A program made the translations under genes and the position numbers. Source: Escherichia coli (GTDB lineage Bacteria > Pseudomonadota > Gammaproteobacteria > Enterobacterales > Enterobacteriaceae). Taken from it: a stretch of DNA of 64,000 nucleotides. The notes beneath the pieces are model-generated. The model was given only the letters and a program-made list of their open reading frames with translations. It was not told the origin of the DNA and ran no database searches. Each line of letters begins with the position of its first letter. Within the stretch, counting starts at the first letter, position 1. This document shows positions 1-64,000 of the stretch, piece by piece. The DNA is taken from NCBI RefSeq assembly GCF_003334405.1, contig NZ_QOWM01000003.1. One strand, written 5' to 3'.

Positions 1-84
1 CCAGCCCCGACCCAACCCCAAGCGTTGAAATACTAGCCATATAGTTTCCTTAATCATGCGACGTGTATAGAACGAATACCGGGG

Positions 85-111
85 TTATCGGCGTAAGCGG
101 GGTAAAGTTTA
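85..111 (-). promoter_or_regulatory. sigma28 (FliA) promoter for divergent fliD operon
   Basis: Minus strand reads TAAA-N15-GCCGATAA exactly (reverse complement of + strand 85-111); fliD would lie upstream beyond the window start. Confidence 0.6.
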
Positions 112-184
112 CGATTTATTTTTTGCCTTAATGGCACGAACAGCAACGAGGAAGGGGAGTATTTCGACCGCTAGAAAAAAATTC

Positions 185-211
185 TAAAGGTTGTGAGTGA
201 CCAGACGATAA
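185..211 (+). promoter_or_regulatory. sigma28 (FliA) class-3 promoter of fliC
   Basis: TAAA(185-188)-N15-GACGATAA(204-211), one mismatch to the sigma28 -10 consensus GCCGATAA; about 77 nt upstream of fliC ATG. Confidence 0.65.
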
Positions 212-287
212 CAGGGTTGACGGCGACGAAGCCGAAGGGTGGAAGCCCAATACTTAAACCGTAGACTTGAAAACAGGAAAATGAATT

Positions 288-1337
288 ATGGCACAAGTCA
301 TTAATACCAACAGCCTCTCGCTGATCACTCAGAACAACATCAACAAAAACCAGTCTGCGCTGTCGACTTCTATCGAGCGCCTCTCTTCTGGTCTGCGTAT
401 TAACAGCGCTAAAGATGACGCCGCGGGCCAGGCGATTGCTAACCGCTTTACTTCTAACATCAAAGGTCTGACTCAGGCCGCACGTAACGCCAACGACGGT
501 ATTTCTCTGGCGCAGACGGCTGAAGGCGCGCTGTCAGAGATTAACAACAACTTGCAGCGTATTCGTGAACTGACCGTTCAGGCCTCTACCGGCACGAACT
601 CTGATTCCGACCTGTCTTCTATTCAGGACGAAATCAAATCCCGTCTTGATGAAATTGACCGTGTATCTGGTCAGACCCAGTTCAACGGTGTGAACGTGCT
701 GTCGAAAAACGATTCGATGAAGATTCAGATTGGTGCCAATGATAACCAGACGATCAGCATTGGCTTGCAACAAATCGACAGTACCACTTTGAATCTGAAA
801 GGATTTACCGTGTCCGGCATGGCGGATTTCAGCGCGGCGAAACTGACGGCTGCTGATGGTACAGCAATTGCTGCTGCGGATGTCAAGGATGCTGGGGGTA
901 AACAAGTCAATTTACTGTCTTACACTGACACCGCGTCTAACAGTACTAAATATGCGGTCGTTGATTCTGCAACCGGTAAATACATGGAAGCCACTGTAGT
1001 CATTACCGGTACGGCGGCGGCGGTAACTGTTGGTGCAGCGGAAGTGGCGGGAGCCGCTACAGCCGATCCGTTAAAAGCACTGGATGCCGCAATCGCTAAA
1101 GTCGACAAATTCCGCTCCTCCCTCGGTGCCGTTCAAAACCGTCTGGATTCTGCGGTCACCAACCTGAACAACACCACCACCAACCTGTCTGAAGCGCAGT
1201 CCCGTATTCAGGACGCCGACTATGCGACCGAAGTGTCCAACATGTCGAAAGCGCAGATTATCCAGCAGGCGGGCAACTCCGTGCTGTCTAAAGCCAACCA
1301 GGTACCGCAGCAAGTTCTGTCTCTGTTACAAGGCTAA
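288..1337 (+). CDS. fliC: flagellin FliC, short-variable-domain allele (349 aa)
   Basis: Conserved flagellin N-terminus MAQVINTNSLSL and C-terminus VLSLLQG; RBS AGGAAA upstream; K-12 FliC is 498 aa, so this is a different H-antigen allele. Confidence 0.95.
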   Translation: MAQVINTNSLSLITQNNINKNQSALSTSIERLSSGLRINSAKDDAAGQAIANRFTSNIKGLTQAARNANDGISLAQTAEGALSEINNNLQRIRELTVQASTGTNSDSDLSSIQDEIKSRLDEIDRVSGQTQFNGVNVLSKNDSMKIQIGANDNQTISIGLQQIDSTTLNLKGFTVSGMADFSAAKLTAADGTAIAAADVKDAGGKQVNLLSYTDTASNSTKYAVVDSATGKYMEATVVITGTAAAVTVGAAEVAGAATADPLKALDAAIAKVDKFRSSLGAVQNRLDSAVTNLNNTTTNLSEAQSRIQDADYATEVSNMSKAQIIQQAGNSVLSKANQVPQQVLSLLQG

Positions 1338-1379
1338 TGGCCTTAACCTGCCTGACCCCGCTACCGGCGGGGTTTTTTC
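1170..1379 (+). ncRNA. fliX: possible FliX sRNA derived from fliC 3' end (boundaries approximate)
   Basis: Established knowledge that a sigma28-dependent sRNA is processed from the fliC 3' region ending at its terminator; only the terminator is directly visible in the sequence. Confidence 0.25.
1356..1379 (+). terminator. rho-independent terminator of fliC
   Basis: CCCCG...CGGGG stem followed by TTTTTT, about 20 nt after the fliC stop. Confidence 0.7.
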
Positions 1380-1467
1380 TGCCCGCAATTTACCGGTAAC
1401 CCCCAAATAACCCCTCATTTCACCCACTAATCGTCCGATTAAAAACCCTGCAGAAACGGATAATCAT

Positions 1468-1475
1468 GCCGATAA
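1468..1475 (+). promoter_or_regulatory. sigma28-type -10 element upstream of fliA
   Basis: Exact GCCGATAA 26 nt upstream of the fliA GTG start; no clear TAAA at the expected -35 spacing, so the promoter call is partial. Confidence 0.3.
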
Positions 1476-1500
1476 CTCATATAACGCAGGGCTGTTTATC

Positions 1501-2220
1501 GTGAATTCACTCTATACCGCTGAAGGTGTAATGGATAAACACTCGCTGTGGCAGCGTTATGTCCCGCTGGTGCGTCACGAAGCATTGCGCCTGCAGGTTC
1601 GACTGCCCGCGAGCGTGGAACTTGACGATCTGCTACAGGCGGGCGGCATTGGGTTACTTAATGCCGTCGAACGCTATGACGCCCTACAAGGAACGGCATT
1701 TACAACTTACGCAGTGCAGCGTATCCGTGGCGCTATGCTGGATGAACTTCGCAGCCGTGACTGGGTGCCGCGCAGCGTGCGACGCAACGCGCGTGAAGTG
1801 GCACAGGCAATAGGGCAACTGGAGCAGGAACTTGGCCGCAACGCCACGGAAACTGAGGTAGCGGAACGTTTAGGGATCGATATTGCCGATTATCGCCAAA
1901 TGTTGCTCGACACCAATAACAGCCAGCTCTTCTCCTACGATGAGTGGCGCGAAGAGCACGGCGATAGCATCGAACTGGTTACTGATGATCATCAGCGAGA
2001 AAACCCGCTACAACAACTGCTGGACAGTAATCTGCGTCAGCGGGTGATGGAAGCCATCGAAACGTTGCCGGAGCGCGAAAAACTGGTATTAACCCTCTAT
2101 TACCAGGAAGAGCTGAATCTCAAAGAGATTGGCGCGGTGCTGGAGGTCGGGGAATCGCGGGTCAGTCAGTTACACAGCCAGGCTATTAAACGGTTACGCA
2201 CTAAACTGGGTAAGTTATAA
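1501..2220 (+). CDS. fliA: flagellar sigma factor sigma28 FliA (239 aa, GTG start)
   Basis: Translation MNSLYTAEGVMDKHSLWQRYVPLV... matches FliA over full length. Confidence 0.95.
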   Translation: MNSLYTAEGVMDKHSLWQRYVPLVRHEALRLQVRLPASVELDDLLQAGGIGLLNAVERYDALQGTAFTTYAVQRIRGAMLDELRSRDWVPRSVRRNAREVAQAIGQLEQELGRNATETEVAERLGIDIADYRQMLLDTNNSQLFSYDEWREEHGDSIELVTDDHQRENPLQQLLDSNLRQRVMEAIETLPEREKLVLTLYYQEELNLKEIGAVLEVGESRVSQLHSQAIKRLRTKLGKL

Positions 2221-2265
2221 CGTCAGTAAATGCCGCACTTTAACTTTGACTACCAGGAGTTCTTA

Positions 2266-2817
2266 ATGATGGTGCAGCACCTGAAAAGACGGCCATTAAG
2301 CCGCTATCTTAAAGACTTTAAACACAGCCAGACTCATTGCGCGCATTGCCGTAAATTACTCGATCGCATTACCCTCGTTCGCGACGGCAAAATAGTGAAT
2401 AAAATCGAGATTTCCCGCCTGGACGCGCTGCTTGATGAAAATGGCTGGCAAACGGAACAAAAATCATGGGCGGCATTGTGCCGATTTTGCGGTGATTTAC
2501 ATTGCAAAACGCAGAGTGATTTTTTCGATATTATCGGCTTTAAGCAATTTCTTTTTGAGCAAACTGAAATGAGCCCAGGTACGGTGCGTGAATATGTCGT
2601 TCGTTTGCGCCGTTTGGGGAATCATCTACACGAGCAAAATATTTCCCTCGATCCGCTGCAGGACGGTTTCCTTGATGAAATCCTCGCCCCGTGGCTGCCC
2701 ACCACCAGCACCAACAATTACCGCATCGCATTACGGAAGTATCAACACTATCAGCGTCAAACGTGTACCGGACTTGTGCAGAAATCCTCCAGCCTGCCTG
2801 CTTCTGATATATATTAA
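2266..2817 (+). CDS. fliZ: flagellar regulator FliZ (183 aa)
   Basis: Track ORF 2230-2817 is N-extended by 12 codons; recognised FliZ N-terminus MMVQHLKRR begins at 2266. Confidence 0.88.
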   Translation: MMVQHLKRRPLSRYLKDFKHSQTHCAHCRKLLDRITLVRDGKIVNKIEISRLDALLDENGWQTEQKSWAALCRFCGDLHCKTQSDFFDIIGFKQFLFEQTEMSPGTVREYVVRLRRLGNHLHEQNISLDPLQDGFLDEILAPWLPTTSTNNYRIALRKYQHYQRQTCTGLVQKSSSLPASDIY

Positions 2818-2904
2818 ATAAGAATAAGATGTAGCGGAGTTGTTTTTGTGTTTACAAACAATGGCTCTACACTGCAAACAGACATAACAACATTCGGGGT
2901 AAAT

Positions 2905-4796
<1,892 letters not shown>

Positions 4797-4810
4797 CTCC
4801 GGAAACGCTC

Positions 4811-5479
4811 ATGCAAGAAAGTATACAACTGGTTATTGATTCCTTGCCGTTCCTGCTGAAAGGGGCTGGGTATACGCTGCAACTCAGTATCGGCGGCATG
4901 TTTTTTGGCTTACTGCTCGGGTTTATTCTCGCGCTGATGCGCCTGTCGCCGATCTGGCCCGTGCGCTGGCTGGCGCGTTTTTATATCTCTATTTTTCGTG
5001 GTACGCCGCTCATCGCACAACTGTTTATGATTTATTACGGCCTGCCGCAGTTTGGTATCGAATTAGATCCCATTCCGTCAGCAATGATTGGTCTGTCGCT
5101 CAACACTGCCGCCTATGCTGCCGAAACGCTTCGCGCCGCCATTTCTTCTATTGATAAAGGTCAGTGGGAAGCAGCTGCCAGTATTGGTATGACGCCGTGG
5201 CAGACCATGCGTCGCGCGATTTTGCCACAGGCGGCGCGGGTGGCGTTGCCGCCGCTGTCGAACAGCTTTATCAGCCTGGTAAAAGATACGTCGCTGGCCG
5301 CGACAATCCAGGTGCCGGAGCTGTTCCGTCAAGCGCAGTTGATTACCTCGCGCACGCTGGAGGTGTTCACCATGTACCTGGCGGCTTCGCTCATCTACTG
5401 GATCATGGCGACAGTATTATCGACGTTGCAGAACCATTTTGAGAATCAACTTAATCGCCAGGAGAGAGAACCAAAATGA
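4811..5479 (+). CDS. tcyL: L-cystine ABC transporter permease TcyL (222 aa)
   Basis: Full-length match to TcyL/YecS; polar amino-acid ABC permease. Confidence 0.93.
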   Translation: MQESIQLVIDSLPFLLKGAGYTLQLSIGGMFFGLLLGFILALMRLSPIWPVRWLARFYISIFRGTPLIAQLFMIYYGLPQFGIELDPIPSAMIGLSLNTAAYAAETLRAAISSIDKGQWEAAASIGMTPWQTMRRAILPQAARVALPPLSNSFISLVKDTSLAATIQVPELFRQAQLITSRTLEVFTMYLAASLIYWIMATVLSTLQNHFENQLNRQEREPK

Positions 5480-6228
5480 GTGCCATTGAAGTTAAGAACC
5501 TGGTGAAAAAATTTCACGGTCAGACGGTGCTGCACGGTATCGACCTTGAGGTAAAGCCTGGCGAAGTGGTGGCAATTATCGGTCCGAGTGGTTCCGGCAA
5601 AACCACGTTGCTACGCAGCATAAATCTGCTGGAACAACCCGAAGCGGGAACGATCACCGTTGGCGATATCACTATTGATACTGCACGTTCATTAAGTCAG
5701 CAAAAATCGCTGATTCGCCAGTTGCGTCAGCACGTCGGGTTTGTCTTCCAGAACTTTAATTTGTTTCCGCATCGTACGGTGCTGGAAAACATTATTGAAG
5801 GGCCGGTGATCGTCAAAGGCGAACCGAAAGAAGAGGCCACGGCGCGCGCTCGCGAGCTGTTGGCGAAAGTTGGGCTGGCCGGTAAAGAAACCAGCTATCC
5901 ACGTCGTTTGTCTGGCGGTCAACAGCAACGTGTTGCGATTGCACGTGCGCTGGCAATGCGTCCTGAGGTGATTTTGTTTGACGAGCCAACGTCGGCGCTG
6001 GATCCAGAGCTGGTGGGCGAAGTCCTGAACACCATCCGTCAGCTGGCGCAGGAAAAGCGCACGATGGTGATTGTGACGCACGAAATGAGCTTTGCCCGGG
6101 ATGTTGCGGACCGGGCGATCTTTATGGACCAGGGGCGGATAGTCGAGCAGGGGGCCGCAAAAGCGTTATTTGCCGATCCCGAGCAGCCTCGCACCCGCCA
6201 GTTCCTCGAGAAGTTTCTGCTGCAATAA
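5476..6228 (+). CDS. tcyN: L-cystine ABC transporter ATPase TcyN (250 aa)
   Basis: Walker A GPSGSGKTT and signature LSGGQQQRV; 4-nt overlap with tcyL. Confidence 0.95.
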   Translation: MSAIEVKNLVKKFHGQTVLHGIDLEVKPGEVVAIIGPSGSGKTTLLRSINLLEQPEAGTITVGDITIDTARSLSQQKSLIRQLRQHVGFVFQNFNLFPHRTVLENIIEGPVIVKGEPKEEATARARELLAKVGLAGKETSYPRRLSGGQQQRVAIARALAMRPEVILFDEPTSALDPELVGEVLNTIRQLAQEKRTMVIVTHEMSFARDVADRAIFMDQGRIVEQGAAKALFADPEQPRTRQFLEKFLLQ

Positions 6229-6240
6229 TAAGAAAAAATC

Positions 6241-6267
6241 AGCCCCGACGATTCACCTGTCGGGGCT
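6241..6267 (+). terminator. stem-loop downstream of tcyN (possible terminator)
   Basis: 9-bp stem AGCCCCGAC/GTCGGGGCT; no U-tract on the + strand. Confidence 0.4.
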
Positions 6268-6457
6268 GGACGCCATTTCAAGCCTGATAAAACTGCTTAA
6301 CAAATCAGCATAACTCATTAATAACATAAGAGAATGCGATGGCTTGCAAAAGTAATTCATTGCCTGAATAATATAAATTATATATAAATCTTATTTATGT
6401 GATAGTTTGAATTATCATTATAAATGATACTCACTCTCAGGGGCGTTGCGGTTTACT

Positions 6458-7180
6458 ATGCAGGATAAGGATTTTTTCAGCTGGCGTCGCACGATGCTGT
6501 TGCGTTTTCAGAGGATGGAGGCCGCAGAAGAGGTCTACCATGAAATAGAGTTTCAGGCTCAGCAGCTGGAGTACGATTACTATTCGTTATGTGTTCGCCA
6601 CCCGGTACCATTCACGCGACCTAAAGTGGCTTTCTACACCAATTACCCTGAGGCGTGGGTTAGTTATTATCAGGCAAAAAACTTTCTCGCAATTGATCCG
6701 GTGCTGAACCCTGAAAACTTTAGTCAGGGCCATTTAATGTGGAATGATGACTTATTCAGCGAAGCACAGCCGTTATGGGAAGCCGCGCGCGCACATGGTT
6801 TACGCCGCGGTGTCACTCAGTATTTAATGCTGCCAAACCGGGCGCTGGGCTTTTTGTCCTTTTCCCGTAGCAGCGCGCGCGAAATACCCATTCTTAGTGA
6901 TGAACTGCAATTAAAAATGCAGTTACTGGTGCGCGAAAGTCTGATGGCTCTGATGCGTTTAAATGATGAAATAGTGATGACGCCAGAGATGAATTTCAGC
7001 AAGCGCGAAAAAGAAATTTTGAAATGGACGGCGGAAGGGAAGACATCAGCAGAGATAGCGATGATTTTGTCAATCTCTGAGAATACGGTCAATTTCCACC
7101 AGAAAAACATGCAGAAAAAAATTAATGCACCAAATAAGACGCAGGTTGCCTGTTACGCGGCCGCTACTGGCTTAATTTGA
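6458..7180 (+). CDS. sdiA: LuxR-type quorum-sensing regulator SdiA (240 aa)
   Basis: Recognised N-terminus MQDKDFFSWRR; C-terminal LuxR HTH; track ORF begins 4 codons upstream at a TTG. Confidence 0.93.
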   Translation: MQDKDFFSWRRTMLLRFQRMEAAEEVYHEIEFQAQQLEYDYYSLCVRHPVPFTRPKVAFYTNYPEAWVSYYQAKNFLAIDPVLNPENFSQGHLMWNDDLFSEAQPLWEAARAHGLRRGVTQYLMLPNRALGFLSFSRSSAREIPILSDELQLKMQLLVRESLMALMRLNDEIVMTPEMNFSKREKEILKWTAEGKTSAEIAMILSISENTVNFHQKNMQKKINAPNKTQVACYAAATGLI

Positions 7181-7208
7181 TCTCTTTTCTGTTCTGCGTG
7201 CCAGATGC

Positions 7209-7243
7209 AAAAACCGGCTGAAAGGCACGCTCTCAGCCGGTTT
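7209..7243. terminator. bidirectional terminator between convergent sdiA and yecF
   Basis: 8-bp stem CCGGCTGA/TCAGCCGG flanked by an A-run and a T-run. Confidence 0.7.
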
Positions 7244-7247
7244 TATA

Positions 7248-7472
7248 TTACTGACGGTAGGCTTGTTTAATTTGCTTAACCGTTTTGGAAAATACTGCAG
7301 CCTGGGTTTCGTCTTCGATCAGCGCAAGCTGTTTTTCCATCTTTAACATCACGCGGCCCGCGTCAGCTTGTCCCATCGCCTGCAGCATCAGCGTCAGCAT
7401 CGCTTTCAGGCAGGAGACTTCATTTGCCAGTTCTTGATTATTCTCGGCAGTAGAAAAATCAGGCGTACTCAT
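7248..7472 (-). CDS. yecF: DUF2594 protein YecF (74 aa)
   Basis: Translation [19 protein letters not shown]... matches YecF at the expected synteny position. Confidence 0.85.
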
Positions 7473-7930
7473 TTATTTTCCTCGTCATGTTGCAATGAAA
7501 ATTTGCGGTGAAAAATGTTAAGGCGGCGGAGTATACCATAAGCTTTGCTAAAAATAGCAGTGGTTGTTTTTTGAGCGTATCGTCAACGGTGCTATTAAAT
7601 GCGTTAATATAATGACCAATAAATATTTTTATCATGAATGTTTTTTGCCCGTATTGTTTGGGTTAATTAATGTTACATATTCAGCGGGCTGATTTTCATT
7701 TTTGCTGAATAAAGGTAATTTTTGTCACATTTCGTCGCAGGGCTTACTGTGAAACGATCCGGTCAGCCGTTGGTGACGGGCGTGACCATAACTGTGGACA
7801 ATCGAATTGACAAAAACGAGAGAAAAATCGAATACCCACCATTTTTAACGTTTCAAAGTTGCAATAAAAACCGCTAATATACTAATGACTAACTATCAGT
7901 AGCGTTATCCCTATTTCTGGAGATATTCCT

Positions 7931-8587
7931 TTGATCAACGTTCTACTTGTTGATGACCACGAACTGGTGCGCGCAGGGATACGACGCATTCTGGAAGATA
8001 TAAAGGGTATAAAAGTCGTCGGTGAGGCATCGTGCGGTGAAGACGCCGTTAAGTGGTGCCGGACAAATGCCGTTGACGTGGTGCTAATGGACATGAGTAT
8101 GCCGGGCATTGGCGGTCTTGAGGCGACGCGTAAAATCGCGCGTTCCACAGCTGATGTCAAAATCATCATGCTTACCGTCCATACAGAAAACCCTTTACCA
8201 GCGAAAGTCATGCAGGCCGGTGCTGCGGGCTACCTCAGCAAAGGCGCGGCTCCGCAGGAAGTCGTGAGTGCGATTCGTTCTGTCTATTCAGGGCAGCGTT
8301 ACATTGCTTCTGATATCGCTCAACAAATGGCGTTAAGCCAGATCGAACCAGAAAAAACAGAAAGCCCATTTGCCAGTTTGTCTGAACGTGAATTGCAGAT
8401 TATGCTGATGATCACCAAGGGCCAGAAGGTCAATGAGATCTCAGAACAGCTCAATCTCAGTCCGAAAACGGTGAACAGCTACCGCTATCGTATGTTCAGT
8501 AAACTAAACATTCATGGCGATGTTGAGCTGACTCACCTGGCAATTCGCCATGGTCTGTGTAATGCGGAGACATTATCAAGTCAGTGA
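7931..8587 (+). CDS. uvrY: response regulator UvrY (BarA/UvrY two-component system), 218 aa, TTG start
   Basis: Receiver domain [16 protein letters not shown] plus LuxR-type HTH; RBS GGAG upstream. Confidence 0.93.
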
Positions 8588-10416
8588 GTGATCAGTTTGA
8601 CGCAAAAGCGTTTTTAAAAACCGTAACCAGCCAGCCAGGCGTTTATCGCATGTACGATGCTGGTGGTACGGTTATCTATGTCGGCAAAGCGAAAGACCTG
8701 AAAAAACGGCTTTCCAGCTATTTCCGTAGCAACCTCGCTTCGCGCAAAACCGAAGCGCTGGTCGCCCAGATCCAGCAAATTGATGTAACGGTTACTCATA
8801 CAGAAACCGAAGCGCTGTTGCTGGAACACAACTACATCAAACTCTATCAGCCGCGTTACAACGTTTTACTACGCGATGATAAATCTTATCCCTTTATCTT
8901 CCTGAGTGGCGATACCCATCCGCGTCTGGCGATGCATCGTGGTGCGAAGCATGCTAAAGGTGAATATTTCGGCCCGTTCCCGAATGGCTATGCCGTACGT
9001 GAAACACTGGCGCTACTGCAAAAGATTTTCCCCATTCGCCAGTGCGAAAACAGTGTTTATCGCAATCGCTCGCGTCCGTGTCTGCAATATCAGATAGGAC
9101 GTTGTCTGGGGCCGTGCGTTGAAGGACTGGTGAGTGAAGAAGAATACGCTCAGCAGGTCGAGTATGTGCGCCTGTTTTTGTCTGGCAAAGATGATCAGGT
9201 GCTTACGCAACTGATTAGCCGTATGGAAACTGCCAGCCAGAATCTGGAGTTTGAAGAAGCTGCACGTATTCGCGACCAAATTCAGGCGGTGCGACGCGTC
9301 ACCGAAAAACAGTTTGTTTCCAATACCGGCGACGACCTTGACGTTATTGGTGTGGCGTTCGATGCGGGCATGGCTTGTGTCCACGTATTGTTCATTCGTC
9401 AGGGCAAAGTGCTCGGCAGCCGCAGCTATTTCCCGAAAGTGCCTGGCGGTACGGAACTGAGCGAGGTGGTGGAAACCTTCGTAGGTCAGTTCTATTTACA
9501 AGGCAGCCAGATGCGCACCTTACCGGGTGAGATCCTGCTCGATTTTAATCTTAGCGATAAAACGCTGCTCGCCGATTCCCTTTCAGAACTGGCGGGACGC
9601 AAGATTAATGTTCAAACCAAACCTCGCGGCGATAGGGCGCGTTATCTGAAACTCGCGCGCACCAATGCGGCGACGGCCTTAACCAGCAAACTTTCGCAGC
9701 AATCTACCGTTCACCAGCGACTGACCGCGCTTGCCAGCGTGTTGAAATTGCCGGAAGTGAAGCGGATGGAGTGCTTTGACATCAGCCATACCATGGGCGA
9801 ACAAACCGTCGCTTCCTGTGTGGTGTTTGATGCTAACGGCCCGCTGCGTGCGGAGTATCGGCGCTATAACATTACTGGCATCACGCCGGGCGATGATTAT
9901 GCGGCGATGAATCAGGTGCTGCGTCGGCGTTATGGTAAAGCCATTGACGACAGTAAGATCCCGGATGTGATCCTTATCGACGGCGGCAAAGGCCAGCTTG
10001 CGCAGGCGAAAAATGTCTTCGCCGAACTGGATGTCTCATGGGATAAAAATCATCCGCTGCTACTTGGCGTTGCCAAAGGAGCAGATCGTAAGGCTGGGCT
10101 GGAAACGCTGTTCTTTGAGCCGGAAGGTGAGGGATTTAGTTTGCCGCCAGATTCTCCCGCGCTGCATGTTATCCAGCATATTCGCGATGAATCACACGAT
10201 CACGCGATTGGCGGGCACCGTAAAAAACGGGCGAAGGTCAAAAATACCAGTTCCCTGGAAACCATTGAAGGCGTCGGGCCAAAACGTCGGCAAATGTTGT
10301 TGAAATATATGGGCGGTTTGCAAGGTTTACGTAACGCCAGCGTCGAGGAAATTGCAAAAGTGCCGGGTATTTCGCAAGGTCTGGCAGAAAAGATCTTCTG
10401 GTCGTTGAAACATTGA
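8584..10416 (+). CDS. uvrC: excinuclease ABC subunit C UvrC (610 aa)
   Basis: Full-length UvrC with GIY-YIG N-terminus; GTG start overlapping the uvrY stop by 4 nt. Confidence 0.95.
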
Positions 10417-10472
10417 TGTCTCTGTAGCAACATAGGGGTAATCTTACTGACAACAGATAGTTACCCGTCATT

Positions 10473-11021
10473 ATGCAATTTAATATCCCTACGTTGCTTA
10501 CACTGTTCCGTGTCATCCTTATCCCATTCTTTGTATTGGTCTTTTATCTGCCTGTCACCTGGTCGCCGTTTGCCGCCGCGCTCATTTTCTGCGTCGCGGC
10601 GGTGACTGACTGGTTTGATGGTTTTCTGGCACGCCGCTGGAACCAGAGTACCCGGTTTGGTGCTTTCCTTGACCCTGTCGCAGATAAAGTTCTCGTGGCT
10701 ATCGCCATGGTGCTGGTAACCGAGCATTATCACAGCTGGTGGGTGACCTTACCGGCGGCAACGATGATCGCCCGTGAAATTATTATTTCTGCGCTACGCG
10801 AATGGATGGCGGAGTTGGGTAAACGCAGTAGCGTGGCTGTCTCCTGGATTGGGAAAGTGAAAACTACGGCCCAGATGGTGGCGTTGGCCTGGCTGCTGTG
10901 GCGTCCGAACATTTGGGTTGAGTACGCCGGTATTGCACTTTTCTTTGTGGCTGCGGTACTGACTCTGTGGTCAATGTTGCAATATTTGAGCGCTGCGCGT
11001 GCAGATTTGCTTGATCAGTGA
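10473..11021 (+). CDS. pgsA: CDP-diacylglycerol--glycerol-3-phosphate 3-phosphatidyltransferase PgsA (182 aa)
   Basis: Translation [21 protein letters not shown]... matches PgsA. Confidence 0.95.
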
Positions 11022-11071
11022 TCGTTTCGGTGCAATTTTCAGCAAACGATCAAAAGTGGTGAAAAATATCG

Positions 11072-11099
11072 TTGACTCATCGCGCCAGGTAAGTAGAAT
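11072..11099 (+). promoter_or_regulatory. sigma70 promoter of the glyW-cysT-leuZ tRNA operon
   Basis: TTGACT(11072-11077)-N16-TAGAAT(11094-11099) with a GC-rich discriminator, about 70 nt upstream of tRNA-Gly. Confidence 0.6.
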
Positions 11100-11172
11100 G
11101 CAACGCATCGAACGGCGGCACTGATTGCCAGACGATAATAAAATCAAGTGATTAACTGATTGCTTGATGAAT

Positions 11173-11248
<76 letters not shown>

Positions 11249-11302
11249 GTTTAAAAGACATCGGCCTCAAGCGGATGTCTGGCTGAAAGGCCTGAAGAAT
11301 TT

Positions 11303-11376
11303 GGCGCGTTAACAAAGCGGTTATGTAGCGGATTGCAAATCCGTCTAGTCCGGTTCGACTCCGGAACGCGCCTCCA
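11303..11376 (+). tRNA. cysT: tRNA-Cys (anticodon GCA)
   Basis: 74-nt sequence GGCGCGTTAACAAAGCGG...GAACGCGCCTCCA with encoded CCA. Confidence 0.95.
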
Positions 11377-11388
11377 CTTTCTTCCCGA

Positions 11389-11475
11389 GCCCGGATGGTG
11401 GAATCGGTAGACACAAGGGATTTAAAATCCCTCGGCGTTCGCGCTGTGCGGGTTCAAGTCCCGCTCCGGGTACCA
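11389..11475 (+). tRNA. leuZ: tRNA-Leu (anticodon TAA), long variable arm
   Basis: 87-nt sequence GCCCGGATGGTGGAATCGGTAGACAC...CGCTCCGGGTACCA. Confidence 0.95.
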
Positions 11476-11517
11476 TGGGAAAGATAAGAATAAAATCAAA
11501 GCAATAAGCAGTGTCGT

Positions 11518-11542
11518 GAAACCACCTTCGGGTGGTTTTTTT
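11518..11542 (+). terminator. rho-independent terminator of the tRNA operon
   Basis: ACCACC-TTCG-GGTGGT hairpin followed by TTTTTTT. Confidence 0.75.
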
Positions 11543-11670
11543 GTGCCTGCAACTTGTCGTTACACCCTCCTTAATTTTTAATCACCGGCAAAGCCACTCA
11601 AAAAGTATCTCTGATACGGACCGGCATGTAAGATAGGTGCTGGCGAGTTGAGATCCACAAGGAAAAGCGT

Positions 11671-12336
11671 ATGAAAACGGGACCGTTAAACGAAAGTGAG
11701 TTGGAATGGCTGGACGATATTCTGACCAAATACAACACTGACCACGCCATCCTTGATGTGGCGGAGCTGGACGGTTTATTGACGGCGGTGTTGAGTTCTC
11801 CGCAAGAGATTGAACCGGCACAGTGGCTGGTTGCCGTGTGGGGTGGGGCTGACTATGTGCCGCGCTGGGCGTCTGAGAAAGAGATGACACGCTTTATGAA
11901 CCTGGCCTTTCAACATATGGCCGATACCGCAGAGCGTCTGAACGAATTCCCGGAGCAGTTTGAGCCGCTATTCGGCTTGCGAGAAGTTGATGGCAGCGAG
12001 CTGACGATTGTTGAGGAGTGGTGCTTTGGCTATATGCGGGGCGTGGCACTTTCTGACTGGTCAACATTGCCCGATTCGTTAAAACCAGCGCTGGAGGCGA
12101 TAGCGCTGCACGGTACTGAGGACAACTTCGAGCGGGTAGAGAAGATGTCGCCAGAAGCGTTTGAAGAGAGCGTAGATGCCATTCGACTGGCGGCGCTTGA
12201 TTTACATGCATACTGGATGGCGCATCCGCAGGAAAAAGCTGTTCAGCAACCGATCAAAGCAGAAGAGAAACCGGGGCGTAACGATCCTTGTCCGTGCGGC
12301 AGTGGTAAGAAATTTAAGCAGTGCTGCCTGCATTAA
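11671..12336 (+). CDS. yecA: UPF0149 protein YecA with C-terminal SecA-like metal-binding motif (221 aa)
   Basis: C-terminal [13 protein letters not shown] motif visible in translation; matches YecA. Confidence 0.9.
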
Positions 12337-12344
12337 GAAGTCAA

Positions 12345-12376
12345 ATTGGGTGTCAGCGTTAATTCTGGCACCCAAT
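12345..12376. terminator. hairpin between convergent yecA and tyrP (possible bidirectional terminator)
   Basis: 8-bp inverted repeat ATTGGGTG/CACCCAAT with a 16-nt loop; no clear U-tract. Confidence 0.35.
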
Positions 12377-12397
12377 AAGGAATTTGAGGCTATCTGA

Positions 12398-13609
12398 TCA
12401 CCCCACTTCTGGTAACAACCCTGCCGCAATCAAAAATTGCACGCCAATCACAGCAATACCACAGAGAAACACCACCACCAGCGCCGGACGACCACCTTTC
12501 ACCCGGTAACCCGCCTGAGGATTGTGCTTTCTGCTTTGCCAGGTCAATAGTGAAGGGATAATCAATGCCAGTACCGCCAGCGCCACACCGGCGTAACCCA
12601 GCGCCATCACAAATCCTCGTGGATAAAACAGTGCAAACGCCAACGGCGGCAGAAAGGTAATTGCACCAGTTTGCAATCGTCCACCAACGGTATTTGAACG
12701 CTGAAACAAATCAGCCAGATAATCAAATAAGCCTAACGCAACGCCGAGAAATGACGTGGCGAGGGCTAAATCAGCAAATAAATGCACTGCCAGCTCAACA
12801 TGCGGAGAGGCCACCATTTCGCGTAACGCCTGTAACAGCCCGTTTAATCCGGCATGATTAGCCAGCAATCCCATAAAGGTTGTTGAATCAATGCTGCCAA
12901 GCGTCGCCACCTGCCAGAAAATATATGCCACCAGGGGGATCGCACTACCGGTTATAAACACCCAGCGTAGCTTACGAACGTTGCCATCCATATAGCTGAC
13001 AATACTCGGCACGCTACCGTGAAAACCAAACGAGGTAAAAATCACCGGGATTGCGGACAGAGCCAGCCCCTGTTGCAACGGCAGGGTTAAAAGATTCACT
13101 TTGTGAATATGCGGTAGCAGCAATACCAGCATCACCACCAGAAAAATAATTTTGGCGCTGAACAGAAAACGGTTAAACAAATCGACCAGCGATGTCCCGA
13201 CACAAACCACGCCACCGGCAACAAAAGTGAACAACAGCACGCCAGCGGTTGCCGACATTGAAATACCTGTCCAGTCGCTGATGCTGGAGGCCAACAATTC
13301 ACCGGCACCGCTGATGTATGCCGCAGTCAGAGCATACATTAAGAACATCATACTGAAGCCCGTCAGCCACTGACCGTAGCGTCCCAGATAGCGTTTTGCC
13401 AGCGTGCCAAGACCGGTATCTGCCGGAACATGCTGGTACACCTCCAGCAGTAATAGCGCCGTGTAGCACATCAACGCCCAAAGCCCAATCAACAAGATTA
13501 ACGTAACGCTAAAACCAACACCGGCCGCAGCCAGCGGCATTGCCAGCATGCCTGCGCCAATTGTGGTTCCCGCCACGATAAAAACACTTCCCAGAGTTCT
13601 GTTTTTCAC
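12398..13609 (-). CDS. tyrP: tyrosine-specific transporter TyrP (403 aa)
   Basis: Full-length match to TyrP, multi-TM aromatic amino-acid permease. Confidence 0.95.
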
Positions 13610-13698
13610 GCTTTCTTCTGTCCTGACGATCTTTATGAGTGATATCTGCGGCGCAGGTTAAGGCATAACGGCTGCTTCGTCAAACCGACGTTACATAT

Positions 13699-13720
13699 AG
13701 TGTAAATATAAATGTACAAT
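13699..13720. promoter_or_regulatory. TyrR box in the tyrP promoter region
   Basis: TGTAAA-N6-TGTACA at 13701-13718 (consensus TGTAAA-N6-TTTACA), about 90 nt upstream of the tyrP start. Confidence 0.55.
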
Positions 13721-13798
13721 AAAAGCGTTTAGTTCTGCGCTGGCGCAAAGTCTTCATAAGCGGCAATCGCTACGCTAGGCTTTTTTTGAGGAGGAACG

Positions 13799-14038
13799 AT
13801 GGACTCTATTCACGGTCATGAAGTGTTAAATATGATGATTGAATCAGGCGAGCAATATACGCATGCCAGTCTGGAAGCAGCAATTAAAGCGCGTTTTGGT
13901 GAACAGGCACGTTTTCACACCTGCTCGGCAGAAGGGATGACTGCGGGAGAGCTGGTAGCGTTTCTGGCAGCAAAAGGCAAATTTATACCTTCAGAAGAAG
14001 GTTTTTCGACCGATCAGAGTAAGATTTGCCGTCACTGA
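13799..14038 (+). CDS. yecH: DUF2492 protein YecH (79 aa)
   Basis: Translation MDSIHGHEVLNMMIESGEQYTHASLEAAIKARFGEQARFHTCSAEG... matches YecH. Confidence 0.85.
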   Translation: MDSIHGHEVLNMMIESGEQYTHASLEAAIKARFGEQARFHTCSAEGMTAGELVAFLAAKGKFIPSEEGFSTDQSKICRH

Positions 14039-14043
14039 TTTGA

Positions 14044-14070
14044 AACGGCGGCAGAAAACCTGCCGCCTGA
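14044..14070. terminator. hairpin between convergent yecH and ftnA
   Basis: 7-bp GC-rich stem GGCGGCA/TGCCGCC with a 7-nt loop. Confidence 0.45.
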
Positions 14071-14075
14071 GAGCA

Positions 14076-14573
14076 TTAGTTTTGTGTGTCGAGGGTAGAG
14101 AGTTCTTTGTCGATAAAATACAGACCTTCGCCGCTTTTGCCTGCCAGGCTTAATTTATCAATAATCGATTTGAACAGTTTCTCTTCTTCATGCTGCTCAG
14201 AAACATACCATTGCAGGAAATTAAATGTTGGGTAGTCCTGATTGGTCATTGCAGCATGAGCCAGTTCGTTAATTTTCTGCGTGATTAATTGTTCGTGTTT
14301 ATAGGTTTCCTGGAATAATTCATCAAGTGAGGAATATTCAGCAAACGGAGATTCAACGGTATTAATACGCGGTAAATTGCCGGTATCAGTCAGGTAATCA
14401 AACAGACGCTGCATATGCGTCATCTCTTCCTGGGCGTGACGGCGCAGGAACGCGGCAGCACCTTCGAAGGTATGATAGCTGCACCAGGCGCTCATTTGCT
14501 GATAAAGCAGTGAAGAGTACAGTTCCAGGTTCATCTGCTCATTAAGTTTTTCAATCATTTCTGGTTTCAGCAT
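14076..14573 (-). CDS. ftnA: ferritin FtnA (165 aa)
   Basis: Recognised N-terminus [15 protein letters not shown]; track ORF extended 5 codons upstream. Confidence 0.93.
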
Positions 14574-14743
14574 GATAGTGCTCCACAAAGGTTATATTTG
14601 TTGCTGTGGCGTCACTATAATTTGTTATTTTATTATTTGCAAAAGGTAAAATATAAACTTCAATTATTAAAAATACGAATGGGAATAAAACGCATTACCG
14701 CTATTTCTTTAATCAGCGAAGATCCCCTCGCTGATTAAAATAT

Positions 14744-15067
14744 TTAGAGAAAGACAGGGAAGGCGGAATGATGGCACTGATATGACAAAGTGAATTCCGT
14801 ATTCAAACATAAGGAACCCGCAAAAAGGCTACAGTTGCCTACTGGCTGACCAAAGGGGACCGCGTGGGTATAGCCTTCCTGCTGGCATGCGCGATCGGCG
14901 ATCCCGCGACTGACATAACGATCGGTATGGGCATGCTGCAAAAAAGCCTGGTCATAAACTAACCGTACAATACCTGTTGCCGCGTCAACTTCGCTCACAT
15001 GGGCCTGGCGAGTAACCGTACACCCCGCCAGCGTTATTAATGAAAGAGTCAGAATCAGAAGTCTCAT
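14744..15067 (-). CDS. yecR: lipoprotein YecR (107 aa)
   Basis: Signal peptide with lipobox LAGC (MRLLILTLSLITLAGC); matches YecR. Confidence 0.85.
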   Translation of the reverse strand: MRLLILTLSLITLAGCTVTRQAHVSEVDAATGIVRLVYDQAFLQHAHTDRYVSRGIADRACQQEGYTHAVPFGQPVGNCSLFAGSLCLNTEFTLSYQCHHSAFPVFL

Positions 15068-15230
15068 GGTCCAGCCAGAAGAGTAAGAGAAAGCACTATT
15101 TTACGCGTTACAGTGCTGCGACAATGGCCGGAAAAGACGCCTGGCAGGCGCTATTTCTTGCCATCTGTAGGTGTCAGAAATAGGGGGCTGTTTTTTGATT
15201 ATCATTTTTATAACATTAAAGGGGTATTTA

Positions 15231-15246
15231 TGTGATTTGCATCACA
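15231..15246. promoter_or_regulatory. CRP binding site upstream of azuC
   Basis: Perfect palindromic TGTGA-TTTGCA-TCACA; a second CRP-like site TGTGA-N6-TCATA at 15261-15276. Confidence 0.65.
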
Positions 15247-15328
15247 TAAAGATTGATTTTTGTGATGGTTGTCATATTATAAGCGCAAAGACAATAACAC
15301 CTGTATAACAAATAGTCGGAGTGCCGCG

Positions 15329-15415
15329 ATGAAACTGCGCAAAATCCTGAAAAGTATGTTCAATAACTATTGCAAGACGTTCAAAGACGTACCGCCAGGC
15401 AATATGTTCCGATAA
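15329..15415 (+). CDS. azuC: small protein AzuC (28 aa)
   Basis: ATG with RBS GGAG; translation MKLRKILKSMFNNYCKTFKDVPPGNMFR; too short for the ORF track. Confidence 0.8.
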   Translation: MKLRKILKSMFNNYCKTFKDVPPGNMFR

Positions 15416-15444
15416 CAAAAAACCTGCTCCGGCAGGTTTTTTTG
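15416..15444 (+). terminator. rho-independent terminator of azuC
   Basis: ACCTGC-TCCG-GCAGGT hairpin followed by TTTTTTT. Confidence 0.75.
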
Positions 15445-15529
15445 TGTCCTGATGACGGTGGATGTGACTATCGCTGAAGATGTGAAGCCGCTACTATAAC
15501 GGCTTTCAAAATGCTATCAGGAGTTTACG

Positions 15530-15781
15530 ATGTCCCAGCCGCTGAATGCCGATCAGGAACTGGTTTCTGATGTGGTTGCTTGCCAGTTGGTTATCAAACA
15601 AATTCTGGATGTTCTCGATGTAATCGCGCCCGTTGAAGTTCGTGAAAAAATGTCCAGTCAGCTGAAGAATATCGACTTTACTAACCATCCCGCCGCCGCA
15701 GACCCGGTCACCATGCGGGCAATCCAAAAAGCCATCGCGCTTATTGAACTCAAGTTTACCCCACAGGGTGAATCCCATTAA
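15530..15781 (+). CDS. yecJ: DUF2766 protein YecJ (83 aa)
   Basis: Translation [24 protein letters not shown]... matches YecJ; RBS AGGAG upstream. Confidence 0.85.
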
Positions 15782-15784
15782 AAA

Positions 15785-15817
15785 AACCGCTGCTTCAAAC
15801 AGATGAGGCAGCGGTTT
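15785..15817. terminator. bidirectional terminator between convergent yecJ and ftnB
   Basis: 7-bp stem CCGCTGC/GCAGCGG flanked by an A-run and TTT. Confidence 0.5.
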
Positions 15818-15859
15818 CTCAAAACCTTCATCGGCGCAATGCATTAGCGCCGATGATGA

Positions 15860-16363
15860 TCAATGCAGCTGGTGTGACACGACATTCAGAACATGTTGGT
15901 CGGTCTGCACAGGGCACATACCCGCAAGTTTCGCACTGCGCACTTCATCAAGAATGGTTTGCAGCAACAGACCATCATGCTGCTGTTCTTTTTCCAGATC
16001 GCGCAGGAAATTGACGGTTGAATCATCATTCAGTTCTTTCGCTTCATCGGCTAACTGTGCCAACGTACTAGAACGTTGCTCGTATTCTTCCATCGTTTTT
16101 TGGAACAGTTCTTCCAGAGAGTTCAGTTTTTCACCGGGAACATCAATGGCTTTAACGATGGGGGTAGCGCCGACACTCTTCATAAAGTTAAACATGCGCA
16201 TCATTTGGGTCACATTACTCTGTGCCTGGGCGCGAAGGAAAGTGGCGGTGCCGTTCAGACTCTGTTCAGAACACCAGTTACTCAGGTGAAGGTAGAGATT
16301 GGATGCGTAAAACTCGCGGTTCATTTGAGAGTTGAGTTTGAGAAGCATTCCAGCGGTTGCCAT
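15860..16363 (-). CDS. ftnB: ferritin-like protein FtnB (167 aa)
   Basis: Translation [31 protein letters not shown]... matches FtnB. Confidence 0.93.
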
Positions 16364-17159
16364 ACCTAATATCCTTATATCCAGAAGTGGAGAGGTGCAA
16401 GATAAATCAAAACACCATAATTACTGTTTGCAGAATAATTCCTTTCTGCCGGTCCGAAATGTGATCGTGGAGTCAATTCTGACGATGATCTGAAATAAGA
16501 ATAACGTCTGAACGGGTATAAGAAAATGCTTAAATCATCAAGTTTATATATTTTTACATTTCATTGATGAAATCAATGTAACTGCAATGAATTTTAATGA
16601 TAGTGCTTTTTGTATCTTGTTGATATTAATCAATGAATTTGAATTCATGATGAAGTGATGATTTTATAAAACGTTTTTTCATTTTTGCGAGATGGCTCTC
16701 ATTATACGTGTTCTGTTAATTAATGAGCACAGTGATAATTAATGACGAAATGAATGACGTGCATTTTCCACATCTTTGAGTTGCGGTTATTACACCATTT
16801 CAAAAACTCAACGCCAGGTAATGCGGCCTATTGACTGGTTAAAAAGAAGACATCCCGCATGGGTACCAAAGACAACAAGGATTTCCAGGCTAATCTTATG
16901 GATTAATCTGCTGTGCATTCGACAATTTGTCTGACAAATTGGCTTTCCCTTATGTCTTTTCCCGCTAAATTTATGCACGTTCTCACTGTAATTCTGCGAT
17001 GTGATATTGCTCTCCTATGGAGAATTAATTTCTCGCTAAAACTATGTCAACACAGTCACTTATCTTTTAGTTAAAAGGTAATGCTTTGTTTTCCGATTAA
17101 TTTAACGAATGTCATTCGTTTTTGCCCTACACAAAACGACACTAAAGCTGGAGAGAACC

Positions 17160-18149
17160 ATGCACAAATTTACTAAAGCCCTGGCAGCCATTGGTCTGGC
17201 AGCCGTTATGTCACAATCCGCTATGGCGGAGAACCTGAAGCTCGGTTTTCTGGTGAAGCAACCGGAAGAGCCGTGGTTCCAGACCGAATGGAAGTTTGCC
17301 GATAAAGCCGGGAAGGATTTAGGGTTTGAGGTTATTAAGATTGCCGTGCCGGATGGCGAAAAAACATTGAACGCGATCGACAGCCTGGCTGCCAGTGGCG
17401 CAAAAGGTTTCGTTATTTGTACTCCGGACCCCAAACTCGGCTCTGCCATCGTCGCGAAAGCGCGTGGCTACGATATGAAAGTCATTGCCGTGGATGACCA
17501 GTTTGTTAACGCCAAAGGTAAGCCAATGGATACCGTTCCGCTGGTGATGATGGCGGCGACTAAAATTGGCGAACGTCAGGGCCAGGAACTGTATAAAGAG
17601 ATGCAGAAACGTGGCTGGGATGTCAAAGAAAGCGCGGTGATGGCGATTACCGCCAACGAACTGGATACCGCCCGCCGCCGTACTACGGGATCTATGGATG
17701 CGCTGAAAGCGGCCGGATTCCCGGAAAAACAAATTTATCAGGTACCTACCAAATCTAACGACATCCCGGGGGCATTTGACGCTGCCAACTCAATGCTGGT
17801 TCAACATCCGGAAGTTAAACATTGGCTGATCGTCGGTATGAACGACAGCACCGTGCTGGGCGGCGTACGCGCGACGGAAGGTCAGGGCTTTAAAGCGGCC
17901 GATATCATCGGCATTGGCATTAACGGTGTGGATGCGGTGAGCGAACTGTCTAAAGCACAGGCAACCGGCTTCTACGGTTCCCTGCTGCCAAGCCCGGACG
18001 TACATGGCTATAAATCCAGCGAAATGCTTTACAACTGGGTAGCAAAAGACGTTGAACCGCCAAAATTTACCGAAGTTACCGACGTGGTACTGATCACGCG
18101 TGACAACTTTAAAGAAGAACTGGAGAAAAAAGGTTTAGGCGGTAAGTAA
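17160..18149 (+). CDS. araF: L-arabinose ABC transporter periplasmic binding protein AraF (329 aa)
   Basis: Recognised N-terminus MHKFTKALAAIGLAAVMSQSAMA (signal peptide), RBS GGAGAG; track ORF N-extended to 17109. Confidence 0.95.
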   Translation: MHKFTKALAAIGLAAVMSQSAMAENLKLGFLVKQPEEPWFQTEWKFADKAGKDLGFEVIKIAVPDGEKTLNAIDSLAASGAKGFVICTPDPKLGSAIVAKARGYDMKVIAVDDQFVNAKGKPMDTVPLVMMAATKIGERQGQELYKEMQKRGWDVKESAVMAITANELDTARRRTTGSMDALKAAGFPEKQIYQVPTKSNDIPGAFDAANSMLVQHPEVKHWLIVGMNDSTVLGGVRATEGQGFKAADIIGIGINGVDAVSELSKAQATGFYGSLLPSPDVHGYKSSEMLYNWVAKDVEPPKFTEVTDVVLITRDNFKEELEKKGLGGK

Positions 18150-18164
18150 TTTGCCGGAAAAATT

Positions 18165-18187
18165 CCCCTCTGCATGATGCAGAGGGG
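18165..18187 (+). promoter_or_regulatory. intra-operon stem-loop between araF and araG
   Basis: 10-bp perfect inverted repeat CCCCTCTGCA-TGA-TGCAGAGGGG with no U-tract; likely an mRNA stability or processing element. Confidence 0.5.
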
Positions 18188-18218
18188 GTGTGAACGACCA
18201 GTGATTCACGGAGACGTT

Positions 18219-19733
18219 ATGCAACAGTCTACCCCGTATCTCTCATTTCGCGGCATCGGTAAAACGTTTCCCGGCGTTAAGGCGCTGACGGATATTAGTT
18301 TTGACTGCTATGCCGGTCAGGTTCATGCGTTGATGGGTGAAAATGGCGCAGGAAAATCAACTCTCTTAAAAATCCTCAGCGGCAACTATGCGCCAACCAC
18401 GGGTTCTGTAGTGATTAATGGGCAGGAAATGTCCTTTTCCGACACGACCGCAGCACTTAACGCGGGCGTGGCGATTATTTACCAGGAACTGCATCTCGTG
18501 CCGGAAATGACCGTCGCGGAAAACATCTATCTCGGCCAGCTGCCGCATAAAGGCGGCATTGTGAATCGCTCATTGCTGAATTATGAGGCGGGTTTACAAC
18601 TTAAACATCTTGGTATGGATATTGACCCGGACACGCCGCTGAAATATCTCTCCATTGGTCAGTGGCAGATGGTTGAAATCGCCAAAGCGCTGGCGCGTAA
18701 CGCCAAAATTATCGCCTTTGATGAGCCAACCAGCTCCCTCTCTGCCCGTGAAATCGACAATCTTTTCCGCGTTATTCGTGAACTGCGAAAAGAGGGGCGG
18801 GTAATCTTATACGTTTCTCACCGTATGGAAGAAATATTTGCCCTCAGCGATGCCATTACTGTCTTTAAAGATGGACGTTATGTCAAAACCTTTACCGATA
18901 TGCAGCAGGTTGACCACGACGCGCTGGTGCAGGCGATGGTCGGGCGCGACATTGGCGATATCTACGGCTGGCAACCGCGTAGTTATGGCGAGGAGCGCCT
19001 ACGTCTTGATGCTGTGAAAGCACCAGGCGTGCGTACGCCAATAAGTCTGGCGGTTCGCAGTGGTGAAATTGTTGGGCTGTTTGGTCTGGTAGGGGCGGGG
19101 CGTAGCGAATTAATGAAAGGCATGTTTGGCGGGACGCAAATCACCGCCGGTCAGGTTTATATCGACCAACAGCCGATCGATATTCGTAAACCGAGCCACG
19201 CCATTGCCGCAGGCATGATGCTCTGCCCGGAAGATCGCAAAGCGGAAGGCATTATTCCCGTGCACTCCGTTCGCGACAATATCAACATCAGTGCCAGACG
19301 TAAACATGTGCTCGGCGGTTGTGTAATCAACAACGGTTGGGAAGAAAACAATGCCGATCACCACATTCGTTCGCTCAACATCAAAACGCCGGGCGCGGAG
19401 CAACTGATCATGAATCTCTCAGGCGGAAATCAGCAAAAAGCCATTCTGGGCCGCTGGTTATCGGAAGAGATGAAGGTCATTTTGCTGGATGAACCTACGC
19501 GCGGCATTGATGTTGGCGCTAAGCACGAAATATATAACGTAATTTATGCGCTGGCGGCGCAGGGCGTGGCGGTGCTGTTTGCCTCCAGCGACTTACCTGA
19601 AGTCCTCGGCGTTGCCGACCGGATTGTGGTGATGCGGGAAGGTGAAATCGCCGGTGAATTGTTACACGAGCAGGCAGATGAGCGTCAGGCACTGAGCCTT
19701 GCGATGCCTAAAGTCAGCCAGGCTGTTGCCTGA
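18219..19733 (+). CDS. araG: L-arabinose ABC transporter ATPase AraG (504 aa)
   Basis: Recognised N-terminus [17 protein letters not shown]; duplicated ABC ATPase domains; track ORF N-extended to 18174. Confidence 0.95.
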
Positions 19734-19744
19734 GTAAGGAGAGT

Positions 19745-23100
<3,356 letters not shown>

Positions 23101-23106
23101 GAGCGG

Positions 23107-23535
23107 TTAATCTCCCGTAAGTGGAACTAACAGCACATCGACCTCACTTGAGGCAATAACTCTTTTCGCCGAGCAGGATGCTCGCGAAAAGAAACTGTGA
23201 TTGTGATTACCGCAAATCACCAAATCGAAATGATGCTTGTGACATACTTCCAGAATATGTTCGCTTAACTCACCGTAGGCAATAAACGTCTTGTCAACGG
23301 GATACCCCGCATCCTGAATTAACTTATCAAGAAAGCTTTGCGTTTCTTCCTGCATCACGCTGCGTAAATCTTCAAGCATCGGCGCAGCTAATTGATTGTA
23401 CATTTCCGGGTCGGAAGCGAGAGTAATTAAACTGATGTGTCCCTTTACTGGCCTGGCGATAGATACCGCTTTTGCCAGCAGTTGCTGACTTTCCGGTGTA
23501 ACCGCAACAGCGACAAGAATATTGCTATAGCTCAT
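23107..23535 (-). CDS. uspC: universal stress protein UspC (142 aa)
   Basis: Translation MSYSNILVAVAVTPESQQLLAKAV... matches UspC. Confidence 0.92.
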   Translation of the reverse strand: MSYSNILVAVAVTPESQQLLAKAVSIARPVKGHISLITLASDPEMYNQLAAPMLEDLRSVMQEETQSFLDKLIQDAGYPVDKTFIAYGELSEHILEVCHKHHFDLVICGNHNHSFFSRASCSAKRVIASSEVDVLLVPLTGD

Positions 23536-24037
23536 AACCTGTTCCTTATTCTGTGAACTTCAGGTGACATTAAAGCTTTACTCCTAATGGAGAAACGACG
23601 CAATCCCAACTCGGTCAAACAGGTAAATATTAGTCTGATTATTAGTAAAGACAATTAATCAATCACTCCCGGTGATCATATAATTTCAAATGTAATTATA
23701 AGAAAATAGTGTACTGATTCTCCGCATTAAACAAGTGGTTAATATATGTAAAACATTTCATTAACATTAAGTTGATTGTTGCCTTTCTTTGTATTTAATT
23801 AGTTTGTTGTGCGGTAAGTGTCTGTTTAAAAATAGCTTATCTGGTATTGCATGAAAGTGATTATTTATAGCAGATGATTATTTACGGTGAGTTATTTTGA
23901 CTGTGCGCAACATCCCATTTCGATTATTCCTGTTTCATTTTTGCTTGCTAGCGTAGCGAAAAACTTTTTAACAGATTGAAATACACCCAAAACAAAAGTA
24001 TGACTTATACATTTATGTTAAGTAATTGAGTGTTTTG

Positions 24038-24053
24038 TGTGATCTGCATCACG
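24038..24053. promoter_or_regulatory. CRP binding site of the flhDC class-1 promoter
   Basis: TGTGA-TCTGCA-TCACG, 9/10 to the CRP consensus; centred about 71 bp upstream of the inferred TSS. Confidence 0.6.
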
Positions 24054-24081
24054 CATTATTGAAAATCGCAGCCCCCCTCCG

Positions 24082-24110
24082 TTGTATGTGCGTGTAGTGA
24101 CGAGTACAGT
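24082..24110 (+). promoter_or_regulatory. putative sigma70 promoter of flhDC
   Basis: Weak -35 TTGTAT and -10 TACAGT with 17-nt spacer; inferred TSS near 24117 gives the known ~198-nt flhDC leader. Confidence 0.45.
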
Positions 24111-24314
24111 TGCGTCGATTTAGGAAAAATCTTAGATAAGTGTAAAGACCCATTTCTATTTGTAAGGACATATTAAACCAAAAAGGTGGTTCTGCTTATT
24201 GCAGCTTATCGCAACTATTCTAATGCTAATTATTTTTTACCGGGGCTTCCCGGCGACATCACGGGGTGCGGTGAAACCGCATAAAAATAAAGTTGGTTAT
24301 TCTGGGTGGGAATA

Positions 24315-24665
24315 ATGCATACCTCCGAGTTGCTGAAACACATTTATGACATCAACTTGTCATATTTACTACTTGCACAGCGTTTGATTGTTCAGGACAA
24401 AGCGTCCGCTATGTTTCGTCTCGGCATAAATGAAGAAATGGCGACAACGTTAGCGGCACTGACTCTTCCGCAAATGGTTAAGCTGGCAGAAACCAATCAA
24501 CTGGTTTGTCACTTCCGTTTTGACAGCCACCAGACGATTACTCAGTTGACGCAAGATTCCCGCGTTGACGATCTCCAGCAAATTCATACCGGCATCATGC
24601 TCTCAACACGCTTGCTGAATGATGTTAATCAGCCTGAAGAAGCGCTGCGCAAGAAAAGGGCCTGA
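24315..24665 (+). CDS. flhD: flagellar master regulator FlhD (116 aa)
   Basis: Translation [19 protein letters not shown]...; an alternative GTG start at 24306 would give 119 aa. Confidence 0.93.
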
Positions 24666-24667
24666 TC

Positions 24668-25246
24668 ATGAGTGAAAAAAGCATTGTTCAGGAAGCGCGG
24701 GATATTCAGCTGGCAATGGAATTGATCACCCTGGGCGCTCGTTTGCAGATGCTGGAAAGCGAAACACAGTTAAGTCGCGGACGCCTGATAAAACTTTATA
24801 AAGAACTGCGCGGAAGCCCACCGCCGAAAGGCATGCTGCCATTCTCAACCGACTGGTTTATGACCTGGGAACAAAACGTTCATGCTTCGATGTTCTGTAA
24901 TGCATGGCAGTTTTTACTGAAAACCGGTTTGTGTAATGGCGTCGATGCGGTGATCAAAGCCTACCGTTTATACCTTGAACAGTGCCCACAAGCAGAAGAA
25001 GGACCACTGCTGGCATTAACCCGTGCCTGGACATTGGTGCGGTTTGTTGAAAGTGGATTACTGCAACTTTCCAGCTGCAACTGCTGCGGCGGCAATTTTA
25101 TTACCCACGCTCACCAGCCTGTTGGCAGCTTTGCCTGCAGCTTATGTCAACCGCCATCCCGGGCAGTAAAAAGACGTAAACTTTCCCAGAATCCTGCCGA
25201 TATTATCCCACAACTGCTGGATGAACAGAGAGTACAGGCTGTTTAA
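24668..25246 (+). CDS. flhC: flagellar master regulator FlhC (192 aa)
   Basis: Translation [27 protein letters not shown]... with C-terminal Cys-rich zinc site. Confidence 0.95.
25177..25203 (+). promoter_or_regulatory. sigma28 promoter inside the flhC 3' end (motA / MotR promoter)
   Basis: TAAA(25177-25180)-N15-GCCGATAT(25196-25203), within the last 70 nt of flhC. Confidence 0.6.
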
Positions 25247-25304
25247 CTGATACGGTGAGGCGCAACATTCCAGCAGCGGTAACGACGTACCGCTGCTTTT
25301 TTTT
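25210..25304 (+). ncRNA. motR: probable MotR sRNA (motA 5' leader-derived)
   Basis: Interval between the sigma28 promoter at 25177-25203 and the strong terminator at 25273-25304, about 95 nt; consistent with the described sigma28-dependent MotR sRNA. Confidence 0.4.
25273..25304 (+). terminator. rho-independent terminator after flhC
   Basis: 9-bp stem GCAGCGGTA/TACCGCTGC followed by T8. Confidence 0.75.
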
Positions 25305-25372
25305 GCCCCAATCGCGCGTTAACGCCTGACGACTGAACATCCTGTCATGGTCAACAGTGGAAGGATGATGTC

Positions 25373-26256
25373 GTGCTTATCTTATTAGGTTACCTGGTTG
25401 TTCTCGGTACAGTTTTCGGCGGTTATTTGATGACCGGTGGAAGCCTTGGAGCACTCTATCAACCCGCTGAACTGGTGATTATTGCCGGTGCAGGGATTGG
25501 GTCGTTTATCGTCGGCAATAATGGCAAAGCGATTAAAGGCACGCTGAAGGCGCTGCCGTTGCTGTTTCGTCGCTCCAAATACACCAAAGCAATGTATATG
25601 GATCTGCTGGCTCTGCTTTATCGGTTGATGGCGAAATCGCGGCAGATGGGGATGTTTTCGCTGGAACGTGATATTGAAAATCCCCGTGAGAGCGAGATCT
25701 TCGCCAGCTACCCACGCATCCTCGCGGATAGCGTCATGCTTGATTTTATCGTCGATTATCTGCGCCTGATTATCAGCGGTCACATGAACACCTTCGAAAT
25801 CGAAGCTCTGATGGATGAAGAGATTGAGACGCACGAAAGCGAGGCAGAAGTCCCGGCGAACAGTCTGGCGCTGGTCGGGGACTCACTTCCGGCGTTTGGT
25901 ATTGTTGCGGCTGTAATGGGGGTCGTTCACGCGTTAGGTTCAGCCGATCGTCCTGCCGCCGAGCTGGGTGCGCTTATCGCACATGCGATGGTGGGGACTT
26001 TCCTCGGCATTTTATTGGCTTACGGATTTATTTCCCCATTAGCGACTGTTTTACGTCAGAAAAGCGCCGAAACCAGCAAAATGATGCAGTGCGTCAAAGT
26101 CACTCTGCTTTCTAATCTGAACGGTTACGCACCGCCTATCGCCGTTGAGTTTGGTCGCAAAACGCTCTATTCCAGCGAACGTCCGTCGTTTATTGAACTG
26201 GAAGAGCATGTGCGTGCGGTGAAAAATCCGCAACAACAGACGACAACCGAGGAAGC

Positions 26257-26260
<4 letters not shown>
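25373..26260 (+). CDS. motA: flagellar stator protein MotA (295 aa, GTG start)
   Basis: Translation [30 protein letters not shown]... matches MotA. Confidence 0.95.
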
Positions 26261-29152
<2,892 letters not shown>

Positions 29153-29172
29153 ATGAGTAAAAAGGTAACAAT

Positions 29173-29676
29173 ATGACCGGTATGACGAATGTAACAAAGC
29201 TGGCCAGCGAGCCGTCAGGCCAGGAATTTCTGGTATTTACCCTTGGTGATGAAGAGTACGGTATTGATATCCTGAAAGTGCAGGAGATCCGTGGCTACGA
29301 TCAGGTAACACGGATTGCGAACACGCCAGCGTTTATCAAAGGCGTCACGAATCTGCGCGGCGTTATTGTGCCGATTGTTGACTTACGAATTAAGTTCAGC
29401 CAGGTGGATGTGGACTATAACGACAACACGGTAGTTATCGTCCTGAATCTCGGACAGCGGGTGGTCGGCATCGTGGTTGACGGCGTCTCAGACGTGCTTT
29501 CATTGACGGCGGAGCAAATTCGTCCGGCACCGGAATTTGCCGTGACGCTTTCAACAGAATATCTCACTGGACTGGGCGCACTGGGCGACCGGATGTTGAT
29601 TCTGGTGAACATCGAAAAACTGCTGAACAGCGAAGAGATGGCGCTGTTAGATAGCGCGGCGTCAGAAGTGGCGTAA
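29173..29676 (+). CDS. cheW: chemotaxis coupling protein CheW (167 aa)
   Basis: Translation [34 protein letters not shown]... matches CheW. Confidence 0.95.
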
Positions 29677-29702
29677 TTCTCCCGATTTCCTCAATTGAAA
29701 TG

Positions 29703-29732
29703 AACCCGATGATCTGCGCATCGGGTTTTTTA
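29703..29732 (+). terminator. rho-independent terminator after cheW
   Basis: 7-bp stem CCCGATG/CATCGGG followed by TTTTTT. Confidence 0.7.
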
Positions 29733-29762
29733 TTTCAATTTCGCGGCGGGTGGCATCAGCAA

Positions 29763-29789
29763 TAAAGTTTCCCCCCTCCTTGCCGATAA
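29763..29789 (+). promoter_or_regulatory. sigma28 promoter of the tar-tap-cheRBYZ operon
   Basis: Perfect TAAA(29763-29766)-N15-GCCGATAA(29782-29789), about 30 nt upstream of the tar ATG. Confidence 0.7.
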
Positions 29790-29820
29790 CGAGATCAACT
29801 TGTTTTCAGGAAGGTGCCTT

Positions 29821-31479
29821 ATGATTAACCGTATCCGCGTAGTCACGCTGTTGGTAATGGTGCTGGGGGTATTCGCACTGTTACAGCTTATTTCCGGCAG
29901 TCTGTTTTTTTCTTCCCTTCACCATAGCCAGAAGAGCTTTGTGGTTTCCAATCAATTACGGGAACAGCAGGGCGAGCTGACGTCAACCTGGGATTTAATG
30001 CTGCAAACGCGCATTAACCTGAGTCGTTCAGCGGTACGGATGATGATGGATTCCTCCAATCAACAAAGTAACGCCAAAGTTGAATTGCTCGATAGCGCCA
30101 GGAAAACATTGGCGCAGGCAGCGACGCATTATAAAAAATTCAAAAGCATGGCACCGTTACCTGAAATGGTCGCTACCAGTCGTAATATTGATGAAAAATA
30201 TAAAAACTATTACACAGCGTTAACTGAACTGATTGATTATCTAGATTATGGCAATACTGGAGCTTATTTCGCTCAGCCAACCCAGGGAATGCAAAATGCA
30301 ATGGGCGAAGCGTTTGCTCAGTACGCCCTCAGCAGTGAAAAACTGTATCGCGATATCGTCACTGACAACGCAGATGATTACCGATTTGCCCAGTGGCAAC
30401 TGGCGGTTATCGCGCTGGTGGTATTGATTCTGCTGGTGGCGTGGTACGGCATTCGCCGTATGTTGCTTACTCCGCTGGCAAAAATTATTGCTCACATTCG
30501 CGAAATCGCCGGTGGTAACCTGGCGAATACCCTGACCATTGACGGGCGCAGTGAAATGGGCGACCTGGCGCAGAGCGTTTCACATATGCAACGCTCTTTG
30601 ACTGACACCGTCACTCATGTCCGCGAAGGTTCAGATGCCATCTATGCCGGTACCCGTGAAATTGCGGCGGGCAACACCGATCTTTCCTCCCGTACTGAAC
30701 AGCAGGCATCCGCGCTGGAAGAAACTGCCGCCAGCATGGAGCAGCTCACCGCGACAGTGAAGCAAAACGCCGATAACGCCCGCCAGGCCTCGCAACTGGC
30801 GCAAAGTGCCTCCGACACCGCCCAGCACGGCGGCAAAGTGGTGGATGGCGTAGTGAAAACGATGCATGAGATCGCCGATAGTTCGAAGAAAATTGCCGAC
30901 ATTATCAGCGTTATCGACGGTATTGCCTTCCAGACTAATATCCTCGCGCTGAATGCCGCGGTTGAAGCCGCGCGTGCGGGTGAACAGGGCCGTGGTTTTG
31001 CCGTGGTGGCGGGTGAAGTGCGTAATCTTGCCAGTCGCAGCGCCCAGGCGGCAAAAGAGATCAAAGCCCTCATTGAAGACTCCGTCTCACGCGTTGATAC
31101 CGGTTCGGTGCTGGTCGAAAGCGCCGGGGAAACAATGAACAATATCGTCAATGCTGTCACTCGCGTGACTGACATTATGGGCGAGATTGCATCGGCATCG
31201 GATGAACAGAGCCGTGGCATCGATCAAGTCGCATTGGCGGTTTCGGAAATGGATCGCGTCACGCAACAGAACGCATCGCTGGTGCAGGAATCAGCTGCCG
31301 CCGCCGCTGCGCTGGAAGAACAGGCGAGTCGTTTAACGCAAGCAGTTTCCGCGTTCCGTCTGGCAGCCAGCCCACTCACCAATAAACCGCAAACACCATC
31401 CCGTCCTGCCAGTGAGCAACCACCGGCTCAGCCACGACTGCGAATTGCTGAACAAGATCCAAACTGGGAAACATTTTGA
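29821..31479 (+). CDS. tar: methyl-accepting chemotaxis protein II Tar (553 aa)
   Basis: Recognised N-terminus [21 protein letters not shown]; C-terminal NWETF pentapeptide; track ORF N-extended to 29800. Confidence 0.95.
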
Positions 31480-31524
31480 CGAGTATTTACTAACGCGGTC
31501 ATTGCCGCCTGATGGGGAGCGTTG

Positions 31525-33126
31525 ATGTTTAATCGTATTCGAATTTCGACCACGCTGTTTTTAATTTTGATTCTCTGCGGGATCTTGCAGATTGGCAGTA
31601 ACGGCATGTCTTTTTGGGCATTTCGCGACGATTTGCAACGACTGAATCAGGTCGAGCAGAGCAATCAGCAACGTGCGGCATTAGCGCAAACTCGGGCGGT
31701 AATGTTACAGGCCAGTACCGCGCTGAACAAAGCGGGCACTCTGACGGCACTTAGCTATCCGGCGGATGACATTAAAACGTTGATGACGACGGCGCGCGCC
31801 AGTCTGACGCAATCCACCACGCTGTTTAAAAGTTTTATGGCGATGACTGCGGGCAACGAGCACGTCAGGGGATTGCAAAAAGAGACGGAGAAAAGTTTTG
31901 CCCGCTGGCACAACGATCTCGAACATCAGGCGACCTGGCTTGAAAGTAATCAACTTTCGGATTTCCTCACTGCGCCGGTGCAGGGATCACAGAATGCGTT
32001 TGACGTTAACTTTGAGGCCTGGCAGCTGGAGATCAACCATGTGCTGGAAGCCGCCAGTGCGCAAAGCCAGCGTAACTATCAGATTTCGGCACTGGTGTTT
32101 ATCAGCATGATTATTGTTGCGGCGATCTACATCAGCAGTGCGCTGTGGTGGACGCGCAAGATGATTGTTCAACCACTGGCCATTATCGGTAGCCATTTTG
32201 ACAGCATTGCTGCGGGTAATCTGGCGCGTCCGATTGCGGTATATGGTCGTAATGAGATCACCGCCATTTTTGCCAGTCTGAAGACCATGCAGCAGGCTTT
32301 GCGTGGGACGGTAAGTGATGTGCGTAAGGGAAGCCAGGAGATGCACATTGGTATCGCGGAGATTGTCGCAGGCAATAACGATCTCTCAAGTCGTACCGAA
32401 CAGCAGGCGGCATCGCTGGCACAAACGGCCGCCAGTATGGAGCAATTAACCGCCACGGTAGGGCAAAACGCCGATAACGCACGACAGGCGTCGGAACTGG
32501 CAAAAAATGCCGCGACAACGGCGCAGGCGGGCGGTGTTCAGGTCAGTACCATGACTCACACCATGCAGGAGATCGCCACCAGCTCGCAAAAAATTGGCGA
32601 CATTATCAGCGTTATCGACGGAATTGCTTTCCAGACCAATATTCTGGCCCTGAATGCGGCAGTGGAAGCGGCTCGCGCCGGAGAGCAGGGGCGTGGTTTT
32701 GCGGTAGTGGCAGGTGAAGTGCGCAATCTTGCCAGCCGTAGCGCGCAGGCAGCAAAAGAGATCAAAGGGCTGATCGAAGAGTCAGTCAATCGTGTCCAGC
32801 AGGGTTCGAAACTGGTGAATAACGCCGCCGCGACCATGATCGATATTGTCAGTTCGGTGACCCGCGTGAACGACATTATGGGAGAAATTGCCTCTGCGTC
32901 GGAAGAACAACAGCGGGGGATTGAGCAGGTTGCACAGGCTGTCAGCCAGATGGATCAGGTGACTCAGCAGAACGCCTCGCTGGTAGAAGAAGCGGCGGTG
33001 GCAACGGAACAACTGGCGAATCAGGCCGACCATCTTTCGTCGCGTGTGGCGGTATTTACCCTTGAAGAACATGAAGTAGCACGACATGAGTCGGTGCAGT
33101 TACAAATTGCGCCAGTGGTATCCTGA
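31525..33126 (+). CDS. tap: methyl-accepting chemotaxis protein IV Tap (533 aa)
   Basis: Recognised N-terminus MFNRIRISTTLFLIL; track ORF begins one codon upstream at a TTG. Confidence 0.95.
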   Translation: MFNRIRISTTLFLILILCGILQIGSNGMSFWAFRDDLQRLNQVEQSNQQRAALAQTRAVMLQASTALNKAGTLTALSYPADDIKTLMTTARASLTQSTTLFKSFMAMTAGNEHVRGLQKETEKSFARWHNDLEHQATWLESNQLSDFLTAPVQGSQNAFDVNFEAWQLEINHVLEAASAQSQRNYQISALVFISMIIVAAIYISSALWWTRKMIVQPLAIIGSHFDSIAAGNLARPIAVYGRNEITAIFASLKTMQQALRGTVSDVRKGSQEMHIGIAEIVAGNNDLSSRTEQQAASLAQTAASMEQLTATVGQNADNARQASELAKNAATTAQAGGVQVSTMTHTMQEIATSSQKIGDIISVIDGIAFQTNILALNAAVEAARAGEQGRGFAVVAGEVRNLASRSAQAAKEIKGLIEESVNRVQQGSKLVNNAAATMIDIVSSVTRVNDIMGEIASASEEQQRGIEQVAQAVSQMDQVTQQNASLVEEAAVATEQLANQADHLSSRVAVFTLEEHEVARHESVQLQIAPVVS

Positions 33127-33144
33127 AGTGATTGAGAAGGCGCT

Positions 33145-34005
33145 ATGACTTCATCTCTGCCCTGTGGGCAAACGTCTTTATTGTTACAGATGACCGAGCG
33201 CCTGGCGCTTTCCGACGCGCATTTTCGGCGGATAAGTCAATTGATCTATCAACGAGCCGGGATCGTTCTGGCTGACCATAAACGCGACATGGTTTACAAC
33301 CGACTGGTTCGTCGTTTGCGTTCGCTGGGACTGACGGATTTCGGTCATTATCTGAACTTGCTGGAATCTAATCAGCACAGCGGTGAGTGGCAGGCGTTTA
33401 TCAATTCGCTGACCACGAATCTGACGGCATTTTTCCGTGAGGCACATCATTTCCCTCTGCTCGCGGATCACGCACGTCGCCGTTCTGGCGAGTATCGCGT
33501 ATGGAGCGCGGCGGCTTCGACCGGCGAAGAGCCGTACAGCATTGCGATGACGCTGGCTGACACATTGGGCACCGCGCCCGGACGCTGGAAAGTGTTTGCC
33601 AGTGATATCGACACCGAAGTGCTGGAAAAAGCCAGAAGCGGTATCTATCGCCATGAAGAGTTGAAAAACCTGACGCCGCAGCAACTGCAACGGTATTTCA
33701 TGCGAGGGACGGGGCCGCATGAAGGGCTGGTACGCGTGCGTCAGGAGCTGGCGAACTATGTTGATTTTGCCCCGCTGAATCTACTGGCGAAACAGTACAC
33801 CGTGCCGGGGCCGTTTGATGCGATCTTCTGTCGTAACGTCATGATCTACTTCGATCAAACTACCCAGCAGGAGATTTTGCGCCGCTTTGTTCCGCTCCTT
33901 AAACCCGACGGATTGCTGTTTGCGGGTCACTCTGAAAACTTTAGCCACCTTGAGCGCCGCTTCACGCTGCGTGGTCAGACGGTGTATGCGCTAAGTAAGG
34001 ATTAA
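33145..34005 (+). CDS. cheR: chemotaxis methyltransferase CheR (286 aa)
   Basis: Full-length match to CheR. Confidence 0.95.
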
Positions 34006-34007
34006 CG

Positions 34008-35461
<1,454 letters not shown>

Positions 35462-35471
35462 GGATGCGACT

Positions 35472-36116
35472 ATGATGCAACCATCAATCAAACCTGCTGA
35501 CGAGCATTCAGCTGGCGATATCATTGCGCGCATCGGCAGCCTGACGCGTATGCTGCGCGACAGTTTGCGGGAACTGGGGCTGGATCAGGCCATTGCCGAA
35601 GCGGCGGAAGCCATCCCCGATGCGCGCGATCGTTTGTACTATGTTGTGCAGATGACCGCCCAGGCTGCGGAGCGGGCGCTGAACAGTGTTGAGGCGTCAC
35701 AACCGCATCAGGATCAAATGGAGAAATCAGCAAAAGCGTTAACCCAACGTTGGGATGACTGGTTTGCCGATCCGATTGACCTTGCCGACGCCCGTGAACT
35801 GGTAACAGATACACGACAATTTCTGGCAGATGTACCCGCGCATACCAGCTTTACTAACGCGCAACTGCTGGAAATCATGATGGCGCAGGATTTTCAGGAT
35901 CTCACCGGGCAGGTCATTAAGCGGATGATGGATGTCATTCAGGAGATCGAACGCCAGTTGCTGATGGTGCTGTTGGAAAACATCCCGGAACAGGAGTCGC
36001 GTCCAAAACGTGAAAACCAGAGTTTGCTTAATGGACCTCAGGTCGATACCAGCAAAGCCGGTGTGGTAGCCAGTCAGGATCAGGTGGACGATTTGTTGGA
36101 TAGTCTTGGATTTTGA
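35472..36116 (+). CDS. cheZ: CheY-P phosphatase CheZ (214 aa)
   Basis: Recognised N-terminus [22 protein letters not shown]; track ORF N-extended to 35442. Confidence 0.93.
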
Positions 36117-36120
36117 TTTG

Positions 36121-36190
36121 TATTGCCTGATGTGGCGTGACCACGTCATATCAGGCGGTCTGATAAGGCGATGACGCCGCATCCGACAAA
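36121..36190. repeat. REP (BIME) elements between cheZ and flhB
   Basis: GCCTGATG...CATATCAGGC palindrome and CTGATAAGGCGATGACGCCGCATCCGAC, typical REP sequences. Confidence 0.6.
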
Positions 36191-36317
36191 CGCACACTAT
36201 GCTTGATGTGTGGCAGCAAAAGCCCTAAATCCCGCCTGTTTTGCCCCTTACTCAAACCATTGAACGCTTTGCGCTCTGGCATCATTCACGCTTAATACTC
36301 TTTCCAGGATTGGCGAC

Positions 36318-37466
36318 GTGTCTGACGAGAGCGACGACAAAACAGAAGCCCCCACACCTCACCGACTAGAAAAAGCGCGGGAAGAGGGGCAAATCCCGCG
36401 TTCCCGTGAACTGACCTCACTGCTGATTTTGCTGGTGGGCGTTAGTGTTATCTGGTTTGGCGGTGTGTCGCTGGCCCGTCGATTGTCGGGCATGCTCTCC
36501 GCTGGGCTGCATTTTGATCACAGTATTATCAATGACCCGAATCTGATCCTCGGGCAGATTATTCTGCTGATCAGAGAAGCCATGCTGGCGCTGCTGCCGC
36601 TGATTAGCGGCGTGGTGCTGGTGGCGCTCATTTCTCCGGTCATGCTGGGAGGGCTGGTATTTAGCGGCAAATCCTTGCAGCCGAAGTGTTCCAAACTCAA
36701 CCCGCTACCGGGCATTAAACGGATGTTCTCGGCTCAGACTGGCGCGGAGTTGCTTAAAGCAATTTTGAAAACCATCCTGGTTGGCAGCGTGACGGGGTTT
36801 TTTCTCTGGCATCACTGGCCGCAGATGATGCGCTTGATGGCCGAGTCTCCGATTACCGCCATGGGTAATGCGATGGATTTGGTAGGGCTATGCGCACTGC
36901 TGGTGGTGCTTGGTGTCATTCCAATGGTGGGATTTGACGTCTTTTTCCAAATATTCAGCCACCTGAAAAAGCTGCGTATGTCACGGCAGGATATTCGTGA
37001 TGAGTTCAAACAAAGCGAAGGTGACCCTCATGTTAAAGGGCGGATCCGTCAGATGCAGCGAGCTGCTGCACGGCGTCGGATGATGGCCGATGTGCCGAAA
37101 GCGGATGTCATTGTCAATAACCCGACCCACTATTCGGTAGCGTTGCAGTATGACGAAAACAAAATGAGCGCACCGAAAGTGGTCGCTAAAGGTGCAGGGC
37201 TGGTCGCGCTGCGCATTCGTGAAATTGGCGCTGAAAATAACGTCCCGACGCTTGAAGCGCCGCCGCTGGCGCGAGCGCTGTATCGACATGCGGAGATTGG
37301 TCAACAAATCCCGGGTCAACTGTACGCCGCGGTGGCGGAAGTGCTGGCCTGGGTCTGGCAACTGAAACGCTGGCGTCTGGCTGGTGGACAGCGCCCTGTA
37401 CAACCTACTCATCTTCCGGTGCCGGAAGCCCTGGATTTTATTAACGAGAAACCGACCCATGAGTAA
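36318..37466 (+). CDS. flhB: flagellar export apparatus protein FlhB (382 aa, GTG start)
   Basis: Translation MSDESDDKTEAPTPHRLEKAREEGQIPRSRELTS... with NPTH autocleavage motif. Confidence 0.95.
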   Translation: MSDESDDKTEAPTPHRLEKAREEGQIPRSRELTSLLILLVGVSVIWFGGVSLARRLSGMLSAGLHFDHSIINDPNLILGQIILLIREAMLALLPLISGVVLVALISPVMLGGLVFSGKSLQPKCSKLNPLPGIKRMFSAQTGAELLKAILKTILVGSVTGFFLWHHWPQMMRLMAESPITAMGNAMDLVGLCALLVVLGVIPMVGFDVFFQIFSHLKKLRMSRQDIRDEFKQSEGDPHVKGRIRQMQRAAARRRMMADVPKADVIVNNPTHYSVALQYDENKMSAPKVVAKGAGLVALRIREIGAENNVPTLEAPPLARALYRHAEIGQQIPGQLYAAVAEVLAWVWQLKRWRLAGGQRPVQPTHLPVPEALDFINEKPTHE

Positions 37467-39537
37467 TCTGGCCGCGATGCTGCGCCTGCCCGCAAACCTG
37501 AAATCGACACAATGGCAGATCCTTGCCGGACCGATTTTGATCCTGTTGATCTTGTCGATGATGGTGCTGCCACTGCCCGCATTCATACTCGACCTGTTGT
37601 TTACCTTCAATATTGCCTTGTCGATCATGGTGTTGCTGGTGGCGATGTTTACCCAGCGCACGCTTGAGTTTGCTGCGTTTCCGACCATTCTGTTGTTTAC
37701 CACGCTGTTGCGTCTGGCACTTAACGTGGCTTCAACCCGTATCATTTTAATGGAAGGGCATACCGGCGCGGCGGCGGCAGGGAAGGTGGTCGAAGCGTTC
37801 GGTCACTTCCTCGTTGGTGGCAATTTCGCTATCGGTATCGTGGTGTTTGTCATTCTCGTGATCATCAACTTTATGGTCATTACCAAAGGTGCCGGGCGTA
37901 TCGCAGAAGTGGGTGCGCGCTTTGTTCTCGATGGTATGCCGGGTAAGCAGATGGCGATTGACGCCGACCTTAACGCCGGATTGATTGGTGAAGATGAGGC
38001 GAAAAAACGCCGCTCCGAAGTGACTCAGGAAGCCGATTTTTACGGCTCAATGGACGGGGCAAGTAAGTTTGTTCGCGGCGATGCCATCGCCGGGATCCTC
38101 ATCATGGTCATTAACATTGTCGGCGGGTTGCTGGTCGGCGTGCTGCAACATGGCATGAGCATGGGACACGCGGCGGAAAGTTATACGCTATTGACCATTG
38201 GCGACGGTCTGGTGGCACAAATTCCGGCGCTGGTGATTTCTACCGCCGCGGGGGTCATCGTTACGCGTGTCAGCACCGATCAGGATGTTGGCGAGCAGAT
38301 GGTGAATCAGCTTTTCAGTAACCCAAGCGTTATGTTGTTAAGCGCCGCCGTGCTCGGTTTACTCGGCCTGGTGCCTGGAATGCCGAACCTGGTATTTTTG
38401 CTGTTCACTGCCGGATTGCTCGGGCTGGCCTGGTGGATACGCGGACGCGAACAAAAAGCGCCTGCCGAACCCAAACCGGTAAAAATGGCAGAGAATAATA
38501 CCGTTGTCGAAGCGACGTGGAACGATGTACAACTGGAAGATTCTCTGGGAATGGAAGTGGGTTATCGACTGATCCCGATGGTCGATTTCCAGCAGGATGG
38601 TGAGTTGTTGGGCCGTATACGCAGTATCCGCAAGAAATTTGCCCAGGAGATGGGATTTCTGCCGCCAGTGGTGCACATTCGCGACAATATGGATCTGCAA
38701 CCTGCCCGCTATCGCATTTTGATGAAAGGCGTGGAGATTGGCAGTGGTGATGCTTATCCGGGGCGCTGGCTGGCGATTAACCCTGGAACCGCTGCCGGGA
38801 CGTTACCTGGTGAGGCGACCGTCGATCCGGCATTTGGCCTGAATGCTATCTGGATTGAAAGTGCGCTAAAAGAACAGGCGCAGATTCAGGGGTACACAGT
38901 GGTTGAGGCCAGCACGGTGGTAGCAACGCATCTTAACCACCTCATTAGCCAGCATGCCGCAGAGCTGTTTGGTCGTCAGGAGGCGCAACAGCTGTTGGAT
39001 CGCGTCGCCCAGGAGATGCCAAAGCTGACGGAAGATCTCGTTCCTGGCGTCGTCACGCTCACCACACTGCATAAAGTGCTGCAAAATCTCCTCGATGAAA
39101 AAGTACCGATTCGCGATATGCGCACCATTCTCGAAACGCTGGCGGAACATGCGCCCATCCAAAGCGATCCACATGAATTAACCGCCGTCGTGCGCGTGGC
39201 GTTGGGACGGGCGATTACCCAGCAGTGGTTTCCTGGCAAAGATGAAGTCCATGTTATTGGCCTCGATACACCGCTGGAACGTTTGTTACTACAGGCGCTG
39301 CAGGGCGGGGGAGGACTGGAGCCAGGGCTGGCGGATCGTTTACTGGCGCAAACTCAGGAAGCGCTATCCCGTCAGGAGATGCTGGGTGCGCCGCCAGTAT
39401 TGTTGGTGAACCACGCGCTGCGACCATTATTGTCTCGCTTCCTGCGCCGCAGCTTGCCGCAGTTAGTGGTCCTGTCGAATCTGGAACTGTCTGATAACCG
39501 ACATATCCGCATGACGGCGACAATTGGCGGCAAATAA
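37459..39537 (+). CDS. flhA: flagellar export apparatus protein FlhA (692 aa)
   Basis: Recognised N-terminus MSNLAAMLRLPANLKSTQWQILAG; overlaps flhB by 8 nt; track ORF N-extended to 37384. Confidence 0.95.
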   Translation: MSNLAAMLRLPANLKSTQWQILAGPILILLILSMMVLPLPAFILDLLFTFNIALSIMVLLVAMFTQRTLEFAAFPTILLFTTLLRLALNVASTRIILMEGHTGAAAAGKVVEAFGHFLVGGNFAIGIVVFVILVIINFMVITKGAGRIAEVGARFVLDGMPGKQMAIDADLNAGLIGEDEAKKRRSEVTQEADFYGSMDGASKFVRGDAIAGILIMVINIVGGLLVGVLQHGMSMGHAAESYTLLTIGDGLVAQIPALVISTAAGVIVTRVSTDQDVGEQMVNQLFSNPSVMLLSAAVLGLLGLVPGMPNLVFLLFTAGLLGLAWWIRGREQKAPAEPKPVKMAENNTVVEATWNDVQLEDSLGMEVGYRLIPMVDFQQDGELLGRIRSIRKKFAQEMGFLPPVVHIRDNMDLQPARYRILMKGVEIGSGDAYPGRWLAINPGTAAGTLPGEATVDPAFGLNAIWIESALKEQAQIQGYTVVEASTVVATHLNHLISQHAAELFGRQEAQQLLDRVAQEMPKLTEDLVPGVVTLTTLHKVLQNLLDEKVPIRDMRTILETLAEHAPIQSDPHELTAVVRVALGRAITQQWFPGKDEVHVIGLDTPLERLLLQALQGGGGLEPGLADRLLAQTQEALSRQEMLGAPPVLLVNHALRPLLSRFLRRSLPQLVVLSNLELSDNRHIRMTATIGGK

Positions 39538-39929
39538 TGAGAACCTTATTAGCAATATTATTGTTTCCGCTGCTGGTGCAAGCCGCCGGGGAGGGGATGT
39601 GGCAGGCAAGTAGTGTAGGAATTACGCTAAATCATCGCGGTGAGTCGATGTCGTCTGCGCCTCTTTCTACGCGACAACCTGCTTCAGGATTGATGACGCT
39701 GGTAGCGTGGCGTTATCAGCTTATCGGCCCGACACCTTCAGGACTGCGGGTTCGCTTGTGTTCGCAATCTCGTTGTGTCGAATTAGAGGGGCAGAGCGGA
39801 ACCACCGTGGCCTTTTCCGGTATAGCGGCAGCAGAACCGTTGCGATTTATCTGGGAAGTGCCAGGCGGTGGGCGGTTAATTCCACCGCTAAAGGTACAAC
39901 GTAATGAAGTGATTGTGAATTATCGCTGA
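39537..39929 (+). CDS. flhE: flagellar protein FlhE (130 aa)
   Basis: Translation MRTLLAILLFPLLVQAAGEGMWQASSVGITLNHRGE... with signal peptide; start overlaps the flhA stop. Confidence 0.9.
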   Translation: MRTLLAILLFPLLVQAAGEGMWQASSVGITLNHRGESMSSAPLSTRQPASGLMTLVAWRYQLIGPTPSGLRVRLCSQSRCVELEGQSGTTVAFSGIAAAEPLRFIWEVPGGGRLIPPLKVQRNEVIVNYR

Positions 39930-40048
39930 AGGACAAAAAAATTACGCGCTCGCGAGTATGTTTAATAACTCAGTGAAAAAGGCTCGATGTCTTGTTGCAA
40001 TTATTTATCAGGAATAGCTTGCAACAAAACATGCCAAAAAGATGTGAA

Positions 40049-40558
40049 TTATCCTCTTGTCAAAGGGCTTGGATAAAAATCTTCAGAGTTACGGTATAGC
40101 TGCAACTGGCGAGTTCGCGTATTGGTCTGTATGATCATACATGAGAGCCATTCTGATTCAGAATAAGGGTCACTTAAATCCTGAACGTCCTCATTTGAAA
40201 GGATTAATTCACATTCTTTGTCCCTAAAATCCAGCCAGGCTCGCTGTGATTTTTTAAGCAAGTTAAGTTGTTCGGTATCAGGTTTTTTTACACCTGTGCG
40301 TGGCACTTGTTCTATATAACGATAAGCTTCACCATAGGCTTTATTTAATTGCGCATCGACGAGATTGTATTCTTGTCGCAGGCATGATTTGATCACGTTA
40401 ACGTCAGTATCATCATCTGAATTTTTTTGCCAACAATCTTTGATGGCTGAAATGTCATGGTCGTTTACTATAACCGTATCTTCTGCGTAAGCCTGGCAAG
40501 AGATAATGCCTAATGTTAATACAAGAAATTTAAACACTGCGGTATTCCTTAAATTCAA
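40049..40558 (-). CDS. yecT: secreted DUF1311 (lysozyme-inhibitor LprI-like) protein YecT (169 aa)
   Basis: Signal peptide MNLRNTAVFKFLVLTLGIISCQAYA; markedly AT-rich coding sequence. Confidence 0.8.
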   Translation of the reverse strand: MNLRNTAVFKFLVLTLGIISCQAYAEDTVIVNDHDISAIKDCWQKNSDDDTDVNVIKSCLRQEYNLVDAQLNKAYGEAYRYIEQVPRTGVKKPDTEQLNLLKKSQRAWLDFRDKECELILSNEDVQDLSDPYSESEWLSCMIIQTNTRTRQLQLYRNSEDFYPSPLTRG

Positions 40559-40713
40559 CCGTTATCGTTTCCCTGGGGCCGGATATTACGCTTCTGGCCT
40601 CTTATCCAACAGTGAGAAAACAATGGCATGTCCATTTTCAGAATACATTTAGATGGCAATAAAAAAGCCTGATCGGCTAACCCTGATCAGGCTTCACTCT
40701 CACGAAAAATCGA

Positions 40714-42447
40714 TTACATACGCTCTACAGTCTCAATACCCAGCGTATCCAGACCCAGCTTCAGCGTCTTCGCCGTCAGTTGTGCCAGTTTTAGACGGCT
40801 GTTACGCACTTCTTCGTTTTCTGCGCTGAGGATCGGGCAGTGCTCGTAGAAGCCAGAGAACAGACCGGCCAGATCGTACAGGTAAGCACACATTACATGC
40901 GGCGTGCCTTCACGGGCAACCACGGTGAGGGTTTCTTCAAACTGCAGCAGGCGAGCTGCCAGTTGCGCTTCACGATCTTCACGGATGATAACCGGAGCTG
41001 CAGCCAGTTGCTCTTCGTCAATTTCTGCTTTACGGAACACGGACAATACACGCGTGTATGCATACTGCATGTATGGCGCGGTATTACCCTCAAACGCCAG
41101 CATGTTGTCCCAGTCGAAGATGTAGTCCGTGGTGCGGTTTTTGGAGAGATCCGCATATTTCACCGCACCAATACCAACCGCGTTAGCCAGTTTTTCCAGC
41201 TCGTCGGCTGGCATATCCGGGTTCTTTTCTGCCACCAGACGGCGTGCACGTTCCAGGGCTTCATCCAGCAGATCGGCCAGTTTCACTGTACCACCCGCGC
41301 GGGTTTTGAACGGTTTGCCGTCTTTACCCAGCATCATGCCGAACATGTGGTGTTCCAGCGGTACGGATTCCGGTACATAGCCTGCTTTACGGACGATCGC
41401 CCATGCCTGCATCAGGTGTTGATGCTGACGGGAGTCGATGTAATACAGCACGCGATCGGCATGCAGTGTTTCATAACGATATTTCGCACAGGCGATATCA
41501 GTGGTGGTGTAGAGATAGCCGCCATCTTTCTTCTGAATGATCACGCCCATCGGTTCGCCTTCCTTGTTTTTAAACTCATCAAGGAATACGACGGTCGCCC
41601 CTTCGCTTTCTACTGCCAGACCTTTGGCTTTGAGATCCGCCACAATTCCTGGCAGCATCGGGTTGTAGAGGCTTTCGCCCATCACGTCATCACGGGTCAG
41701 CGTCACGTTGAGACGATCGTAGGTGATCTGGTTCTGCGTCATGGTGATGTCGACCAGTTTGCGCCACATCTCGCGGAAATATTCGTCACCGCTTTGCAGT
41801 TTTACCACGTAGTTACGTGCGCGCTCGGCGAACTCTTCATCTTCATCGTAATGCTTTTTCGCATCGCGGTAGAAACCTTCAAGGTCAGCCAGCTCCATTT
41901 CACCGGCGTTTTCCTGCTGCTGCTTTTCCAGCCATGCAATCAGCATACCGAACTGAGTGCCCCAGTCGCCGACGTGGTTTGCGCGAATCACTTTGTGACC
42001 GAGGAACTCCAGAGTACGCACTGCTGCGTCACCAATAATGGTAGAGCGCAGGTGACCGACATGCATCTCTTTCGCCACGTTTGGCGCAGAGTAGTCAACC
42101 ACAATGGTCTGTTTTTCTGGCGTAGCAACACCGAGACGATCGGACGCCAGCGCCTGCTGAACATGTTCAGCCAGGAATGCCGGATCAAGGAAAATGTTGA
42201 TAAAGCCTGGACCGGCGATCTCAACTTTGCTGGCGATACCGTTAAGATCCAGATGAGTCAGCACCTGCTCTGCTAATTGTCGCGGTGCCATACCCAGTTT
42301 TTTAGCAACTGCCATCATGCCGTTAGCCTGATAGTCGCCGAACTGAACTTTTGCTGACTGACGAACCTGCGGTTCGCAATCCGCAGGCGCGCCTGCCGCA
42401 ATCATGGCCTGACGGACTTTTTCTGAGAGAAGAGCCTGAATATTCAC
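40714..42447 (-). CDS. argS: arginine--tRNA ligase ArgS (577 aa, GTG start)
   Basis: Class I motifs HVGH and KMSK-like region; translation [21 protein letters not shown]... matches ArgS. Confidence 0.97.
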
Positions 42448-42662
42448 CGGAATACCTTACATTGATGAAGCGAGCAAAAATTGCCCGCACCAGTTAAAGA
42501 AATTAGGGCGGGAGTATACTGCAAATGGCTGTTTTCGTCAGCAACGTGCGCGTGGCGTATTGCCGTTTTCACTATTGCATCAGAAGCGGCGTGAAATCAG
42601 CGGTTGGTTGGCACAGGGCAACAGGGTAAATTAACGCTTTTACTGAAAGACGAAGAGTGATT

Positions 42663-43229
42663 ATGGCGAACTGGCAATCTATCGACGAGCTGCAGGATAT
42701 TGCATCGGATTTACCGCGATTTATCCACGCATTAGATGAACTTTCCCGCCGTCTGGGGTTGAATATCACTCCGCTGACTGCCGATCACATTTCTTTGCGT
42801 TGCCATCAAAACGCCACTGCTGAACGCTGGCGTCGCGGGTTTGAACAGTGTGGCGAGCTTTTGTCAGAAAATATGATCAATGGCAGACCGATTTGTCTGT
42901 TTAAATTGCATGAACCGGTACAGGTTGCGCACTGGCAGTTTTCTATTGTGGAGCTACCGTGGCCCGGGGAAAAACGTTACCCACACGAAGGTTGGGAACA
43001 TATTGAAATCGTTCTGCCGGGTGATCCAGAAACGCTGAATGCCCGTGCGCTGGCATTGCTTTCTGATGAAGGACTCAGCCTACCGGGGATCTCAGTGAAA
43101 ACCAGTTCGCCAAAAGGTGAGCATGAGCGATTACCGAATCCGACGCTGGCGGTCACCGATGGCAAAACAACTATTAAGTTTCATCCGTGGTCCATTGAAG
43201 AGATCGTTGCCAGCGAGCAGTCGGCGTAA
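42663..43229 (+). CDS. yecM: YecM protein (188 aa)
   Basis: Recognised N-terminus MANWQSIDELQDIASDLPRF; track ORF begins 2 codons upstream. Confidence 0.88.
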   Translation: MANWQSIDELQDIASDLPRFIHALDELSRRLGLNITPLTADHISLRCHQNATAERWRRGFEQCGELLSENMINGRPICLFKLHEPVQVAHWQFSIVELPWPGEKRYPHEGWEHIEIVLPGDPETLNARALALLSDEGLSLPGISVKTSSPKGEHERLPNPTLAVTDGKTTIKFHPWSIEEIVASEQSA

Positions 43230-43233
43230 TTAA

Positions 43234-44069
<836 letters not shown>

Positions 44070-44376
44070 TCCCTGAACAGTATAAAAAACGAACGATAAC
44101 CGTGATCTGTTGAGCGGGTGACAGTGCGCATAGCGTTGTGCTAAAAATATTGTATATATTCACATTAATTATGGGATTTAAATTACTAAAACTGATAAAT
44201 ATATATTCTAAATAGCAACTGGGTTATTCCTTAGCAATTAATGATTACATTGTAATAAATCATATTCTTTATCGATTGTTTCAGGCAGTGTTGTGCCTAA
44301 TTATGCAAGCGGTTAATTCGTTGTATATTTAATTATACAATGATTTCGGTGTCCAGTAATTTAATTAGAGGAATCT

Positions 44377-45477
44377 ATGCGAGGGAAAAAACGCATTGGG
44401 TTATTGTTTTTGCTGATAGCGGTTGTGGTTGGTGGCGGCGGGTTATTGCTGGCGCAAAAAGCCTTACATAAAACGTCGGATACAGCATTTTGCCTTTCCT
44501 GCCACTCGATGAGTAAACCTTTTGAGGAATATCAGGGAACTGTCCACTTTTCGAACCAGAAAGGGATACGTGCGGAATGTGCCGATTGCCATATTCCAAA
44601 GTCAGGGATGGATTATTTATTTGCTAAATTAAAGGCATCTAAAGATATTTATCATGAATTTGTTAGCGGCAAAATAGACAGTGACGATAAGTTCGAAGCT
44701 CATCGCCAGGAAATGGCCGAAACAGTATGGAAAGAATTAAAAGCCACTGACTCTGCAACGTGCCGTAGTTGCCATTCTTTTGATGCCATGGATATTGCCT
44801 CGCAAAGTGAATCTGCGCAGAAAATGCATAACAAAGCACAAAAGGACAGCGAAACCTGTATCGATTGTCATAAAGGCATTGCCCATTTTCCGCCAGAAAT
44901 AAAAATGGATGACAACGCGGCGCATGAGCTGGAAAGTCAGGCCGCTACTTCAGTTACTAATGGCGCACATATTTATCCTTTCAAAACTTCTCACATAGGC
45001 GAGCTGGCTACCGTGAATCCTGGAACCGATCTCACCGTCGTTGATGCCAGTGGCAAACAGCCGATCGTTCTGTTGCAGGGTTATCAAATGCAGGGCAGTG
45101 AAAACACGCTCTACCTGGCGGCAGGTCAACGGCTGGCGCTAGCCACATTAAGTGAAGAAGGTATCAAGGCGCTCACTGTAAACGGGGAATGGCAGGCTGA
45201 CGAATACGGCAATCAATGGCGTCAGGCGTCTTTACAGGGTGCGCTTACCGATCCCGCATTAGCGGACCGTAAACCGCTATGGCAATACGCTGAAAAACTT
45301 GACGATACCTATTGCGCTGGTTGTCATGCCCCTATTGCCGCCGACCATTACACCGTCAATGCGTGGCCGTCCATTGCCAAAGGAATGGGGGCACGAACCA
45401 GCATGAGCGAAAACGAACTGGACATTTTAACGCGGTATTTCCAGTACAACGCCAAAGATATTACCGAGAAACAGTGA
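44377..45477 (+). CDS. torY: NapC/NirT-family pentahaem c-type cytochrome TorY (366 aa)
   Basis: Multiple CxxCH haem-binding motifs (CLSCH, CADCH, CRSCH, CIDCH, CAGCH); RBS AGAGG; AT-rich upstream region. Confidence 0.92.
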
Positions 45478-45501
45478 TCCTCGTTGATCAGGGAGGAAGT
45501 T

Positions 45502-47931
45502 ATGACATTAACAAGACGTGAATTTATTAAACACAGCGGTATTGCCGCTGGAGCGCTGGTGGTGACATCGGCAGCACCGCTCCCCGCATGGGCAGAAGAG
45601 AAGGGCGGTAAAATCCTCACCGCGGGACGTTGGGGAGCGATGAACGTAGAAGTGAAGGACGGCAAGATTGTTTCTTCAACAGGCGCGCTGGCGAAAACCA
45701 TACCGAATTCCTTACAGTCTACGGCGGCGGATCAGGTACACACCACGGCGCGTATTCAGCATCCGATGGTGAGAAAAAGCTATCTCGATAATCCACTGCA
45801 ACCGGCGAAAGGTCGTGGCGAAGATACCTATGTACAGGTGAGCTGGGAACAGGCATTAAAACTGATTCATGAGCAACATGATCGTATTCGTAAAGCTAAC
45901 GGACCATCGGCCATTTTTGCCGGATCTTACGGCTGGCGCTCTTCTGGCGTGTTGCATAAAGCGCAAACCTTACTGCAACGTTATATGAACCTGGCGGGCG
46001 GTTATTCCGGGCATAGCGGCGATTATTCAACCGGGGCAGCACAGGTGATCATGCCGCATGTGGTCGGTTCTGTAGAGGTGTATGAACAGCAGACCTCCTG
46101 GCCGCTGATTCTGGAAAACAGCCAGGTTGTGGTGCTGTGGGGAATGAACCCGCTGAATACCTTAAAAATTGCCTGGAGCAGTACCGATGAGCAAGGGCTG
46201 GAATACTTCCATCAGCTGAAAAAATCTGGCAAACCAGTGATTGCCATTGATCCTATCCGCTCCGAAACCATCGAATTCTTTGACGATAATGCCACCTAGA
46301 TCGCGCCGAATATGGGCACCGACGTGGCACTGATGTTAGGGATTGCGCATACCCTGATGACACAAGGCAAACACGATAAAGTGTTCCTTGAAAAATACAC
46401 TACCGGGTATCCGCAGTTTGAAGAGTATCTGATAGGTAAGAGCGATAATACGCCGAAGAGCGCGGTCTGGGCGGCGGAAATTACTGGCGTACCGGAAGCG
46501 CAGATAGTCAAACTCGCTGAACTGATGGCGGCGAATCGCACAATGCTGATGGCAGGCTGGGGAATTCAGCGCCAGCAATATGGTGAACAGAAACACTGGA
46601 TGCTGGTGACGCTGGCGGCGATGTTAGGGCAGATTGGTACACCGGGCGGCGGTTTTGGTTTCTCTTATCATTACTCCAACGGTGGCAACCCGACGCGTGT
46701 TGGCGGCGTGCTGCCGGAAATGTCTGCGGCGATTGCCGGACATGCCAGCGAGGCCGCTGATGATGGCGGAATGACGGCGATTCCTGTTGCCCGTATCGTC
46801 GATGCGCTGGAAAATCCTGGCGGCAAATATCAGCATAACGGTAAAGAACAAACGTATCCGAATATCAAAATGATCTGGTGGGCGGGTGGCGGTAACTTTA
46901 CCCATCACCAGGATACTAATCGTCTGATTAAAGCATGGCAGAAACCGGAGATGATCGTCGTTTCTGAATGCTACTGGACCGCAGCAGCCAAACACGCAGA
47001 TATCGTATTACCGATCACCACATCGTTTGAGCGCAATGACTTGACGATGACCGGTGATTACAGCAACCAGCATATTGTGCCGATGAAGCAGGCTGTTGCT
47101 CCGCAATTTGAAGCGCGTAACGATTTTGACGTGTTTGCCGATCTTGCGGAATTACTCAAACCTGGCGGAAAAGAGATCTATACCGAAGGTAAAGATGAAA
47201 TGGCGTGGCTGAAATTTTTCTATGATGCCGCTCAGAAAGGTGCCCGTGCGCAACGCGTCACTATGCCAATGTTTAATGCCTTCTGGCAGCAAAATAAACT
47301 GATCGAAATGCGCCGCAGCGAGAAGAACGAACAGTACGTTCGTTATGGTGATTTCCGCGCCGATCCGGTGAAAAATGCGCTGGGTACGCCAAGCGGCAAA
47401 ATTGAAATCTATTCAAAAACGTTGGAAAAATTTGGCTATAAGGATTGCCCGGCACACCCAACCTGACTGGCTCCTGATGAATGGAAAGGTACCGCCGACG
47501 AGAAGCAGTTACAGCTTCTGACCGCACATCCGGCACACCGTTTACACAGTCAGCTTAACTATGCGGAACTGCGTAAAAAATATGCGATCGCCGATCGTGA
47601 ACCAATCACTATTCACACCGAAGATGCTGCACGCTTTGGTATTGCGAATGGCGATCTGGTGCGTGTCTGGAACAAACGTGGTCAGATTTTGACAGGCGCG
47701 GTGGTGACTGACGGGATCAAAAAAGGCGTGGTATGCGTGCATGAAGGTGCATGGCCAGATCTGGAAAATGGCTTGTGTAAAAACGGCAGTGCGAACGTGT
47801 TAACGGCGGATATCCCCAGCTCGCAGCTGGCAAATGCCTGTGCCGGTAACTCAGCGTTGGTGTATATCGAAAAATATACGGGCAATGCACCGAAGTTAAC
47901 GGCGTTTGATCAGCCAGCTGTTCAGGCGTAA
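45502..47931 (+). pseudogene. torZ: TMAO/N-oxide reductase TorZ (BisZ) interrupted by two in-frame stop codons
   Basis: Tat signal [17 protein letters not shown] at the start; three same-frame track ORFs (45484-46299, 46312-47466, 47659-47931) are collinear and total 809 codons; internal TAG at 46297-46299 and TGA at 47464-47466. Confidence 0.8.
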
Positions 47932-47940
47932 GACGTGAAT

Positions 47941-47960
47941 AGCGCCCGGAAACGGGCGCT
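47941..47960. other. perfect hairpin with GAAA tetraloop immediately after torZ
   Basis: AGCGCCCG-GAAA-CGGGCGCT, 8-bp GC-rich stem, no U-tract. Confidence 0.4.
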
Positions 47961-47983
47961 GAGGTTATGCAAACGTAAAGCTG

Positions 47984-48082
47984 CCTGATGCGCTATGCTT
48001 ATCAGGCCTACATAGTCCCTGCAATATATTGAATTAGCAAGGTTTTGTAGGCCGGATAAGGCGTTCACGCCGCATCCGGCAG
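47984..48082. repeat. BIME with two REP elements between torZ and cmoB
   Basis: GCCTGATGCGCTATGCTTATCAGGCCTAC and GTAGGCCGGATAAGGCGTTCACGCCGCATCCGGCAG. Confidence 0.6.
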
Positions 48083-48095
48083 TAATACCAGACCT

Positions 48096-50243
<2,148 letters not shown>

Positions 50244-50295
50244 ACAAACTCCCTTTAAAATGGCCGATGGCACCTGTCTATGATAGGTGGCAAAT

Positions 50296-51114
50296 TCAGA
50301 AAAGAGAAGATTGCTGTGGAATAGCCGGAACTGCTCCGATCTCTGGAAGCGTTTTACGTAAGTCTTCCCACAGGGTATGTACCAGTTCCGGTGCCTGGGC
50401 AATGTCTGGCGTATGTAAAAAAAGATAAGGCGTAGTGGTCTGATGCCACTGCGCTAATTTTTGTAACCAGACCTGAAATAATTCCCGGTTTTGCGTCATA
50501 TCATCACTACCGATAAAACGGATCAGCGGATTTGTCGCCGTCAGTACAGCATGTACCGGAACTTTAGGTTTTTTTCGTTGAGCGTCGCGAATAGCTTCAC
50601 TGTGTGGACGTGCTGCATGAACCGGGCGGCTGTCTAAAATCACCCGATTAACGCCGCGCTGATGTAAACCGCGATTAAGCGTTTGTTCCTCTTCTCCTTT
50701 GGCGAAAAACTGTGGATGGCGGACTTCCACGCCATAATTAAATTCGCCAGGAAGAGAATCGAGAAAATGCCAAAGCGCAGGCAGCTCCCGTGGGCCGAAT
50801 GTGGCAGGCAGTTGCAGCCAGTATTGCCCAATGCGCGGAGCCAACGGTGACATGCGGGTCAAAAATTCAGTCACTAAATCATCGCAATGCCGTAATGCTG
50901 CCTGATGCGAAATGGTCGCCGGAAACTTAAAACAGAAGCGGAAGTCATCTGTGGTCTGCTCACGCCAGCGCAGGACAACCTCGGGTTTCGGCAGGGCGTA
51001 AAGCGTGGTGTTGCCCTCCACGCAGTTAAAGTGGCGGGCATACTCTTCAAGGCTGGTGATCCCCAACCGCACCCATTTAGGATGCGACCATTGCGGTAGA
51101 CCGATGTAAATCAT
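50296..51114 (-). CDS. yecE: DUF72 protein YecE (272 aa)
   Basis: Translation [29 protein letters not shown]... matches YecE. Confidence 0.88.
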
Positions 51115-51677
51115 AACGCGTTGAGGATCTCTTCCACGCTACGCACACGGGCGATGCGCGGGTAGATATGGTTGATACTGTTATTGTGCTGCTCGGCGCT
51201 GGCGGCACTACAGGCGTCTTCGGCAATCACCAGATTAAAGCCAAGTTCCCAGGCATTGCGGGCGGTGGATTCAACACCGATATTGGTCGAGATCCCACAT
51301 AACACTATTGTATCGATACCTCGGCGGCGTAATTGCAACTCCAGATCCGTACCGTAAAACGCACCCCATTGACGTTTGATGATTTCGATATCGCTGTCGG
51401 TTGCACCTAATGCAGCAGGATGTTGCCACCAATTTTCGGGCAACACTTTAGCCGGTGAGGGCGCATCGACCGGCTGTTTTAATGCTTCAGCGTAATCGGC
51501 AGACCAGCCAACGCGCACCAGAAACACGGGCTGACCGCTGGCGCGAAATTTCGCCGCCAGCTTCCCGGCGCGATTAACTACCTCATCGGCAGTATGTGGA
51601 CCACCGGCAAAAGGTAAGATGCCTTCTTGTAAATCGATCACCACCAGCGCAGTGGTTTTAGCATTAAGTTCAAGCAT
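51111..51677 (-). CDS. yecD: isochorismatase-family hydrolase YecD (188 aa)
   Basis: Recognised N-terminus [19 protein letters not shown]; track ORF N-extended by 11 codons; 4-nt overlap with yecE. Confidence 0.88.
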
Positions 51678-51986
51678 AATGACTCCTGAAAAAACAAAAT
51701 CGTGCCTCACACCTTAATGCGATTAGCCGATGGCGGAACGACAAATTTTGTTAATTTTTATGAGTTCGGGCAACACCTTTATAGCAAACTGGCGTAGAGT
51801 CTGATTTCAGGCCCGATATAAAGTGGTAACGAGGCGTTCCAGCGCGGGCCAGGCTCTTACGGTGCGGCAGAATTTCCAGTATAATAGCCGCCTTTTTTCA
51901 TTCAGTTGTGACATACAGCTAACGCTGCGACTTGGTCACCTGCGCAGCAGGGGGCATCCGCCGGCAGCTAAGTTAAGGGATATCTC

Positions 51987-53759
51987 ATGCGTACAGAATA
52001 TTGTGGACAGCTCCGTTTGTCCCACGTGGGGCAGCAGGTGACTCTGTGTGGTTGGGTCAACCGTCGTCGTGATCTTGGTAGCCTGATCTTCATCGATATG
52101 CGCGACCGCGAAGGTATCGTGCAGGTATTTTTCGATCCGGATCGTGCGGACGCGTTAAAGCTGGCCTCTGAACTGCGTAATGAGTTCTGCATTCAGGTCA
52201 CGGGCACCGTACGTGCGCGTGACGAAAAAAATATTAACCGCGATATGGCGACCGGCGAAATCGAAGTGCTGGCGTCCTCGCTGACTATCATCAACCGCGC
52301 AGATGTTCTGCCGCTTGACTCTAACCACGTCAACACCGAAGAAGCGCGTCTGAAATACCGCTACCTCGACCTGCGTCGTCCGGAAATGGCTCAGCGCCTG
52401 AAAACCCGCGCTAAAATCACCAGCCTGGTGCGCCGTTTTATGGATGACCACGGCTTCCTCGACATCGAAACTCCGATGCTGACCAAAGCCACGCCGGAAG
52501 GCGCGCGTGACTACCTGGTGCCTTCTCGTGTGCACAAAGGTAAATTCTACGCACTGCCGCAATCCCCGCAGTTGTTCAAACAGCTGCTGATGATGTCCGG
52601 TTTTGACCGTTACTATCAGATCGTTAAATGCTTCCGTGACGAAGACCTGCGTGCTGACCGTCAGCCTGAATTTACTCAGATCGATGTGGAAACTTCTTTC
52701 ATGACCGCGCCGCAAGTGCGTGAAGTGATGGAAGCGCTGGTGCGTCATCTGTGGCTGGAAGTGAAGGGTGTGGATCTGGGCGATTTCCCGGTAATGACCT
52801 TTGCGGAAGCAGAACGCCGTTATGGTTCTGATAAACCGGATCTGCGTAACCCGATGGAACTGACTGACGTTGCTGATCTGCTGAAATCTGTTGAGTTTGC
52901 TGTATTTGCAGGTCCGGCGAACGATCCGAAAGGTCGCGTAGCGGCTCTGCGCGTTCCGGGCGGCGCATCGCTGACCCGTAAGCAGATCGACGAATACGGT
53001 AACTTCGTTAAAATCTACGGCGCGAAAGGTCTGGCTTACATCAAAGTTAACGAACGCGCGAAAGGTCTGGAAGGTATCAACAGCCCGGTAGCGAAGTTCC
53101 TTAATGCAGAAATCATCGAAGACATCCTGGATCGTACTGCCGCGCAAGATGGCGATATGATTTTCTTCGGTGCCGACAACAAGAAAATTGTTGCCGACGC
53201 GATGGGTGCACTGCGCCTGAAAGTGGGTAAAGACCTTGGTCTGACCGACGAAAGCAAATGGGCACCGCTGTGGGTTATCGACTTCCCGATGTTTGAAGAC
53301 GACGGTGAAGGCGGCCTGACGGCAATGCACCATCCGTTCACCTCACCGAAAGATATGACGGCTGCAGAACTGAAAGCTGCACCGGAAAATGCGGTGGCGA
53401 ACGCTTACGATATGGTCATCAATGGTTACGAAGTGGGCGGTGGTTCAGTACGTATCCATAATGGTGATATGCAGCAGACGGTGTTTGGTATTCTGGGTAT
53501 CAACGAAGAGGAACAGCGCGAGAAATTCGGCTTCCTGCTCGACGCTCTGAAATACGGTACTCCGCCGCACGCAGGTCTGGCATTCGGTCTTGACCGTCTG
53601 ACCATGCTGCTGACCGGCACCGACAATATCCGTGACGTTATCGCCTTCCCGAAAACCACGGCGGCAGCGTGTCTGATGACTGAAGCACCGAGCTTTGCTA
53701 ACCCGACTGCACTGGCTGAGCTGAGCATTCAGGTTGTGAAGAAGGCTGAGAATAACTGA
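51987..53759 (+). CDS. aspS: aspartate--tRNA ligase AspS (590 aa)
   Basis: Full-length class II synthetase matching AspS; TATAAT-like -10 at 51880-51885 upstream. Confidence 0.97.
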
Positions 53760-53876
53760 TATGACTCAAATACACGAAATCATTCGCGTTGCATCGAGGC
53801 GGCAACTGAGTGAACTCCCATGAGCATAGATAACTATGTGAATGGGATGAGCGAAGGCAGTCAACGAAGAGGCAGC

Positions 53877-54329
53877 GTGAAGGATAAAGTGTATAAGCGT
53901 CCCGTTTCGATCTTAGTGGTCATCTACGCACAAGATACGAAACGGGTGCTGATGTTGCAGCGGCGTGACGATCCCGATTTCTGGCAGTCGGTAACCGGCA
54001 GCGTGGAAGAGGGTGAAACCGCGCCGCAAGCTGCCATGCGCGAAGTAAAGGAAGAGGTCACCATTGATGTTGTCGCTGAACAACTGACCTTAATTGACTG
54101 TCAGCGCACGGTAGAGTTTGAAATTTTTTCACATTTACGTCATCGCTATGCGCCGGGCGTGACGCGTAATACGGAATCATGGTTCTGTCTTGCGCTTCCG
54201 CACGAGCGGCAGATCGTTTTCACTGAACATCTGGCTTACAAGTGGCTTGATGCGCCTGCTGCGGCGGCGCTCACTAAGTCCTGGAGCAACCGGCAGGCGA
54301 TTGAACAGTTTGTAATTAACGCTGCCTGA
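53877..54329 (+). CDS. nudB: dihydroneopterin triphosphate diphosphatase NudB (150 aa, GTG start)
   Basis: Recognised N-terminus (M)[19 protein letters not shown]; Nudix box [21 protein letters not shown]; track ORF N-extended to 53820. Confidence 0.9.
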
Positions 54330-54357
54330 ACAGGCAGGGCTATCTGGAGATATTTTT

Positions 54358-55098
54358 ATGGCAGGTCATAGTAAATGGGCCAACACCAGACATCGTAAAG
54401 CTGCGCAGGATGCTAAGCGCGGTAAAATCTTCACTAAAATCATTCGTGAGCTGGTAACCGCGGCTAAGCTGGGCGGTGGCGATCCGGACGCTAACCCGCG
54501 TCTGCGTGCGGCGGTGGATAAAGCACTGTCTAACAATATGACCCGTGACACACTGAACCGCGCAATTGCACGTGGTGTGGGCGGTGATGATGATGCAAAC
54601 ATGGAAACCATCATCTACGAAGGTTACGGTCCTGGCGGCACGGCAATCATGATTGAATGTCTGTCTGACAACCGCAACCGTACCGTTGCTGAAGTGCGTC
54701 ATGCATTTAGCAAATGTGGCGGTAACCTCGGTACTGATGGTTCCGTTGCCTATCTGTTCAGCAAAAAAGGCGTGATCTCCTTCGAGAAAGGCGATGAAGA
54801 CACCATCATGGAAGCAGCACTGGAAGCAGGTGCTGAAGACGTTGTGACCTATGATGACGGCGCGATTGATGTCTACACTGCATGGGAAGAAATGGGTAAA
54901 GTGCGCGACGCTCTGGAAGCGGCAGGTCTGAAAGCAGACAGCGCGGAAGTTTCCATGATCCCGTCTACCAAAGCTGATATGGATGCAGAAACCGCACCGA
55001 AACTGATGCGTCTGATCGATATGCTGGAAGATTGCGACGACGTGCAGGAAGTTTACCATAACGGTGAAATCTCTGATGAGGTCGCAGCGACTCTCTGA
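54358..55098 (+). CDS. yebC: YebC/PmpR-family transcriptional regulator (246 aa)
   Basis: Translation [31 protein letters not shown]... typical of the YebC family. Confidence 0.93.
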
Positions 55099-55132
55099 TG
55101 AGGCCTGCTAAACAGCAAAACGGAGACGCGTG

Positions 55133-55654
55133 ATGGCTATTATTCTCGGCATTGATCCGGGTTCGCGCGTGACCGGCTACGGCGTCATCCGCCAGGTAGG
55201 TAGGCAACTGTCCTACCTGGGTAGCGGATGCATCCGCACCAAAGTGGATGATTTACCGTCTCGTCTGAAACTCATCTATGCGGGCGTGACGGAAATCATC
55301 ACCCAGTTCCAGCCTGATTATTTCGCCATTGAACAAGTCTTTATGGCAAAGAACGCTGACTCAGCCCTGAAACTGGGCCAGGCGCGCGGCGTGGCGATTG
55401 TGGCGGCGGTGAATCAGGAGTTGCCAGTATTTGAATACGCGGCACGTCAGGTAAAGCAAACGGTGGTAGGTATTGGCAGTGCCGAAAAAAGCCAGGTGCA
55501 GCATATGGTCCGCACCTTGCTGAAACTGCCCGCTAATCCACAGGCGGATGCCGCCGATGCGCTGGCGATTGCTATCACCCACTGCCACGTTAGTCAGAAT
55601 GCGATGCAGATGAGCGAATCGCGGCTGAACCTGGCGAGAGGGCGACTGCGTTAA
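55133..55654 (+). CDS. ruvC: Holliday junction resolvase RuvC (173 aa)
   Basis: Translation [21 protein letters not shown]...; the track ORF starts one codon upstream at a GTG. Confidence 0.93.
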
Positions 55655-55655
55655 G

Positions 55656-56258
55656 TTATACCGCCTCGGTCAGTTCCGGCTGAGGCGTTTCCACTCCCTC
55701 CGCATGAATCAACACCAAACCCGGATGATGCCACAAACTGGCTGGCGTGACGGTTTTACGCTCCCACGGAATAGAACCCAGGAACCAGAATTTCCAGAAA
55801 GTGAGTTTTGCATTCGGATTGCTATTTAACAATTCTCCAAACGTCTCTATTTCACCCACCGGAATACATAGCGCTTCTTTATAAATATCAAAAACAAATT
55901 TTGAACAGAACTGGCGCGAAGATTCGTATTTAAAACCGGTGTGGTAAAGTTTGCGTAGCCGGGAGGGAACCTGTTCAACAATTCGTTGTTTTTGTCGTTC
56001 TGTCAGCCCAGCGTCTAATCGCTTTATAGCATAGCGTTGATTAGACGAACGTTTAATAAAACGAGATAGCGTGGTGATGGTTGAAAGGGGAACCCGGCTT
56101 TCTGCAACCAGGAAGTCTTCACCGTTATGACCGATAATGATCCCGACGTGATTACTCCAGCAATTTGATGCAGCTGATATTTGACCAAATAAGGCAGCAC
56201 CTATACATGTAAAGACGATATCTCCAATTTCATATTCAGCAGGGTAATTAATATTCAC
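55656..56258 (-). CDS. yebB: DUF830 protein YebB (200 aa from a GTG start; longer 233-aa frame possible)
   Basis: Recognised N-terminus (M)[24 protein letters not shown]; AT-rich gene; the track ORF extends to 56357. Confidence 0.8.
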
Positions 56259-56412
56259 GTTGTCATTCCATTGAAATAGATACAAATATACGTAATAGCA
56301 TAAAAAATTTATTTTTTCAGGAGGCGCAATGTATATTTTTATTACGCATTTCTTCACTGAATATGTAATATTAAAATATTTGCTTCCAATATAACCTGTA
56401 GAATAAATTATA

Positions 56413-56428
56413 CTGTGCCATTTTTCAG
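56413..56428. promoter_or_regulatory. LexA (SOS) box 2 of the ruvAB promoter
   Basis: CTGT-N8-TCAG, fitting the CTG-N10-CAG core. Confidence 0.5.
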
Positions 56429-56465
56429 TTCATCGAGACACCTCGCAAGTTTTCTTCATCCTTCG

Positions 56466-56481
56466 CTGGATATCTATCCAG
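56466..56481. promoter_or_regulatory. LexA (SOS) box 1 of the ruvAB promoter
   Basis: CTGGATATCTATCCAG palindrome (CTG-N10-CAG), about 50 nt upstream of the ruvA start. Confidence 0.6.
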
Positions 56482-56532
56482 CATTTTTTTATCATACAGC
56501 ATTATCTTTGATTCATTACGCAGGAGCGTCAT

Positions 56533-57144
56533 GTGATAGGCAGACTCAGAGGCATCATCATTGAAAAACAACCCCCGCTGGTGTTAATTGAAGTGGGCGG
56601 CGTAGGCTATGAAGTGCATATGCCGATGACCTGTTTTTATGAACTCCCTGAAGCGGGTCAGGAAGCGATCGTTTTCACCCACTTTGTGGTGCGTGAAGAC
56701 GCGCAACTGCTGTACGGTTTTAACAATAAACAAGAGCGCACATTGTTCAAAGAGTTGATCAAAACCAACGGCGTCGGCCCGAAGTTGGCGCTGGCGATCC
56801 TCTCCGGAATGTCAGCGCAGCAGTTCGTTAATGCCGTTGAGCGTGAAGAAGTGGGGGCACTGGTGAAACTGCCGGGTATTGGCAAAAAAACCGCCGAACG
56901 CTTGATTGTTGAAATGAAAGACCGATTTAAAGGTTTGCATGGCGATCTCTTTACGCCAGCCGCCGACCTGGTACTCACGTCTCCTGCCAGCCCGGCGACC
57001 GACGATGCTGAACAAGAAGCGGTTGCCGCGCTGGTGGCGCTGGGCTATAAACCACAAGAAGCAAGCCGCATGGTGAGCAAAATCGCTCGCCCTGACGCCA
57101 GCAGTGAAACTTTAATTCGCGAAGCCCTACGCGCCGCGTTATGA
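56533..57144 (+). CDS. ruvA: Holliday junction branch-migration protein RuvA (203 aa, GTG start)
   Basis: Translation [32 protein letters not shown]... matches RuvA; RBS AGGAG. Confidence 0.95.
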
Positions 57145-57149
57145 GGTAA

Positions 57150-58163
<1,014 letters not shown>

Positions 58164-58164
58164 G

Positions 58165-58295
58165 TCGGATTGGTCGCTCGCGCCGCATCCGGCACTGGCA
58201 ATATGCCTGATGCGACGCTGTTCGCGTCTTACCAGGACTACCAGAGATACCGAACCGTAGGTCGGATAAGGCGCTCGCGCCGCATCCGACAAATG
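58165..58295. repeat. BIME with three REP elements downstream of ruvB
   Basis: Three REP copies in alternating orientation: GTCGGATTGGTCGCTCGCGCCGCATCCGGCAC, GCCTGATGCGACGCTGTTCGCGTCTTACCAGGACTAC, GTAGGTCGGATAAGGCGCTCGCGCCGCATCCGAC. Confidence 0.65.
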
Positions 58296-58309
58296 TGTTC
58301 AGCGATAGA

Positions 58310-59095
58310 TTAGCTGGCCTGCTTTTTCATCATACTGAGAATAAATAACAGTGCCGCACATAGCACCACCGACGGACCCGCCGGCGTATCGTAAACCGCG
58401 GAAAAGGTTAAACCGCCAGTCACTGCCACCATCCCCACCAAAACAGCGACACCAGCCATCTGTTCCGGCGTGCGGGCAAAGCGACGCGCAGTAGCAGCAG
58501 GAATAATCAGCAACGAAGTAATAATCAACGCACCGACAAATTTCATCGCTACACCAATCGTCAATGCCGTCACCAGCATCAACAACAATTTCACTCGCTG
58601 TAATTTCACACCATCAACAAACGCCAGATCCGGGCTTATCGTCATTGACAGCAAATTGCGCCATTGCCAGAACAAAATAGCCACCACGATGACCACGCCA
58701 ATCGCAATAGAGATGAGATCTTCTGGCGTCACTGCCAGCAAATCACCGAACAGGTAAGCCATCAAATCAACACGAATATTAGACATCAGACTCACGACCA
58801 CCAGGCCCAGCGACAGGGCACTGTGCGCCATAATCCCTAATAACGTGTCGATCGCCAGCTGTGGACGCTTCTCCAGCCATACCAGACCGCCCGCCAGCAG
58901 CAGCGTAACGGCAATCACCGCATAGAATGGATTCACGTCCAGCAACAAACCAAACGCGACGCCAAGTAATGAGGCATGAGCCAGCGTATCACCGAAATAA
59001 GACATACGACGCCAGACTACAAACGAACCCAGCGGACCCGCGGCACAGGCGAGCATGATCCCGGCTAACCAACCGGGAAATAATAATTCAATCAT
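58310..59095 (-). CDS. znuB: zinc ABC transporter permease ZnuB (261 aa)
   Basis: Full-length match to ZnuB. Confidence 0.95.
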
Positions 59096-59847
59096 GAGCG
59101 ATCATTTCCCCGACGCAAAACAATTCGTCCCTGTAAATCGTGACGATGGTTATGATGATGGCGATAGATACCCAGTTGTTCAGCACCACGAGGACCAAAC
59201 ATTGAAATAAACTCCGGATGCAGGGAAACAACTTCCGGTGTGCCGGAACAACAAATGTGGTGATTCAGGCACAGCACTTCATCGGTTTTTGCCATCACCA
59301 GATGCAGATCGTGAGAAACCATTAAAACGCCACAATCCAGTTCACGACGCAGTTGGTCAATAAGGTCATATAACGCCACCTGGCCATTTACATCCACGCC
59401 TTGAGTGGGTTCATCCAGCACTAATAATTGCGGGCGATTTAACAATGCTCGCGCTAATAGTACACGCTGCGTTTCGCCACCAGAGAGCTTTTGCATCGGT
59501 GCGTTAATCAGGTGCCCGGCCTGGACACGTTTCAGTGCAGGCAAAATATCTTCTTTATGTGTACCAGGGCGTAAGCGTAAAAAACGGTTTACGGTCAGTG
59601 GCAACGTGGTGTCGAGATACAGCTTCTGCGGTACATAGCCGATGCGCAGTTTTCCGTTGCGCTTGATAACCCCTTCATCGGGTGTTACCAGCCCGAGCAC
59701 TACCCGTACCAGTGTCGACTTACCTGCGCCATTTGGCCCAAGTAAAGTCAAAATTTTTCCAGGTTTAAGTTCCAGCGACACATCAGAGAGGACGCGGCGT
59801 TGGCCAAAAGAAACCGAGACATTTTCCAGGGAAACCAGACTTGTCAT
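59092..59847 (-). CDS. znuC: zinc ABC transporter ATPase ZnuC (251 aa)
   Basis: Walker [10 protein letters not shown]; C-terminal His-rich tail; 4-nt overlap with znuB. Confidence 0.95.
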
Positions 59848-59873
59848 GTTAATTTTAGTCTTGCAGTAGTCAT

Positions 59874-59896
59874 GAAATGTTATAATATCACACTTC
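59874..59896. promoter_or_regulatory. Zur box in the divergent znuCB / znuA promoter region
   Basis: GAAATGTTATAATATCACACTTC, close to the Zur consensus GAAATGTTATAATATAACATTTC, overlapping a TATAAT -10. Confidence 0.65.
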
Positions 59897-59925
59897 TCAT
59901 ATTCATTACGATTATTGGTCGCATT

Positions 59926-60858
59926 ATGTTACATAAAAAAACGCTTCTTTTCGCAGCATTATCCGCCGCTCTCTGGGGAGGTGCAACACAGGCCGCAGAT
60001 GCCGCCGTTGTCGCTTCGCTTAAACCCGTTGGGTTCATCGCTTCTGCCATTGCTGATGGGGTAACAGAAACAGAGGTTTTACTTCCTGACGGCGCTTCAG
60101 AACATGATTATTCACTGCGCCCATCGGATGTAAAACGCTTACAGAACGCGGACTTAGTCGTTTGGGTTGGCCCGGAGATGGAAGCGTTTATGCAAAAACC
60201 GGTAAGCAAATTACCAGGAGCGAAGCAGGTAACGATTGCGCAGCTTGAAGATGTGAAACCGCTACTGATGAAAAGTATTCACGGCGATGATGATGATCAC
60301 GACCACGCGGAAAAAAGTGACGAAGATCACCATCACGGCGATTTCAACATGCATCTTTGGCTTTCCCCAGAGATAGCGCGGGCTACAGCGGTTGCAATCC
60401 ATGGAAAATTAGTGGAACTTATGCCGCAAAGTCGAGCCAAACTTGACGCCAACCTGAAGGATTTTGAGGCACAATTAGCCTCAACCGAAACGCAGGTTGG
60501 TAACGAGCTCGCGCCGCTCAAGGGGAAAGGTTATTTCGTTTTTCACGATGCTTACGGCTATTTCGAAAAACAGTTTGGACTGACACCGCTTGGTCATTTT
60601 ACCGTTAACCCTGAGATTCAACCTGGCGCGCAGCGTTTACATGAAATAAGAACACAGTTGGTTGAGCAAAAAGCAACCTGCGTTTTTGCTGAGCCACAGT
60701 TCAGGCCAGCGGTCGTTGAGAGCGTCGCACGAGGGACATCCGTTCGTATGGGAACGTTGGATCCCCTGGGGACGAATATCAAACTGGGTAAAACAAGCTA
60801 TTCAGAATTCCTGAGTCAATTAGCCAACCAGTATGCGAGCTGCCTGAAAGGAGATTAA
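59926..60858 (+). CDS. znuA: periplasmic zinc-binding protein ZnuA (310 aa)
   Basis: Recognised N-terminus [23 protein letters not shown]; His/Asp-rich loop [25 protein letters not shown]; track ORF N-extended to 59800. Confidence 0.93.
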
Positions 60859-60873
60859 TGAGGAAGTGATTAC

Positions 60874-62196
60874 GTGCAACAGATAGCCCGCTCTGTCGCC
60901 CTGGCGTTTAATAATTTACCGCGACCACACCGCGTTATGTTGGGGTCGCTCACCGTTCTTACTCTGGCCGTCGCTGTCTGGCGGCCTTATGTTTATCACC
61001 GTGATGCCACGCCAATTGTCAAAACCATTGAGCTGGAACAGAACGAAATTCGTTCGCTCTTACCTGAAGCCAGTGAGCCGATTGATCAAGCTGCACAAGA
61101 AGATGAAGCCATTCCCCAGGACGAACTGGATGACAAAATCGCCGGTGAAGCGGGCGTGCATGAATATGTTGTTTCCACTGGCGATACGCTAAGCAGCATT
61201 CTCAATCAGTATGGTATTGATATGGGTGATATCACCCAACTGGCTGCGGCCGACAAAGAATTGCGTAACCTGAAAATCGGTCAACAACTCTCCTGGACAT
61301 TAACCGCGGACGGCGAACTGCAGCGCCTCACCTGGGAAGTGTCTCGTCGTGAAACCCGAACCTATGACCGTACTGCCGCTAACGGTTTTAAAATGACCAG
61401 CGAAATGCAGCAAGGAGAGTGGGTTAACAATCTGCTGAAAGGTACCGTCGGGGGAAGCTTTGTTGCCAGCGCCAGAAACGCCGGTTTAACCAGCGCCGAA
61501 GTGAGCGCAGTGATTAAAGCCATGCAGTGGCAAATGGATTTCCGCAAACTGAAAAAAGGCGATGAATTTGCGGTGTTAATGTCTCGAGAAATGCTTGATG
61601 GTAAACGTGAGCAAAGCCAGCTGCTGGGCGTACGTTTGCGTTCAGAAGGTAAAGATTATTACGCTATCCGCGCTGAAGATGGCAAATTCTACGATCGTAA
61701 CGGTACTGGTCTGGCGAAAGGATTCTTGCGATTCCCGACGGCGAAACAGTTCCGTATCTCGTCTAACTTTAACCCGCGTCGTACTAATCCGGTGACCGGT
61801 CGCGTTGCACCACACAGAGGTGTTGATTTCGCCATGCCGCAGGGTACGCCAGTGCTTTCAGTGGGTGACGGTGAAGTGGTGGTTGCCAAACGCAGTGGCG
61901 CAGCAGGTTATTATGTGGCTATTCGTCATGGTCGCAGCTACACCACGCGTTATATGCACTTGCGCAAGATTCTGGTGAAACCGGGACAGAAGGTGAAACG
62001 TGGCGACCGTATCGCGCTTTCCGGTAATACCGGACGTTCAACCGGGCCGCATCTGCACTATGAAGTATGGATAAACCAGCAGGCCGTAAACCCGCTGACG
62101 GCAAAACTGCCGCGTACCGAAGGGCTGACCGGCTCCGATCGTCGCGAATTCCTGGCGCAGGCCAAAGAGATTGTGCCGCAGCTACGGTTTGATTAA
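60874..62196 (+). CDS. mepM: murein DD-endopeptidase MepM (YebA), 440 aa, GTG start
   Basis: LysM plus M23 peptidase domain with HxxxD and HLH motifs; full-length match. Confidence 0.93.
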
Positions 62197-62212
62197 TTAA
62201 CATCCATTCGCA

Positions 62213-62243
62213 GCCGGTACGCAGTCAGTACCGGCTTTTTTTA
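62213..62243 (+). terminator. rho-independent terminator after mepM
   Basis: 8-bp stem GCCGGTAC/GTACCGGC followed by TTTTTTT. Confidence 0.75.
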
Positions 62244-62315
62244 TTTGGTGCGGGGCAAGTTGCGCCGCTACACTATCACCAGATTGATTTTTGCCTTATC
62301 CGAAACTGGAAAAGC

Positions 62316-63287
62316 ATGGAAACGAAAAAAAATAATAGCGAATACATTCCTGAGTTTGATAAATCCTTTCGCCACCCGCGCTACTGGGGAGCATGGCTGG
62401 GCGTAGCAGCGATGGCGGGTATCGCTTTAACGCCGCCAAAGTTCCGTGATCCCATTCTGGCACGGCTGGGACGTTTTGCCGGACGACTGGGAAAAAGCTC
62501 ACGCCGTCGTGCGTTAATCAATCTGTCGCTCTGCTTTCCAGAACGTAGTGAAGCTGAACGCGAAGCGATTGTTGATGAGATGTTTGCCACCGCGCCGCAA
62601 GCGATGGCAATGATGGCTGAGTTGGCAATACGCGGGCCGGAGAAAATTCAGCCGCGCGTTGACTGGCAAGGGCTGGAGATCATCGAAGAGATGCGGCGTA
62701 ATAACGAGAAAGTTATCTTTCTGGTGCCGCACGGTTGGGCCGTCGATATTCCTGCCATGCTGATGGCCTCGCAAGGGCAGAAAATGGCAGCGATGTTCCA
62801 TAATCAGGGCAACCCGGTTTTTGATTATGTCTGGAACACGGTGCGTCGTCGCTTTGGCGGTCGTCTGCATGCGAGAAATGACGGTATTAAACCATTCATC
62901 CAGTCGGTACGTCAGGGGTACTGGGGATATTATTTACCCGATCAGGATCATGGCCCAGAGCACAGCGAATTTGTGGATTTCTTTGCCACCTATAAAGCGA
63001 CGTTGCCCGCGATTGGTCGTTTGATGAAAGTGTGCCGTGCGCGCGTTGTACCGCTGTTTCCGATTTATGATGGCAAGACGCATCGTCTGACGATTCAGGT
63101 GCGCCCACCGATGGATGATCTGTTAGAGGCGGATGATCATACGATTGCGCGGCGGATGAATGAAGAAGTCGAGATTTTTGTTGGTCCGCGACCAGAACAA
63201 TACACCTGGATACTAAAATTGCTGAAAACTCGCAAACCGGGCGAAATCCAGCCGTATAAGCGCAAAGATCTTTATCCCATCAAATAA
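62316..63287 (+). CDS. lpxM: lipid A myristoyltransferase LpxM (MsbB), 323 aa
   Basis: Translation [30 protein letters not shown]... matches LpxM. Confidence 0.95.
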
Positions 63288-63291
63288 AAAA

Positions 63292-63310
63292 GCCTCTCGC
63301 GAGGAGAGGC
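63292..63310 (+). terminator. hairpin after lpxM (weak terminator candidate)
   Basis: 7-bp stem GCCTCTC/GAGAGGC directly after the stop; short U-tract only. Confidence 0.4.
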
Positions 63311-63374
63311 CTTCGCCTGATGATAAGTTCAAGTTTGCTTCAGAATATTCGAAATCTGTTGAACTATCATTGAA

Positions 63375-63414
63375 CTGTAGGCCGGATGTGGCGTTTTCGC
63401 CGCATCCGGCAACG
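63375..63414. repeat. REP element between lpxM and pykA
   Basis: CTGTAGGCCGGATGTGGCGTTTTCGCCGCATCCGGCAACG. Confidence 0.6.
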
Positions 63415-63417
63415 TAC

Positions 63418-64000
63418 TTACTCTACCGTTAAAATACGCGTGGTATTAGTAGAACCCACGGTACTCATCACGTCGCCCTGGGTGACAATCACCAGGTCAC
63501 CAGACATCAAGTAACCTTTATCGCGCAGCAGATTAACCGCTTCGCTGGCAGCTGCTACGCCGTCATTAGCGCTATCAAAGTGCACCGGCGTAACGCCACG
63601 ATAGAGAGCAGTCAGGTTCAGCGTACGTTCATGGCGCGACATGGCGAAAATTGGCAGACCAGAGCTGATACGGGAGGTCATCAGCGCGGTACGACCCGAT
63701 TCGGTCATGGTGATGATCGCCGTAACGCCTTTCAGGTGGTTAGCTGCGTACATTGCTGACATGGCAATAGCTTCTTCCACATTGTCGAACTGAACGTCCA
63801 GACGGTGTTTAGAAACGTTGATGCTCGGGATTTTTTCCGCACCCAGGCAAACGCGCGCCATGGCTGCAACGGTTTCTGACGGATACTGCCCAGCGGCAGT
63901 TTCTGCAGACAGCATCACAGCGTCAGTACCATCCAGAACGGCGTTTGCTACGTCCATGACTTCTGCACGCGTCGGCATCGGGTTAGTAATCATTGACTCC
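63418..64000 (-). CDS. pykA: pyruvate kinase II PykA, C-terminal part (5' end lies beyond the window)
   Basis: Minus-strand frame is open to the window edge; translation ...[24 protein letters not shown]...TRILTVE matches the PykA C-terminus. Confidence 0.9.

Follow-up and report, generated by a model that had tools for sequence, protein, structure and literature searches.

Two motifs in the fliD-fliC gap of an H4-type Escherichia coli are very probably divergent sigma-28 promoters, the fliD one forming half of a dual class 2/3 promoter

Introduction

The locus described here raises the question of whether two sigma-28-like motifs lying back to back between fliD and fliC are genuine promoters, and whether the control region that they form is class 3 throughout. 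The divergent fliD/fliC sigma-28 pair as such is already known and belongs to textbook biology, and the experimental support for both promoters comes from K-12 or other genera, at homologous positions. The DNA analyzed was a 64-kb stretch of an E. coli chromosome (hereafter the window), which runs in reverse orientation relative to MG1655. An earlier note on the window had proposed a perfect TAAA-N15-GCCGATAA on the minus strand (85-111) and a TAAA-N15-GACGATAA on the plus strand (185-211), placed within about 130 bp and read as the sigma-28 promoters of fliD and fliC in a compact bidirectional class 3 control region. We examined this proposal against chance expectation, published K-12 data and the corresponding loci of other Enterobacterales.

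Results

The fliD-fliC locus and its alleles

The gap between the two genes measures 247 bp (41-287). The reverse complement of positions 1-40 gives the translation MASISTLGVGSGL, which fits fliD according to the RefSeq annotation of the identical strain SK1144, and the open reading frames that follow fliC are fliA, fliZ, and tcyJ, in this order. Many complete genomes match positions 1-330 at 100% identity, and the flanking genes carry the annotations fliD and FliC there. Since the variable region of fliC is 100% identical to that of strains labelled O104:H4, O25b:H4-ST131, O25:H4, and O2:K1:H4, the gene was assigned to the H4 antigen allele. The flagellin that it encodes is short, with 349 residues. 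The coordinates of all features are collected in Table 1.

Two intergenic alleles were found in E. coli, with the window type (at least 95% identity) in about 1,330 complete genomes and the K-12 type (about 70% identity to the window) in about 3,190. Because the two alleles are so diverged, the comparison of the window with K-12 could be used as a natural footprint.

The intergenic region of the window allele shares 84% identity with its counterpart in Pseudocitrobacter faecalis and 66% with the K-12 type, the K-12-type allele itself having 82-84% identity to Kluyvera. The FliD N-terminus of the window type shows 90.8% identity to Pseudocitrobacter and 84.9% to the K-12 type. At the sequence level, these values point to an exchange of the promoter-plus-gene cassette as a whole between genera, by which the locus seems to have been transferred horizontally; the horizontal exchange of H-antigen genes has long been known. 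Elsewhere in the window, the Rfam matches above the gathering score were the MicL small RNA, three tRNAs, and ES036 (CssrF).

Table 1. Features of the fliD-fliC gap and related sites in the window
Feature	Position	Strand	Remarks
fliD 5′ end (filament cap protein)	1-40	-	ATG at 40; the rest lies beyond the window start
fliD ribosome-binding site AAGGAA	46-51	-	Read from the sequence; TTCCTT almost invariant in the 19-sequence alignment
fliD sigma-28 (class 3) start, predicted	77-79	-	Inferred, 6-8 nt past the -10 octamer; flanking block GAACGAATACCGGGG kept
fliD sigma-28 -10 GCCGATAA	85-92	-	Perfect consensus; GTTATCGGC invariant in 19 sequences from about 10 genera
fliD sigma-28 -35 TAAACTTT	104-111	-	Within the invariant AAAGTTTA block of the 19-sequence alignment
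FlhDC (FlhD4C2) box AGCGGTCGAAATACTC-N11-TGCTGTTCGTGCCATT, predicted, for fliD	130-172 (43 bp)	-	20/28 consensus positions
A-tract GAAAAAAATTC	174-184	+	Adjoins the fliC -35 on its upstream side; almost invariant in 19 sequences
fliC sigma-28 -35 TAAAGGTT	185-192	+	Invariant in the 19-sequence alignment; same element in the K-12 FliA ChIP motif
fliC sigma-28 -10 GACGATAA	204-211	+	Invariant in the 19-sequence alignment; same in the K-12 FliA ChIP motif
fliC start, predicted	217-220	+	Inferred, 6-9 nt past the -10; most likely G219
Leader hairpin 1 CGGC-GACGAA-GCCG	221-234	+	Predicted fold
Leader hairpin 2 GGGU-GGAA-GCCC	237-248	+	Predicted fold
fliC ribosome-binding site AGGA	275-278	+	Read from the sequence; AGG kept
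fliC, 349-aa flagellin, H4 type	288-1337	+	Open reading frame list and annotation
FlhDC box at fliA	1397-1440		Window scan; with the -10 at equal spacing, 1397-1464
Sigma-28-like motif CAAAAAGAAATTGCTTAAAGCCGATAA	2531-2557	-	Antisense in fliZ; perfect -10, CAAA in the -35
Rfam matches (MicL, three tRNAs, ES036)	43761-44068 (+), 11173-11472 (+), 48004-48046 (-)		Above the gathering score
FlhDC box at yecR, known target	15123-15164		Window scan; with the -10 at equal spacing, 15099-15164
otsA intragenic site TGAAATTGCACCAGATCGAGCCGATAA	21945-21971	-	Identical to a weak K-12 FliA ChIP-seq site, score 2
motA promoter, within flhC	25177-25203	+	Identical to the K-12 FliA motif, Table 2 of Fitzgerald et al. 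(2014)
tar promoter	29763-29789	+	Identical to the K-12 FliA motif, Table 2 of Fitzgerald et al. (2014)
FlhDC box at flhB, known target	36219-36261		Window scan; with the -10 at equal spacing, 36219-36285

Two sigma-28 motifs beyond chance expectation

Direct reading and a pattern search both bore out the two motifs. The minus-strand motif is TAAACTTTACCCCGCTTACGCCGATAA, with no mismatch (12/12 core positions), while the plus-strand motif, TAAAGGTTGTGAGTGACCAGACGATAA, has one mismatch against TAAA-N15-GCCGATAA (11/12), and the N15 spacing is present in both. The published FliA consensus has TAAAGTTT as the -35 and GCCGATAA as the -10, with 11 bp between them (PMC2859248). The pair spans 127 bp, with 73 bp (112-184) lying between the two -35 elements as measured from their 5′ ends. 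Each motif faces its own gene, the distance from the end of the -10 to the ATG being 44 nt for fliD and 76 nt for fliC.

Matches with at most one mismatch numbered six in the 64 kb, on both strands together, where 100 dinucleotide-preserving shuffles gave 0.41 on average; the maximum in any shuffle was three, and six was reached in none. For 247 bp, the chance expectation is about 0.002 matches, and two well-oriented matches within one flagellar gap of this length are therefore far beyond chance.

Published FliA ChIP-seq sites of K-12 coincide with five of the six matches, namely fliC, fliD, motA, tar, and otsA (PMC4183435). Since the matches outside the gap at motA, tar, and otsA are themselves published FliA motifs, the pattern is highly specific in this window. 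The Rfam family C0465 was matched at 29696-29773 (-), overlapping the tar promoter on the opposite strand. The sixth match, antisense in fliZ, was absent among the rows of Table 2 of Fitzgerald et al. (2014) obtained for the region. It is probably a chance match, because a -35 change equivalent to its CAAA lowered the activity of the aer promoter about tenfold (PMC2859248).

Correspondence with the K-12 promoters

When the window was aligned with K-12, both motifs fell on K-12 FliA sites, with identical or nearly identical -35 and -10 elements and with both spacers rewritten. The K-12 fliC/fliDST region (Fitzgerald et al., 2014; PMC4183435) has the same genes, the same divergent layout and the same FlhDC input to fliD, and it shares the elements TAAAGGTT...GACGATAA for fliC and TAAACTTT...[G/A]CCGATAA for fliD. 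The window differs from it not only in the overall identity of the intergenic allele (about 66-70%) but also in lacking about 19 bp between the FlhDC box and the fliC A-tract, which gives a -35 gap of 73 bp versus about 92 bp. Furthermore, the fliD -10 is the perfect GCCGATAA in the window and ACCGATAA in MG1655, whereas the promoter-proximal arm of the FlhDC box is more degenerate in the window.

In K-12, the fliC motif TAAAGGTTGTTTTACGACAGACGATAAC has a FliA ChIP-seq score of 110, and deletion of fliA lowers the expression of fliC from 2319 to 11 (Fitzgerald et al., 2014; PMC4183435). The K-12 fliDST motif TAAACTTTGCGCAATTCAGACCGATAAC has a score of 43, and the expression of fliDST, 633 in the wild type, drops to 356 when fliA is deleted and to 3 when flhD or flhC is deleted (PMC4183435). 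As the fliA deletion merely halves fliDST expression, the sigma-28 promoter of fliD makes a small contribution under laboratory conditions. When FliA was overexpressed in a K-12 flhD deletion, fliD expression returned to at least the wild-type level (PMC4183435). By analogy with these homologous positions, FliA and FlhDC would be expected to occupy the window's promoters and its genes to depend on them in the same manner.

Conservation of the promoter pair across Enterobacterales

For the survey, one genome per species was taken, the start-codon context of fliC was located by scanning, and the DNA upstream was searched, which gave 98 Enterobacterales loci with sufficient upstream sequence. In 92 of the 98 loci, fliD is divergent and a motif is present both on the fliC side and on the fliD side, so that the proposed divergent pair, backed by the K-12 ChIP-seq sites, is also kept across the order. 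Variovorax has no divergent fliD and carries the fliC-side motif only.

Among the 92 species, the fliC-side motif begins 93-122 nt before the ATG, and the -10 lies in most cases 35-46 nt from the ATG on the fliD side and 66-95 nt on the fliC side. On the fliD side, the -35 is TAAACTTT in 86/92 and the -10 is the perfect GCCGATAA in 74/92; on the fliC side, the -35 is TAAAGGTT in 68/92, and the -10 is GACGATAA in 45/92 and GCCGATAC in 37/92. When 19 intergenic regions, taken from about ten genera, were aligned, invariant blocks appeared at both -35/-10 pairs, with further kept blocks between them. In 92 of the 98 loci, as in the 19 aligned sequences, the -35 and -10 elements were kept while the spacers and flanks drifted. 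The gap between the two -35 elements places the window, with its 73 bp, in the most compact class; most species have 91-95 bp at this point, and Pantoea has about 163 bp.

The kept A-tract that precedes the fliC -35 occupies about -35 to -45 relative to the predicted fliC start and might contact the alpha subunit of RNA polymerase in the manner of an UP element. UP elements are A/T-rich tracts located at about -40 to -60 by which promoter activity is raised. The flagellin gene hag of Bacillus subtilis reportedly has a sigma-D promoter with an UP element, as described by Fredrick and colleagues in 1995. Both are flagellin promoters of the sigma-28/sigma-D family, and in both the -35 is immediately preceded by an A-rich tract; however, B. 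subtilis is a distant organism, and the contact of the A-tract with the alpha C-terminal domain is only putative in the window.

An FlhDC box phased to fliD

The class 3 label given to the whole region turned out to be incomplete. While the divergent sigma-28 pair stands, fliDST is a dual class 2/3 operon, and the earlier note had missed an FlhDC box between the two sigma-28 promoters. The box follows the consensus AAYGSSNNAAATAGCG-N10-12-CGCTATTTNNSSCRTT of 42-44 bp (PMC9962212), and the K-12 fliDST promoter was positive for FlhDC in ChIP-qPCR (PMC4183435). The same combination of an FlhDC box and a sigma-28 promoter for each operon is found in the dual class 2/3 promoters of fliAZ, flgMN, flgKL, and fliDST in E. 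coli and Salmonella.

An unbiased scan placed the box among the four best FlhDC sites of the 64 kb, the scores out of 28 being 21 for yecR, 20 for fliD, and 20 for flhB, with fliA just below these sites at 19; yecR and flhB are known targets. At this score level, eight hit-counts were observed against about two per mononucleotide shuffle, with palindromic sites counted twice. Another FlhDC-box-like site, at 30651-30693 and about 0.9 kb downstream of the tar promoter, scored 20/28, equal to the fliD and flhB boxes. It may be due to chance, and we know of no FlhDC target at this position.

Both arms of the fliD box, at 130-145 and 157-172, are kept in the 19-sequence alignment, and the box reaches 21-23/28 in close relatives. 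Because the promoter-proximal arm, TGCTGTTC in the window, is more degenerate than the CGCTATTC of most relatives, the class 2 input may be weaker in this allele.

The phasing of the box was determined from the best box of the inter-promoter region in each species, with 72 cases reaching a good score. From the end of the box to the fliD element TAAACTTT, the distance was 18-19 nt in 69 of the 72 (18 nt in the window), whereas the distance to the fliC -35 varied from 12 to 182 nt in the same set. The fixed spacing on one side and the variable distance on the other indicate that the box belongs to fliD. A distance of 18-19 nt from the box to a sigma-70 -10 also occurs at fliA (GATAAT, 1459-1464), yecR (TAAAAT), and flhB (CATCAT).

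On the basis of this shared geometry, TAAACT (111-106) is a candidate -10 hexamer for the class 2 promoter of fliD. The octamer TAAACTTT might then serve two sigma factors, each in its own register, as the -35 of sigma-28 and, with its first six bases, as the -10 of an FlhDC/sigma-70 class 2 promoter, a sequence-based reading to which we give an even chance. The arrangement resembles fliA, where the sigma-70 -10 GATAAT also lies inside the sigma-28 promoter and 18 nt from the box; the fliA hexamer sits in the sigma-28 spacer, whereas the fliD candidate coincides with the sigma-28 -35. If the reading is true, transcription of fliD would begin at two sites separated by about 20 nt, one near 98 and the other near 78, and the near-invariance of the octamer, which is TAAACTTT rather than the consensus TAAAGTTT in 86/92 species, would be explained. 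The class 2 start of fliD is said to have been mapped in Salmonella by Kutsukake and Ide in 1995 and by Wozniak and colleagues in 2010, and the sharing of the element may already be documented in those mapping papers. A scan of the intergenic region with the sigma-70 consensus returned no promoter-like site, which fits class 2 promoters because these have poor hexamers.

The strength of the class 2 input lends some weight to a different view of the minus-strand motif, in which it would mainly be the core of the FlhDC/sigma-70 class 2 promoter of fliD, its sigma-28 likeness would be of little consequence, and only fliC would be class 3. The dependence of K-12 fliDST is more than 100-fold on FlhDC and about twofold on FliA (PMC4183435), and the FlhDC box is phased to the fliD element. 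However, a clear FliA ChIP-seq peak lies on the K-12 motif, and fliA overexpression in the flhD deletion restores fliD to the wild-type level or above. The -10, with GTTATCGGC invariant and the full octamer perfect in about four fifths of the species, is hard to explain without selection by sigma-28, since GCCGATAA lies downstream of the predicted class 2 start and thus has no role in a sigma-70 promoter. We therefore consider the view that fliD lacks a meaningful sigma-28 promoter improbable.

Two further alternatives hardly survive. At 92-113, where an inverted repeat precedes a T-rich run, an intrinsic terminator or another structured element could be suspected instead of a promoter part, as a simple scan gave a 7-pair stem with an 8-nt loop and a ATTTATTTTT tail on the plus strand; this candidate was rejected as extremely unlikely, because such sites number three in 1.6 kb, where 2.0 are expected, no gene on the plus strand terminates ahead of the repeat, and the stem relies on the promoter spacer (94-103), which is not kept in K-12 or other genera. 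As for the two motifs being chance matches in AT-rich intergenic DNA without promoter function, short degenerate motifs do arise randomly, and the match at 2531 (-) in fliZ looks like one, but the shuffle expectations, the correct orientation and spacing relative to flagellar genes, the retention of the motifs in 92 species amid drift and the presence of FliA on the homologous K-12 positions leave practically no room for it, the K-12 ChIP data and the conservation having already refuted it.

Transcription start sites

At aer, transcription begins 6 bp past the -10 octamer (PMC2859248), and the class 3 start of fliD was predicted by applying this rule. A class 2 start of fliD would be expected near 97-99 from the geometry of TAAACT. 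In Enterobacter, the fliC start seen by RNA-seq agrees with these FliA elements, the -35 and the -10, between fliC and fliD (PMC10705468). In addition, the first leader hairpin begins at a fixed distance of 9-10 nt from the fliC -10 in all 63 parsed species. The aer start, the Enterobacter fliC start and the fixed hairpin distance lend indirect support to placing the fliC start about 8 nt past the -10.

The start sites of Kim (2012) include one for fliA at 1471 (window coordinate). Their fliD start, 79 nt upstream of the ATG and corresponding to about 122 in the window, has a read count of just 3 and lies off both predicted starts, class 3 and class 2; the FlhDC box would be at -9 to -51 relative to it, at odds with the class 2 geometry of fliA. 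Their fliC entry lies inside fliD with a read count of 2 and is uninformative. The two entries do not fit a sigma-28 start, yet they are too weak as evidence either way. The supplement of Romero (2014) mentions neither gene and contains no fliC or fliD start coordinates, the supplements of Cho (2014) give only expression values for b1923 and b1924 and no starts, and the papers on SpiC, ProQ, genomic SELEX of sigma factors and phage Chi contained no start coordinates.

The fliC leader and 3′ UTR

The minimum free energy fold of the window's fliC leader has a z score of -2.67, and two adjacent hairpins, kept across Enterobacterales, were predicted in 65 of 71 distinct fliC leaders. An anchored parse was used to count the pairs of hairpin 1, since its 3′ strand was misaligned between clades. 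The fourth pair covaries in both hairpins, with C-G in 31, U-A in 20, and a G-U wobble in 11 of 63 cases for hairpin 1, and 27, 15, and 12 cases, respectively, for hairpin 2. Of the two hairpins, RNAalifold retrieved only hairpin 2 from the MAFFT alignment. The hairpins matched no Rfam family, and when a covariance model was derived from Escherichia-like leaders, its hits to the motif lay nowhere but upstream of fliC; the variants of Salmonella, Citrobacter, Serratia, and Photorhabdus were not reached by this model at E values up to 1.

The hairpins could be an mRNA-stabilizing 5′ structure, as far as the predicted folds go. The CsrA site in the leader of B. subtilis hag is a precedent for another function, and the GGA in the loop of hairpin 2 was considered as such a site. 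This idea was dropped because the stem is kept across clades and the GGA is not, the loop being AACA or AAACAA in other clades.

At the other end of the gene, the fliC 3′ UTR (1338-1400, compared with L002 1913-2107) consists of a terminator only in this H4 allele. About 160 nt with both REP elements, the bulk of K-12 FliX (and FliX-S), are missing from the window. FliX, a sigma-28-dependent small RNA of K-12, is present at near full length in 3,503 of 5,426 complete E. coli genomes.

Discussion

The fliD-fliC gap of the window very probably holds two genuine divergent sigma-28 promoters, of which P(fliC) is purely class 3 and P(fliD) supplies the class 3 part of a dual promoter with an FlhDC box. 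Observed directly were the motifs with their statistics and conservation, as well as the FlhDC box and its phasing, and the mechanism outlined below is the one that they would support. Early in the cascade, the master regulator bound at the FlhDC box (172-130) would recruit sigma-70 polymerase to fliDST as a class 2 operon, possibly with TAAACT (111-106) as the -10 hexamer and a start near 97-99. After export of the anti-sigma factor FlgM, FliA-RNA polymerase would fire P(fliC), with its -35 at 185-192, its -10 at 204-211 and a start near 219, as the sole driver of flagellin synthesis, perhaps aided by the A-tract (174-184) acting like an UP element. The class 3 half of P(fliD), with its -35 at 111-104 and its -10 at 92-85, would start near 78. 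A change of GCCGATAA (92-85) to GCGCTCAA would then remove the class 3 fliD start only.

The region determines when flagellin and the filament cap are made, and in what amount. Among the flagellar products, flagellin is the costliest, and it is a major antigen, in this case of the H4 type, as in ST131 and O104:H4. The confirmation of the promoters adds nothing new in principle, but it shows that an allele with only about 66-70% identity to that of K-12 has retained the regulatory logic, and the exact coordinates are usable for engineering and reporter work in H4 strains. For strain-specific flagellar regulation, the phasing of the FlhDC box, the leader hairpins and the absence of most of FliX could matter more than the promoter pair itself.

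Follow-up and report, generated by a model that had tools for sequence, protein, structure and literature searches.

Prototype H4 allele of fliC, encoding a 349-aa flagellin with a compact variable domain, in Escherichia coli

The window (the whole 64-kb stretch of Escherichia coli DNA that was analyzed) opens with flagellar genes in the order fliD (divergent), fliC, fliA, and fliZ, which is the normal chromosomal position of fliC. The 5′-end of fliD, which encodes the filament cap, occupies positions 1–40 of the minus strand and is clipped by the window edge (reverse complement MASISTLGVGSGL; assigned from the annotation of the FDAARGOS_1058 genome). The fliC ORF extends from 288 to 1337 on the plus strand; it begins with ATG, is 1050 nt long with the stop codon included (TAA at 1335–1337), and encodes a flagellin of 349 aa. 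Directly downstream, a 239-aa ORF (1501–2220, plus strand) is fliA, the gene for sigma-28, as annotated in the identical region of FDAARGOS_1058. The flhDC, motAB, cheAW, tar, tap, cheRBYZ, and flhBAE genes were all found in the window as open ORFs.

From the fliC translation, a mass of 36.29 kDa and a pI of 4.95 were computed; Cys, Trp, and His are absent from the protein. Pfam domains Flagellin_N (PF00669; residues 5–141, E = 4.4e-47) and Flagellin_C (PF00700; residues 262–347, covering the full 86-position model, E = 3.3e-32) were both recognized in this intact ORF, in agreement with the first-pass annotation, which had placed a 349-aa fliC at 288–1337. The NCBIfam profile for the FliC/FljB family of flagellins (NF005294) was passed with 497.1 bits (cut-off 387), and the score against the longer profile NF005953 was slightly under its cut-off (610.1 and 619, respectively), as expected for a short allele. 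Three parts were distinguished in the protein. The conserved N-terminal part comprises residues 1–173 (288–806, plus strand; helical D0/D1 core and D1 beta-hairpin) and was delimited by Pfam, the alignment with K-12 flagellin, and the AF2 model. The compact variable (antigenic, outer) domain comprises residues 174–257 (807–1058, plus strand) and was delimited by composition, restricted DNA matches, and AF2. The conserved C-terminal part comprises residues 258–349 (1059–1334, plus strand; D1/D0 helices), on the basis of Flagellin_C and an AF2 helix at 261–348. Both terminal parts were near-identical to those of K-12 flagellin, and the earlier description of canonical N-terminal and C-terminal domains therefore stands. 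The same is true of the central region, which had been described as far shorter than that of the 498-aa K-12 protein: it consists of 84 residues vs. about 230.

The central region was also rich in Ala, Thr, and Gly, as the first-pass annotation had stated (26%, 13%, and 9.5%, respectively; sum 48.8%), whereas the sum of these residues in the two termini was 22.6% and 23.9%. Ala, Thr, and Gly together made up 36–46% of the central region in longer E. coli alleles (six or more compared). The richness is thus real yet undistinctive for the H4 allele, being typical of flagellin variable regions; H4 stands at the top of the range because of its Ala content.

The whole window was scanned for sigma-28 sites with the consensus TAAAGTTT-N11-GCCGATAA. 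Five sites were found (chance expectation, 0.77), four of which precede flagellar or chemotaxis operons: fliC (185–211, plus strand; TAAAGGTT-N11-GACGATAA, two mismatches to the consensus), fliD (85–111, minus strand; one mismatch), motA (25,177–25,203, plus strand; two mismatches), and tar (29,763–29,789, plus strand; a perfect match). The scan showed class 3 flagellar promoters that appear intact across the window. The position of the class 3 promoter-like site at 185–211, together with what is known of the K-12 regulon, suggests that it would act as the promoter of fliC. A Shine-Dalgarno-like AGGA was read at 275–278 (plus strand), 9 nt before the ATG, and the terminator scan placed an intrinsic terminator after the gene, at 1354–1384 (plus strand; 9-bp stem with six G-C pairs, 3-nt loop, then a T-run). 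FliA would thus direct transcription starting from the 185–211 site and ending at 1354–1384. Because the sigma-28 site, the AGGA, the terminator, and the open flagellar and chemotaxis ORFs are all present, expression of H4 flagella is plausible. A reading of fliC as a pseudogene or truncated gene was rejected, as the ORF is intact and both promoter and terminator are present.

The size of the gene is that of a well-described allele. All fliC genes sequenced from H4 reference strains were 1050 bp long and encoded 349 aa and 36.3 kDa, whereas the K-12 H48 flagellin has 498 aa and 51.3 kDa (Beutin et al. 2005, PMC548302). In the same study, the cloned fliC-H4 was expressed and built into filaments, published H4 variants were 96.6–100% identical to one another in amino acid sequence, and a PCR/RFLP typing scheme for fliC-H4 was established, with the fragment sets listed in its Table 3 (PMC548302). 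We ran this scheme in silico on the window, with primer pairs fliC-1/fliC-2 and fliC-5/fliC-6 and enzymes HhaI, HpaII, and MboI. The predicted PCR products were 953 bp (fliC-1/fliC-2) and 1243 bp (fliC-5/fliC-6). All three digests reproduced the pattern of the prototype strain U9-41: HhaI gave fragments of 362/304/104/66/50/29/20/16/2, HpaII gave 296/240/225/159/33, and MboI gave 429/313/182/29. The HpaII and MboI patterns of the window differed from those of variants P7d and P12b. The two fliC-H4 primers described by Liu et al. 2012 (PMC3378880) matched perfectly, at 594–613 and 882–901.

Comparison with sequenced genomes gave the same answer. The full gene was 100% identical in nucleotide sequence to genomes labeled O104:H4, O25b:H4-ST131, and O2:K1:H4, and full-gene matches of at least 99% were found in 741 genomes. 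The first 25 kb of the window were 99.9% identical to genomes of O78:H4 avian strains. The central 301 nt (780–1080) were 100% identical to the O104:H4, O25b:H4-ST131, and O2:K1:H4 records, and were present in 761 of the 5,426 complete E. coli genomes, all of them H4-type matches over the full length with at least 95% identity. The first-pass annotation had proposed a non-K-12 H serotype with a length resembling that of H4, to be checked by comparing the central segment with other H types. The identity to named H4 strains and the U9-41 RFLP pattern support this proposal, and all best matches of the central segment were H4-type, none being a long allele.

Strain U9-41 (O2:K1:H4; AB028472 / BAA85081) shares with the window the 1050-bp length, 349 aa, 36.3 kDa, the PCR product sizes, and the RFLP patterns, and no difference between the two was detected, the identity being indirect, through the RFLP pattern and an O2:K1:H4 genome. 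Strains EC958 (ST131) and O104:H4 carry the same fliC-H4 allele as U9-41. The variant H4 alleles of P7d, P12b, E1541-68, and WP5-S17-ESBL-10 (WP_000079752.1) have the length and architecture of the window allele; the last differs from it at two residues, with D191 and R255 in place of G191 and G255. To judge from PMC548302 and from the lengths obtained in a full-length protein search, H4 is among the shortest E. coli alleles. Evidence of every kind gathered was free of contradiction to the fliC-H4 assignment, and the gene is almost certainly the chromosomal fliC of E. coli with the prototype H4 allele, encoding the subunit of the flagellar filament.

This is an already known gene, a textbook fliC-H4, and the assignment is correct but ordinary. 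Its value is that of a typing fact, which provides a serotype annotation of the genome and adds no new biology, as sequencing, expression, and typing of the H4 allele date back to 2005 or before. Strains of the ST131 and O104:H4 lineages, as well as many avian-pathogenic strains, belong to this H type. The IL-10 response to H4 flagella was reportedly stronger than that to flagella of types H1 and H7 (PMC4637896).

The AF2 model of the full protein was built from a 35-sequence alignment (mean pLDDT 74), and models of the central region were built from 26–35 sequences. The full model consisted of helices at residues 2–100, 106–129, and 261–348, which represent the long D0/D1 helices, a D1 beta-hairpin at 142–160 (strands 142–147 and 155–160), and four further strands within 209–252. 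The central part was predicted as a small beta-sheet domain with a mean pLDDT of 82.5 (about 80–90). According to these models, residues ~1–173 and ~258–349 would form the helical D0/D1 core, and the 84 middle residues would fold into one small beta-sheet outer domain on the filament surface, corresponding to the H4 antigen. In all enterobacterial flagellins, the D0/D1 core packs in the filament; it also contains the TLR5 epitope and is the part that the export chaperone FliS recognizes.

Among solved structures, the best match in sequence was K-12 FliC (H48, 498 aa, PDB 8cxm). K-12 FliC and H4 share a near-identical D0/D1 core (residues 1–173 and 258–349 of H4), the genomic position of the gene, and sigma-28 control; Salmonella FliC (494–495 aa, PDB 1ucu) likewise has the D0/D1 core of H4, with the same genomic position and sigma-28 control. 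The central regions of H4 and K-12, in contrast, had no sequence similarity (domain 2 was not significant), with one small beta domain in H4 compared with D2 and D3 in K-12. The outer part of H4 is accordingly modeled as a single compact domain, which would take the place of two larger domains, D2 and D3, in the flagellins of K-12 (498 aa) and Salmonella (about 495 aa). It may be called D2-like by its position, a label that carries no demonstrated kinship of fold. In Foldseek, the best whole-chain match in the PDB was 9iwq, a Salmonella FliC delta(204-292) (E = 7.5e-27, 54% identity), which has the size class and the reduced outer part of H4 but, unlike H4, is an engineered deletion that keeps the Salmonella D2. 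When the isolated central domain was used in the structure search, no significant match to solved flagellin outer domains was obtained. That the modeled compact outer domain lacks a recognizable equivalent in the solved structures is the one mildly new result of the analysis. Flagellin outer domains are very diverse, and the lack of a structural counterpart is thus unsurprising.

The full-length protein search returned a family of flagellins of 342–380 aa that align with H4 from end to end. Their hosts were Enterobacteriaceae bacterium FGI 57, Pantoea, Pluralibacter gergoviae, and Enterobacter hormaechei/asburiae, and the FGI 57 flagellin has 349 aa and is 89% identical to FliC-H4. Overall identity of these short FliC/FljB-family flagellins to H4 was 74–89%. 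The N-terminal part was 82–92.5% identical across the family, and 100% identical to that of another H4 allele (P0010), whereas the central domains, although homologous, were only 23–76% identical to that of H4. Residues V175, L209, Y212, A223, and G230 are common to H4 and the short flagellins and were invariant in the alignment. Most short flagellins of other genera have an extra loop of 4–30 residues after H4 residue 240, which H4 lacks. Searches with the central domain were less informative. Eight hits were obtained in an index of 5.8 billion proteins, namely six near-identical E. coli pieces and two sequences at 73–77% identity; none of the eight was a full-length flagellin, as the word index did not surface them. 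A phmmer search with the central domain (102 aa) against a representative library of 1.84 billion proteins gave nine hits, comprising fragments and a small number of long proteins that matched over several short stretches; flagellins in this library cluster by their conserved termini, so relatives of the central domain are beyond its resolution.

In the alignment of short flagellins, one further short E. coli protein (P0042, 351 aa), not encoded in the window, was noted. Within its central domain, the C-terminal half (GKYMEATVAITGTAAAVTVGAAEVAGAATADPL) agrees with the H4 alleles, being exactly that of P0009 and P0010; at the TVAIT position of this half, the window allele has V, whereas P0009 and P0010 have A. 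The N-terminal half of its central domain is diverged and resembles those of P0047 and P0049. Such a composition suggests that P0042 arose by intragenic recombination of H4 with a different short allele.

Two other explanations of the data were weighed against a native short allele that is expressed as H4. According to one, fliC would be the product of a recent internal deletion in a long allele, its outer domain lost or truncated, and hence a degenerate or laboratory-type variant. Such an origin could be suspected because FliC-H4 is 149 residues shorter than K-12 FliC, because its closest whole-chain structural match is an engineered, D3-deleted Salmonella FliC, and because H4 is without the loop after residue 240 that most of its relatives outside E. 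coli carry. Yet the same 1050-bp gene occurs in 761 complete genomes of varied backgrounds, several genera have relatives in its length class (one of exactly 349 aa), H4 filaments described in the literature are functional (PMC548302), and the central domain is modeled with confidence as a folded unit. Nor was any longer E. coli gene found to hold the central segment: blastn, which is more sensitive than megablast, returned the identical 761 genomes out of the 5,426 complete ones, and none of the longer alleles gave a match that was partial or interrupted. The check for an internal deletion relative to the nearest allele, which had accompanied the first-pass annotation, thus gave no sign of one in megablast, in blastn, or among the protein relatives. 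At the sensitivity of these searches, the comparisons refute a recent deletion, and we consider such an origin vanishingly improbable. The short length of FliC-H4 is instead the native, long-established architecture of its allele class. This class is old and spans several genera, because the 342–380-aa relatives align with H4 end to end and share its core residues.

The other explanation leaves the genotype intact and concerns the phenotype. Carriage of fliC-H4 does not by itself prove an H4 phenotype, as H17 strains combine fliC-H4 with flnA. A fliC-H4 carrier may thus express a different H antigen when a second locus, that is, flnA (H17), flkA, fllA, or flmA, masks fliC. All H17 strains tested had the fliC-H4 genotype (PMC548302), and in P12b, the H17 type strain, production of FlnA suppresses FliC-H4 until the encoding island is excised (PMC3378880). 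This island, of ~35 kb and with int1157, lies at the tRNA locus between pgsA and yecA (PMC3378880). In the window, the pgsA–yecA interval (11,022–11,670) is 649 bp long and contains only the genes for tRNA-Gly, tRNA-Cys, and tRNA-Leu (at 11,173–11,475), with pgsA and yecA intact; the tRNA scan and the comparison with P12b identified it as an empty flnA island site, unlike the occupied site of the P12b-type unilateral phase-variation system. A tblastn search with FliC found no second flagellin gene in the 64-kb window. Because the site is empty and no other flagellin gene is present in the 64 kb, the H17 scenario is excluded at the pgsA–yecA locus. Masking of H4 from the flkA, fllA, or flmA loci, which are located beyond the window, is conceivable in principle, but most fliC-H4 strains are phenotypically H4, and the prototype pattern was present in 86 of 88 strains reactive with H4 antiserum (PMC548302). 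Masking of fliC by a second locus is thus very unlikely, and the preferred reading remains a native short H4 allele whose expression is plausible.

The genetic background of the window was compared only with its two closest complete genomes, FDAARGOS_1058 and WP5-S17-ESBL-10 (NZ_CP065970.1 and NZ_AP022105.1). From position 1 to ~27 kb, fliC included, the window was near-identical to FDAARGOS_1058 (five mismatches and one gap); beyond ~27 kb, divergence climbed to 1–41 mismatches per kb. From ~12 kb to 64 kb, the window was near-identical to WP5-S17-ESBL-10, whereas it had ~80 differences from this genome in the stretch from 0.86 to ~11 kb, two of them in fliC (G191D and G255R in WP5-S17-ESBL-10). 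This distribution suggests a mosaic ancestry of the window, with a putative recombination patch from fliC to uvrY. Recombinational exchange around fliC is known, and the mosaic is consistent with such exchange.

Further differences from the two genomes were observed at other loci. The tar gene (aspartate chemoreceptor, about 29,822–31,479, plus strand) lacks 3 nt (one codon) at ~30,415 relative to both, and its ORF is open. The adjacent tap gene is also open (31,522–33,126, 534 aa), whereas tap of FDAARGOS_1058 (L001 33529..35130), the genome closest to the window around fliC, is annotated as a pseudogene with an internal stop. At 63,299–64,000, lpxM is followed directly by a minus-strand pyk (pykA), an arrangement shared with WP5-S17-ESBL-10; at this junction, FDAARGOS_1058 has an insertion that starts with an alpha-mannosidase gene. 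The torZ gene (trimethylamine N-oxide reductase; 45,502–47,931, plus strand) is a pseudogene because of two premature in-frame stops, W266* (TAG at 46,297) and W655* (TGA at 47,464); W266* is shared with WP5-S17-ESBL-10 (where PGAP reports an "internal stop"), and W655* was found in neither of the two genomes compared.

Follow-up and report, generated by a model that had tools for sequence, protein, structure and literature searches.

The dual-function RNA AzuCR of Escherichia coli has its closest described counterparts in Spot 42 (spf)/SpfP and SgrS/SgrT of E. coli and in VcdRP of Vibrio cholerae. Spot 42, like AzuCR, is a CRP-repressed, glucose-induced small RNA (sRNA) of carbon metabolism that pairs with mRNAs and also encodes a very small protein. 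The two RNAs are unrelated in sequence, and SpfP, at 15 amino acids (aa), acts on CRP; Spot 42 pairing is moreover Hfq-dependent, whereas AzuR, the base-pairing activity of AzuCR, represses cadA and galE without Hfq and is reported to need ProQ for this repression (review, PMC12612679). SgrS/SgrT resembles AzuCR in being a dual-function RNA with a part in enteric sugar metabolism, but it is activated by SgrR where AzuCR is repressed by CRP, and it keeps coding and pairing regions apart, whereas those of AzuCR overlap. VcdRP is again unrelated in sequence to AzuCR and is longer (306 nt), and it differs in its targets, with a protein that acts on citrate synthase and an sRNA part directed at PTS transporter mRNAs.

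AzuCR itself, formerly named IS092/IsrB, has been described in E. coli K-12 as a 164-nt RNA with its coding sequence (CDS) at +40 to +126 (Raina 2022, PMC8915982). The same study detected SPA-tagged AzuC, reported ribosome profiling that supports translation, and found the protein, identical to the one encoded here, to be associated with the membrane, to bind GlpD and to raise dehydrogenase activity. At the RNA level, AzuCR uses a region inside the open reading frame (ORF) to base pair with cadA and galE and so represses them, as confirmed by compensatory mutations; translation and base pairing compete, and FnrS pairs 25–31 nt upstream from the azuC ORF and blocks its translation (PMC8915982).

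The region that we analysed lies in a 64-kb stretch of E. coli DNA (64,000 nucleotides, taken as a whole and called the window below) and is almost certainly E. coli azuCR (isrB/IS092), a dual-function RNA gene with a CRP-repressed sigma-70 promoter. The original prediction had placed a 28-codon azuC with tandem CRP sites and its own terminator at 15231–15444, a span that proved to run from the first base of the upstream CRP site to one base past the T-run of the terminator, and its naming of the gene held up: the protein matched the NCBIfam equivalog profile NF033642 (75.9 bits, E = 1.3e-21, with the cut-off at 30) over residues 2–27, the full 26 positions of the model, the locus differed from K-12 azuC (b4663)/azuR (b4434) by 2 SNPs over ~290 aligned bases, and the RefSeq label is azuC. 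One of these SNPs (15240, C here and T in K-12) falls inside the N6 spacer of the upstream CRP site and the other (15314, A here and G in K-12) in the 5' UTR upstream of the Shine-Dalgarno (SD) sequence, leaving the CRP half-sites, the SD and the CDS free of both. The N6 spacer of a CRP site consists of non-contacted bases, and no functional difference is expected from the two SNPs. K-12 azuCR (Hemm 2008 and 2010; Raina 2022) has the same context as the present locus, an identical 28-aa protein, and a matching promoter, SD, terminator and pair of CRP sites.

The gene order on the E. coli chromosome is tyrP-yecH-ftnA-yecR-azuC-yecJ-ftnB-araF, and 5420 of the 5426 complete E. coli genomes matched a 421-bp query, with 95–100% identity. 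K-12 MG1655 is annotated with both azuC (b4663, CDS) and azuR (b4434, ncRNA, 1987843–1988001), and the annotation "azuC: stress response protein AzuC" stood in ten of the ten records among the matches listed, out of the 5420 genomes with the locus. The remark that such a gene is easily missed by automated annotation is therefore out of date, as those ten records show and as the existence of an NCBIfam equivalog and a Pfam label confirms. Publication and annotation already cover the gene and its translation, CRP control and the two predicted CRP sites, and the base-pairing function; GlpD binding, pairing with cadA and galE, and repression by FnrS, FNR, NarP and PhoP are likewise published. The locus thus represents the correct recognition of a known, well-characterised gene and no discovery, and its residual value lies in a corrected sign of CRP control, in a conserved cassette with an exact 30-bp operator spacing, and in the identity of a published FNR motif with the upstream CRP site.

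Transcription on the plus strand is annotated to start at the A at 15287, which is the K-12 transcription start site (TSS) 1988001 (annotation, PMC8915982) mapped through the K-12 alignment. A promoter scan, independent of this mapped start and consistent with it, found a sigma-70 promoter composed of a −35 hexamer TTGATT (15253–15258, plus strand), a 16-nt spacer and a −10 hexamer TATTAT (15275–15280, plus strand) that ends 7 nt before the annotated TSS. Two predicted CRP operators bracket the −35 hexamer. Site 1 (TGTGATTTGCATCACA, 15231–15246; −56 to −41, centre −48.5) lies just upstream of it and has no mismatches to TGTGA-N6-TCACA; site 2 (TGTGATGGTTGTCATA, 15261–15276; −26 to −11, centre −18.5) has one mismatch and covers the promoter spacer together with the first 2 nt of the −10 hexamer. 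Site 2 stands exactly 30 bp downstream of site 1, as had been predicted for a second near-consensus site. The description of site 1 as a perfect CRP palindrome was right for its half-sites, which are perfect, and for its surroundings, a perfect inverted repeat at 15227–15250 with 10-nt arms (TTTATGTGAT/ATCACATAAA), but the 16-mer is not a full palindrome because its centre, TTGC, is asymmetric.

We found one perfect TGTGA-N6-TCACA in the 64-kb window against 0.02 expected, and three CRP-type sites with at most one mismatch against 1.9 expected, a count that is not significant alone; what makes the CRP sites non-random is their pairing, position and conservation. The third of these sites (TGTGATCTGCATCACG, 24038–24053, one mismatch) belongs to another promoter, with the flhD start codon ~270 bp downstream of it, and its position fits the well-known CRP site at the flhDC promoter.

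We then assessed conservation with a DNA pattern back-translated from YCKTFKDVPP, which gave 85 loci among one-genome-per-species GTDB contigs; conservation was counted over 84 distinct full-length sequences. Because the search pattern lies inside the CDS, promoter conservation is unbiased by the way in which the loci were found. All 85 loci were in Enterobacteriaceae, spread over ~20 genera that include Escherichia, Citrobacter, Kluyvera, Kosakonia, Leclercia, Buttiauxella and Raoultella, with azuC also in the Klebsiella oxytoca group, Cedecea, Mangrovibacter, Phytobacter, Franconibacter, Siccibacter and Shimwellia. This exact-peptide pattern gave no Salmonella among the 80 titled loci and, since it demands the exact peptide, a species without a match may still carry the gene.

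Site 2 was present in every sequence (84/84), with the identical single mismatch TCATA in 81. The −10 hexamer read TATTAT in 81/84 and always overlapped site 2 by 2 nt, and the site 2 mismatch appears to be fixed because it coincides with the −12 T in the −10 hexamer and is thus apparently forced by the two shared bases. The −35 hexamer was TTGATT in 73/84, its TTG being present in 84/84. A CRP-type site exactly 30 bp upstream of site 2 was found with at most one mismatch in 68 of the 84 sequences and with at most two in 79, and the spacing of the two sites was unchanged throughout. Half-site columns were nearly invariant (for example G 84/84, G 84/84, A 84/84) and the N6 spacers varied freely, a combination of fixed half-sites and free spacers that is the signature of protein-contact constraint. 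Downstream, the terminator stem CCTGC/GCAGG with a T-run of at least six was kept in 83/84, with varying loops and no covariation. New here is that this cassette (−35, site 2, −10, terminator) hardly changes across 84 Enterobacteriaceae sequences and has a constant 30-bp spacing of the operators.

Five sequences, from Klebsiella oxytoca, K. grimontii and some Raoultella, carried a degenerate site 1 with at least three mismatches. Site 2, the −10 hexamer and the terminator were intact in all five, and the degeneracy of site 1 in these species suggests that site 2 may be the core operator.

Other regulators have been placed on the same DNA. Mapped from K-12 coordinates, the published repressor motifs of the isrB promoter (PMC12266141) fall at 15212–15228 for NarP, at 15225–15242 for PhoP and at 15230–15249 for FNR (K-12 1988039–1988058), and this last motif is the same DNA as CRP site 1. 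Mutation of the FNR motif and knockout of fnr both derepress isrB, and an FNR ChIP-seq signal near isrB has been cited (Ekdahl 2025, NAR, PMC12266141). Together with the degeneracy of site 1 in the Klebsiella oxytoca/Raoultella group, where site 2 persists, these observations would fit a site 1 that is mainly an FNR operator for anaerobic repression, with CRP acting only through site 2. We consider this arrangement unlikely. CRP and FNR sites are told apart by their discriminator bases, GTGA...TCAC for CRP and TTGA...TCAA for FNR, and site 1 has the CRP discriminators (G in 84/84 sequences, C in 80/84), with a perfect CRP consensus in the present locus. Mutation of the FNR motif would also destroy CRP site 1, so the published mutant does not separate CRP from FNR. 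The roles of the two regulators are not mutually exclusive, and FNR may still bind here, given the cited ChIP-seq signal and the effect of the fnr knockout. The coincidence of motif and site therefore matters for reading the mutant data of PMC12266141.

Site 1 could alternatively serve yecR, which is divergent here (ATG 15067, minus strand) and has site 1 ~170 bp upstream of its start codon, rather than azuC. This is very improbable, as outside Escherichia yecR lies 1.4–5.1 kb from azuC with other DNA between them, yet the 30-bp offset of site 1 from site 2 is kept.

CRP represses this promoter, a conclusion on which published expression data and site geometry agree. Glucose gives high levels of AzuC-SPA and AzuCR RNA, and glycerol or galactose gives low ones, owing to CRP-mediated repression, and AzuC-SPA is elevated in a crp deletion (PMC8915982); this is also the answer to the original prediction, which had named insensitivity of the transcript to crp deletion as the result that would speak against it. 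The CRP sites of azuCR are called "predicted" in the legend to Fig. 1A of that study (PMC8915982), and Raina 2022 and later papers give Hemm 2010 as the primary source for both the CRP regulation and the site predictions. An independent preprint finds isrB up in a crp mutant, and a 2025 review restates CRP repression and the functions of AzuCR (PMC12612679). RegulonDB already had isrB as a CRP target in 2011; the SELEX evidence is ambiguous, with isrB standing both among the found and among the not-found targets of a 2011 table, and IPOD-HR occupancy changes are reported mainly upstream of the CRP sites. As CRP represses azuCR, glucose induces it and the RNA is made in glucose. The catabolite control that had been predicted thus stands as CRP control (PMC8915982) and fails as glucose repression, since RNA and protein are high in glucose and up in the crp mutant.

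We judged it extremely unlikely that cAMP-CRP activates a small-protein-only gene here, such that glucose would repress it as it does a classical catabolic promoter. Two strong CRP-type sites do stand immediately upstream of the gene, and tandem CRP sites occur at activated class III promoters. The centre of a class I site, however, is at −61.5, −71.5 and so forth, and that of a class II site at −41.5; the centres found here, −18.5 and −48.5 from the annotated TSS, match neither class, and the positions are therefore not activating. Site 2 in addition overlaps the conserved −10 hexamer and, by its position, RNA polymerase contacts, and the published glucose and crp mutant data already refute activation. 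The base-pairing targets of the RNA count against the second half of this reading: the locus had been predicted to be a small-protein locus, which is correct in that it is protein-coding and incorrect if taken as small-protein-only, its transcript being a dual-function RNA that pairs with cadA and galE.

The azuC CDS occupies 15329–15415 on the plus strand (ATG at 15329, TAA to 15415) and encodes 28 aa followed by a stop (MKLRKILKSMFNNYCKTFKDVPPGNMFR). A Shine-Dalgarno GGAG at 15318–15321 (plus strand) stands 7 nt before the ATG, bearing out the predicted ribosome binding site, and is kept across the 84 sequences. The 28-codon ORF was, as had been remarked, not called on its own, the azuC frame being present in the ORF list only within a 48-aa TTG-start ORF at 15269–15415. 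The protein falls in the 25–28 aa size range of the AzuC family and contains its core MKLRKILKSMF..YCKTFKDVPP..MF, common to orthologues from ~20 genera. All 98 of 98 database homologues, found with the 48-aa upstream-extended query, were labelled PF28150.1 (a precomputed Pfam label); a Pfam-A profile search with the same extended peptide gave no match, one possible reason being that PF28150 was absent from the Pfam-A copy searched. Outside the ascertained codons, conservation was 1.74 and 1.70 bits at codon positions 1 and 2 versus 1.22 bits at position 3. Tagging and ribosome profiling, which had been proposed as checks on the protein, have both registered AzuC in published work (PMC8915982).

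Short ORFs are common by chance (29 of at least 20 aa in 1.7 kb) and the RNA was first described as the sRNA IS092/IsrB, but a chance ORF in a purely non-coding sRNA has next to no probability against a peptide almost invariant over ~20 genera, conservation with codon periodicity, a conserved SD, a curated NCBIfam equivalog (NF033642), and published SPA-tag detection, ribosome profiling, GlpD interaction and stop-codon mutant phenotypes.

Synonymous third positions were also more conserved in azuC than in the adjacent yecJ (1.30 versus 0.84 bits, Mann-Whitney p = 5e-5, compared over the same 52–62 genomes and subject to codon bias and phylogenetic non-independence), and azuC stood above yecJ in every degeneracy class. 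This excess fits an added RNA-level constraint such as AzuR function would impose.

The start of the ORF varied among genera. Where E. coli has its ATG, the aligned codon was CAG, CAA or CTG in eight sequences from Kluyvera and relatives, in three from Pseudocitrobacter, and in one each from Shimwellia and Mangrovibacter phragmitis. In the Kluyvera group and Pseudocitrobacter the first Met is at codon 3, giving a 25-aa AzuC (MRKILKSMF...), and Shimwellia and M. phragmitis have no in-frame ATG before codon 10; the promoter-to-ORF distance is correspondingly longer in these genera. At the other end, azuC of Enterobacter sp. EA-1 is frameshifted and reads 34 aa (...DVPPRALCSDDKKTC), with the left arm of the terminator inside the extended ORF; either a genuine lesion or a fault in the assembly could account for the frameshift. 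Antisense to azuC runs a 48-aa TTG-start ORF on the minus strand (15272–15418). A transcript c2317, annotated "antisense of azuC" in CFT073, is listed in a sigma-S in vitro run-off table in a 2011 paper, and we found no evidence that the antisense ORF at 15272–15418 is a gene.

The AzuCR (azuR, IsrB, IS092) transcript maps to 15287–15445 on the plus strand, with its 3' end after the U-tract, and the promoter and terminator features of a discrete ~160-nt RNA are present, seen here as sequence only. The K-12 annotation gives azuR 159 nt with the ORF at +43 to +129, a small numbering mismatch with the 164 nt and +40 to +126 of PMC8915982. A Rho-independent terminator at 15417–15443 (plus strand) consists of an A-tract, CCUGC, the loop UCCG, GCAGG and U7. 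Its arms (15417–15427 and 15432–15442) enclose a 4-nt loop and form an 11-bp stem in which A:U pairs extend a CCUGC/GCAGG core (5 bp, 4/5 of them G-C pairs), and the T-run occupies 15437–15443. Direct folding gave −18 kcal/mol (z = −5.7), upholding the predicted dedicated terminator. The azuC terminator went unreported in a consensus terminator scan, since its upstream A-tract is paired with the U-tract. We considered that the A-tract might make the terminator bidirectional and rejected this, as yecJ shares the strand and no convergent gene is adjacent. Over the whole transcript, the minimum free energy was weakly better than that of shuffled sequences (z = −2.1).

An Rfam scan of the region gave no matching family, and no AzuCR/IsrB family. 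Matches to STnc370 (minus strand), rsmX and DLEU2_4 were rejected, all being sub-threshold. STnc370, a Salmonella sRNA family, scored 33.4 bits against a gathering score of 54 at 15411–15475 on the minus strand, most strongly over the palindromic terminator hairpin, and both its alignment and that of rsmX were mainly to this hairpin.

Downstream of the terminator, yecJ (DUF2766, function unknown; 15530–15781) follows azuC directly on the same strand in ~69/85 species, and the yecR/ftnA side is variable across species. In most species only 50–92 nt separate the yecJ ATG from the terminator (15446–15529 here), and this interval contains a conserved box, C-CTACTA--AC (about 15486–15497), and a conserved AGGAG.

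We investigated base pairing with a windowed duplex scan, which replaced whole-length duplexfold after the latter gave meaningless full-length duplexes of AzuCR with cadA and galE. The scan placed the FnrS 5' end on CACCUGU at 15298–15304 (plus strand). We take the FnrS 5' end to be GCAGGUG, complementary to CACCUGU. This position in the 5' UTR, 25–31 nt upstream of the ORF, is the published pairing site (PMC8915982), and it lies in a 5'-UTR block conserved in the 84 sequences. For cadA, the best duplexes with AzuCR had −19.6 and −20.2 kcal/mol (values obtained without a length-matched null), and the predicted pairing region is 15367–15399 on the plus strand (AzuCR nt 81–113), inside the CDS and opposite cadA −15 to +19. 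This predicted duplex agrees with published pairing that lies inside the CDS and acts near the cadA ribosome binding site. Several candidate duplexes with AzuCR were found for galE in the same scan.

Taken with the published work, these features outline how the locus would operate. When glucose is absent, cAMP-CRP would sit on both predicted sites and shut the azuCR promoter, most likely by occluding RNA polymerase, as the geometry of the sites suggests. When the promoter is free, TTGATT/16 nt/TATTAT would direct initiation at 15287, and the RNA (159 nt as annotated) would end at the 15417–15443 terminator. From this RNA, AzuC would be made as the 28-aa amphipathic membrane protein published for K-12, which binds and stimulates GlpD; the AzuR sequences inside the ORF would, as published, pair with cadA and galE mRNAs and repress them; and FnrS, again as published, would pair with the 5' UTR and block AzuC translation.

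A further possibility, which we put forward tentatively and hold to be somewhat doubtful, is that the two CRP operators form a fixed clamp round the −35 hexamer for cooperative repression by two CRP dimers, with the upstream operator shared with the FNR motif. In that case a single hybrid operator would receive carbon (CRP) and oxygen (FNR) signals in competition or in alternation, and part of the phenotype published for the FNR-site mutant would be due to the CRP site.

Follow-up and report, generated by a model that had tools for sequence, protein, structure and literature searches.

A long AT-rich gap between ftnB and araF in Escherichia coli: two constrained control modules that very probably flank a drifting spacer

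The promoter of the araFGH operon of Escherichia coli reportedly carries two AraC sites, araFG1 and araFG2, and a CRP site, as described by Hendrickson et al. in 1990 and 1992 and by Johnson and Schleif in 2000. Upstream of the ferritin gene ftnA, H-NS is displaced from far-upstream sites by Fur. In the araFGH promoter of strain K-12, which has a weak -10, the CRP site lies over the -35 and AraC acts upstream, with all known elements downstream of position 16785 in the coordinates used here (PMC2893085). Transcription from it depends on arabinose and cAMP according to the same source, and expression of araF is abolished in an araC mutant (PMC8489885). A second araF promoter, sigma-S-dependent in vitro, has also been reported (PMC3141248); it is not among the promoters placed below. 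For ftnB (yecI), the 5' UTR is described as 127 nt long with four GGA motifs, and footprinting located three CsrA sites in it, of which one covers the Shine-Dalgarno sequence (PMC6686035). The gene is among those activated by Cpx (PMC9600279), and a second start, approximately 66 bp downstream of the annotated one, was found to be active in minimal medium (PMC13273102). Moreover, the 'silent' FNR sites listed by Myers et al. 2013 include one at this locus (PMC3688515). Published work is our source for where H-NS, sigma-70 and FNR bind, for the footprints of CsrA, for the dependence on Cpx and for the order in which the CRP and AraC sites lie.

The DNA analysed is a stretch of 64,000 nucleotides of an E. 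coli genome (the window). In it, the gap between ftnB (15860-16363, minus strand) on the left and araF (17160-18149, plus strand) on the right extends from 16364 to 17159 and aligns base for base with positions 1986129-1986924 of MG1655 (K-12 coordinate = 2003288 - window coordinate), with ~99% identity. It is thus the same locus as that of the ftnB and araFGH literature. A preliminary description, made from the sequence alone, had seen here a very AT-rich non-coding block of about 800 bp and the longest intergenic region of the window. This was borne out, since the gap measures 796 bp and holds no coding sequence, its GC content is 34.8% versus 50.4% for the whole window, and it surpasses, by a narrow margin, the 779 bp of the flhD-uspC gap, which is only that long because the strain is without the IS1H element of MG1655. 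The GC content falls to 27.2% in the block 16500-16760, and of all 250-bp stretches in the 64 kb, the one lowest in GC begins at 16491. The region was found in 5418 of 5426 complete E. coli genomes, and across the species the RefSeq annotation contains nothing in it apart from occasional IS1 insertions.

In pairwise alignments among Escherichia species, identity was 92-97% on the ftnB side and 84-91% on the araF side, compared with 61-66% between E. coli and the other species in the core, where shuffled controls reach 55% at most. The 34-39% difference in the core matches the 27-40% found among these species at fourfold sites of araF and ftnB. The six E. coli sequences compared differ at 29 of the 308 core columns, whereas the flanks have 1 variable column in 204 and 10 in 284. 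Across genera, homology detected by blastn and nhmmer was limited to 16364-~16567 and ~16866-17159, and on the araF side it starts at the distal AraC site (16876). The conservation profile that had been suggested as a check has two faces: both flanks are conserved, across genera too, whereas the core is conserved in sequence only within Escherichia. We consider it very probable that the gap is a divergent regulatory region in which two constrained control modules, independent of each other (16364-16567 and 16876-17159), flank a drifting spacer, 16568-16875.

In the araFGH module (16876-17159, plus strand), the distal AraC full site, CAGCAGATTAATCCATAAGATTAGCCTGGAAATCCTTG (16876-16913, minus strand), is made up of two 17-bp half-sites 21 bp apart that point away from araF. 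With three mismatches to the tandem consensus, it is the sole such match in the window, where none is expected (0 in 100 shuffles), and it is almost invariant in 23 genomes from several genera; it is probably araFG2. The proximal full site, CAGTGAGAACGTGCATAAATTTAGCGGGAAAAGACATA (16951-16988, minus strand, five mismatches), is the second-best tandem AraC match in the whole window, lies within a 95-bp block that is near-invariant across genera, and is probably araFG1. The two best matches of the 64 kb are hence both located upstream of araF on the same strand, and both have the opposite orientation to araI of araBAD. A CRP site, TGTGATATTGCTCTCC (17000-17015, plus strand), with two mismatches to TGTGA-N6-TCACA, overlaps the -35 position, and its GTGTGATg..GCTCTC is kept in all genera aligned. 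With the centre of this site (17007.5) at -41.5, transcription would start at 17049. The core promoter (17035-17049, plus strand) has a weak -10, GCTAAAACTA; CCCGCTAAAACTA is conserved there, and conservation ends at ~17046, so that we place the putative start at ~17047-17049. This start and the proposed AraC and CRP coordinates derive from motifs and conservation, not from footprints, and nothing differs in kind from the K-12 promoter. The order of the sites agrees with the published statements (PMC2893085). A second CRP candidate (TGTCAACACAGTCACT, 17045-17060, with a start near 17094) was rejected, being conserved in Escherichia only, unlike the site at 17000-17015. The weak -10 promoter would then depend on CRP over the -35 and on AraC at the two upstream tandem sites.

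The araF 5' leader (17050-17159, plus strand, ~110 nt) contains as conserved blocks GGTAATGCTTTGTTTT (17077-17092), CCCTACA (17125-17131) and the Shine-Dalgarno sequence CTAAAGCTGGAG. The CCCUAC(A) of the transcript is complementary to the 5' end of the Spot 42 RNA, GUAGGGUA, with -15.4 kcal/mol for nt 1-16 of the latter; the duplex predicted with the full-length RNAs is uninformative, being equalled by 23% of shuffles. Repression of AraFGH synthesis by Spot 42 is stated in the title of Chen and Gottesman 2017, as cited in PMC8489885. The leader is likely a Spot 42 target, CCCUAC(A) being the predicted pairing site. An upstream ORF in the leader (ATG at 17081, 31 codons) was discarded: it is open in all Escherichia species and broken by stops in other genera, so that the conservation of the block GGTAATGC is not that of a coding sequence.

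On the opposite side, the ftnB module (16364-16567, minus strand) begins with the CsrA-bound 5' leader (16364-16491, minus strand), ~127 nt long from the distal start, in which the features of the literature, namely the 127-nt leader, the four GGA motifs and two starts ~66 bp apart, can be read from the sequence. The GGA motifs are located at 16372-16374, 16380-16382, 16440-16442 and 16453-16455, the first of them (AAGGAT) overlapping the Shine-Dalgarno sequence as expected for a CsrA-controlled leader. Identity of the leader is 92-97% among Escherichia species, and its conservation across genera is block-wise. Since the leader comprises 127 nt, the distal start should be at 16490. The distal, annotated promoter (16489-16503, minus strand) has its candidate -10, TATTCT, at 16498-16503 and its start at ~16490-16491, and the single published sigma-70 ChIP-seq peak in the gap (U00096.2 1984820) corresponds to window position 16492; the block gCGcTATgCTtATTt is conserved in the cross-genus alignment. 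For the proximal promoter (16425-16437, minus strand), a putative -10, also TATTCT, lies at 16432-16437 and the start would be an A at ~16425, within a block, GGAtTTATTCTGCtAACAGTA, that is near-invariant across genera. A candidate CpxR-like box, GTAAAAATATATAAA (16543-16557, minus strand), has one mismatch to GTAAA-N5-GTAAA and is centred ~60 bp upstream of the distal start; ATGTAAAAAAAnATAAAC is near-invariant from Escherichia to Salmonella and Citrobacter. Thus, two weak TATTCT promoters (starts at ~16491 and ~16425) would drive ftnB leftward, with a CpxR-type box at ~-60, and CsrA bound to the GGA motifs of the leader, one of which covers the Shine-Dalgarno sequence, would repress translation.

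In this way, the promoters of ftnB and araFGH with AraC and CRP sites, which the preliminary description had expected in the gap and could not locate by eye, were placed by motif statistics together with cross-genus conservation. A simple sigma-70 scan of the region returned no promoter and confirmed none of those placed (0 found versus 3.1 expected); all promoters in the region are weak or activator-dependent. A search for Fur sites, also proposed there, yielded none recognisable in the region, the best match having 7 mismatches of 19. Like the upstream region of ftnA, which lies 2 kb away in the same window, this one is AT-rich, H-NS-bound and upstream of a ferritin gene, but, unlike that region, it is without a detectable Fur box. 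In agreement with this, a study in Salmonella found no Fur box for ftnB (PMC3212961).

The AT-rich core (16568-16875, ~300 bp) is covered by H-NS and holds the inverted repeats and the TAATTAATGA repeats that had attracted attention at first sight. The repeat ATGAAT-TTGA-ATTCAT is present at 16633-16648 as given, and CATTGAT-GAA-ATCAATG is present too, although its coordinates were one base off and should read 16562-16578. Neither is conserved in other Escherichia species, and both were rejected as binding sites. TAATTAATGA does recur, at 16717 and 16736, but not beyond chance, as two repeated 10-mers compare with 0.83 expected and 20% of shuffles equal them. Perfect inverted repeats (arms >= 6 bp, loop <= 8) numbered 15 in the gap versus 3.2 +/- 2.1, and 0 of 300 dinucleotide shuffles reached 15; the count is inflated because of nested registers of about six palindromes. 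CATTGATGAAATCAATG shows a TTGA-N5-TCAA spacing, one base short of that of FNR and CRP sites. The core is single-copy in the 5426 E. coli genomes, plasmids and phages searched and has no phage match, and was rejected as a mobile or repeated element; seven matches filed as 'plasmid' are in records of 0.39-4.9 Mb and are taken to be chromosomal sequence filed as plasmid. The core evolves at approximately the neutral rate, is coated by H-NS and bears AT-rich palindromes that would have arisen by chance. Counting against this explanation are short islands conserved among Escherichia species inside the core (ATTGATAT, CATGATGA, TTAATTAATGA, GGTGATAATTAA and AAAAAGAAGAC).

The slot of the core is occupied in Citrobacter, Salmonella, Leclercia and other genera by a gene for a DJ-1-family protein of 185 aa. 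Between araF and ftnB, this gene is intact in 26 of 38 loci, decaying in 3, and none of the 7 Escherichia loci has it. In Citrobacter, the gap measures 1392 bp, 596 bp more than the 796 bp of E. coli, and this difference is approximately the 558-bp DJ-1 coding sequence plus its 3' flank. In E. coli, 512 bp separate the ftnB ATG and the first AraC site, the same as the 490-560 bp of the ancestral DJ-1/ftnB intergenic region; the latter is AT-rich in all genera (32-39% GC). In tblastn searches, the DJ-1-family proteins of Citrobacter and Salmonella gave only matches with E > 1 in the region, and no DJ-1-family similarity was detected in any Escherichia intergenic sequence; in Citrobacter sp. R56, a remnant with 51% identity is retained. 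A pseudogene remnant in E. coli was rejected, as it was undetectable by tblastn, blastn and nhmmer: extensions by nhmmer into the Citrobacter DJ-1 coding sequence had very low posterior probability, and an E-INS-i alignment scattered the core over the columns of the DJ-1 gene with no signal. On the ftnB side, nhmmer extends the homology weakly, with low posterior, to ~16660 in Citrobacter and Salmonella, and blastn of the core against other genera found no homolog. Between genera, where fourfold sites differ by 43-67%, any neutral DNA would be unalignable. Most likely, the core is the orphaned distal half of an old AT-rich ftnB/DJ-1 intergenic region, what remains after the ancestor of Escherichia would have lost, presumably by deletion, a gene that other Enterobacteriaceae kept; this loss would be the reason why the gap is so long. 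As to the event itself, clean deletion, decay of a pseudogene and replacement are indistinguishable on these sequences. Gene loss has occurred repeatedly in this neighbourhood: the DJ-1-family gene is lost or decaying in several Citrobacter lineages, and araF and araG were lost in Salmonella enterica subsp. diarizonae.

Inside the core, TTGATATTAATCAA (16620-16633), ~135 bp upstream of the distal ftnB start, is a perfect FNR consensus and the only perfect match to TTGAT-N4-ATCAA in 64 kb. It is absent from the preliminary description and adjoins the second inverted repeat named there. It is among the 'silent' sites of Myers et al. 2013, in whose Table S6 it appears (1984679, TTGATTAATATCAA, score 15.49) as H-NS-enriched and free of an FNR ChIP-seq peak (PMC3688515). 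The H-NS ChIP-chip region 1983947-1985830 (U00096.2) of their Table S3 corresponds to 15482-17365 of the window, in line with the nucleoid-protein sites suspected in the gap. H-NS would keep the perfect box unoccupied in vivo. Beyond the findings of these authors, we observed that only part of E. coli has the perfect box, whose right half is lost in other Escherichia species and polymorphic within E. coli, and that the surrounding DNA evolves neutrally. A polymorphic box in neutral DNA is more readily explained as a chance match in AT-rich sequence than as a site that is being maintained. Neither by occupancy and conservation nor by position does it behave as the site of an FNR-activated promoter, since its centre is at ~-135, not near -41.5 or -61.5.

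Alternatively, the core could be a silencer or insulator selected on its composition, which nucleates an H-NS filament damping both promoters; the FNR box would then work only once H-NS is displaced and confer conditional anaerobic control of ftnB or araFGH. The neutral rate in the core may be compatible with such selection on base composition, i.e., for H-NS binding. The 1.9-kb H-NS ChIP-chip region is centred on the gap, all Escherichia species keep a core GC content of 33-35% and a gap length of 789-800 bp although 35-40% of the sequence has changed, and the core does contain the few short conserved islands. Furthermore, ftnB of Salmonella is bound and repressed by H-NS and activated by Fnr (PMC3212961), FNR binding far upstream of E. 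coli ftnB is attributed there to Partridge 2007, and an oxygen response of araF, araG and yecJ is seen only in the hns stpA mutant background (PMC3688515, Table S11). However, no FNR peak near the locus appears in the hns stpA data of Table S7, searched by coordinates and for araF (PMC3688515), and the variation of the box within E. coli falls exactly in its right half. Genera that retain the DJ-1 gene have DNA just as AT-rich upstream of ftnB, and the AT-richness there therefore did not arise with the loss of the gene. Moreover, mutation in enterobacteria is AT-biased, and DNA free of constraint should drift under it to about 33% GC as well. Overall, a selected silencer seems to us unlikely, if worth keeping in mind.

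Between the two AraC sites lies a 19-bp palindrome, CAATTTGTC-T-GACAAATTG (16923-16941), for which we know of no binding protein. Of 23 aligned genomes, 17 retain its ATTTGTCnGACAA, which the Citrobacter freundii group has lost; within E. coli, only the outermost pair and the central base are polymorphic. The TnGT-N3-ACnA core of the palindrome resembles what we take to be operators of GntR-family regulators. It is doubtful that both parts of a joint reading hold, namely that araFGH has a third, undescribed regulator with the palindrome as its operator and that the AT-rich core is an orphaned, H-NS-coated promoter region.

Instead of being an ancestral leftover or a pseudogene, the core might be foreign AT-rich DNA which, by insertion and deletion, replaced the DJ-1 gene in the ancestor of Escherichia. 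Its very low GC content and the failure of blastn to find homology in any other genus would fit, and present-day recombination at the site is evident from the IS1 insertions and from a deletion bounded by IS1. We nevertheless regard this origin as improbable, since no second copy exists in the 5426 E. coli genomes, plasmids or phages, the ftnB-side homology extends weakly in profile searches to ~16660, the lengths fit a simple deletion of the DJ-1 coding sequence, and missing homology is to be expected anyway at the neutral divergence between genera. It is highly improbable that the core hides an unannotated gene for a small protein or for a small RNA, the latter suggested at the outset: the gap is long, has many short ORFs of 26-56 codons and two weak terminator-like hairpins, and is enriched in inverted repeats, but all core ORFs are interrupted by stops or frameshifts in other Escherichia species, no Rfam match was obtained at E <= 1, the core diverges as fast as neutral DNA and has many indels, the only sigma-70 ChIP-seq peak in the gap is that of the ftnB promoter, terminator-like elements number 2, both weak, versus 0.9 expected and promoter-like ones 0 versus 3.1, and the MG1655/RefSeq annotation is empty here, though the neighbouring azuC, azuR, yecU and yecV are annotated.

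Nearly all elements of the region are known from the literature, to which the present work makes the small additions of a history of gene loss and a neutral rate for the core. The region is ordinary because its control regions have already been studied and its spacer drifts freely, and a well-studied promoter pair in the best-known bacterium has little discovery value. It may serve as a worked example of how conservation divides a long AT-rich gap into two control modules under constraint and a spacer that evolves neutrally. A textbook-perfect FNR box may arise by drift in AT-rich DNA and be silenced by H-NS, which calls for caution in motif-based regulon prediction. If the core is indeed orphaned, the control DNA of the DJ-1 gene would have been kept in Escherichia as an H-NS-coated spacer that generates, and then silences, consensus sites such as the FNR box.

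The gap between ftnB (15860-16363, minus strand) and araF (17160-18149, plus strand) was described from the sequence alone as the longest intergenic region of the window and as very AT-rich. Both statements hold, the first narrowly: it measures 796 bp, against 779 bp for flhD-uspC in this strain; MG1655 has an IS1H element upstream of flhD that is absent here (junction at 24010-24017). The gap has 34.8% GC compared with 50.4% for the window, and the lowest-GC 250-bp stretch of the 64 kb begins at 16491. Compared with MG1655, the window runs in reverse complement and is about 99% identical (99.07% over 1356-24017 and 99.96% over 24010-63221), and the gap is collinear, the K-12 coordinate being 2003288 minus the window coordinate. 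It is present in 5418 of 5426 complete E. coli genomes. The MG1655 annotation holds no feature between araF and ftnB, and RefSeq annotates nothing under the gap except occasional IS1 insertions. In strain 2017.09.02CC (locus L042), IS1 lies within the ftnB leader with flanks overlapping by 9 bp (window 16400-16408); in strain Ecol_542 (L043), a deletion bounded by IS1 extends from window 16566 across araFGH and otsB and reaches into otsA; strain H6 is a third case of IS1 in the gap.

Conservation was followed in 38 loci encoding FtnB relatives, one genome per species, seven of them Escherichia and the rest Citrobacter, Salmonella, Leclercia, Lelliottia, Enterobacter, Silvania and others. Three segments were distinguished. 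The ftnB side (16364-16567) is 92-97% identical between E. coli and other Escherichia, with 1 of 204 columns variable among six E. coli, and the araF side (about 16867-17159) is 84-91% identical, with 10 of 284 columns variable. The AT-rich core between them (16568 to about 16875) is 61-66% identical to other Escherichia (84% to the closest lineage), with 29 of 308 columns variable. Between genera, blastn and profile searches limited homology to 16364-about 16567 and about 16866-17159; for the core, blastn gave none and the profile search only a weak extension from the ftnB side to about 16660. Since shuffled controls reached at most 55% identity, the core is orthologous within Escherichia. 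Between species it differs by 34-39%, as much as the neighbouring araF and ftnB do at fourfold-degenerate sites (27-40%), and the match holds in the closest lineage (16% versus 12-21%). This comparison indicates that the core is evolving at about the neutral rate. Five short islands kept among Escherichia species were seen inside it, at 16619-16626, 16647-16654, 16715-16725, 16732-16743 and 16842-16852 (ATTGATAT, CATGATGA, TTAATTAATGA, GGTGATAATTAA and AAAAAGAAGAC).

The core is single-copy in E. coli and showed no phage match. It gave no Rfam match and has no ORF conserved across Escherichia; with its roughly neutral rate, this leaves the suggested unannotated small RNA without a candidate. 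Elsewhere in the window, the enterobacterial sRNA STnc370 gave a weak sub-threshold Rfam match between azuC/azuR and yecJ (15411-15475, minus strand; 33.4 bits against a gathering score of 54, E = 0.065). The core does contain the sole perfect FNR consensus of the window, TTGATATTAATCAA at 16620-16633. Other Escherichia species lack its right half, which is also variable among E. coli strains: 2956 of the 5426 genomes have the exact 30-mer with the box, and strains that diverge read ..ATCGA, ..ATCGG or ..AACGA. Published ChIP data place no FNR peak on the box but record H-NS enrichment there (PMC3688515 Table S6). A published anaerobic H-NS region (1983947-1985830, window 15482-17365) spans the entire gap, in agreement with the suggested nucleoid-protein binding (PMC3688515). 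In an hns stpA strain no FNR peak is listed at the locus (PMC3688515), and only in this double mutant are araF, araG and yecJ 2.7- to 3.3-fold higher aerobically than anaerobically (PMC3688515 Table S11). All motifs quoted in the preliminary description were found in the gap. Short perfect inverted repeats number 15 against 3.2 in dinucleotide shuffles, a count inflated by nested registers, and the TAATTAATGA repeat is no more frequent than chance in such shuffles. Both inverted repeats that had been singled out lie in the core and are E. coli-specific, and we concluded that the core palindromes probably arose as by-products of drift in AT-rich DNA and are not maintained as sites.

The promoters and the AraC and CRP sites, presumed in the preliminary description to lie in the gap, could be placed in the conserved flanks by motif matches and conservation. 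The ftnB 5' UTR is 127 nt long with four GGA motifs (Pourciau et al., PMC6686035), and exactly four were found on the minus strand at 16372-16455. CsrA footprints cover three of them, most strongly at the Shine-Dalgarno sequence, and CsrA-dependent translational repression has been demonstrated (PMC6686035). The leader length puts the start at 16490, and a sigma-70 ChIP-seq peak at U00096.2 1984820 maps to 16492 (PMC3688515 Tables S1 and S2), using a 1976-bp offset between the two K-12 versions that was verified by the exact mapping of the FNR box. A second start about 66 bp downstream is active in minimal medium (2026 study, PMC13273102). TATTCT hexamers precede the distal start (16498-16503, minus strand) and the proximal one (16432-16437, minus strand), the latter in a block nearly invariant across genera. 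Cpx activates ftnB (PMC9600279), and a putative CpxR-like box with one mismatch, GTAAAAATATATAAA at 16543-16557, is kept from Escherichia to Salmonella. A motif search of the gap gave no recognisable Fur box on the ftnB side or elsewhere; Salmonella ftnB is likewise reported without one (PMC3212961).

On the araF side, single AraC half-sites occur in the window no more often than expected (40 versus 42). The tandem full-site pattern with at most 3 mismatches matched once in 64 kb, with none expected, at the distal site CAGCAGATTAATCCATAAGATTAGCCTGGAAATCCTTG (16876-16913, minus strand); the next best match is the proximal site (16951-16988, minus strand). In a 23-genome alignment both lie within almost invariant blocks, as do a CRP site with 2 mismatches, TGTGATATTGCTCTCC (17000-17015), and the block CCCGCTAAAACTA. 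Conservation ends at about 17046, and taking the CRP centre as -41.5 would put the start at about 17047-17049, with a leader of about 110 nt. This placement agrees with the published ParaFGH order, with CRP over the -35 and AraC upstream, and with that study's primer (window 16785), said to take in all known regulatory elements (PMC2893085). A second CRP-like match at 17045-17060 was rejected for want of conservation. Elsewhere, a perfect CRP consensus TGTGATTTGCATCACA (15231-15246) and a one-mismatch site 30 bp away (15261-15276) lie just upstream of azuC/azuR, and another one-mismatch site (24038-24053) lies upstream of flhD. A sigma-S-dependent second araF promoter has been reported (PMC3141248).

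Conserved blocks of the araF leader are GGTAATGCTTTGTTTT (17077-17092), CCCTACA (17125-17131) and the Shine-Dalgarno sequence. CCCUAC could base-pair with the complementary 5' end of Spot 42, a pairing site that we infer here; by its title, Chen and Gottesman 2017 (via PMC8489885) reports that Spot 42 represses synthesis of the araFGH transporter. A 31-codon upstream ORF (17081-17176) overlaps the araF start, with its ATG inside the conserved block GGTAATGC; it reads through in every Escherichia species and is stop-interrupted in other genera. Between the two AraC sites lies a 19-bp palindrome, CAATTTGTC-T-GACAAATTG (16923-16941), kept in 17 of 23 aligned genomes and polymorphic in E. coli at the outermost pair and central base only. 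We found no known binding protein for it; its centre, TTGTCnGACAA, looks like a possible GntR-family operator.

An intact gene for a 185-aa DJ-1-family protein, encoded on the araF strand, separates ftnB from araF in 26 of the 38 loci and so in most of those outside Escherichia (for example at 2927-3484 in L010 and 2889-3446 in L011, of Salmonella enterica subsp. diarizonae, with 24 others). The protein scores 122-126 bits against NCBIfam 'DJ-1 family glyoxalase III', slightly under the cut-off of 131. Three loci carry a truncated or decayed copy and three others none; the gene is also absent from all 7 Escherichia loci and from window 16364-17159. Truncation or decay arose independently in Citrobacter sp. 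Cu233 (L016) and Citrobacter sp. R56 (L040), and the gene is frameshifted in Leclercia adecarboxylata NCTC13032 (L038) and is absent from a Citrobacter MAG (L009). The Citrobacter gap exceeds that of E. coli by 596 bp, and the DJ-1-family coding sequence measures 558 bp. In Citrobacter and Salmonella the AT-rich DJ-1/ftnB intergenic region (32-39% GC) mostly measures 490-560 bp; the ftnB ATG of E. coli lies 512 bp from the first AraC site. The simplest reading is that the gene was deleted in the Escherichia ancestor, which would have joined its orphaned upstream DNA to the araFGH control region. Because neutral DNA is unalignable at between-genus divergence (43-67% at fourfold sites), a fully decayed pseudogene or a replacement may instead occupy its place. 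In L011, araF and araG are missing (about 2047-2870), a 141-codon ORF resembling the araH 3' end survives, and next to the DJ-1-family gene a remnant of the araFGH control region can still be recognised. Other genera conserve a palindrome, TGAAACA-N-TGTTTCA, between the DJ-1-family gene and ftnB (about 3700-3760 in L011; about 25-35 nt upstream of the DJ-1-family ATG in L028-L039). In Leclercia, Lelliottia and Silvania it reads ATGAAACATTGTTTTA, and at about 16668-16683 in E. coli only a degenerate version, TGAAAAAACGTTTTAT, is present.

The earlier interpretation is partly right: it stands for the promoters, the AraC and CRP sites and nucleoid-protein binding, but the gap shows no Fur box and no small RNA. 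Almost every functional element of the gap had been published before. What is added is modest: the placement of sites by conservation, the polymorphism of the 'perfect' FNR box, the conserved palindrome between the AraC sites, the neutral rate of the core and the probable loss of the DJ-1-family gene.

Follow-up and report, generated by a model that had tools for sequence, protein, structure and literature searches.

Since the work on malEFG and hisJQMP in the 1980s, stem-loops placed after the binding-protein genes of ABC importers have been a textbook means of expressing the genes of one operon unequally, and the REPs between hisJ and hisQ of Salmonella are intercistronic, mRNA-stabilising stem-loops that follow the binding-protein gene. 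The class of element is thus long known. The malE-malF REP (Newbury, Smith & Higgins, Cell 1987) and the puf cases are cited in Dar & Sorek (2018), whose abstract presents such protective structures as common across the operons of E. coli. Work on bidirectional intrinsic terminators (Ju, Li & Liu 2019) is listed among the references of PMC7815308. For the arabinose transport operon araFGH, no text on an araF-araG hairpin or on araF-only transcripts was found in the accessible literature: Dar & Sorek (2018) do not list araF, and mentions of it in PMC9023263 and PMC5714132 are primer and strain names. Here we describe a hairpin in the araF-araG spacer of E. coli, its counterparts in related genera and the two RNA strands on which it can fold.

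We analysed a stretch of E. coli DNA of 64,000 nucleotides (hereafter the window), which is K-12-like around the junction; 2 kb at the site are 100% identical to MG1655 and match 5417 of 5426 complete E. coli genomes. Gene identities were transferred to the window from the RefSeq annotation of an identical K-12 record. This places the coding sequences of araF (periplasmic L-arabinose-binding protein) at 17160-18149, with its stop codon TAA at 18147-18149, of araG (ABC ATPase) at 18219-19733 and of araH at 19748-20734, all on the plus strand. The 69-nt araF-araG spacer is composed of TTTGCCGGAAAAATT-CCCCTCTGCA-TGA-TGCAGAGGGG-GTGTGAACGACCAGTGATTCACGGAGACGTT, and the junction as a whole reads ...GGTAAGTAA (araF stop), TTTGCCGGAAAAATT, CCCCTCTGCA, TGA, TGCAGAGGGG, GTGTGAACGACCAGTGATTCAC, GGAG, ACGTT and the ATG of araG at 18219. 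The Shine-Dalgarno sequence GGAG of araG (18210-18213, plus strand) lies 5 nt before this ATG, in a block CACGGAGACGTTATG that is conserved in most genera compared. The hairpin itself occupies 18165-18187 of the plus strand, with a 5' arm CCCCUCUGCA (18165-18174), a loop UGA (18175-18177) and a 3' arm UGCAGAGGGG (18178-18187), and starts 15 nt 3' of the araF stop. Its stem has 10 pairs, of which 7 are G-C, and an 11th pair, U18164·G18188, is possible. Directly 5' of the stem lies a run AAAAATT (18158-18164), which the minus strand reads as AAUUUUU. The preliminary description of this DNA had reported a perfect 10-bp inverted repeat with a 3-nt loop inside araFGH, between araF and araG; the sequence bears out both arms and the loop exactly, and the RefSeq mapping agrees with the location.

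The RNA fold prediction that had been proposed as a check likewise returned a stable hairpin. Folded alone, it has an energy of about -18 to -20 kcal/mol (-19.8 kcal/mol for a 27-nt form), and the 69-nt spacer has a minimum free energy (MFE) of -23.7 kcal/mol, with a z-score of -2.5 to -2.7 against dinucleotide shuffles. The window contains 5 distinct perfect hairpins with stems of 10 bp or more and loops of 3-8 nt, compared with 0.33 expected from shuffles, and a second copy of the 23-mer was not found in the window at up to 3 mismatches (0 expected). The inverted repeat in E. coli is not a chance palindrome. When Rfam 15 covariance models were run over 16000-21500 with E-values up to 10, no match overlapped the junction. 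Within the species, 4969 of the 5417 genomes share all 40 nt around the hairpin, which occur at a median of 1 place per genome, and about 8% of the complete genomes (448/5417) differ at 1-2 of these 40 positions. In one strain, ECSC054, an IS200/IS605-family element of about 711 bp (L083 2782-3561), with tnpA on the opposite strand, has entered the A-run (window 18158-18162) immediately 5' of the hairpin, so that araF is split from the hairpin and araG while the hairpin is intact.

The four remaining perfect hairpins with 10 bp or more in the window lie at 14710-14737, 15227-15250, 15417-15442 and 25272-25297. That at 15417-15442, AAAAAACCTGC-TCCG-GCAGGTTTTTT, resembles a bidirectional terminator, that at 25272-25297 is followed by T8, and that at 15227-15250 is an A/T-rich palindrome, TTTATGTGAT-TTGC-ATCACATAAA. 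The other binding-protein gene in the window, tcyJ, also has a strong hairpin before the genes that follow it, dcyD-tcyL-tcyN (spacer 3706-3809, hairpin at about 3720-3749). This hairpin, AAAAAAGGGCGC-TTTCACT-AGCGCCTTTTTT, is flanked by A6 and T6 (U6 in RNA), its spacer has a z-score of -3.35, and judged by this anatomy it looks like a bidirectional intrinsic terminator or attenuator.

We compared the junction at 80 orthologous araF loci, taking a single genome for each species; they represent about 30 enterobacterial genera and yielded 79 distinct araF-araG spacers. A gapless stem of 6-17 bp (median 10) is present in all 79, with a median onset 14 nt after the araF stop; the best single hairpin reaches -16.7 kcal/mol or stronger at every locus, and the spacer MFE lies below that of its dinucleotide shuffles in all 80 (median z-score -2.43). 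Spacers measure 53-152 nt and their lengths differ by non-multiples of 3. The hairpin sequences fall into many types that are largely unalignable between genera, with stem arms CCCCTCTGC/GCAGAGGGG in Escherichia, GCCCCTCAC/GTGAGGGGC in Enterobacter and allies, GCCTCCCGC/GCGGGAGGC in Klebsiella and Raoultella, GGGCGAGCGC/GCGCTCGCC in Atlantibacter and AACGGGCGTG/CACGCCCGTT in Mangrovibacter, whereas a REP-like GCCGGATAAG... palindrome serves as the hairpin in several Citrobacter, Buttiauxella and Cedecea species. Because hairpins occur in all spacers, yet belong to unalignable types that include REP-like ones, it is structure and not sequence that is conserved at this junction. On this comparative evidence, independent hairpins at one position in every distinct spacer are not neutral. 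The comparison across about 30 genera illustrates structure-not-sequence conservation, in which unique hairpins and REP elements can stand in for one another.

Where the spacer is longer, up to 152 nt, the unique hairpin is replaced by one or two REP/BIME-like palindromes of the GCCGGATAAG.. or GGTGGATGG.. types. Such loci were seen in Citrobacter (L008, L013, L014, L016, L018, L046, L048 and L053) and Buttiauxella (L038, L061 and L077), and also at L052 and L056.

Compensatory change could be followed within the clade around Enterobacter, for which 28 sequences were aligned (Enterobacter, Leclercia, Lelliottia, Silvania, Huaxiibacter, Phytobacter and relatives). A MAFFT alignment of the spacers left the arms out of register, RNAalifold gave only 4 basal pairs on it, and it was therefore replaced by an alignment with a covariance model as aligner. 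In the latter, which leans towards the modelled structure because it is fitted to that structure and its sequences are related, standard pairs fill 99.2% of the pair cells, and in 5 of the 9 pairs both partners have changed (21 cells). In 500 column shuffles, neither the covariation score nor the percentage paired ever came up to the observed value, and sliding the 3' partner by 1-3 columns lowered pairing to 39-63%. G·U cells number 12, against 2 non-pairs. The covariance model of the Enterobacter type did not reach the Escherichia hairpins, and the putative homology of the two types is drawn from a CCCCTC...GAGGGG core and the position only. As for the flanks of the Enterobacter-type hairpin (GTGATTG upstream, CCAGACGTACAC downstream), they are more conserved than the upper stem; a 39-nt block has 91% mean identity in the L009-L045 group (about 7-14 and 37-48 of the spacer; e.g. 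L009 3497-3535), and no consistent pairing was found between these flanks. Conservation and covariation, as patterns in aligned sequences, indicate that the structure is under selection and speak to its existence rather than to its role.

Because a palindrome folds on both strands, strand asymmetry was examined. A G·U pair in the sense RNA becomes C·A in the antisense RNA. Of the two strands of the spacer, the sense strand gives the more stable fold at 65 of the 80 loci, and its shuffle z-score is the lower one at 52 of 80 (Wilcoxon p = 0.003, uncorrected for phylogeny). Three natural E. coli variants of the stem were examined. In the O157:H7 lineage, C18170U in the 5' arm gives a sense U·G pair (-17.2 kcal/mol versus -13.3 kcal/mol for the antisense), and in WL297, which also has a G-to-A change extending the A-run, C18173U does the same (-17.8 kcal/mol versus -15.2 kcal/mol); both C-to-U changes become A·C mismatches on the antisense RNA. 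The third, T18171G in TUM1887, is a true mismatch in the stem. Together, these asymmetries moderately favour the operon-strand RNA as the selected molecule.

The explanation that we consider most likely, with reasonable probability and good support from the comparative data, is that the hairpin is a 3'-end protective stem-loop of the araF mRNA, giving an araF-only message and an excess of AraF. On this reading selection maintains it in the sense araFGH mRNA, where it would mark the 3' end of the araF segment and protect it. Transcripts of the whole operon would be cut, or would end prematurely, downstream of the hairpin, after which 3'-to-5' exonucleases would degrade back to the G+C-rich stem and halt there. 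A long-lived araF-only message would be left, and the binding protein would be made in excess over the ATPase and the permease, araG being the first cistron expected to be under-expressed relative to araF. We infer both the exonuclease barrier and the AraF excess from the structure and its position. With a stem onset about 14-15 nt after the stop, the structure would lie just past the reach of the terminating ribosome, and since the E. coli stem begins 15 nt past the stop, terminating ribosomes would not need to melt it. Two marks of the decay-barrier class were found at the junction, namely a stable stem-loop past the footprint of the terminating ribosome and selection with compensatory change. 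The substitution of REP-like elements for the unique hairpin in some genera also fits a stabilising role, as does the strong Term-seq 3' end at the equivalent hairpin between mglB and mglA. For a G+C-rich stem that lacks a U-tract and directly follows the first, most highly expressed cistron, a barrier to 3'-to-5' exonucleases is the classical role left once canonical termination is set aside. Horazdovsky and Hogg, and Scripture and colleagues, in the Journal of Molecular Biology in 1987, are said to have reported a dyad and an abundant araF-only mRNA together with the sequence of the operon. The operon is among the best studied, and a stabilising hairpin in it matters little beyond annotation.

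The minus strand adds a second aspect. A terminator scan flags the hairpin there, as a G+C-rich stem followed by AAUUUUUCC. Adams et al. 2021 (eLife, PMC7815308, supplementary file 1) list a curated Term-seq 3' end at MG1655 1985131 (+), labelled 'antisense, araF', with 1565 reads in LB at OD 0.4, 1137 in LB at OD 2.0 and 1414 in M63, and give its sequence as GAATCACTGGTCGTTCACACCCCCTCTGCATCATGCAGAGGGGAATTTTT-C-CGGCAAATTA. Entries in this table consist of 50 nt, the 3'-end nucleotide and 10 nt, a format that we verified on the thrL row, and the listed sequence is identical to the minus strand of the window. The antisense RNA thus ends with the C at 18157 (-), after ...GGGGAAUUUUU, directly past the U5 run and at a distance of 8 nt from the stem, as is characteristic of intrinsic terminators; a stem with a U-tract and an in vivo RNA 3' end at that U-tract were both found. 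The data with and without bicyclomycin of the same study place a Rho-dependent region antisense to araF at 1985454 (+), with a Rho score of 5.25 at low coverage, corresponding to window 17834 (-), about 320 nt beyond the antisense end at the hairpin. A further antisense 3' end, 1984165 (+) on the M63 sheet (PMC7815308), corresponds to window 19123 (-) inside araG. From these mapped ends it follows that low-level antisense transcription crosses the junction, part of it ending at the hairpin and the rest by Rho. A promoter-like site on the minus strand at 19279-19251 is a consensus match only.

The antisense 3'-end counts are near the lowest in the Term-seq tables read. At least 5 A residues within the 9 nt upstream of the stem occur in 12 of the 79 spacers, mostly from Escherichia and the Citrobacter R56 group, and every one of the six Escherichia lineages, as well as one Citrobacter subgroup, retains the A-run; the other 67 spacers have the hairpin without it. 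We regard the antisense terminator-type activity as real but secondary, and possibly incidental. The mapped antisense end means that one and the same stem can terminate or stabilise a transcript of the other strand, a mildly unusual aspect that may be of interest for studies of pervasive antisense transcription and of terminator evolution. A dual use of the stem, as a decay barrier without a U-tract in the sense direction and, through an A-run added in Escherichia, as an intrinsic terminator in the antisense direction, seems to us a rather unlikely arrangement. If it held, a single stem inside an operon would insulate a highly expressed first cistron in both directions, and antisense transcription arising inside araG would be kept from entering araF.

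Among the other explanations, sense attenuation is compatible with the favoured one. RNA polymerase would pause or terminate between araF and araG, by non-canonical intrinsic termination or aided by Rho, and fewer transcripts would reach araG and araH. The position and stability of the hairpin suit this equally well, the analogous hairpin of mglB, with UUAUU behind it, has a strong 3' end, and the tcyJ-dcyD junction in the window offers a full hairpin with U6. A U-rich run after the stem on the sense strand, however, exists in only 3 of the 79 spacers (Atlantibacter L032 and L039 and Siccibacter L037), and 76 are without it; in E. coli the 3' flank is GUGUGAAC, the sequence within about 9 nt of the stem is not U-rich (downstream GUGUGAACG), the terminator scan has no plus-strand site at the junction, and 69 nt of untranslated RNA offer little room for Rho to load. 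With a sense U-tract in 3 of 79 spacers and GUGUGAAC in E. coli, canonical intrinsic termination is not the shared function, and we consider an attenuator as such unlikely. The Term-seq tables (LB and M63-glucose) contain no sense 3' end at the junction, which is uninformative as the operon is uninduced there; stabiliser and attenuator are not distinguished by these data, and both may act together. The preliminary description had taken the absence of a U-tract and the place of the hairpin as typical of a 3'-stabilising or attenuating structure. Its first point is right for the operon strand and wrong for the minus strand, where AAUUUUUCC follows the stem, and its second agrees with the comparative data in so far as these fit a sense-strand structure at the araF 3' end, but it overlooked the antisense hairpin with its U-tract. 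That the hairpin is primarily an intrinsic terminator for antisense transcription from araG, shielding araF from both convergent polymerases and antisense RNA, and folding in the sense RNA as a by-product, we think quite improbable. The anatomy of the minus strand is canonical, a 10-bp G+C-rich stem followed by AAUUUUU, in each of the three conditions the Term-seq end falls exactly past the U-run, antisense coverage and a Rho-dependent region are found some 320 nt beyond it, and the A-run is retained in the six Escherichia lineages and the Citrobacter subgroup. Against this, the signal is weak (about 1100-1600 reads, compared with about 148,000 at mglB), 67 of 79 spacers keep the hairpin without the A-run, the antisense stem suffers from wobbles and natural E. 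coli variants that spare the sense stem, and no antisense promoter or product was identified.

Control of araG translation, in which the structure or its flanks would pair with the araG ribosome-binding site or in-frame ATGs in the hairpin would provide a masked start, is very improbable. It draws on some MFE folds of the spacer in which the 5' flank pairs with the region beside GGAG, and on an ORF listing that extends araG in frame to the ATG at 18174; the hairpin, however, ends 22 nt before the Shine-Dalgarno sequence and does not include it, and the RefSeq start of araG at 18219 stands behind a good one. We rejected an outer helix between the 5' flank and the araG ribosome-binding region: it appears in some MFE folds and shows no covariation, the 5' flank GTGATT being constant while its 3' partner varies. 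The ATGs at 18174 and 18177, in the hairpin loop and 3' arm, would add 15 codons in the araG frame (mechanical ORF 18174-19733) and have no Shine-Dalgarno sequence; as starts of araG they were rejected too, since spacer lengths that differ by non-multiples of 3 do not conserve the frame in other genera. A feature of the DNA itself, whether a palindromic site for a protein, the scar of a decayed REP or mobile element, or a neutral remnant, is hardly credible. The repeat is a perfect palindrome in DNA, REP-like elements sit at the same spot in some genera, and an IS200/IS605 element has inserted adjacent to it in one strain. On the other hand, compensatory changes that keep pairing while the sequence shifts are the opposite of what a sequence-specific binding site would show, G·U pairs are mismatches in DNA, and independent hairpins at one place in 79 of 79 spacers are not neutral. 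REP/BIME membership of the E. coli hairpin was rejected, as it is present in a single copy per genome, has no second copy in the window and is unlike REPs in sequence.

The protective stem-loop that we favour for the sense RNA, and the antisense end beside it, can be set against four kinds of known system. The minus strand resembles intrinsic terminators in its G+C-rich stem, its U5 run and an RNA 3' end 8 nt past the stem. Unlike bidirectional terminators, the araF hairpin has no U-tract on the operon strand, so that it would act in one direction, facing against the operon, and an antisense-aimed terminator inside an operon is an unusual setting for intrinsic terminators. As a barrier, the araF hairpin would be like the puf 'decay terminator' (Chen, Beatty, Cohen & Belasco, Cell 1988), an intercistronic stem-loop that halts 3'-to-5' decay and lets the upstream segment outlive the downstream one; the puf stem-loop is larger and more complex and belongs to another organism and operon, and the likeness is in mechanism only. 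The paralogous mglBAC operon has the same order of genes (binding protein, ATPase, permease), and mglB is likewise followed, a few nucleotides past its stop, by a 9-bp G+C-rich stem. At the mglB-mglA junction, a strong primary sense Term-seq 3' end lies 5 nt after this hairpin (147,960 and 77,439 reads). It differs from araF, where GUGUGAAC follows the stem, in that UUAUU, a partial U-tract, follows the mglB hairpin, and unlike mglB, araF has no sense 3' end in the uninduced Term-seq data.

In its setting the araF hairpin is also like those of malE-malF and hisJ-hisQ. Unlike the REPs of these operons, the araF hairpin of E. coli is unique, single-copy and outside the REP/BIME family, and its stabilising effect is one that we infer. 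As in those operons, it stands immediately 3' of the first, binding-protein cistron of an ABC-importer operon, its stem is stable, G+C-rich and without a U-tract, and the expected outcome for araF would, by analogy, be a larger amount of mRNA for the binding protein than for the membrane components. REP-like palindromes even take the place of the hairpin at the araF-araG junction of some relatives.

Follow-up and report, generated by a model that had tools for sequence, protein, structure and literature searches.

The DNA analysed here, referred to as the window, is a stretch of 64,000 nucleotides from an Escherichia coli contig (NZ_QOWM01000003.1) that carries the flagellar master operon flhDC, the gene uspC, which is transcribed divergently from it, and the control region that lies between them. 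This region is AT-rich, with 35% GC in 23536-24314 versus 50% for the window. The features on which the analysis draws are given below, with positions relative to the flhD transcription start in brackets where they are used.

23100, + strand: end of otsA, as read from the window
23107-23535, - strand: uspC coding sequence, 142 aa, an ORF whose homologous coding sequence is annotated as uspC
23536-24314, no strand: uspC-flhD intergenic control region, 779 bp, uninterrupted
23799-23802 (-318 to -315), no strand: IS5 target TTAG, hit in selected motile K-12 mutants; single copy, unoccupied here
23908-23915 (-209 to -202), no strand: IS1 site CAACATCC of clinical isolate 1162T7; single copy here
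23948-23951 (-169 to -166), no strand: IS5 target CTAG, a known target; single copy, unoccupied here
24010-24017 (-107 to -100), no strand: IS1H target CATTTATG of MG1655, from junction analysis of NC_000913.3; single copy, empty here
24018-24021 (-99 to -96), no strand: IS5 target TTAA of W3110, MC1000 and similar strains, from junction analysis of NC_007779.1; single copy here
24038-24053, + strand: predicted CRP (cAMP receptor protein) site TGTGATCTGCATCACG, centred at -71.5; K-12 allele, ending in G
24082-24110, + strand: predicted weak sigma-70 promoter, with -35 TTGTAT at 24082-24087, a 17-bp spacer and -10 TACAGT at 24105-24110
24117-24314, + strand: 5' untranslated leader of flhDC, 198 nt, without differences from MG1655
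24117-24336, - strand: equivalent of the AsflhD antisense RNA (MG1655 1,978,176-1,978,395), from annotation and PMC9600491 Table 1; sequence identical to MG1655
24315-24665, + strand: intact flhD coding sequence of 116 aa, the same as in K-12, with its ATG at 24315-24317
24668-25246, + strand: intact flhC coding sequence of 192 aa, the same as in K-12

When measured from the start codons of uspC (23533-23535, read as CAT on the + strand) and flhD, the 779-bp gap that a preliminary description of this DNA had placed at 23536-24314 proves to have exact coordinates. The same description held that the gap contains neither a transposase ORF nor the terminal inverted repeats of an insertion sequence (IS), and both points stand. 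The longest ORF lying inside or mostly inside the interval encodes 40 aa, with none above that length, and a repeat scan of 23536-24314 revealed no IS-like terminal inverted repeats, just short and scattered direct or inverted pairs of the kind expected by chance. BLAST searches of the whole window (word size 7), using IS1H (768 bp, from NC_000913.3) and IS5 (1195 bp, from W3110) as queries, returned no match longer than 27 nt and none with an E-value below 0.01, while the longest exact match to either element within 23536-24314 is 11 nt. No target-site duplication was found in 23536-24314, where adjacent direct duplications measure just 3-6 bp; these are present in MG1655 as well, since the interval is, aside from a SNP at 23652, the MG1655 sequence minus IS1H and one copy of its target duplication. 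An IS fragment or a target-site duplication had been named beforehand as the observations that would speak against an IS-free region, and neither was detected in 23536-24314. The two hallmarks of an IS-activated allele, namely (i) an IS between uspC and the flhD promoter and (ii) a duplicated target (8-9 bp for IS1, 4 bp for IS5), are likewise both absent, and an Rfam scan of the whole window gave no match in the interval. The homology search was directed at IS1 and IS5; for other families such as IS2, IS3, IS30 and IS150, the gap-free, equal-length alignment of the interval to many genomes makes a foreign insert impossible.

The comparison with laboratory K-12 alleles shows where such elements would lie. 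MG1655 (NC_000913.3) carries a 768-bp IS1H with an 8-bp duplication of CATTTATG, whereas in the window the site is empty and the flanks are identical on both sides; W3110 and MC1000 carry a 1195-bp IS5 with a duplication of TTAA at -99 to -96, and here again the window site is empty with identical flanks. Alignment to the upstream regions of MG1655 and W3110, which had been proposed as a check, therefore finds both IS targets single-copy and unoccupied. PMC5100188 places the IS5 of Barker's and of Wang and Wood's strains in TTAA, 96-99 bp upstream of the flhD start, and reports further IS5 insertions 166 and 315 bp upstream, while the legend of Fig 4 in PMC5493358 gives TTAG, CTAG and TTAA as IS5 target sequences. 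In the window CATTTATG, TTAA, CTAG, TTAG and CAACATCC are each present in one copy at these known sites. That K-12 laboratory lineages often harbour IS1 or IS5 at this locus, as the preliminary description stated, is borne out jointly by the genome records and by PMC5100188 and PMC5493358. IS-free K-12 derivatives nonetheless exist, including NEB 5-alpha and C600 (genome records) and BW25113, which is IS-free and is described as cryptic for flhDC (PMC5493358).

One record designated MG1655, NZ_CP032679.1, was set aside as a reference on account of an odd IS1 junction and was replaced by NC_000913.3. Its IS1 upstream of flhD (locus 1961-2769) lacks 11 and 14 terminal nt and has a 33-bp flanking duplication, in contrast to the full IS1 and 8-bp duplication of NC_000913.3, and the junction is probably an artefact of assembly or polishing. 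Other matches in the whole-region genome search span the same 1,555-bp interval as NZ_CP032679.1.

The frequency of the IS-free state was surveyed in a set of 5,426 complete E. coli genomes. The region is present in 5,422 of the 5,426, and in 5,272 of these 5,422 a single location covers 80% or more of it. Given that the 779-bp query merges IS1-sized inserts, the search was repeated with 400-bp halves, of which the promoter-proximal half is unbroken in 5,263/5,413 genomes and the distal half in 5,371/5,418. Junctions were counted with chimeric 80-nt queries: the MG1655-type IS1 junction occurs in no more than 101 genomes and the W3110-type IS5 junction in 64, and between them the two groups roughly cover the ~150 genomes with an interrupted proximal half. 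An IS-free flhDC upstream region is the norm for the species (~97% of complete genomes), to which the alleles of laboratory K-12 form the exception. These counts suggest that the IS alleles are essentially peculiar to K-12 laboratory stocks. IS insertions between uspC and flhD also arise outside the laboratory, but rarely; a natural example is the clinical urine isolate 1162T7 (NZ_CP051661.1), where a 768-bp IS1, flanked by 8-bp copies of CAACATCC, occupies a site different from that of K-12.

The window closely follows MG1655 around flhDC. With the insert left aside, 23000-24700 contains two differences from MG1655, one at 23350 in uspC and one at 23652 (-465), where the window has C and K-12 has T; the latter is the sole intergenic difference from K-12. 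Positions 24010-24700 are 100% identical to MG1655, and no differences occur from 24010 to 28066. Beyond K-12, the interval 23536-24314 aligns unbroken at 100% identity to at least 25 natural E. coli genomes. Aligned with five diverse strains, it spans 779 columns free of gaps and has a mean identity of 98%; the promoter, the core of the CRP site and most of the leader are invariant across these six strains. The wild-type flhDC region of BW25113, NEB 5-alpha, C600 and most natural isolates shares with the window the same 779-bp interval, CRP site, promoter hexamers and 198-nt leader.

On a larger scale, 16 positions distinguish the window from MG1655 between ~15 kb and 64 kb, whereas the portion from 1 to ~15 kb is ~1.5% diverged. 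The diverged portion includes fliC (288-1340), whose 349-aa product is an H4-type flagellin with 100% identity to the one found in O104:H4 strains, as opposed to the 498-aa H48 flagellin of K-12. This pattern points to a K-12-like backbone in which a block around fliC has been recombined. Among the best 25-kb matches listed are wild isolates (human, pig, chicken) at 99.9% identity. Judged from these sequence features, the window strain is not K-12, but has a K-12-like backbone with an H4 fliC; relative to IS-free K-12, it differs by the SNP at 23652 and by its background (the H4 fliC and the diverged 1-15 kb block), while flhD and flhC are identical. The preliminary description had implied that the IS-free state of this region deserves attention, and this part of it falls away, given that the state is the default in ~97% of complete genomes and that the strain is not K-12.

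The transcription start of flhD was placed at 24117 by using the published position of the K-12 IS5 (-99 to -96), as given in PMC5100188, as an anchor: with TTAA at 24018-24021 occupying -99 to -96, the first transcribed base is 24117, which gives a leader of 198 nt and centres the CRP site at -71.5. Position 24117 corresponds to MG1655 coordinate 1,978,395, the end of the annotated asflhD, in agreement with the IS5 anchor. The leader length of roughly 198 nt proposed from the letters of the window is thereby reproduced, and together with the intact flhD and flhC frames (116 and 192 aa) it is what an uninterrupted region displays. Small RNAs and CsrA act on the flhDC leader in K-12. Read relative to the start at 24117, TTGTAT and TACAGT are the likely promoter hexamers, and with their 17-bp spacer they match 7 of 12 consensus positions. 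A promoter and terminator scan with a threshold of 9/12 returned no site in this region and was thus of no help in locating the promoter; a 7/12 match that falls under this threshold fits a weak, activator-dependent promoter, and the earlier characterization of the sigma-70 promoter as weak is in keeping with this score.

A CRP site at 24038-24053 with the expected spacing had also been proposed, and the motif is indeed found there, with a centre at -71.5 that corresponds to the spacing of class I activation. The motif alone is not above chance, as it occurs 3 times in 64 kb where 1.9 occurrences are expected, and the significance of the site derives instead from its position at -71.5, its identity to the K-12 sequence and its conservation across diverse strains. 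CRP is reported to bind this flhDC upstream fragment, in which the distance to the old GTG start is ~250 bp (PMC1935009), and the corresponding distance from the CRP site to the old GTG start in the window is 252 bp. The window and K-12 share TCACG, with G at 24053 (-64), whereas the palindrome is perfect (TCACA) in each of the five comparison strains. A 75-mer spanning the site is matched exactly in 399 complete genomes in its G version and in 2,840 in its A version. By this comparison of sequences, the regulation that could be called native here is that of a K-12-type minority CRP allele, apparently not the species-typical one. It is conceivable, albeit rather improbable in our estimation, that TCACG is a derived minority allele that might weaken CRP activation and so depress the basal level of flhDC expression across the K-12 clade. 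If true, the weaker allele would help explain why motility-raising IS are so readily selected in K-12 laboratory stocks.

Taking these observations together, we interpret the region as the class I flagellar control region of E. coli in its ancestral, uninterrupted form, with a probability of about 0.93, and nothing in the sequence contradicts this reading. Its anatomy, its lack of an IS, its identity to the K-12 sequence and its commonness across E. coli are matters of direct observation. By identity to the studied K-12 sequence, the factors bound, the expression level, motility and regulatory behaviour would be expected to resemble those of K-12 with an uninterrupted region, and the window strain probably keeps native flhDC regulation. 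Transcription would start at 24117 from a weak sigma-70 promoter dependent on cAMP-CRP bound at -71.5 (class I activation), and this promoter would lie within ~580 bp of AT-rich upstream DNA that is repressor-bound in K-12; H-NS, LrhA, OmpR, Fur and RcsAB are among the repressors listed as binding the region (PMC5493358). The 198-nt leader would add a further layer of post-transcriptional control via small RNAs, CsrA and the antisense RNA AsflhD. As no IS separates the promoter from the upstream silencing DNA, flhDC expression is predicted to be of the wild-type, environmentally gated kind, and would typically be low in laboratory media compared with the raised expression of the IS1 (MG1655) and IS5 (W3110) alleles. 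For strain bookkeeping, this predicts an unmodified flhDC promoter and a motility that should follow wild-type regulation rather than the hyper-motile pattern of MG1655 or W3110. An IS-free flhDC region is a correct but ordinary finding, which represents already known biology and leaves current understanding unchanged.

The alternatives concern the history of the region, its regulatory output and the fidelity of the assembly. An IS such as those of laboratory K-12 might formerly have been present and been lost by precise excision, which would make the IS-free state a reversion. Reversion does occur, as the biofilm isolate JS111 lost the parental IS5 of MC1000 (PMC5100188), and the backbone from 15 to 64 kb, with just 16 differences from MG1655, would be compatible with such a K-12 ancestry. 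The absence of a scar or duplicated target at any known site, the 100% identity of the sequence to many wild human, pig and chicken isolates, and the ~97% of genomes that are IS-free nonetheless make this account very improbable. Furthermore, the H4 fliC and the uspC difference from K-12 argue that the strain is not a laboratory K-12 derivative, and never having carried an IS is the more parsimonious history. We consider it still harder to credit that the IS-free appearance results from an assembly in which a repeat was collapsed or skipped. The abnormal IS1 junction in NZ_CP032679.1 does show that assemblies can misrepresent this locus, but many independent complete genomes match the window collinearly and base for base across the junction, and neither a contig break nor a partial IS end, one of which a collapsed IS normally leaves, is present.

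It is also possible, though unlikely, that the region is IS-free and yet regulated unlike the species norm, with the TCACG version of the CRP site or the SNP at -465 altering flhDC output. The excess of the A over the G version of the 75-mer (2840 versus 399 genomes) and the perfect palindrome in all five diverse strains would favour this possibility. Counting against it, the altered base occupies the outermost position of the CRP half-site, the one that matters least, and K-12, which has the same CRP allele, is demonstrably CRP-activated (PMC1935009). With regard to the SNP, distal insertions up to -476 still affect expression according to Fahrner and Berg, as cited in PMC5100188; position 23652 (-465) lies inside this zone of effective insertions, and a small regulatory difference from K-12 may accordingly exist. 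The ancestral, uninterrupted control region remains our preferred reading of the locus.

Several other features of the window were recorded. The torZ gene (45505-47934) looks like a pseudogene in the window strain, as in-frame stops replace two TGG codons of MG1655, one by TAG at 46297-46299 and one by TGA at 47464-47466; the four SNPs of the 46001-48000 bin (46298, 46433, 47315 and 47466) all fall within it. The tar chemoreceptor gene has a 3-bp in-frame deletion relative to MG1655 at 30416. A perfect CRP consensus, TGTGATTTGCATCACA, and a near-consensus site 30 bp apart (15231-15246 and 15261-15276) are located just upstream of an azuC/azuR homologue. Matches to the Rfam small RNAs MicL, C0465 and ES036 (43761-44068, 29696-29773 and 48004-48046, respectively) lie at the positions expected from K-12, as does the glyW-cysT-leuZ cluster of three tRNAs at 11173-11472.

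Follow-up and report, generated by a model that had tools for sequence, protein, structure and literature searches.

Trans-acting RNAs can arise from terminated 5' leaders, and sRNAs derived from riboswitches and attenuators are examples of this. The leader RNA of Salmonella mgtCBR is reportedly of the same kind, a leader that is released by premature termination and acts in trans (Choi et al. 2017, as cited in PMC10578931). With this type MotR of E. coli K-12 (motR, b4828) has in common that the terminated leader is a regulator in trans, while the readthrough product is the mRNA. MotR differs from the mgtCBR, riboswitch and attenuator leaders in that neither a ligand nor a leader peptide nor a known antiterminator has been established for it. 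Like UhpU, FliX and FlgO, MotR belongs to the sigma-28 regulon, binds Hfq and is derived from an untranslated region (Melamed et al., 2023; eLife 12:RP87151, PMC10578931). However, UhpU, FliX and FlgO stem from 3' UTRs, either by an internal promoter or by processing, whereas MotR originates from a 5' leader by premature termination. MotR has been described as a prominent band of ~95 nt that disappears when fliA is deleted, it co-immunoprecipitates with Hfq and it forms chimeras with specific targets (Melamed et al., 2023). The targets comprise the rpsJ/S10 leader, fliC and others; overexpression leads to more S10 (rpsJ) and to more flagellar gene expression, the number of flagella goes up, and control via S10-NusB has been proposed (Melamed et al., 2023). 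MotR is described as a trans-acting regulator besides being an attenuation product. A chromosomal seed mutant, motR-M1, has fewer flagella and lower motility, and a chance mutant termed MotR*, in which UGC at positions 6-8 is changed to GAG, was found to be "more abundant" (Melamed et al., 2023). The MotR promoter also drives motAB-cheAW, and longer bands were attributed to readthrough of the MotR terminator (Melamed et al., 2023).

We analysed a stretch of 64,000 nucleotides of E. coli DNA (here called the window) that contains the flhDC-motAB-cheAW region, the same surroundings in which motR is found (Table 1). Positions 25210-25304 of the window are 100% identical to the ncRNA motR (b4828) annotated in MG1655, which covers 1977208-1977302 on the minus strand of NC_000913.3, is 95 nt long and overlaps the 3' end of flhC; identity to MG1655 extends across the 211 nt that were compared. 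As in the annotated motR, the RNA lies between flhC and motA on the same strand and begins inside the flhC coding sequence, which holds the sigma-28 promoter as well as MotR nt 1-37. The 95-nt sequence, the promoter in flhC, the terminator, the seed and the genomic context are those of K-12, and the element itself is without difference. The original prediction had placed a sigma-28 promoter of the form TAAA-N15 within the final 70 nt of flhC and a terminator before motA, and had proposed a leader-derived sRNA of about 95 nt, described as MotR, for which it suggested a comparison with the published coordinates. Its coordinates are all confirmed and its interpretation is supported. The promoter was located at 25177-25203, the motA start at 25373, a GTG, is indeed downstream of the terminator, and the coordinate comparison identifies the RNA. 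The locus is the already described, annotated E. coli MotR, and its detection reveals nothing new about E. coli. The result does show that a published, annotated regulator can be recovered from raw sequence and that the motif-based reasoning was sound.

Table 1. Features of the flhC-motR-motA region, in window coordinates.
Feature	Position	Strand	Description and basis
flhC CDS	24668..25246	+	192 codons; ORF list; named flhC in E. coli genome annotation
Sigma-28 (FliA) promoter of motR/motAB-cheAW	25177..25203	+	Motif search, conservation, cited FliA promoter
MotR sRNA	25210..25304	+	95 nt; also 5' part of the motAB-cheAW leader
Candidate antiterminator, 5' arm	25214..25221	+	MotR nt 5-12, CUGCUGGA; flhC Leu183-Leu184-Asp185 codons
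MotR seed, nt 46-48 (GUG)	25255..25257	+	CAC in published MotR-M1; primers SM467/SM468 compared with the window sequence
Candidate antiterminator, 3' arm	25269..25276	+	MotR nt 60-67, UCCAGCAG; the first 5 nt of the terminator stem with the 3 nt preceding it
Intrinsic terminator	25272..25304	+	Stem 25272-25281/25288-25297, loop 25282-25287, U-tract 25297-25304; 3' end of MotR
motA leader remainder	25305..25372	+	68 nt; Shine-Dalgarno AAGGA; confined to readthrough transcripts
motA CDS	25373..26260	+	GTG start; ORF list; named motA in E. coli annotation

The numbering of the RNA agrees with the published constructs. Cloning primer SM001 starts with ACAACTGCTGG / ACAACTGCTGGATGAAC and gives the same +1 (Supplementary file 3 of Melamed et al., 2023), and the description of MotR* as a change of "TGC at positions 6-8" fits only a numbering in which 25210 is +1. 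Primers SM467 and SM468 change GTG to CAC at nt 46-48 (Supplementary file 3 of Melamed et al., 2023). Of 5426 complete E. coli genomes 5369 carry this region, and RefSeq annotation of E. coli genomes other than MG1655 lists flhC and motA alone under the match. No Rfam family for MotR was found, neither over the whole window at the gathering threshold nor in 25100-25450 at E-values up to 10, where only noise matches (mir-283, P31) were returned. Rfam 15 does not contain a MotR model, so no independent covariance-model match was obtained. A small ORF within MotR that was noticed by eye (AUG at nt 12-14) was rejected; it has no Shine-Dalgarno spacing, and neither its frame nor its length is kept in Salmonella.

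Transcription of MotR is attributed to a sigma-28 promoter inside flhC. The -35 element TAAACTTT at 25177-25184 is followed by an 11-nt spacer (N11) and the -10 element GCCGATAT at 25196-25203, in which GCC GAT are the codons for Ala177-Asp178 of FlhC. The motif lies, from 25177 onward, within the last 70 nt of flhC, the coding sequence of which ends at 25246, and the -10 element ends 7 nt before MotR +1, a suitable spacing for sigma-28. Two mismatches separate the motR promoter from the full consensus TAAAGTTT-N11-GCCGATAA. The shorter pattern TAAA-N15-GCCGATA, found here at 25177-25202 on the plus strand, occurs three times in the 64-kb window compared to 0.06 occurrences expected from shuffles, and five sites in the window have three or fewer mismatches to the full consensus. 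The strong ones are the motA site described here and those directly upstream of fliD, of fliC and of a tar-like gene. The first positions of the window belong to the start of fliD (minus strand), and the sites at 85-111 (minus) and 185-211 (plus) face fliD and fliC. A perfect copy of the consensus is found at 29763-29789 (plus) just upstream of an ORF at 29800-31479, which by synteny is the tar-like gene, and the Rfam sRNA C0465 (29696-29773, minus strand, 111.6 bits) overlaps this site on the opposite strand. A weak sigma-28-like match with three mismatches (21945-21971, minus) runs antisense within an otsA-like ORF; with an expectation of 0.57 matches of this kind per window, it is probably fortuitous.

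The promoter within flhC has been described before. FliA binds there and the promoter is active in E. coli and in Salmonella; no other FliA promoter is as well conserved, and Ala177-Asp178 of FlhC are constrained by the overlapping -10 element (Fitzgerald et al., bioRxiv 10.1101/188474). The promoter found here is the same one (Fitzgerald et al., 2014; bioRxiv 10.1101/188474), and our codon analysis reproduces the constraint at the -10 element. In a gapless codon alignment of flhC from 71 species the mean normalised synonymous entropy is 0.67. Two blocks, both within the last 26 codons of the gene, fall far below this value: codons 166-172 (25163-25183), spanning the -35 element along with the nucleotides immediately before it, with an entropy of 0.14, and codons 181-187 (25208-25228), which correspond to MotR +1 to +20, with an entropy of 0.05. 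Synonymous variation is zero at codons 167-172 and 177-178 in the 71 species, and Gln-Leu-Leu-Asp within codons 181-187 is always encoded by CAA CUG CUG GAU. The earlier work concerns the motA promoter only, and the constraint discussed there (bioRxiv 10.1101/188474) is that of the -10 element. The frozen synonymous sites reported here extend also to the -35 codons 167-172 and to the transcript itself from +1 to +20 (codons 182-187). The block at +1 to +20 shows the same lack of variation in Pectobacterium, Brenneria and some Serratia, taxa that lack an E. coli-type terminator. Conservation of the 5' segment thus presumably has another cause.

At the other end of the RNA, the terminator scan returned a stem of 10 pairs, 6 of which are G-C, with a loop of 6 nt followed by TTTTTTTG. 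No other terminator-like site in 24000-26500 comes close to this hairpin at 25272-25304. A 9-bp stem with T8 at 25273-25304 had been predicted, and this count is recovered if the closing A-U pair is omitted, while the end at 25304 is identical. The run of eight T (25297-25304) lies after the hairpin and 68 nt ahead of the motA GTG at 25373. In isolation the hairpin folds with -17.3 kcal/mol, and it dominates the structure of the 95-nt RNA. The fold of the whole RNA is only mildly better than that of shuffles (z = -1.8), as is expected where a single hairpin provides most of the stability. A U8 tract behind a 10-bp stem at the 3' end of MotR fits a Rho-independent terminator, which is also the Hfq-binding module. 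A bidirectional terminator was considered and rejected, as no T-run follows the hairpin on the minus strand.

The stem begins 25 nt past the flhC stop codon, and the hairpin is thus, judged by its position, also placed as terminator of the flhDC operon. This is the usual place for an operon terminator, and the position of the promoter could be set by the need to drive motA. One might therefore read the hairpin as terminator of flhDC only and the short sigma-28 transcript as a functionless by-product of an internal promoter further upstream. We consider this very improbable. The published motR-M1 phenotypes contradict a functionless by-product, because a chromosomal mutation of three bases in the seed is sufficient to lower flagella number and motility, and binding to Hfq and chimeras with specific targets likewise speak against it (Melamed et al., 2023). 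The U run and a constant predicted length of 88-96 nt are furthermore kept in 69 species. Termination of flhDC transcripts and formation of the MotR 3' end are, moreover, compatible roles of one hairpin.

Readthrough would be needless if motA mRNA came chiefly from a promoter of its own, located between the terminator and the gene. The 68-nt spacer is in principle long enough for a promoter; however, we found no evidence for one. A search of 25305-25372 for sigma-28 motifs (three or fewer mismatches) or sigma-70-like motifs on the plus strand returned no site, the spacer is poorly conserved save for the ribosome-binding site, and published work places motAB-cheAW under the control of the flhC-internal promoter (Melamed et al., 2023; bioRxiv 10.1101/188474). 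A separate motA promoter as the main source of the mRNA is accordingly scarcely credible. At the level of motifs, MotR and the motA mRNA have a common start site, with no separate promoter motif after the terminator, and the readthrough into motAB-cheAW that had been predicted agrees with the published readthrough bands and common promoter (Melamed et al., 2023). In the single-sequence fold of the spacer, a hairpin ahead of motA pairs CAUCCU (~25338) with AGGAUG and might mask the motA Shine-Dalgarno sequence. This candidate was dismissed (z of -0.5, no consensus pair by RNAalifold in 39 species), and no conserved secondary structure was found in the motA leader at 25305-25372.

The following course of events is proposed for MotR. 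FliA (sigma-28) polymerase starts at 25210 from the promoter near the flhC 3' end. Some of the transcripts end at the intrinsic terminator at 25304, releasing the 95-nt, Hfq-binding MotR, which acts in trans via the seed around nt 46-48, while the remaining transcripts read through and become motAB-cheAW mRNA. Transcripts of flhDC would presumably end at the same hairpin. We are highly confident in the core of this scheme, that is the sigma-28 start at 25210, partial termination at 25304 to yield MotR and readthrough into motAB-cheAW. Sequence identity, motifs, fold and conservation come from the present analysis; sigma-28 dependence, size, Hfq binding, targets and readthrough are taken from the literature. 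Nothing in the sequence contradicts the explanation as a MotR locus.

The arrangement of promoter and terminator is widely conserved. A FlhC scan with one genome per species found at least 588 flhC-motA loci, from which 80 loci of Enterobacterales were kept. In the 79 loci that extend far enough, motA is the next gene after flhC, in most cases with a spacer of 104-147 nt. The sigma-28 motif is found at -69 relative to the flhC end in 79 of the 80 fetched loci. In the exception, Enterobacter cloacae DSM 26481 (L069), the FlhC match ends at residue 173 and the frame stays open beyond the usual stop, reaching the terminator region; this altered 3' end of flhC suggests a frameshift or indel near the end of the gene that bears the promoter. 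The promoter at -69 together with an AGCAGCG...CGCUGCU hairpin and 6-9 U is present in 70 of the 80 loci, all from genera of Enterobacteriaceae and Erwiniaceae, and the RNA predicted in these loci measures 88-96 nt, with one outlier of 115 nt. Among 40 distinct hairpins six or seven basal pairs of the stem are invariant, and compensatory changes occur at stem pairs 7-9 (G-C/A-U at the first, U-A/A-U/C-G at the second and A-U/C-G/U-A at the third). Retention in position of promoter and hairpin, together with the compensatory changes in the stem, indicates that these are not chance features. A module of promoter plus terminator, and so a MotR-like RNA of about 90-96 nt, is kept across genera of Enterobacteriaceae and Erwiniaceae. 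In Pectobacterium and Brenneria (L073-L076, L078 and L079) the promoter is kept and an unrelated hairpin of 12-14 bp with a poor U-tract is located at about the same distance as the E. coli terminator, 90-100 nt from the predicted start. The three Serratia loci (L071, L077 and L081) have longer spacers of 144-218 nt, in which no hairpin resembling a terminator was found. A conserved stem-loop at the MotR 5' end, proposed by RNAalifold between nt 4-10 and nt 26-33, was not supported; compensatory changes are absent, and in the E. coli sequence the stem-loop has a probability below 0.01.

A further structure would add to the MotR scheme rather than replace it. MotR nt 5-12 and nt 60-67 show perfect complementarity over 8 bp, and a helix between them, which overlaps 5 of the 10 terminator pairs, could act as a weak antiterminator. 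Among the literature searched for an antiterminator in the motA leader, Melamed et al. (2023) was the only paper returned, and no mention of such a helix was found. Pairing of the two segments before the 3' arm of the terminator has been made would reduce termination on untranslated sigma-28 transcripts. On flhDC mRNA, in contrast, translating ribosomes would cover nt 1-37, and ribosomes finishing flhC would thereby mask the 5' arm, so that the terminator could work fully. The terminator shared by flhDC and MotR would in this way be gated by translation. We regard this as a tentative and on balance unlikely mechanism, although several predictions are in line with it. The helix is part of both the MFE and the centroid structure of the 78-nt nascent RNA, dominates at nascent lengths of 67-82 nt with a probability of 0.97 and is displaced only once nt 88, and with it the whole 3' arm, becomes available. 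The predicted sequestration of the terminator 5' arm is greater than in 98% of shuffles of nt 1-59 and greater than in 96% of synonymous flhC recodings. With the MotR* change (UGC 6-8 to GAG) the helix probability drops to 0.10, which would suit the published higher abundance of this mutant (Melamed et al., 2023). In addition, the 5' arm is invariant in 41 aligned sequences, the synonymous sites of flhC codons 182-187 are frozen, and UCC at nt 60-62, outside of the terminator stem, shows little or no change in the midst of variable intergenic bases.

Other observations weigh against the antiterminator helix. Covariation between nt 5-12 and nt 60-67 is absent, both arms barely vary, and the one disruptive natural change, A63C in E. 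albertii, is uncompensated. The frozen 5' segment in Pectobacterium, Brenneria and some Serratia, described above, points in the same direction. The predicted branch-migration barrier to the terminator amounts to only about 5.7 kcal/mol, and in the full-length RNA the terminator is favoured over the helix. MotR* might just as well be more abundant owing to RNA stability. If the helix were real, the terminator would insulate the class 1 flhDC operon from the class 3 motAB-cheAW operon, and one and the same terminator would be tight for flhDC and leaky for motA. The helix would then also account for the abundance of MotR* and for some of the synonymous positions that are frozen towards the flhC 3' end.

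Beyond motR, the host strain differs from MG1655. An insertion sequence, IS1H, is present upstream of flhD in MG1655, in which the antisense RNA AsflhD is annotated over the flhD start, whereas the intergenic region between uspC and flhD in the window (23536-24305) spans about 770 nt and is without an insertion sequence upstream of flhD. The fliC ORF at 288-1337 encodes 349 aa, compared to FliC of K-12, which is 498 aa long; the short ORF thus indicates a strain with a different, short H-antigen allele. Other RNA genes identified by Rfam in the window are MicL (43761-44068, plus strand, 381.9 bits), ES036/CssrF (48004-48046, minus strand, 45.5 bits) and a cluster of three tRNAs at 11173-11472 on the plus strand.

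Follow-up and report, generated by a model that had tools for sequence, protein, structure and literature searches.

The neighbouring chemoreceptor genes tar and tap of Escherichia coli share an old, diverged (homeologous) direct repeat, which extends over about 630-700 nt with 70-77% identity, and a clean 1701-bp deletion leaving a single gene with a Tar N-terminus and a Tap C-terminus was identified in three of 5,389 complete genomes. Very probably, the whole of this is explained by old paralogy, selection at the protein level and identical runs left over by chance, within which a rare exchange deletes 1701 bp. The paralogy of Tar and Tap as such has been textbook knowledge since the 1980s, and for genome annotation the finding is an ordinary one; the tar/tap repeat carries no real assembly risk.

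The tar-tap locus and its direct repeat

Within the window (the whole stretch of 64,000 nucleotides that was analysed), tar occupies positions 29821-31479 and tap positions 31525-33126, both on the + strand. The open reading frames and their translations, NCBIfam and Pfam matches and the RefSeq annotation (for tar that of the orthologous K-12 locus) identify tar as the gene of the aspartate/maltose chemoreceptor (MCP-II, 552 aa) and tap as that of the dipeptide chemoreceptor (MCP-IV, 533 aa). The gene names given in the initial annotation are therefore correct, with RefSeq naming the same genes at the same place and both proteins passing the cut-off of their NCBIfam equivalog (Tar: NF011622, 1192.9 bits over residues 1-552, cut-off 900; Tap: NF007309, 1181.9 bits over residues 1-533, cut-off 903). 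Both are methyl-accepting chemotaxis proteins with a Tar-type four-helix-bundle sensor and possess the same TarH-HAMP-MCPsignal architecture, as documented by Pfam E-values of 2.9e-41, 5.8e-11 and 5e-62 for Tar and of 9e-42, 2.6e-09 and 5.7e-56 for Tap, in this order. The C-termini differ, as Tar ends in EQDPNWETF and Tap in QIAPVVS, i.e., the NWETF tail is absent from Tap. This C-terminal pentapeptide is the tether for CheR and CheB and separates the high- from the low-abundance receptor class.

The HAMP and signalling domains of both genes align in register with a constant offset of 1701 nt, a number divisible by three. The homologous block, which comprises the methylation helices and the hairpin tip of the signalling domain, locates to positions 30658-31283 in tar and 32359-32984 in tap and was returned by blastn as one single HSP (74.4% identity, 634 columns, E = 2e-112); a repeat search gave two families at the spacing of 1701 nt. 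The direct repeats about 1.7 kb apart that had been read from the sequence earlier do exist, lying inside tar and tap on the + strand in both cases and 1701 nt apart, while their description as long near-identical stretches was overstated: identity amounts to 70.5% over the 701 nt for which this was claimed (30630-31330), to 77% over 300 nt, to 84% over the best 200 nt and to 92% over the best 50 nt, it never exceeds 85% over 100 nt, and megablast of tar against tap gave zero HSPs. In the self-comparison the diagonal is real, with an in-register identity of 0.70-0.77 as compared to a mean of 0.28 and a maximum of 0.36 at other in-frame offsets, yet the value of 70.5% sits right at the level of about 70% which had been named beforehand as the refutation threshold for the repeat.

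Only three in-register exact runs of 15 nt or more were found. The longest has a length of 24 nt (tar 30897-30920, tap 32598-32621, + strand) and includes the previously reported 23-nt run GACATTATCAGCGTTATCGACGG, which is exact at 30898-30920 and 32599-32621 with 0 chance matches expected and had thus been recorded one nucleotide short. It is followed by runs of 18 nt (tar 30762-30779, tap 32463-32480, + strand) and 16 nt (tar 31051-31066, tap 32752-32767, + strand). A match of chance or composition between genes of separate ancestry would have nothing but the modest overall identity in its favour and can be discarded altogether, given the expectation of 0 run matches, the HSP E-value, the off-diagonal identity of 0.28, the shared Pfam architecture and a protein identity of 74% over 231 residues. 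Likewise, a recent segmental duplication or near-identical repeat, for which about 90% identity or more over hundreds of bases was demanded, was rejected at the observed 70.5-84%.

Protein conservation and the question of gene conversion

The similarity between tar and tap stems mostly from protein conservation. At about residues 369-414 the two proteins are 100% identical, with a third-codon-position identity of just 0.40-0.53, and only 40-60% of the third codon positions match. When compared to a null in which codons are redrawn, identical amino acids use the same codon more frequently (0.51 observed, 0.37 expected), total nucleotide identity is higher (70.7% as compared to 65.1% +/- 1.2) and the 24-nt run marginally exceeds its expected length (P = 0.04). 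A part of the similarity at the DNA level hence lies beyond this simple model, whereby other MCP pairs show an equal excess: same-codon values of 0.41-0.53 are common to all MCP pairs, including those of genes that lie far apart.

Taken on their own, these three deviations from the codon-redraw null would suit concerted evolution, i.e., an ongoing gene conversion which homogenises the adjacent copies and thereby yields the identical runs, and gene conversion had indeed been proposed in the initial annotation. This explanation is however very improbable, as the same-codon excess is found in every MCP pair and as the signalling domains of the non-adjacent pair tar-tsr are more alike (77.3% identity, longest run 28 nt) than those of tar-tap (70.7%, 24 nt). 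Adjacency is without effect on the similarity, because the distant tsr is closer to tar than the adjoining tap is. The conversion test proper considered four sequences, namely tar and tap of the window and of one divergent Escherichia locus with 91.45% nucleotide identity, which was the sole locus with a Tap sensor domain returned by the cross-species scan, and tsr/trg served as an added control. Here, 134 sites were of the ortholog type, one was of the same-genome (conversion) type and one was a cross pattern; tar and tap differ at 203 and 196 sites within genomes and at 199 and 200 sites between genomes, i.e., the within-genome distances equal those between genomes. In the divergent lineage, these identical runs have not been retained, and its own runs occupy other positions. 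Gene conversion is unsupported, because 134 ortholog-pattern sites stand against a single conversion-like one, and concerted evolution after the split of the two Escherichia lineages is largely refuted, the comparison covering one divergent lineage.

Protein conservation being the preferred and very probable reading, tar and tap are old tandem paralogs of the tar-tap-cheRBYZ operon, in which purifying selection on the protein keeps the HAMP and signalling domains alike, while the synonymous sites have drifted almost to saturation. The reason for this constraint would be that Tar and Tap both dock to one CheA/CheW/CheR/CheB machinery. The runs of 24, 18 and 16 nt then represent chance remnants at sites where both genes happen to encode a shared amino acid by the same codon.

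Hybrid genes in natural isolates

The 5,389 complete genomes were screened with a query built to detect both tar-tap flanks 1701 nt closer to each other. The three genomes found, all from wild isolates from frog and pigs, are ET474 and PEC389, carrying hybrid A, and ETEC4088, carrying hybrid B. In each of them the informative sites follow tar first and then, after one single switch, tap; the switch falls into the 24-nt run in ET474 and PEC389 and into the 18-nt run in ETEC4088, whereas no natural crossover was seen in the 16-nt run. Assuming uniform breakpoints, crossovers in just these runs have a probability of P ~0.001-0.004. The suggestion that the repeat is a substrate for unequal recombination gains support from the exact 1701-bp deletion in three complete genomes, two of which have their crossover inside the very run that had been pointed out and the third in the second-longest one. 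The joints locate to about Tar residues 315-321 and 360-368, both are in frame and both hybrids end in APVVS like Tap does. The hybrids of ET474 and PEC389 may go back to one single event, and hybrid A occurs on at least two flank haplotypes.

Across NCBI, ENA and Logan assemblies the two hybrid proteins were identified on 71 contigs and 28 contigs, respectively, corresponding to 140 and 58 index blocks, and the gene context is always cheW-hybrid-cheR. Read mis-assembly, against which the initial annotation had warned, would turn these database entries into collapsed assemblies, and as the shared 24-nt word recurs 1.7 kb apart, k-mers of 21 or below would in fact join the two copies. Such an origin is nevertheless exceedingly improbable: shared words never exceed 24 nt and identity stays at or below 85% over 100 nt, the hybrids are present in chromosome-level assemblies from three laboratories as well as in the independently built Logan and ENA assemblies, there are two distinct, clean and in-frame junctions, and hybrid A is not confined to one flank haplotype. 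A repeat capable of collapsing an assembly, taken as one with a shared word of at least 31 or with an identity that confuses long reads, was rejected on the same two values. Judged from these sequence data, the hybrids appear to be real genes rather than assembly artefacts.

With 1049 and 1004 bits, both hybrids still pass the Tar equivalog cut-off of 900, which is why they are filed as ordinary receptors, RefSeq and database annotation naming them plain "tar". As a consequence, chemoreceptor surveys that count gene names miss a loss of Tap of the hybrid type and mis-score Tar as intact. Natural tar-tap fusions are not the subject of any of the 'tar-tap' papers found, as far as titles and abstracts tell. 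A more far-reaching reading is that the hybrid alleles arose at least twice, at the two longest identical runs, persist in lineages and reshape the E. coli receptor set in a recurrent, possibly adaptive and perhaps so far undescribed manner, by which Tap could be lost in a third way next to the deletion in phylogroup B2 and point decay; as a whole, we regard this as rather unlikely. If true, dipeptide taxis would be gone in such lineages and their aspartate receptor, being devoid of NWETF, would need help to adapt.

Proposed mechanism and earlier hybrids

Shen and Huang reportedly determined, in 1986, a minimal efficient processing segment of 23-27 bp. The longest identical tract shared by tar and tap has 24 nt, followed by 18 and 16 nt, and these lengths lie at or below the minimal identical segment of bacteria. 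The latter was given as at most 30 bp in a review of the work of Shen and Huang 1986, which also describes that exchanges between diverged sequences are edited by mismatch repair (PMC8918686). A rare exchange begun in one of the runs would lead to the exact deletion of 1701 bp and to one in-frame gene, since the copies share orientation and reading register and are 1701 nt apart. From Tar the resulting hybrid receives the sensor, the transmembrane helices, the HAMP domain and the first methylation helix, from Tap the hairpin tip, the second methylation helix and a tail devoid of NWETF, and cheR-cheZ remain downstream of it. Two routes may be considered, namely (i) a RecA-dependent exchange at the lower bound of the minimal identical segment, which would be opposed by mismatch repair, and (ii) a RecA-independent slipped misalignment, which would be equally possible. 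For hybrid B, whose tract of 18 nt falls short of the classical minimal identical segment, the RecA-dependent route is not established. As to phenotype, the hybrid receptor should sense aspartate and maltose, dipeptide taxis should be lost and adaptation should depend on Tsr.

The deletions resemble non-allelic homologous recombination between diverged direct repeats in the direct orientation of the copies, the exact-register deletion and the position of the junctions in the longest tracts; unlike in this system, the tracts used, of 24 and 18 nt, do not exceed the threshold classically given for bacteria. The natural hybrids provide a small illustration, taken from a natural population, of the dependence on identity length, in which the short identical runs of a diverged repeat predict the sites of natural fusion.

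Tar-tap hybrids have been known from the laboratory since the 1980s. Slocum, Halden and Parkinson (J Bacteriol 169:2938) are said to have reported, in 1987, spontaneous deletions by recombination between the 3' portions in which tar and tap are homologous, whereby the N-terminus of Tar became joined to the C-terminus of Tap. Substrate, type of product (an in-frame Tar-N/Tap-C gene with a 1701-bp deletion) and proposed mechanism are the same for the natural hybrids. The hybrids of 1987 reportedly came, however, from laboratory K-12, while those described here come from wild isolates and many public assemblies, with their junctions mapped to the 24- and 18-nt runs. Engineered Tar-Tap and Tap-Tar chimeras were reportedly found to be functional by Weerasuriya, Schneider and Manson in 1998 (J Bacteriol); the chimera of Tar sensor and Tap cytoplasmic part is said to sense aspartate while being a poor generator of clockwise signal, Tap being without the NWETF tail that tethers CheR. 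Natural hybrids and engineered chimeras have in common that a Tar sensing module is combined with signalling parts of Tap and that NWETF is lost. The joints of 1998 were reportedly placed in the linker after TM2, whereas the natural ones lie deeper, as a consequence of which the Tar HAMP domain and first methylation helix are retained.

Tap loss in phylogroup B2 and the reciprocal product

Loss of Tap has been described for phylogroup B2 and uropathogenic E. coli (Lane et al. 2006; Borziak et al. 2013, summarised in PMC12623472). It results from an out-of-frame deletion of 1372 bp within tap, running between the copies of GAATCAGG at 31644-31651 and 33018-33025; tar stays intact, and of tap about 127 nt remain at the 5' end and about 100 nt at the 3' end. 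About 1,100 genomes showed 62% coverage, and the assumption that these represent tar x tap crossovers was rejected by junction mapping. The B2 loss and the hybrids concern the same locus, and dipeptide taxis, which the B2 loss removes, should be lost in the hybrids too, but the B2 loss used an 8-nt microhomology inside tap and left the tar/tap repeat unused. As the widespread B2 loss went through this intra-tap microhomology, the tar/tap repeat contributes little to the loss of receptors in E. coli.

For the reciprocal product, i.e., a duplication with the order tar, tap/tar hybrid, tap, the data give indirect bounds only, coverage being blind to the order of pieces. The 5' region of tap was found at 5,383 places in 5,381 records, and the tar TM2 query gave the same two extra places, two on plasmid records; the extra tap/tar places fit copies of the whole region better than a 1701-bp duplication. 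Both proteins predicted for the reciprocal product were absent from about 15 billion sequences in an exact-match look-up, which allelic variants would escape.

Strain background

The strain itself is a natural E. coli isolate with a K-12-like che region. Nucleotide identity to K-12 amounts to 99.9% in the tar-tap region, and gene set, order, strand and spacing are all alike, while the window differs from K-12 in its divergent fliC end and by 1-2% over the first 16 kb. The Tar protein of the window is one Val shorter than that of K-12, with one GTG codon missing in TM2 (ALVVVLIL in K-12, ALVVLIL here). This 3-nt deletion has 0 occurrences among 5,385 complete genomes, whereas the exact protein encoded by the allele was found on public contigs, which excludes an artefact unique to the window and identifies the deletion as a real, rare allele.

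The tar and tap genes and their repeat

The ORF list holds two long reading frames on the + strand of the window (29800-31479 and 31522-33126) which, taken from their ATG codons, correspond to tar (29821-31479, 552 aa), encoding the aspartate/maltose chemoreceptor, and tap (31525-33126, 533 aa), encoding the dipeptide chemoreceptor. At 99.9% identity, the region matches the E. coli K-12 motAB-cheAW / tar-tap-cheRBYZ locus, where RefSeq annotates the same genes, and both products exceed the cut-offs of their NCBIfam equivalog models (Tar, 1193 bits versus 900; Tap, 1182 bits versus 903). Pfam assigns the TarH-HAMP-MCPsignal architecture to both, with the NWETF motif being found at the C-terminal end of Tar and lacking from Tap. 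The homology and tandem arrangement of the two receptors as well as spontaneous laboratory tar-tap hybrids, reportedly described by Slocum et al. in 1987, have long been known, hence the repeat as such is an already known feature. Solely the circulation of hybrids in wild E. coli, hidden by annotation, is possibly new; a literature search, with key genomic surveys lying outside its reach, found no paper on such hybrids.

The initial annotation had described long near-identical stretches shared by the signalling domains, among them a 23-nt run at 30898-30920 and 32599-32621. This 23-mer was confirmed to occur exactly twice, at these positions, with no copy being expected by chance. Both copies align gap-free, the offset being 1701 nt throughout, whereby identity amounts to 70.5% over 30630-31330 (tar coordinates), 74.4% in a single blastn HSP (30658-31283 versus 32359-32984, E = 2e-112), 77% over tar 30859-31158, 84% in the best 200 nt and 92% in the best 50 nt, compared with a mean of 0.28 and a maximum of 0.36 at other in-frame offsets. 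The longest exact in-register run comprises 24 nt (30897-30920 in tar), followed by runs of 18 nt (30762-30779) and 16 nt (31051-31066), all remaining ones being 11 nt or shorter, and megablast of tar against tap reported no match. Considering this identity profile, the missing megablast match and the few exact runs, the repeat is real, though diverged; "near-identical" was thus overstated, and 70.5% over 30630-31330 sits on the limit of about 70% over the domain below which it was to count as refuted.

Codon-level alignment revealed that near the hairpin tip the amino acids of Tar and Tap are 100% identical with only 40-53% of third codon positions agreeing, which documents that conservation of the protein underlies the similarity. 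When codons were redrawn from local usage with both protein sequences kept, nucleotide identity was 65.1 +/- 1.2% and the mean longest run 15 nt, as compared to the observed 70.7% and 24 nt (P = 0.04 for a run of 23 or more). The shared-codon fraction is modestly above expectation (0.51 versus 0.37), but this excess extends beyond the adjacent pair, as values of 0.41-0.53 were obtained across all six pairs of tar, tap and the distant K-12 paralogs tsr and trg. With tsr (K-12 locus L006, 3658-5313), tar 30630-31330 shares 77.3% signalling-domain identity and a 28-nt run, both exceeding the tar-tap values, which explains the median of 3 megablast places per genome for the region. A tar-tsr exchange would result in megabase rearrangements, not in the loss of 1.7 kb.

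Gene conversion

Gene conversion between the copies, as also proposed initially, was assessed against a single divergent Escherichia locus (L008, from a scan of genome contigs; 91.45% identity over 9.8 kb). Within 693 aligned signalling-domain sites of the window and L008, 134 unite the two tar copies and the two tap copies, with one site grouping by genome and one being crossed. Likewise, tar and tap differ within the genomes (203 and 196 sites) as much as between them (199 and 200), and only 15 nt of the 24-nt run remain intact in L008, a different 25-nt run being present elsewhere. For practical purposes these data exclude conversion in the time after the split of the two lineages, to which the result applies. 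Given the site patterns, the equal distances and the displaced runs, the identical runs look like lineage-specific accidents of synonymous drift.

Natural tar-tap fusions

Fusions were searched for with a query joining the 5' 580 nt of tar, the 3' tail of tap and the 5' end of cheR, whose halves merge into one place only if they lie at most 1040 nt apart, a distance attained solely by the 1701-bp deletion. Three of 5,389 genomes qualified, each place spanning 2042 nt: ET474 (frog, China), PEC389 (pig, Korea) and ETEC4088 (pig, Belgium). In each, the cheW-cheR interval holds a single 1608-nt gene, in which all sites informative against K-12 tar and tap are tar-type up to one switch and tap-type thereafter. 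The switch interval of ET474 and PEC389, whose loci do not differ over 4 kb (hybrid A), is exactly the 24-nt run, and that of ETEC4088 (hybrid B), showing 62 flank differences from ET474, is the 18-nt run. Assuming a uniform distribution of breakpoints over the homology, the probability of two events hitting the two longest runs would be P ~0.001-0.004. The unequal recombination anticipated by the initial annotation is hence borne out by natural fusions. A duplication with a Tap-N/Tar-C gene, as the reciprocal product, did not turn up: about 15 billion sequences hold no exact match to its predicted proteins. A second tap 5' copy occurs in at most two records, and a tar TM2 query returned these two extra places again, pointing to copies of the whole region and not to the reciprocal duplication.

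Collapse of tar and tap by the assembler, the third possibility raised initially, is implausible, because the longest word common to both genes is 24 nt. Furthermore, the hybrid A and B proteins were found on 71 and 28 contigs of NCBI, ENA and Logan assemblies and are indexed in 140 and 58 assembly-collection blocks, the order always being cheW-hybrid-cheR, and hybrid A is accompanied by two or more flank haplotypes (19 differences within 7.6 kb). Both still pass the Tar equivalog cut-off of 900 (1049 and 1004 bits) and are therefore annotated simply as tar.

Other receptor losses at the locus

Coverage of the region is below 80% in 1,107 of 5,426 complete genomes, and in the spread listing about 1,100 of the 5,426 (among them Nissle and 536) reach 62% coverage and retain a remnant of tap. 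These B2 genomes were considered as tar x tap events and rejected, as junction mapping in Nissle revealed a 1372-bp out-of-frame deletion inside tap which does not use the tar/tap repeat. It lies between copies of GAATCAGG (31644-31651 and 33018-33025; extended as GAATCAGG(T/C)CGA, 31644-31655 and 33018-33029), spares tar and leaves short 5' and 3' tap stubs; it corresponds to the loss of Tap already known from B2 strains (PMC12623472). In the Nissle derivative EcN_Sk (NZ_CP172017.1, L002 622-2283), Tar is identical to K-12 Tar (WP_001297437.1) and the tar region matches the window at 99.8% identity, other B2 genomes showing about 98.2%, which hints at import of a K-12-like segment by recombination. 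In DS26-1 (NZ_CP035879.1, 63870-65226), IS1A resides inside tar, the remnant being annotated as 'Tar ligand binding domain-containing protein'; this insertion represents a further route to receptor loss at the tar locus.

Mechanism and predicted phenotype

The data show a direct repeat whose diverged copies share their reading register, and which undergoes rare exact-register deletions (about 0.06% of complete genomes) with junctions in the longest identical tracts. Initiation would need a short, perfectly identical block, the minimal identical segment in bacteria being at most 30 bp (PMC8918686), and extension into the 25-30% diverged flanks would be opposed by mismatch repair. Together, both assumptions would explain the rarity of the fusions and the positions of their junctions. 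RecA-independent slipped misalignment would account for the deletions equally well, given how short the junctions of hybrid B (18 nt) and of the B2 deletion (8 nt) are.

The hybrids are predicted to retain aspartate and maltose sensing, to have lost dipeptide taxis and, lacking the NWETF tail, to rely on Tsr for adaptation. This prediction derives from established receptor biology and from functional chimeras reportedly described by Weerasuriya et al. in 1998 and Slocum et al. in 1987. In one hybrid A carrier (GCA_907172595.1, L011 4627-5486), a 1-nt deletion splits cheR into 210-aa and 89-aa ORFs, hence chemotactic adaptation may be disappearing entirely in one or more hybrid lineages.

The window strain

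The window derives from a natural strain, not K-12; it is 100% identical over 10 kb to a contig of run ERR1948962 and 99.995% identical to GCA_024592625.1. Compared with K-12 it is a mosaic. Its first 16,000 nt differ by 1-2% from K-12 MG1655 and carry a different fliC; about 210 differences fall within 1356-16000 and about 15 within the remaining 48 kb, suggesting that a recombination boundary lies at about 15-16 kb, close to ftnA/yecR. At the fliC end (1-1340), the match to MG1655 is only partial (88%), indicative of a different H type.

At 30415-30423 (tar codons 199-201) the window has one GTG/TGG triplet fewer than K-12 (GCGCTGGTGGTGGTATTG -> GCGCTGGTGGTATTG), so that one Val of the Val200-202 (VVV) run in transmembrane helix 2 (TM2) is gone and Tar comprises 552 aa; a shift of the register into HAMP is to be expected from this. 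Among the 5,385 complete E. coli genomes with this segment, none has the allele. The exact window Tar (P0017) is found on about 8-12 public contigs, including a 21.6-kb locus only 99.42% identical to the window (L015), and this deletion is also seen in a second Tar background, Y131H (P0008), suggesting recurrent triplet slippage. In the closest public relative (GCA_024592625.1, L014; no mismatch and a single 1-nt gap over 21.66 kb), this indel splits tap (11705-13305, corresponding to about 31525-33126 of the window) into 93-aa and 429-aa ORFs, and tap is thus decaying in this ΔVal-Tar lineage.
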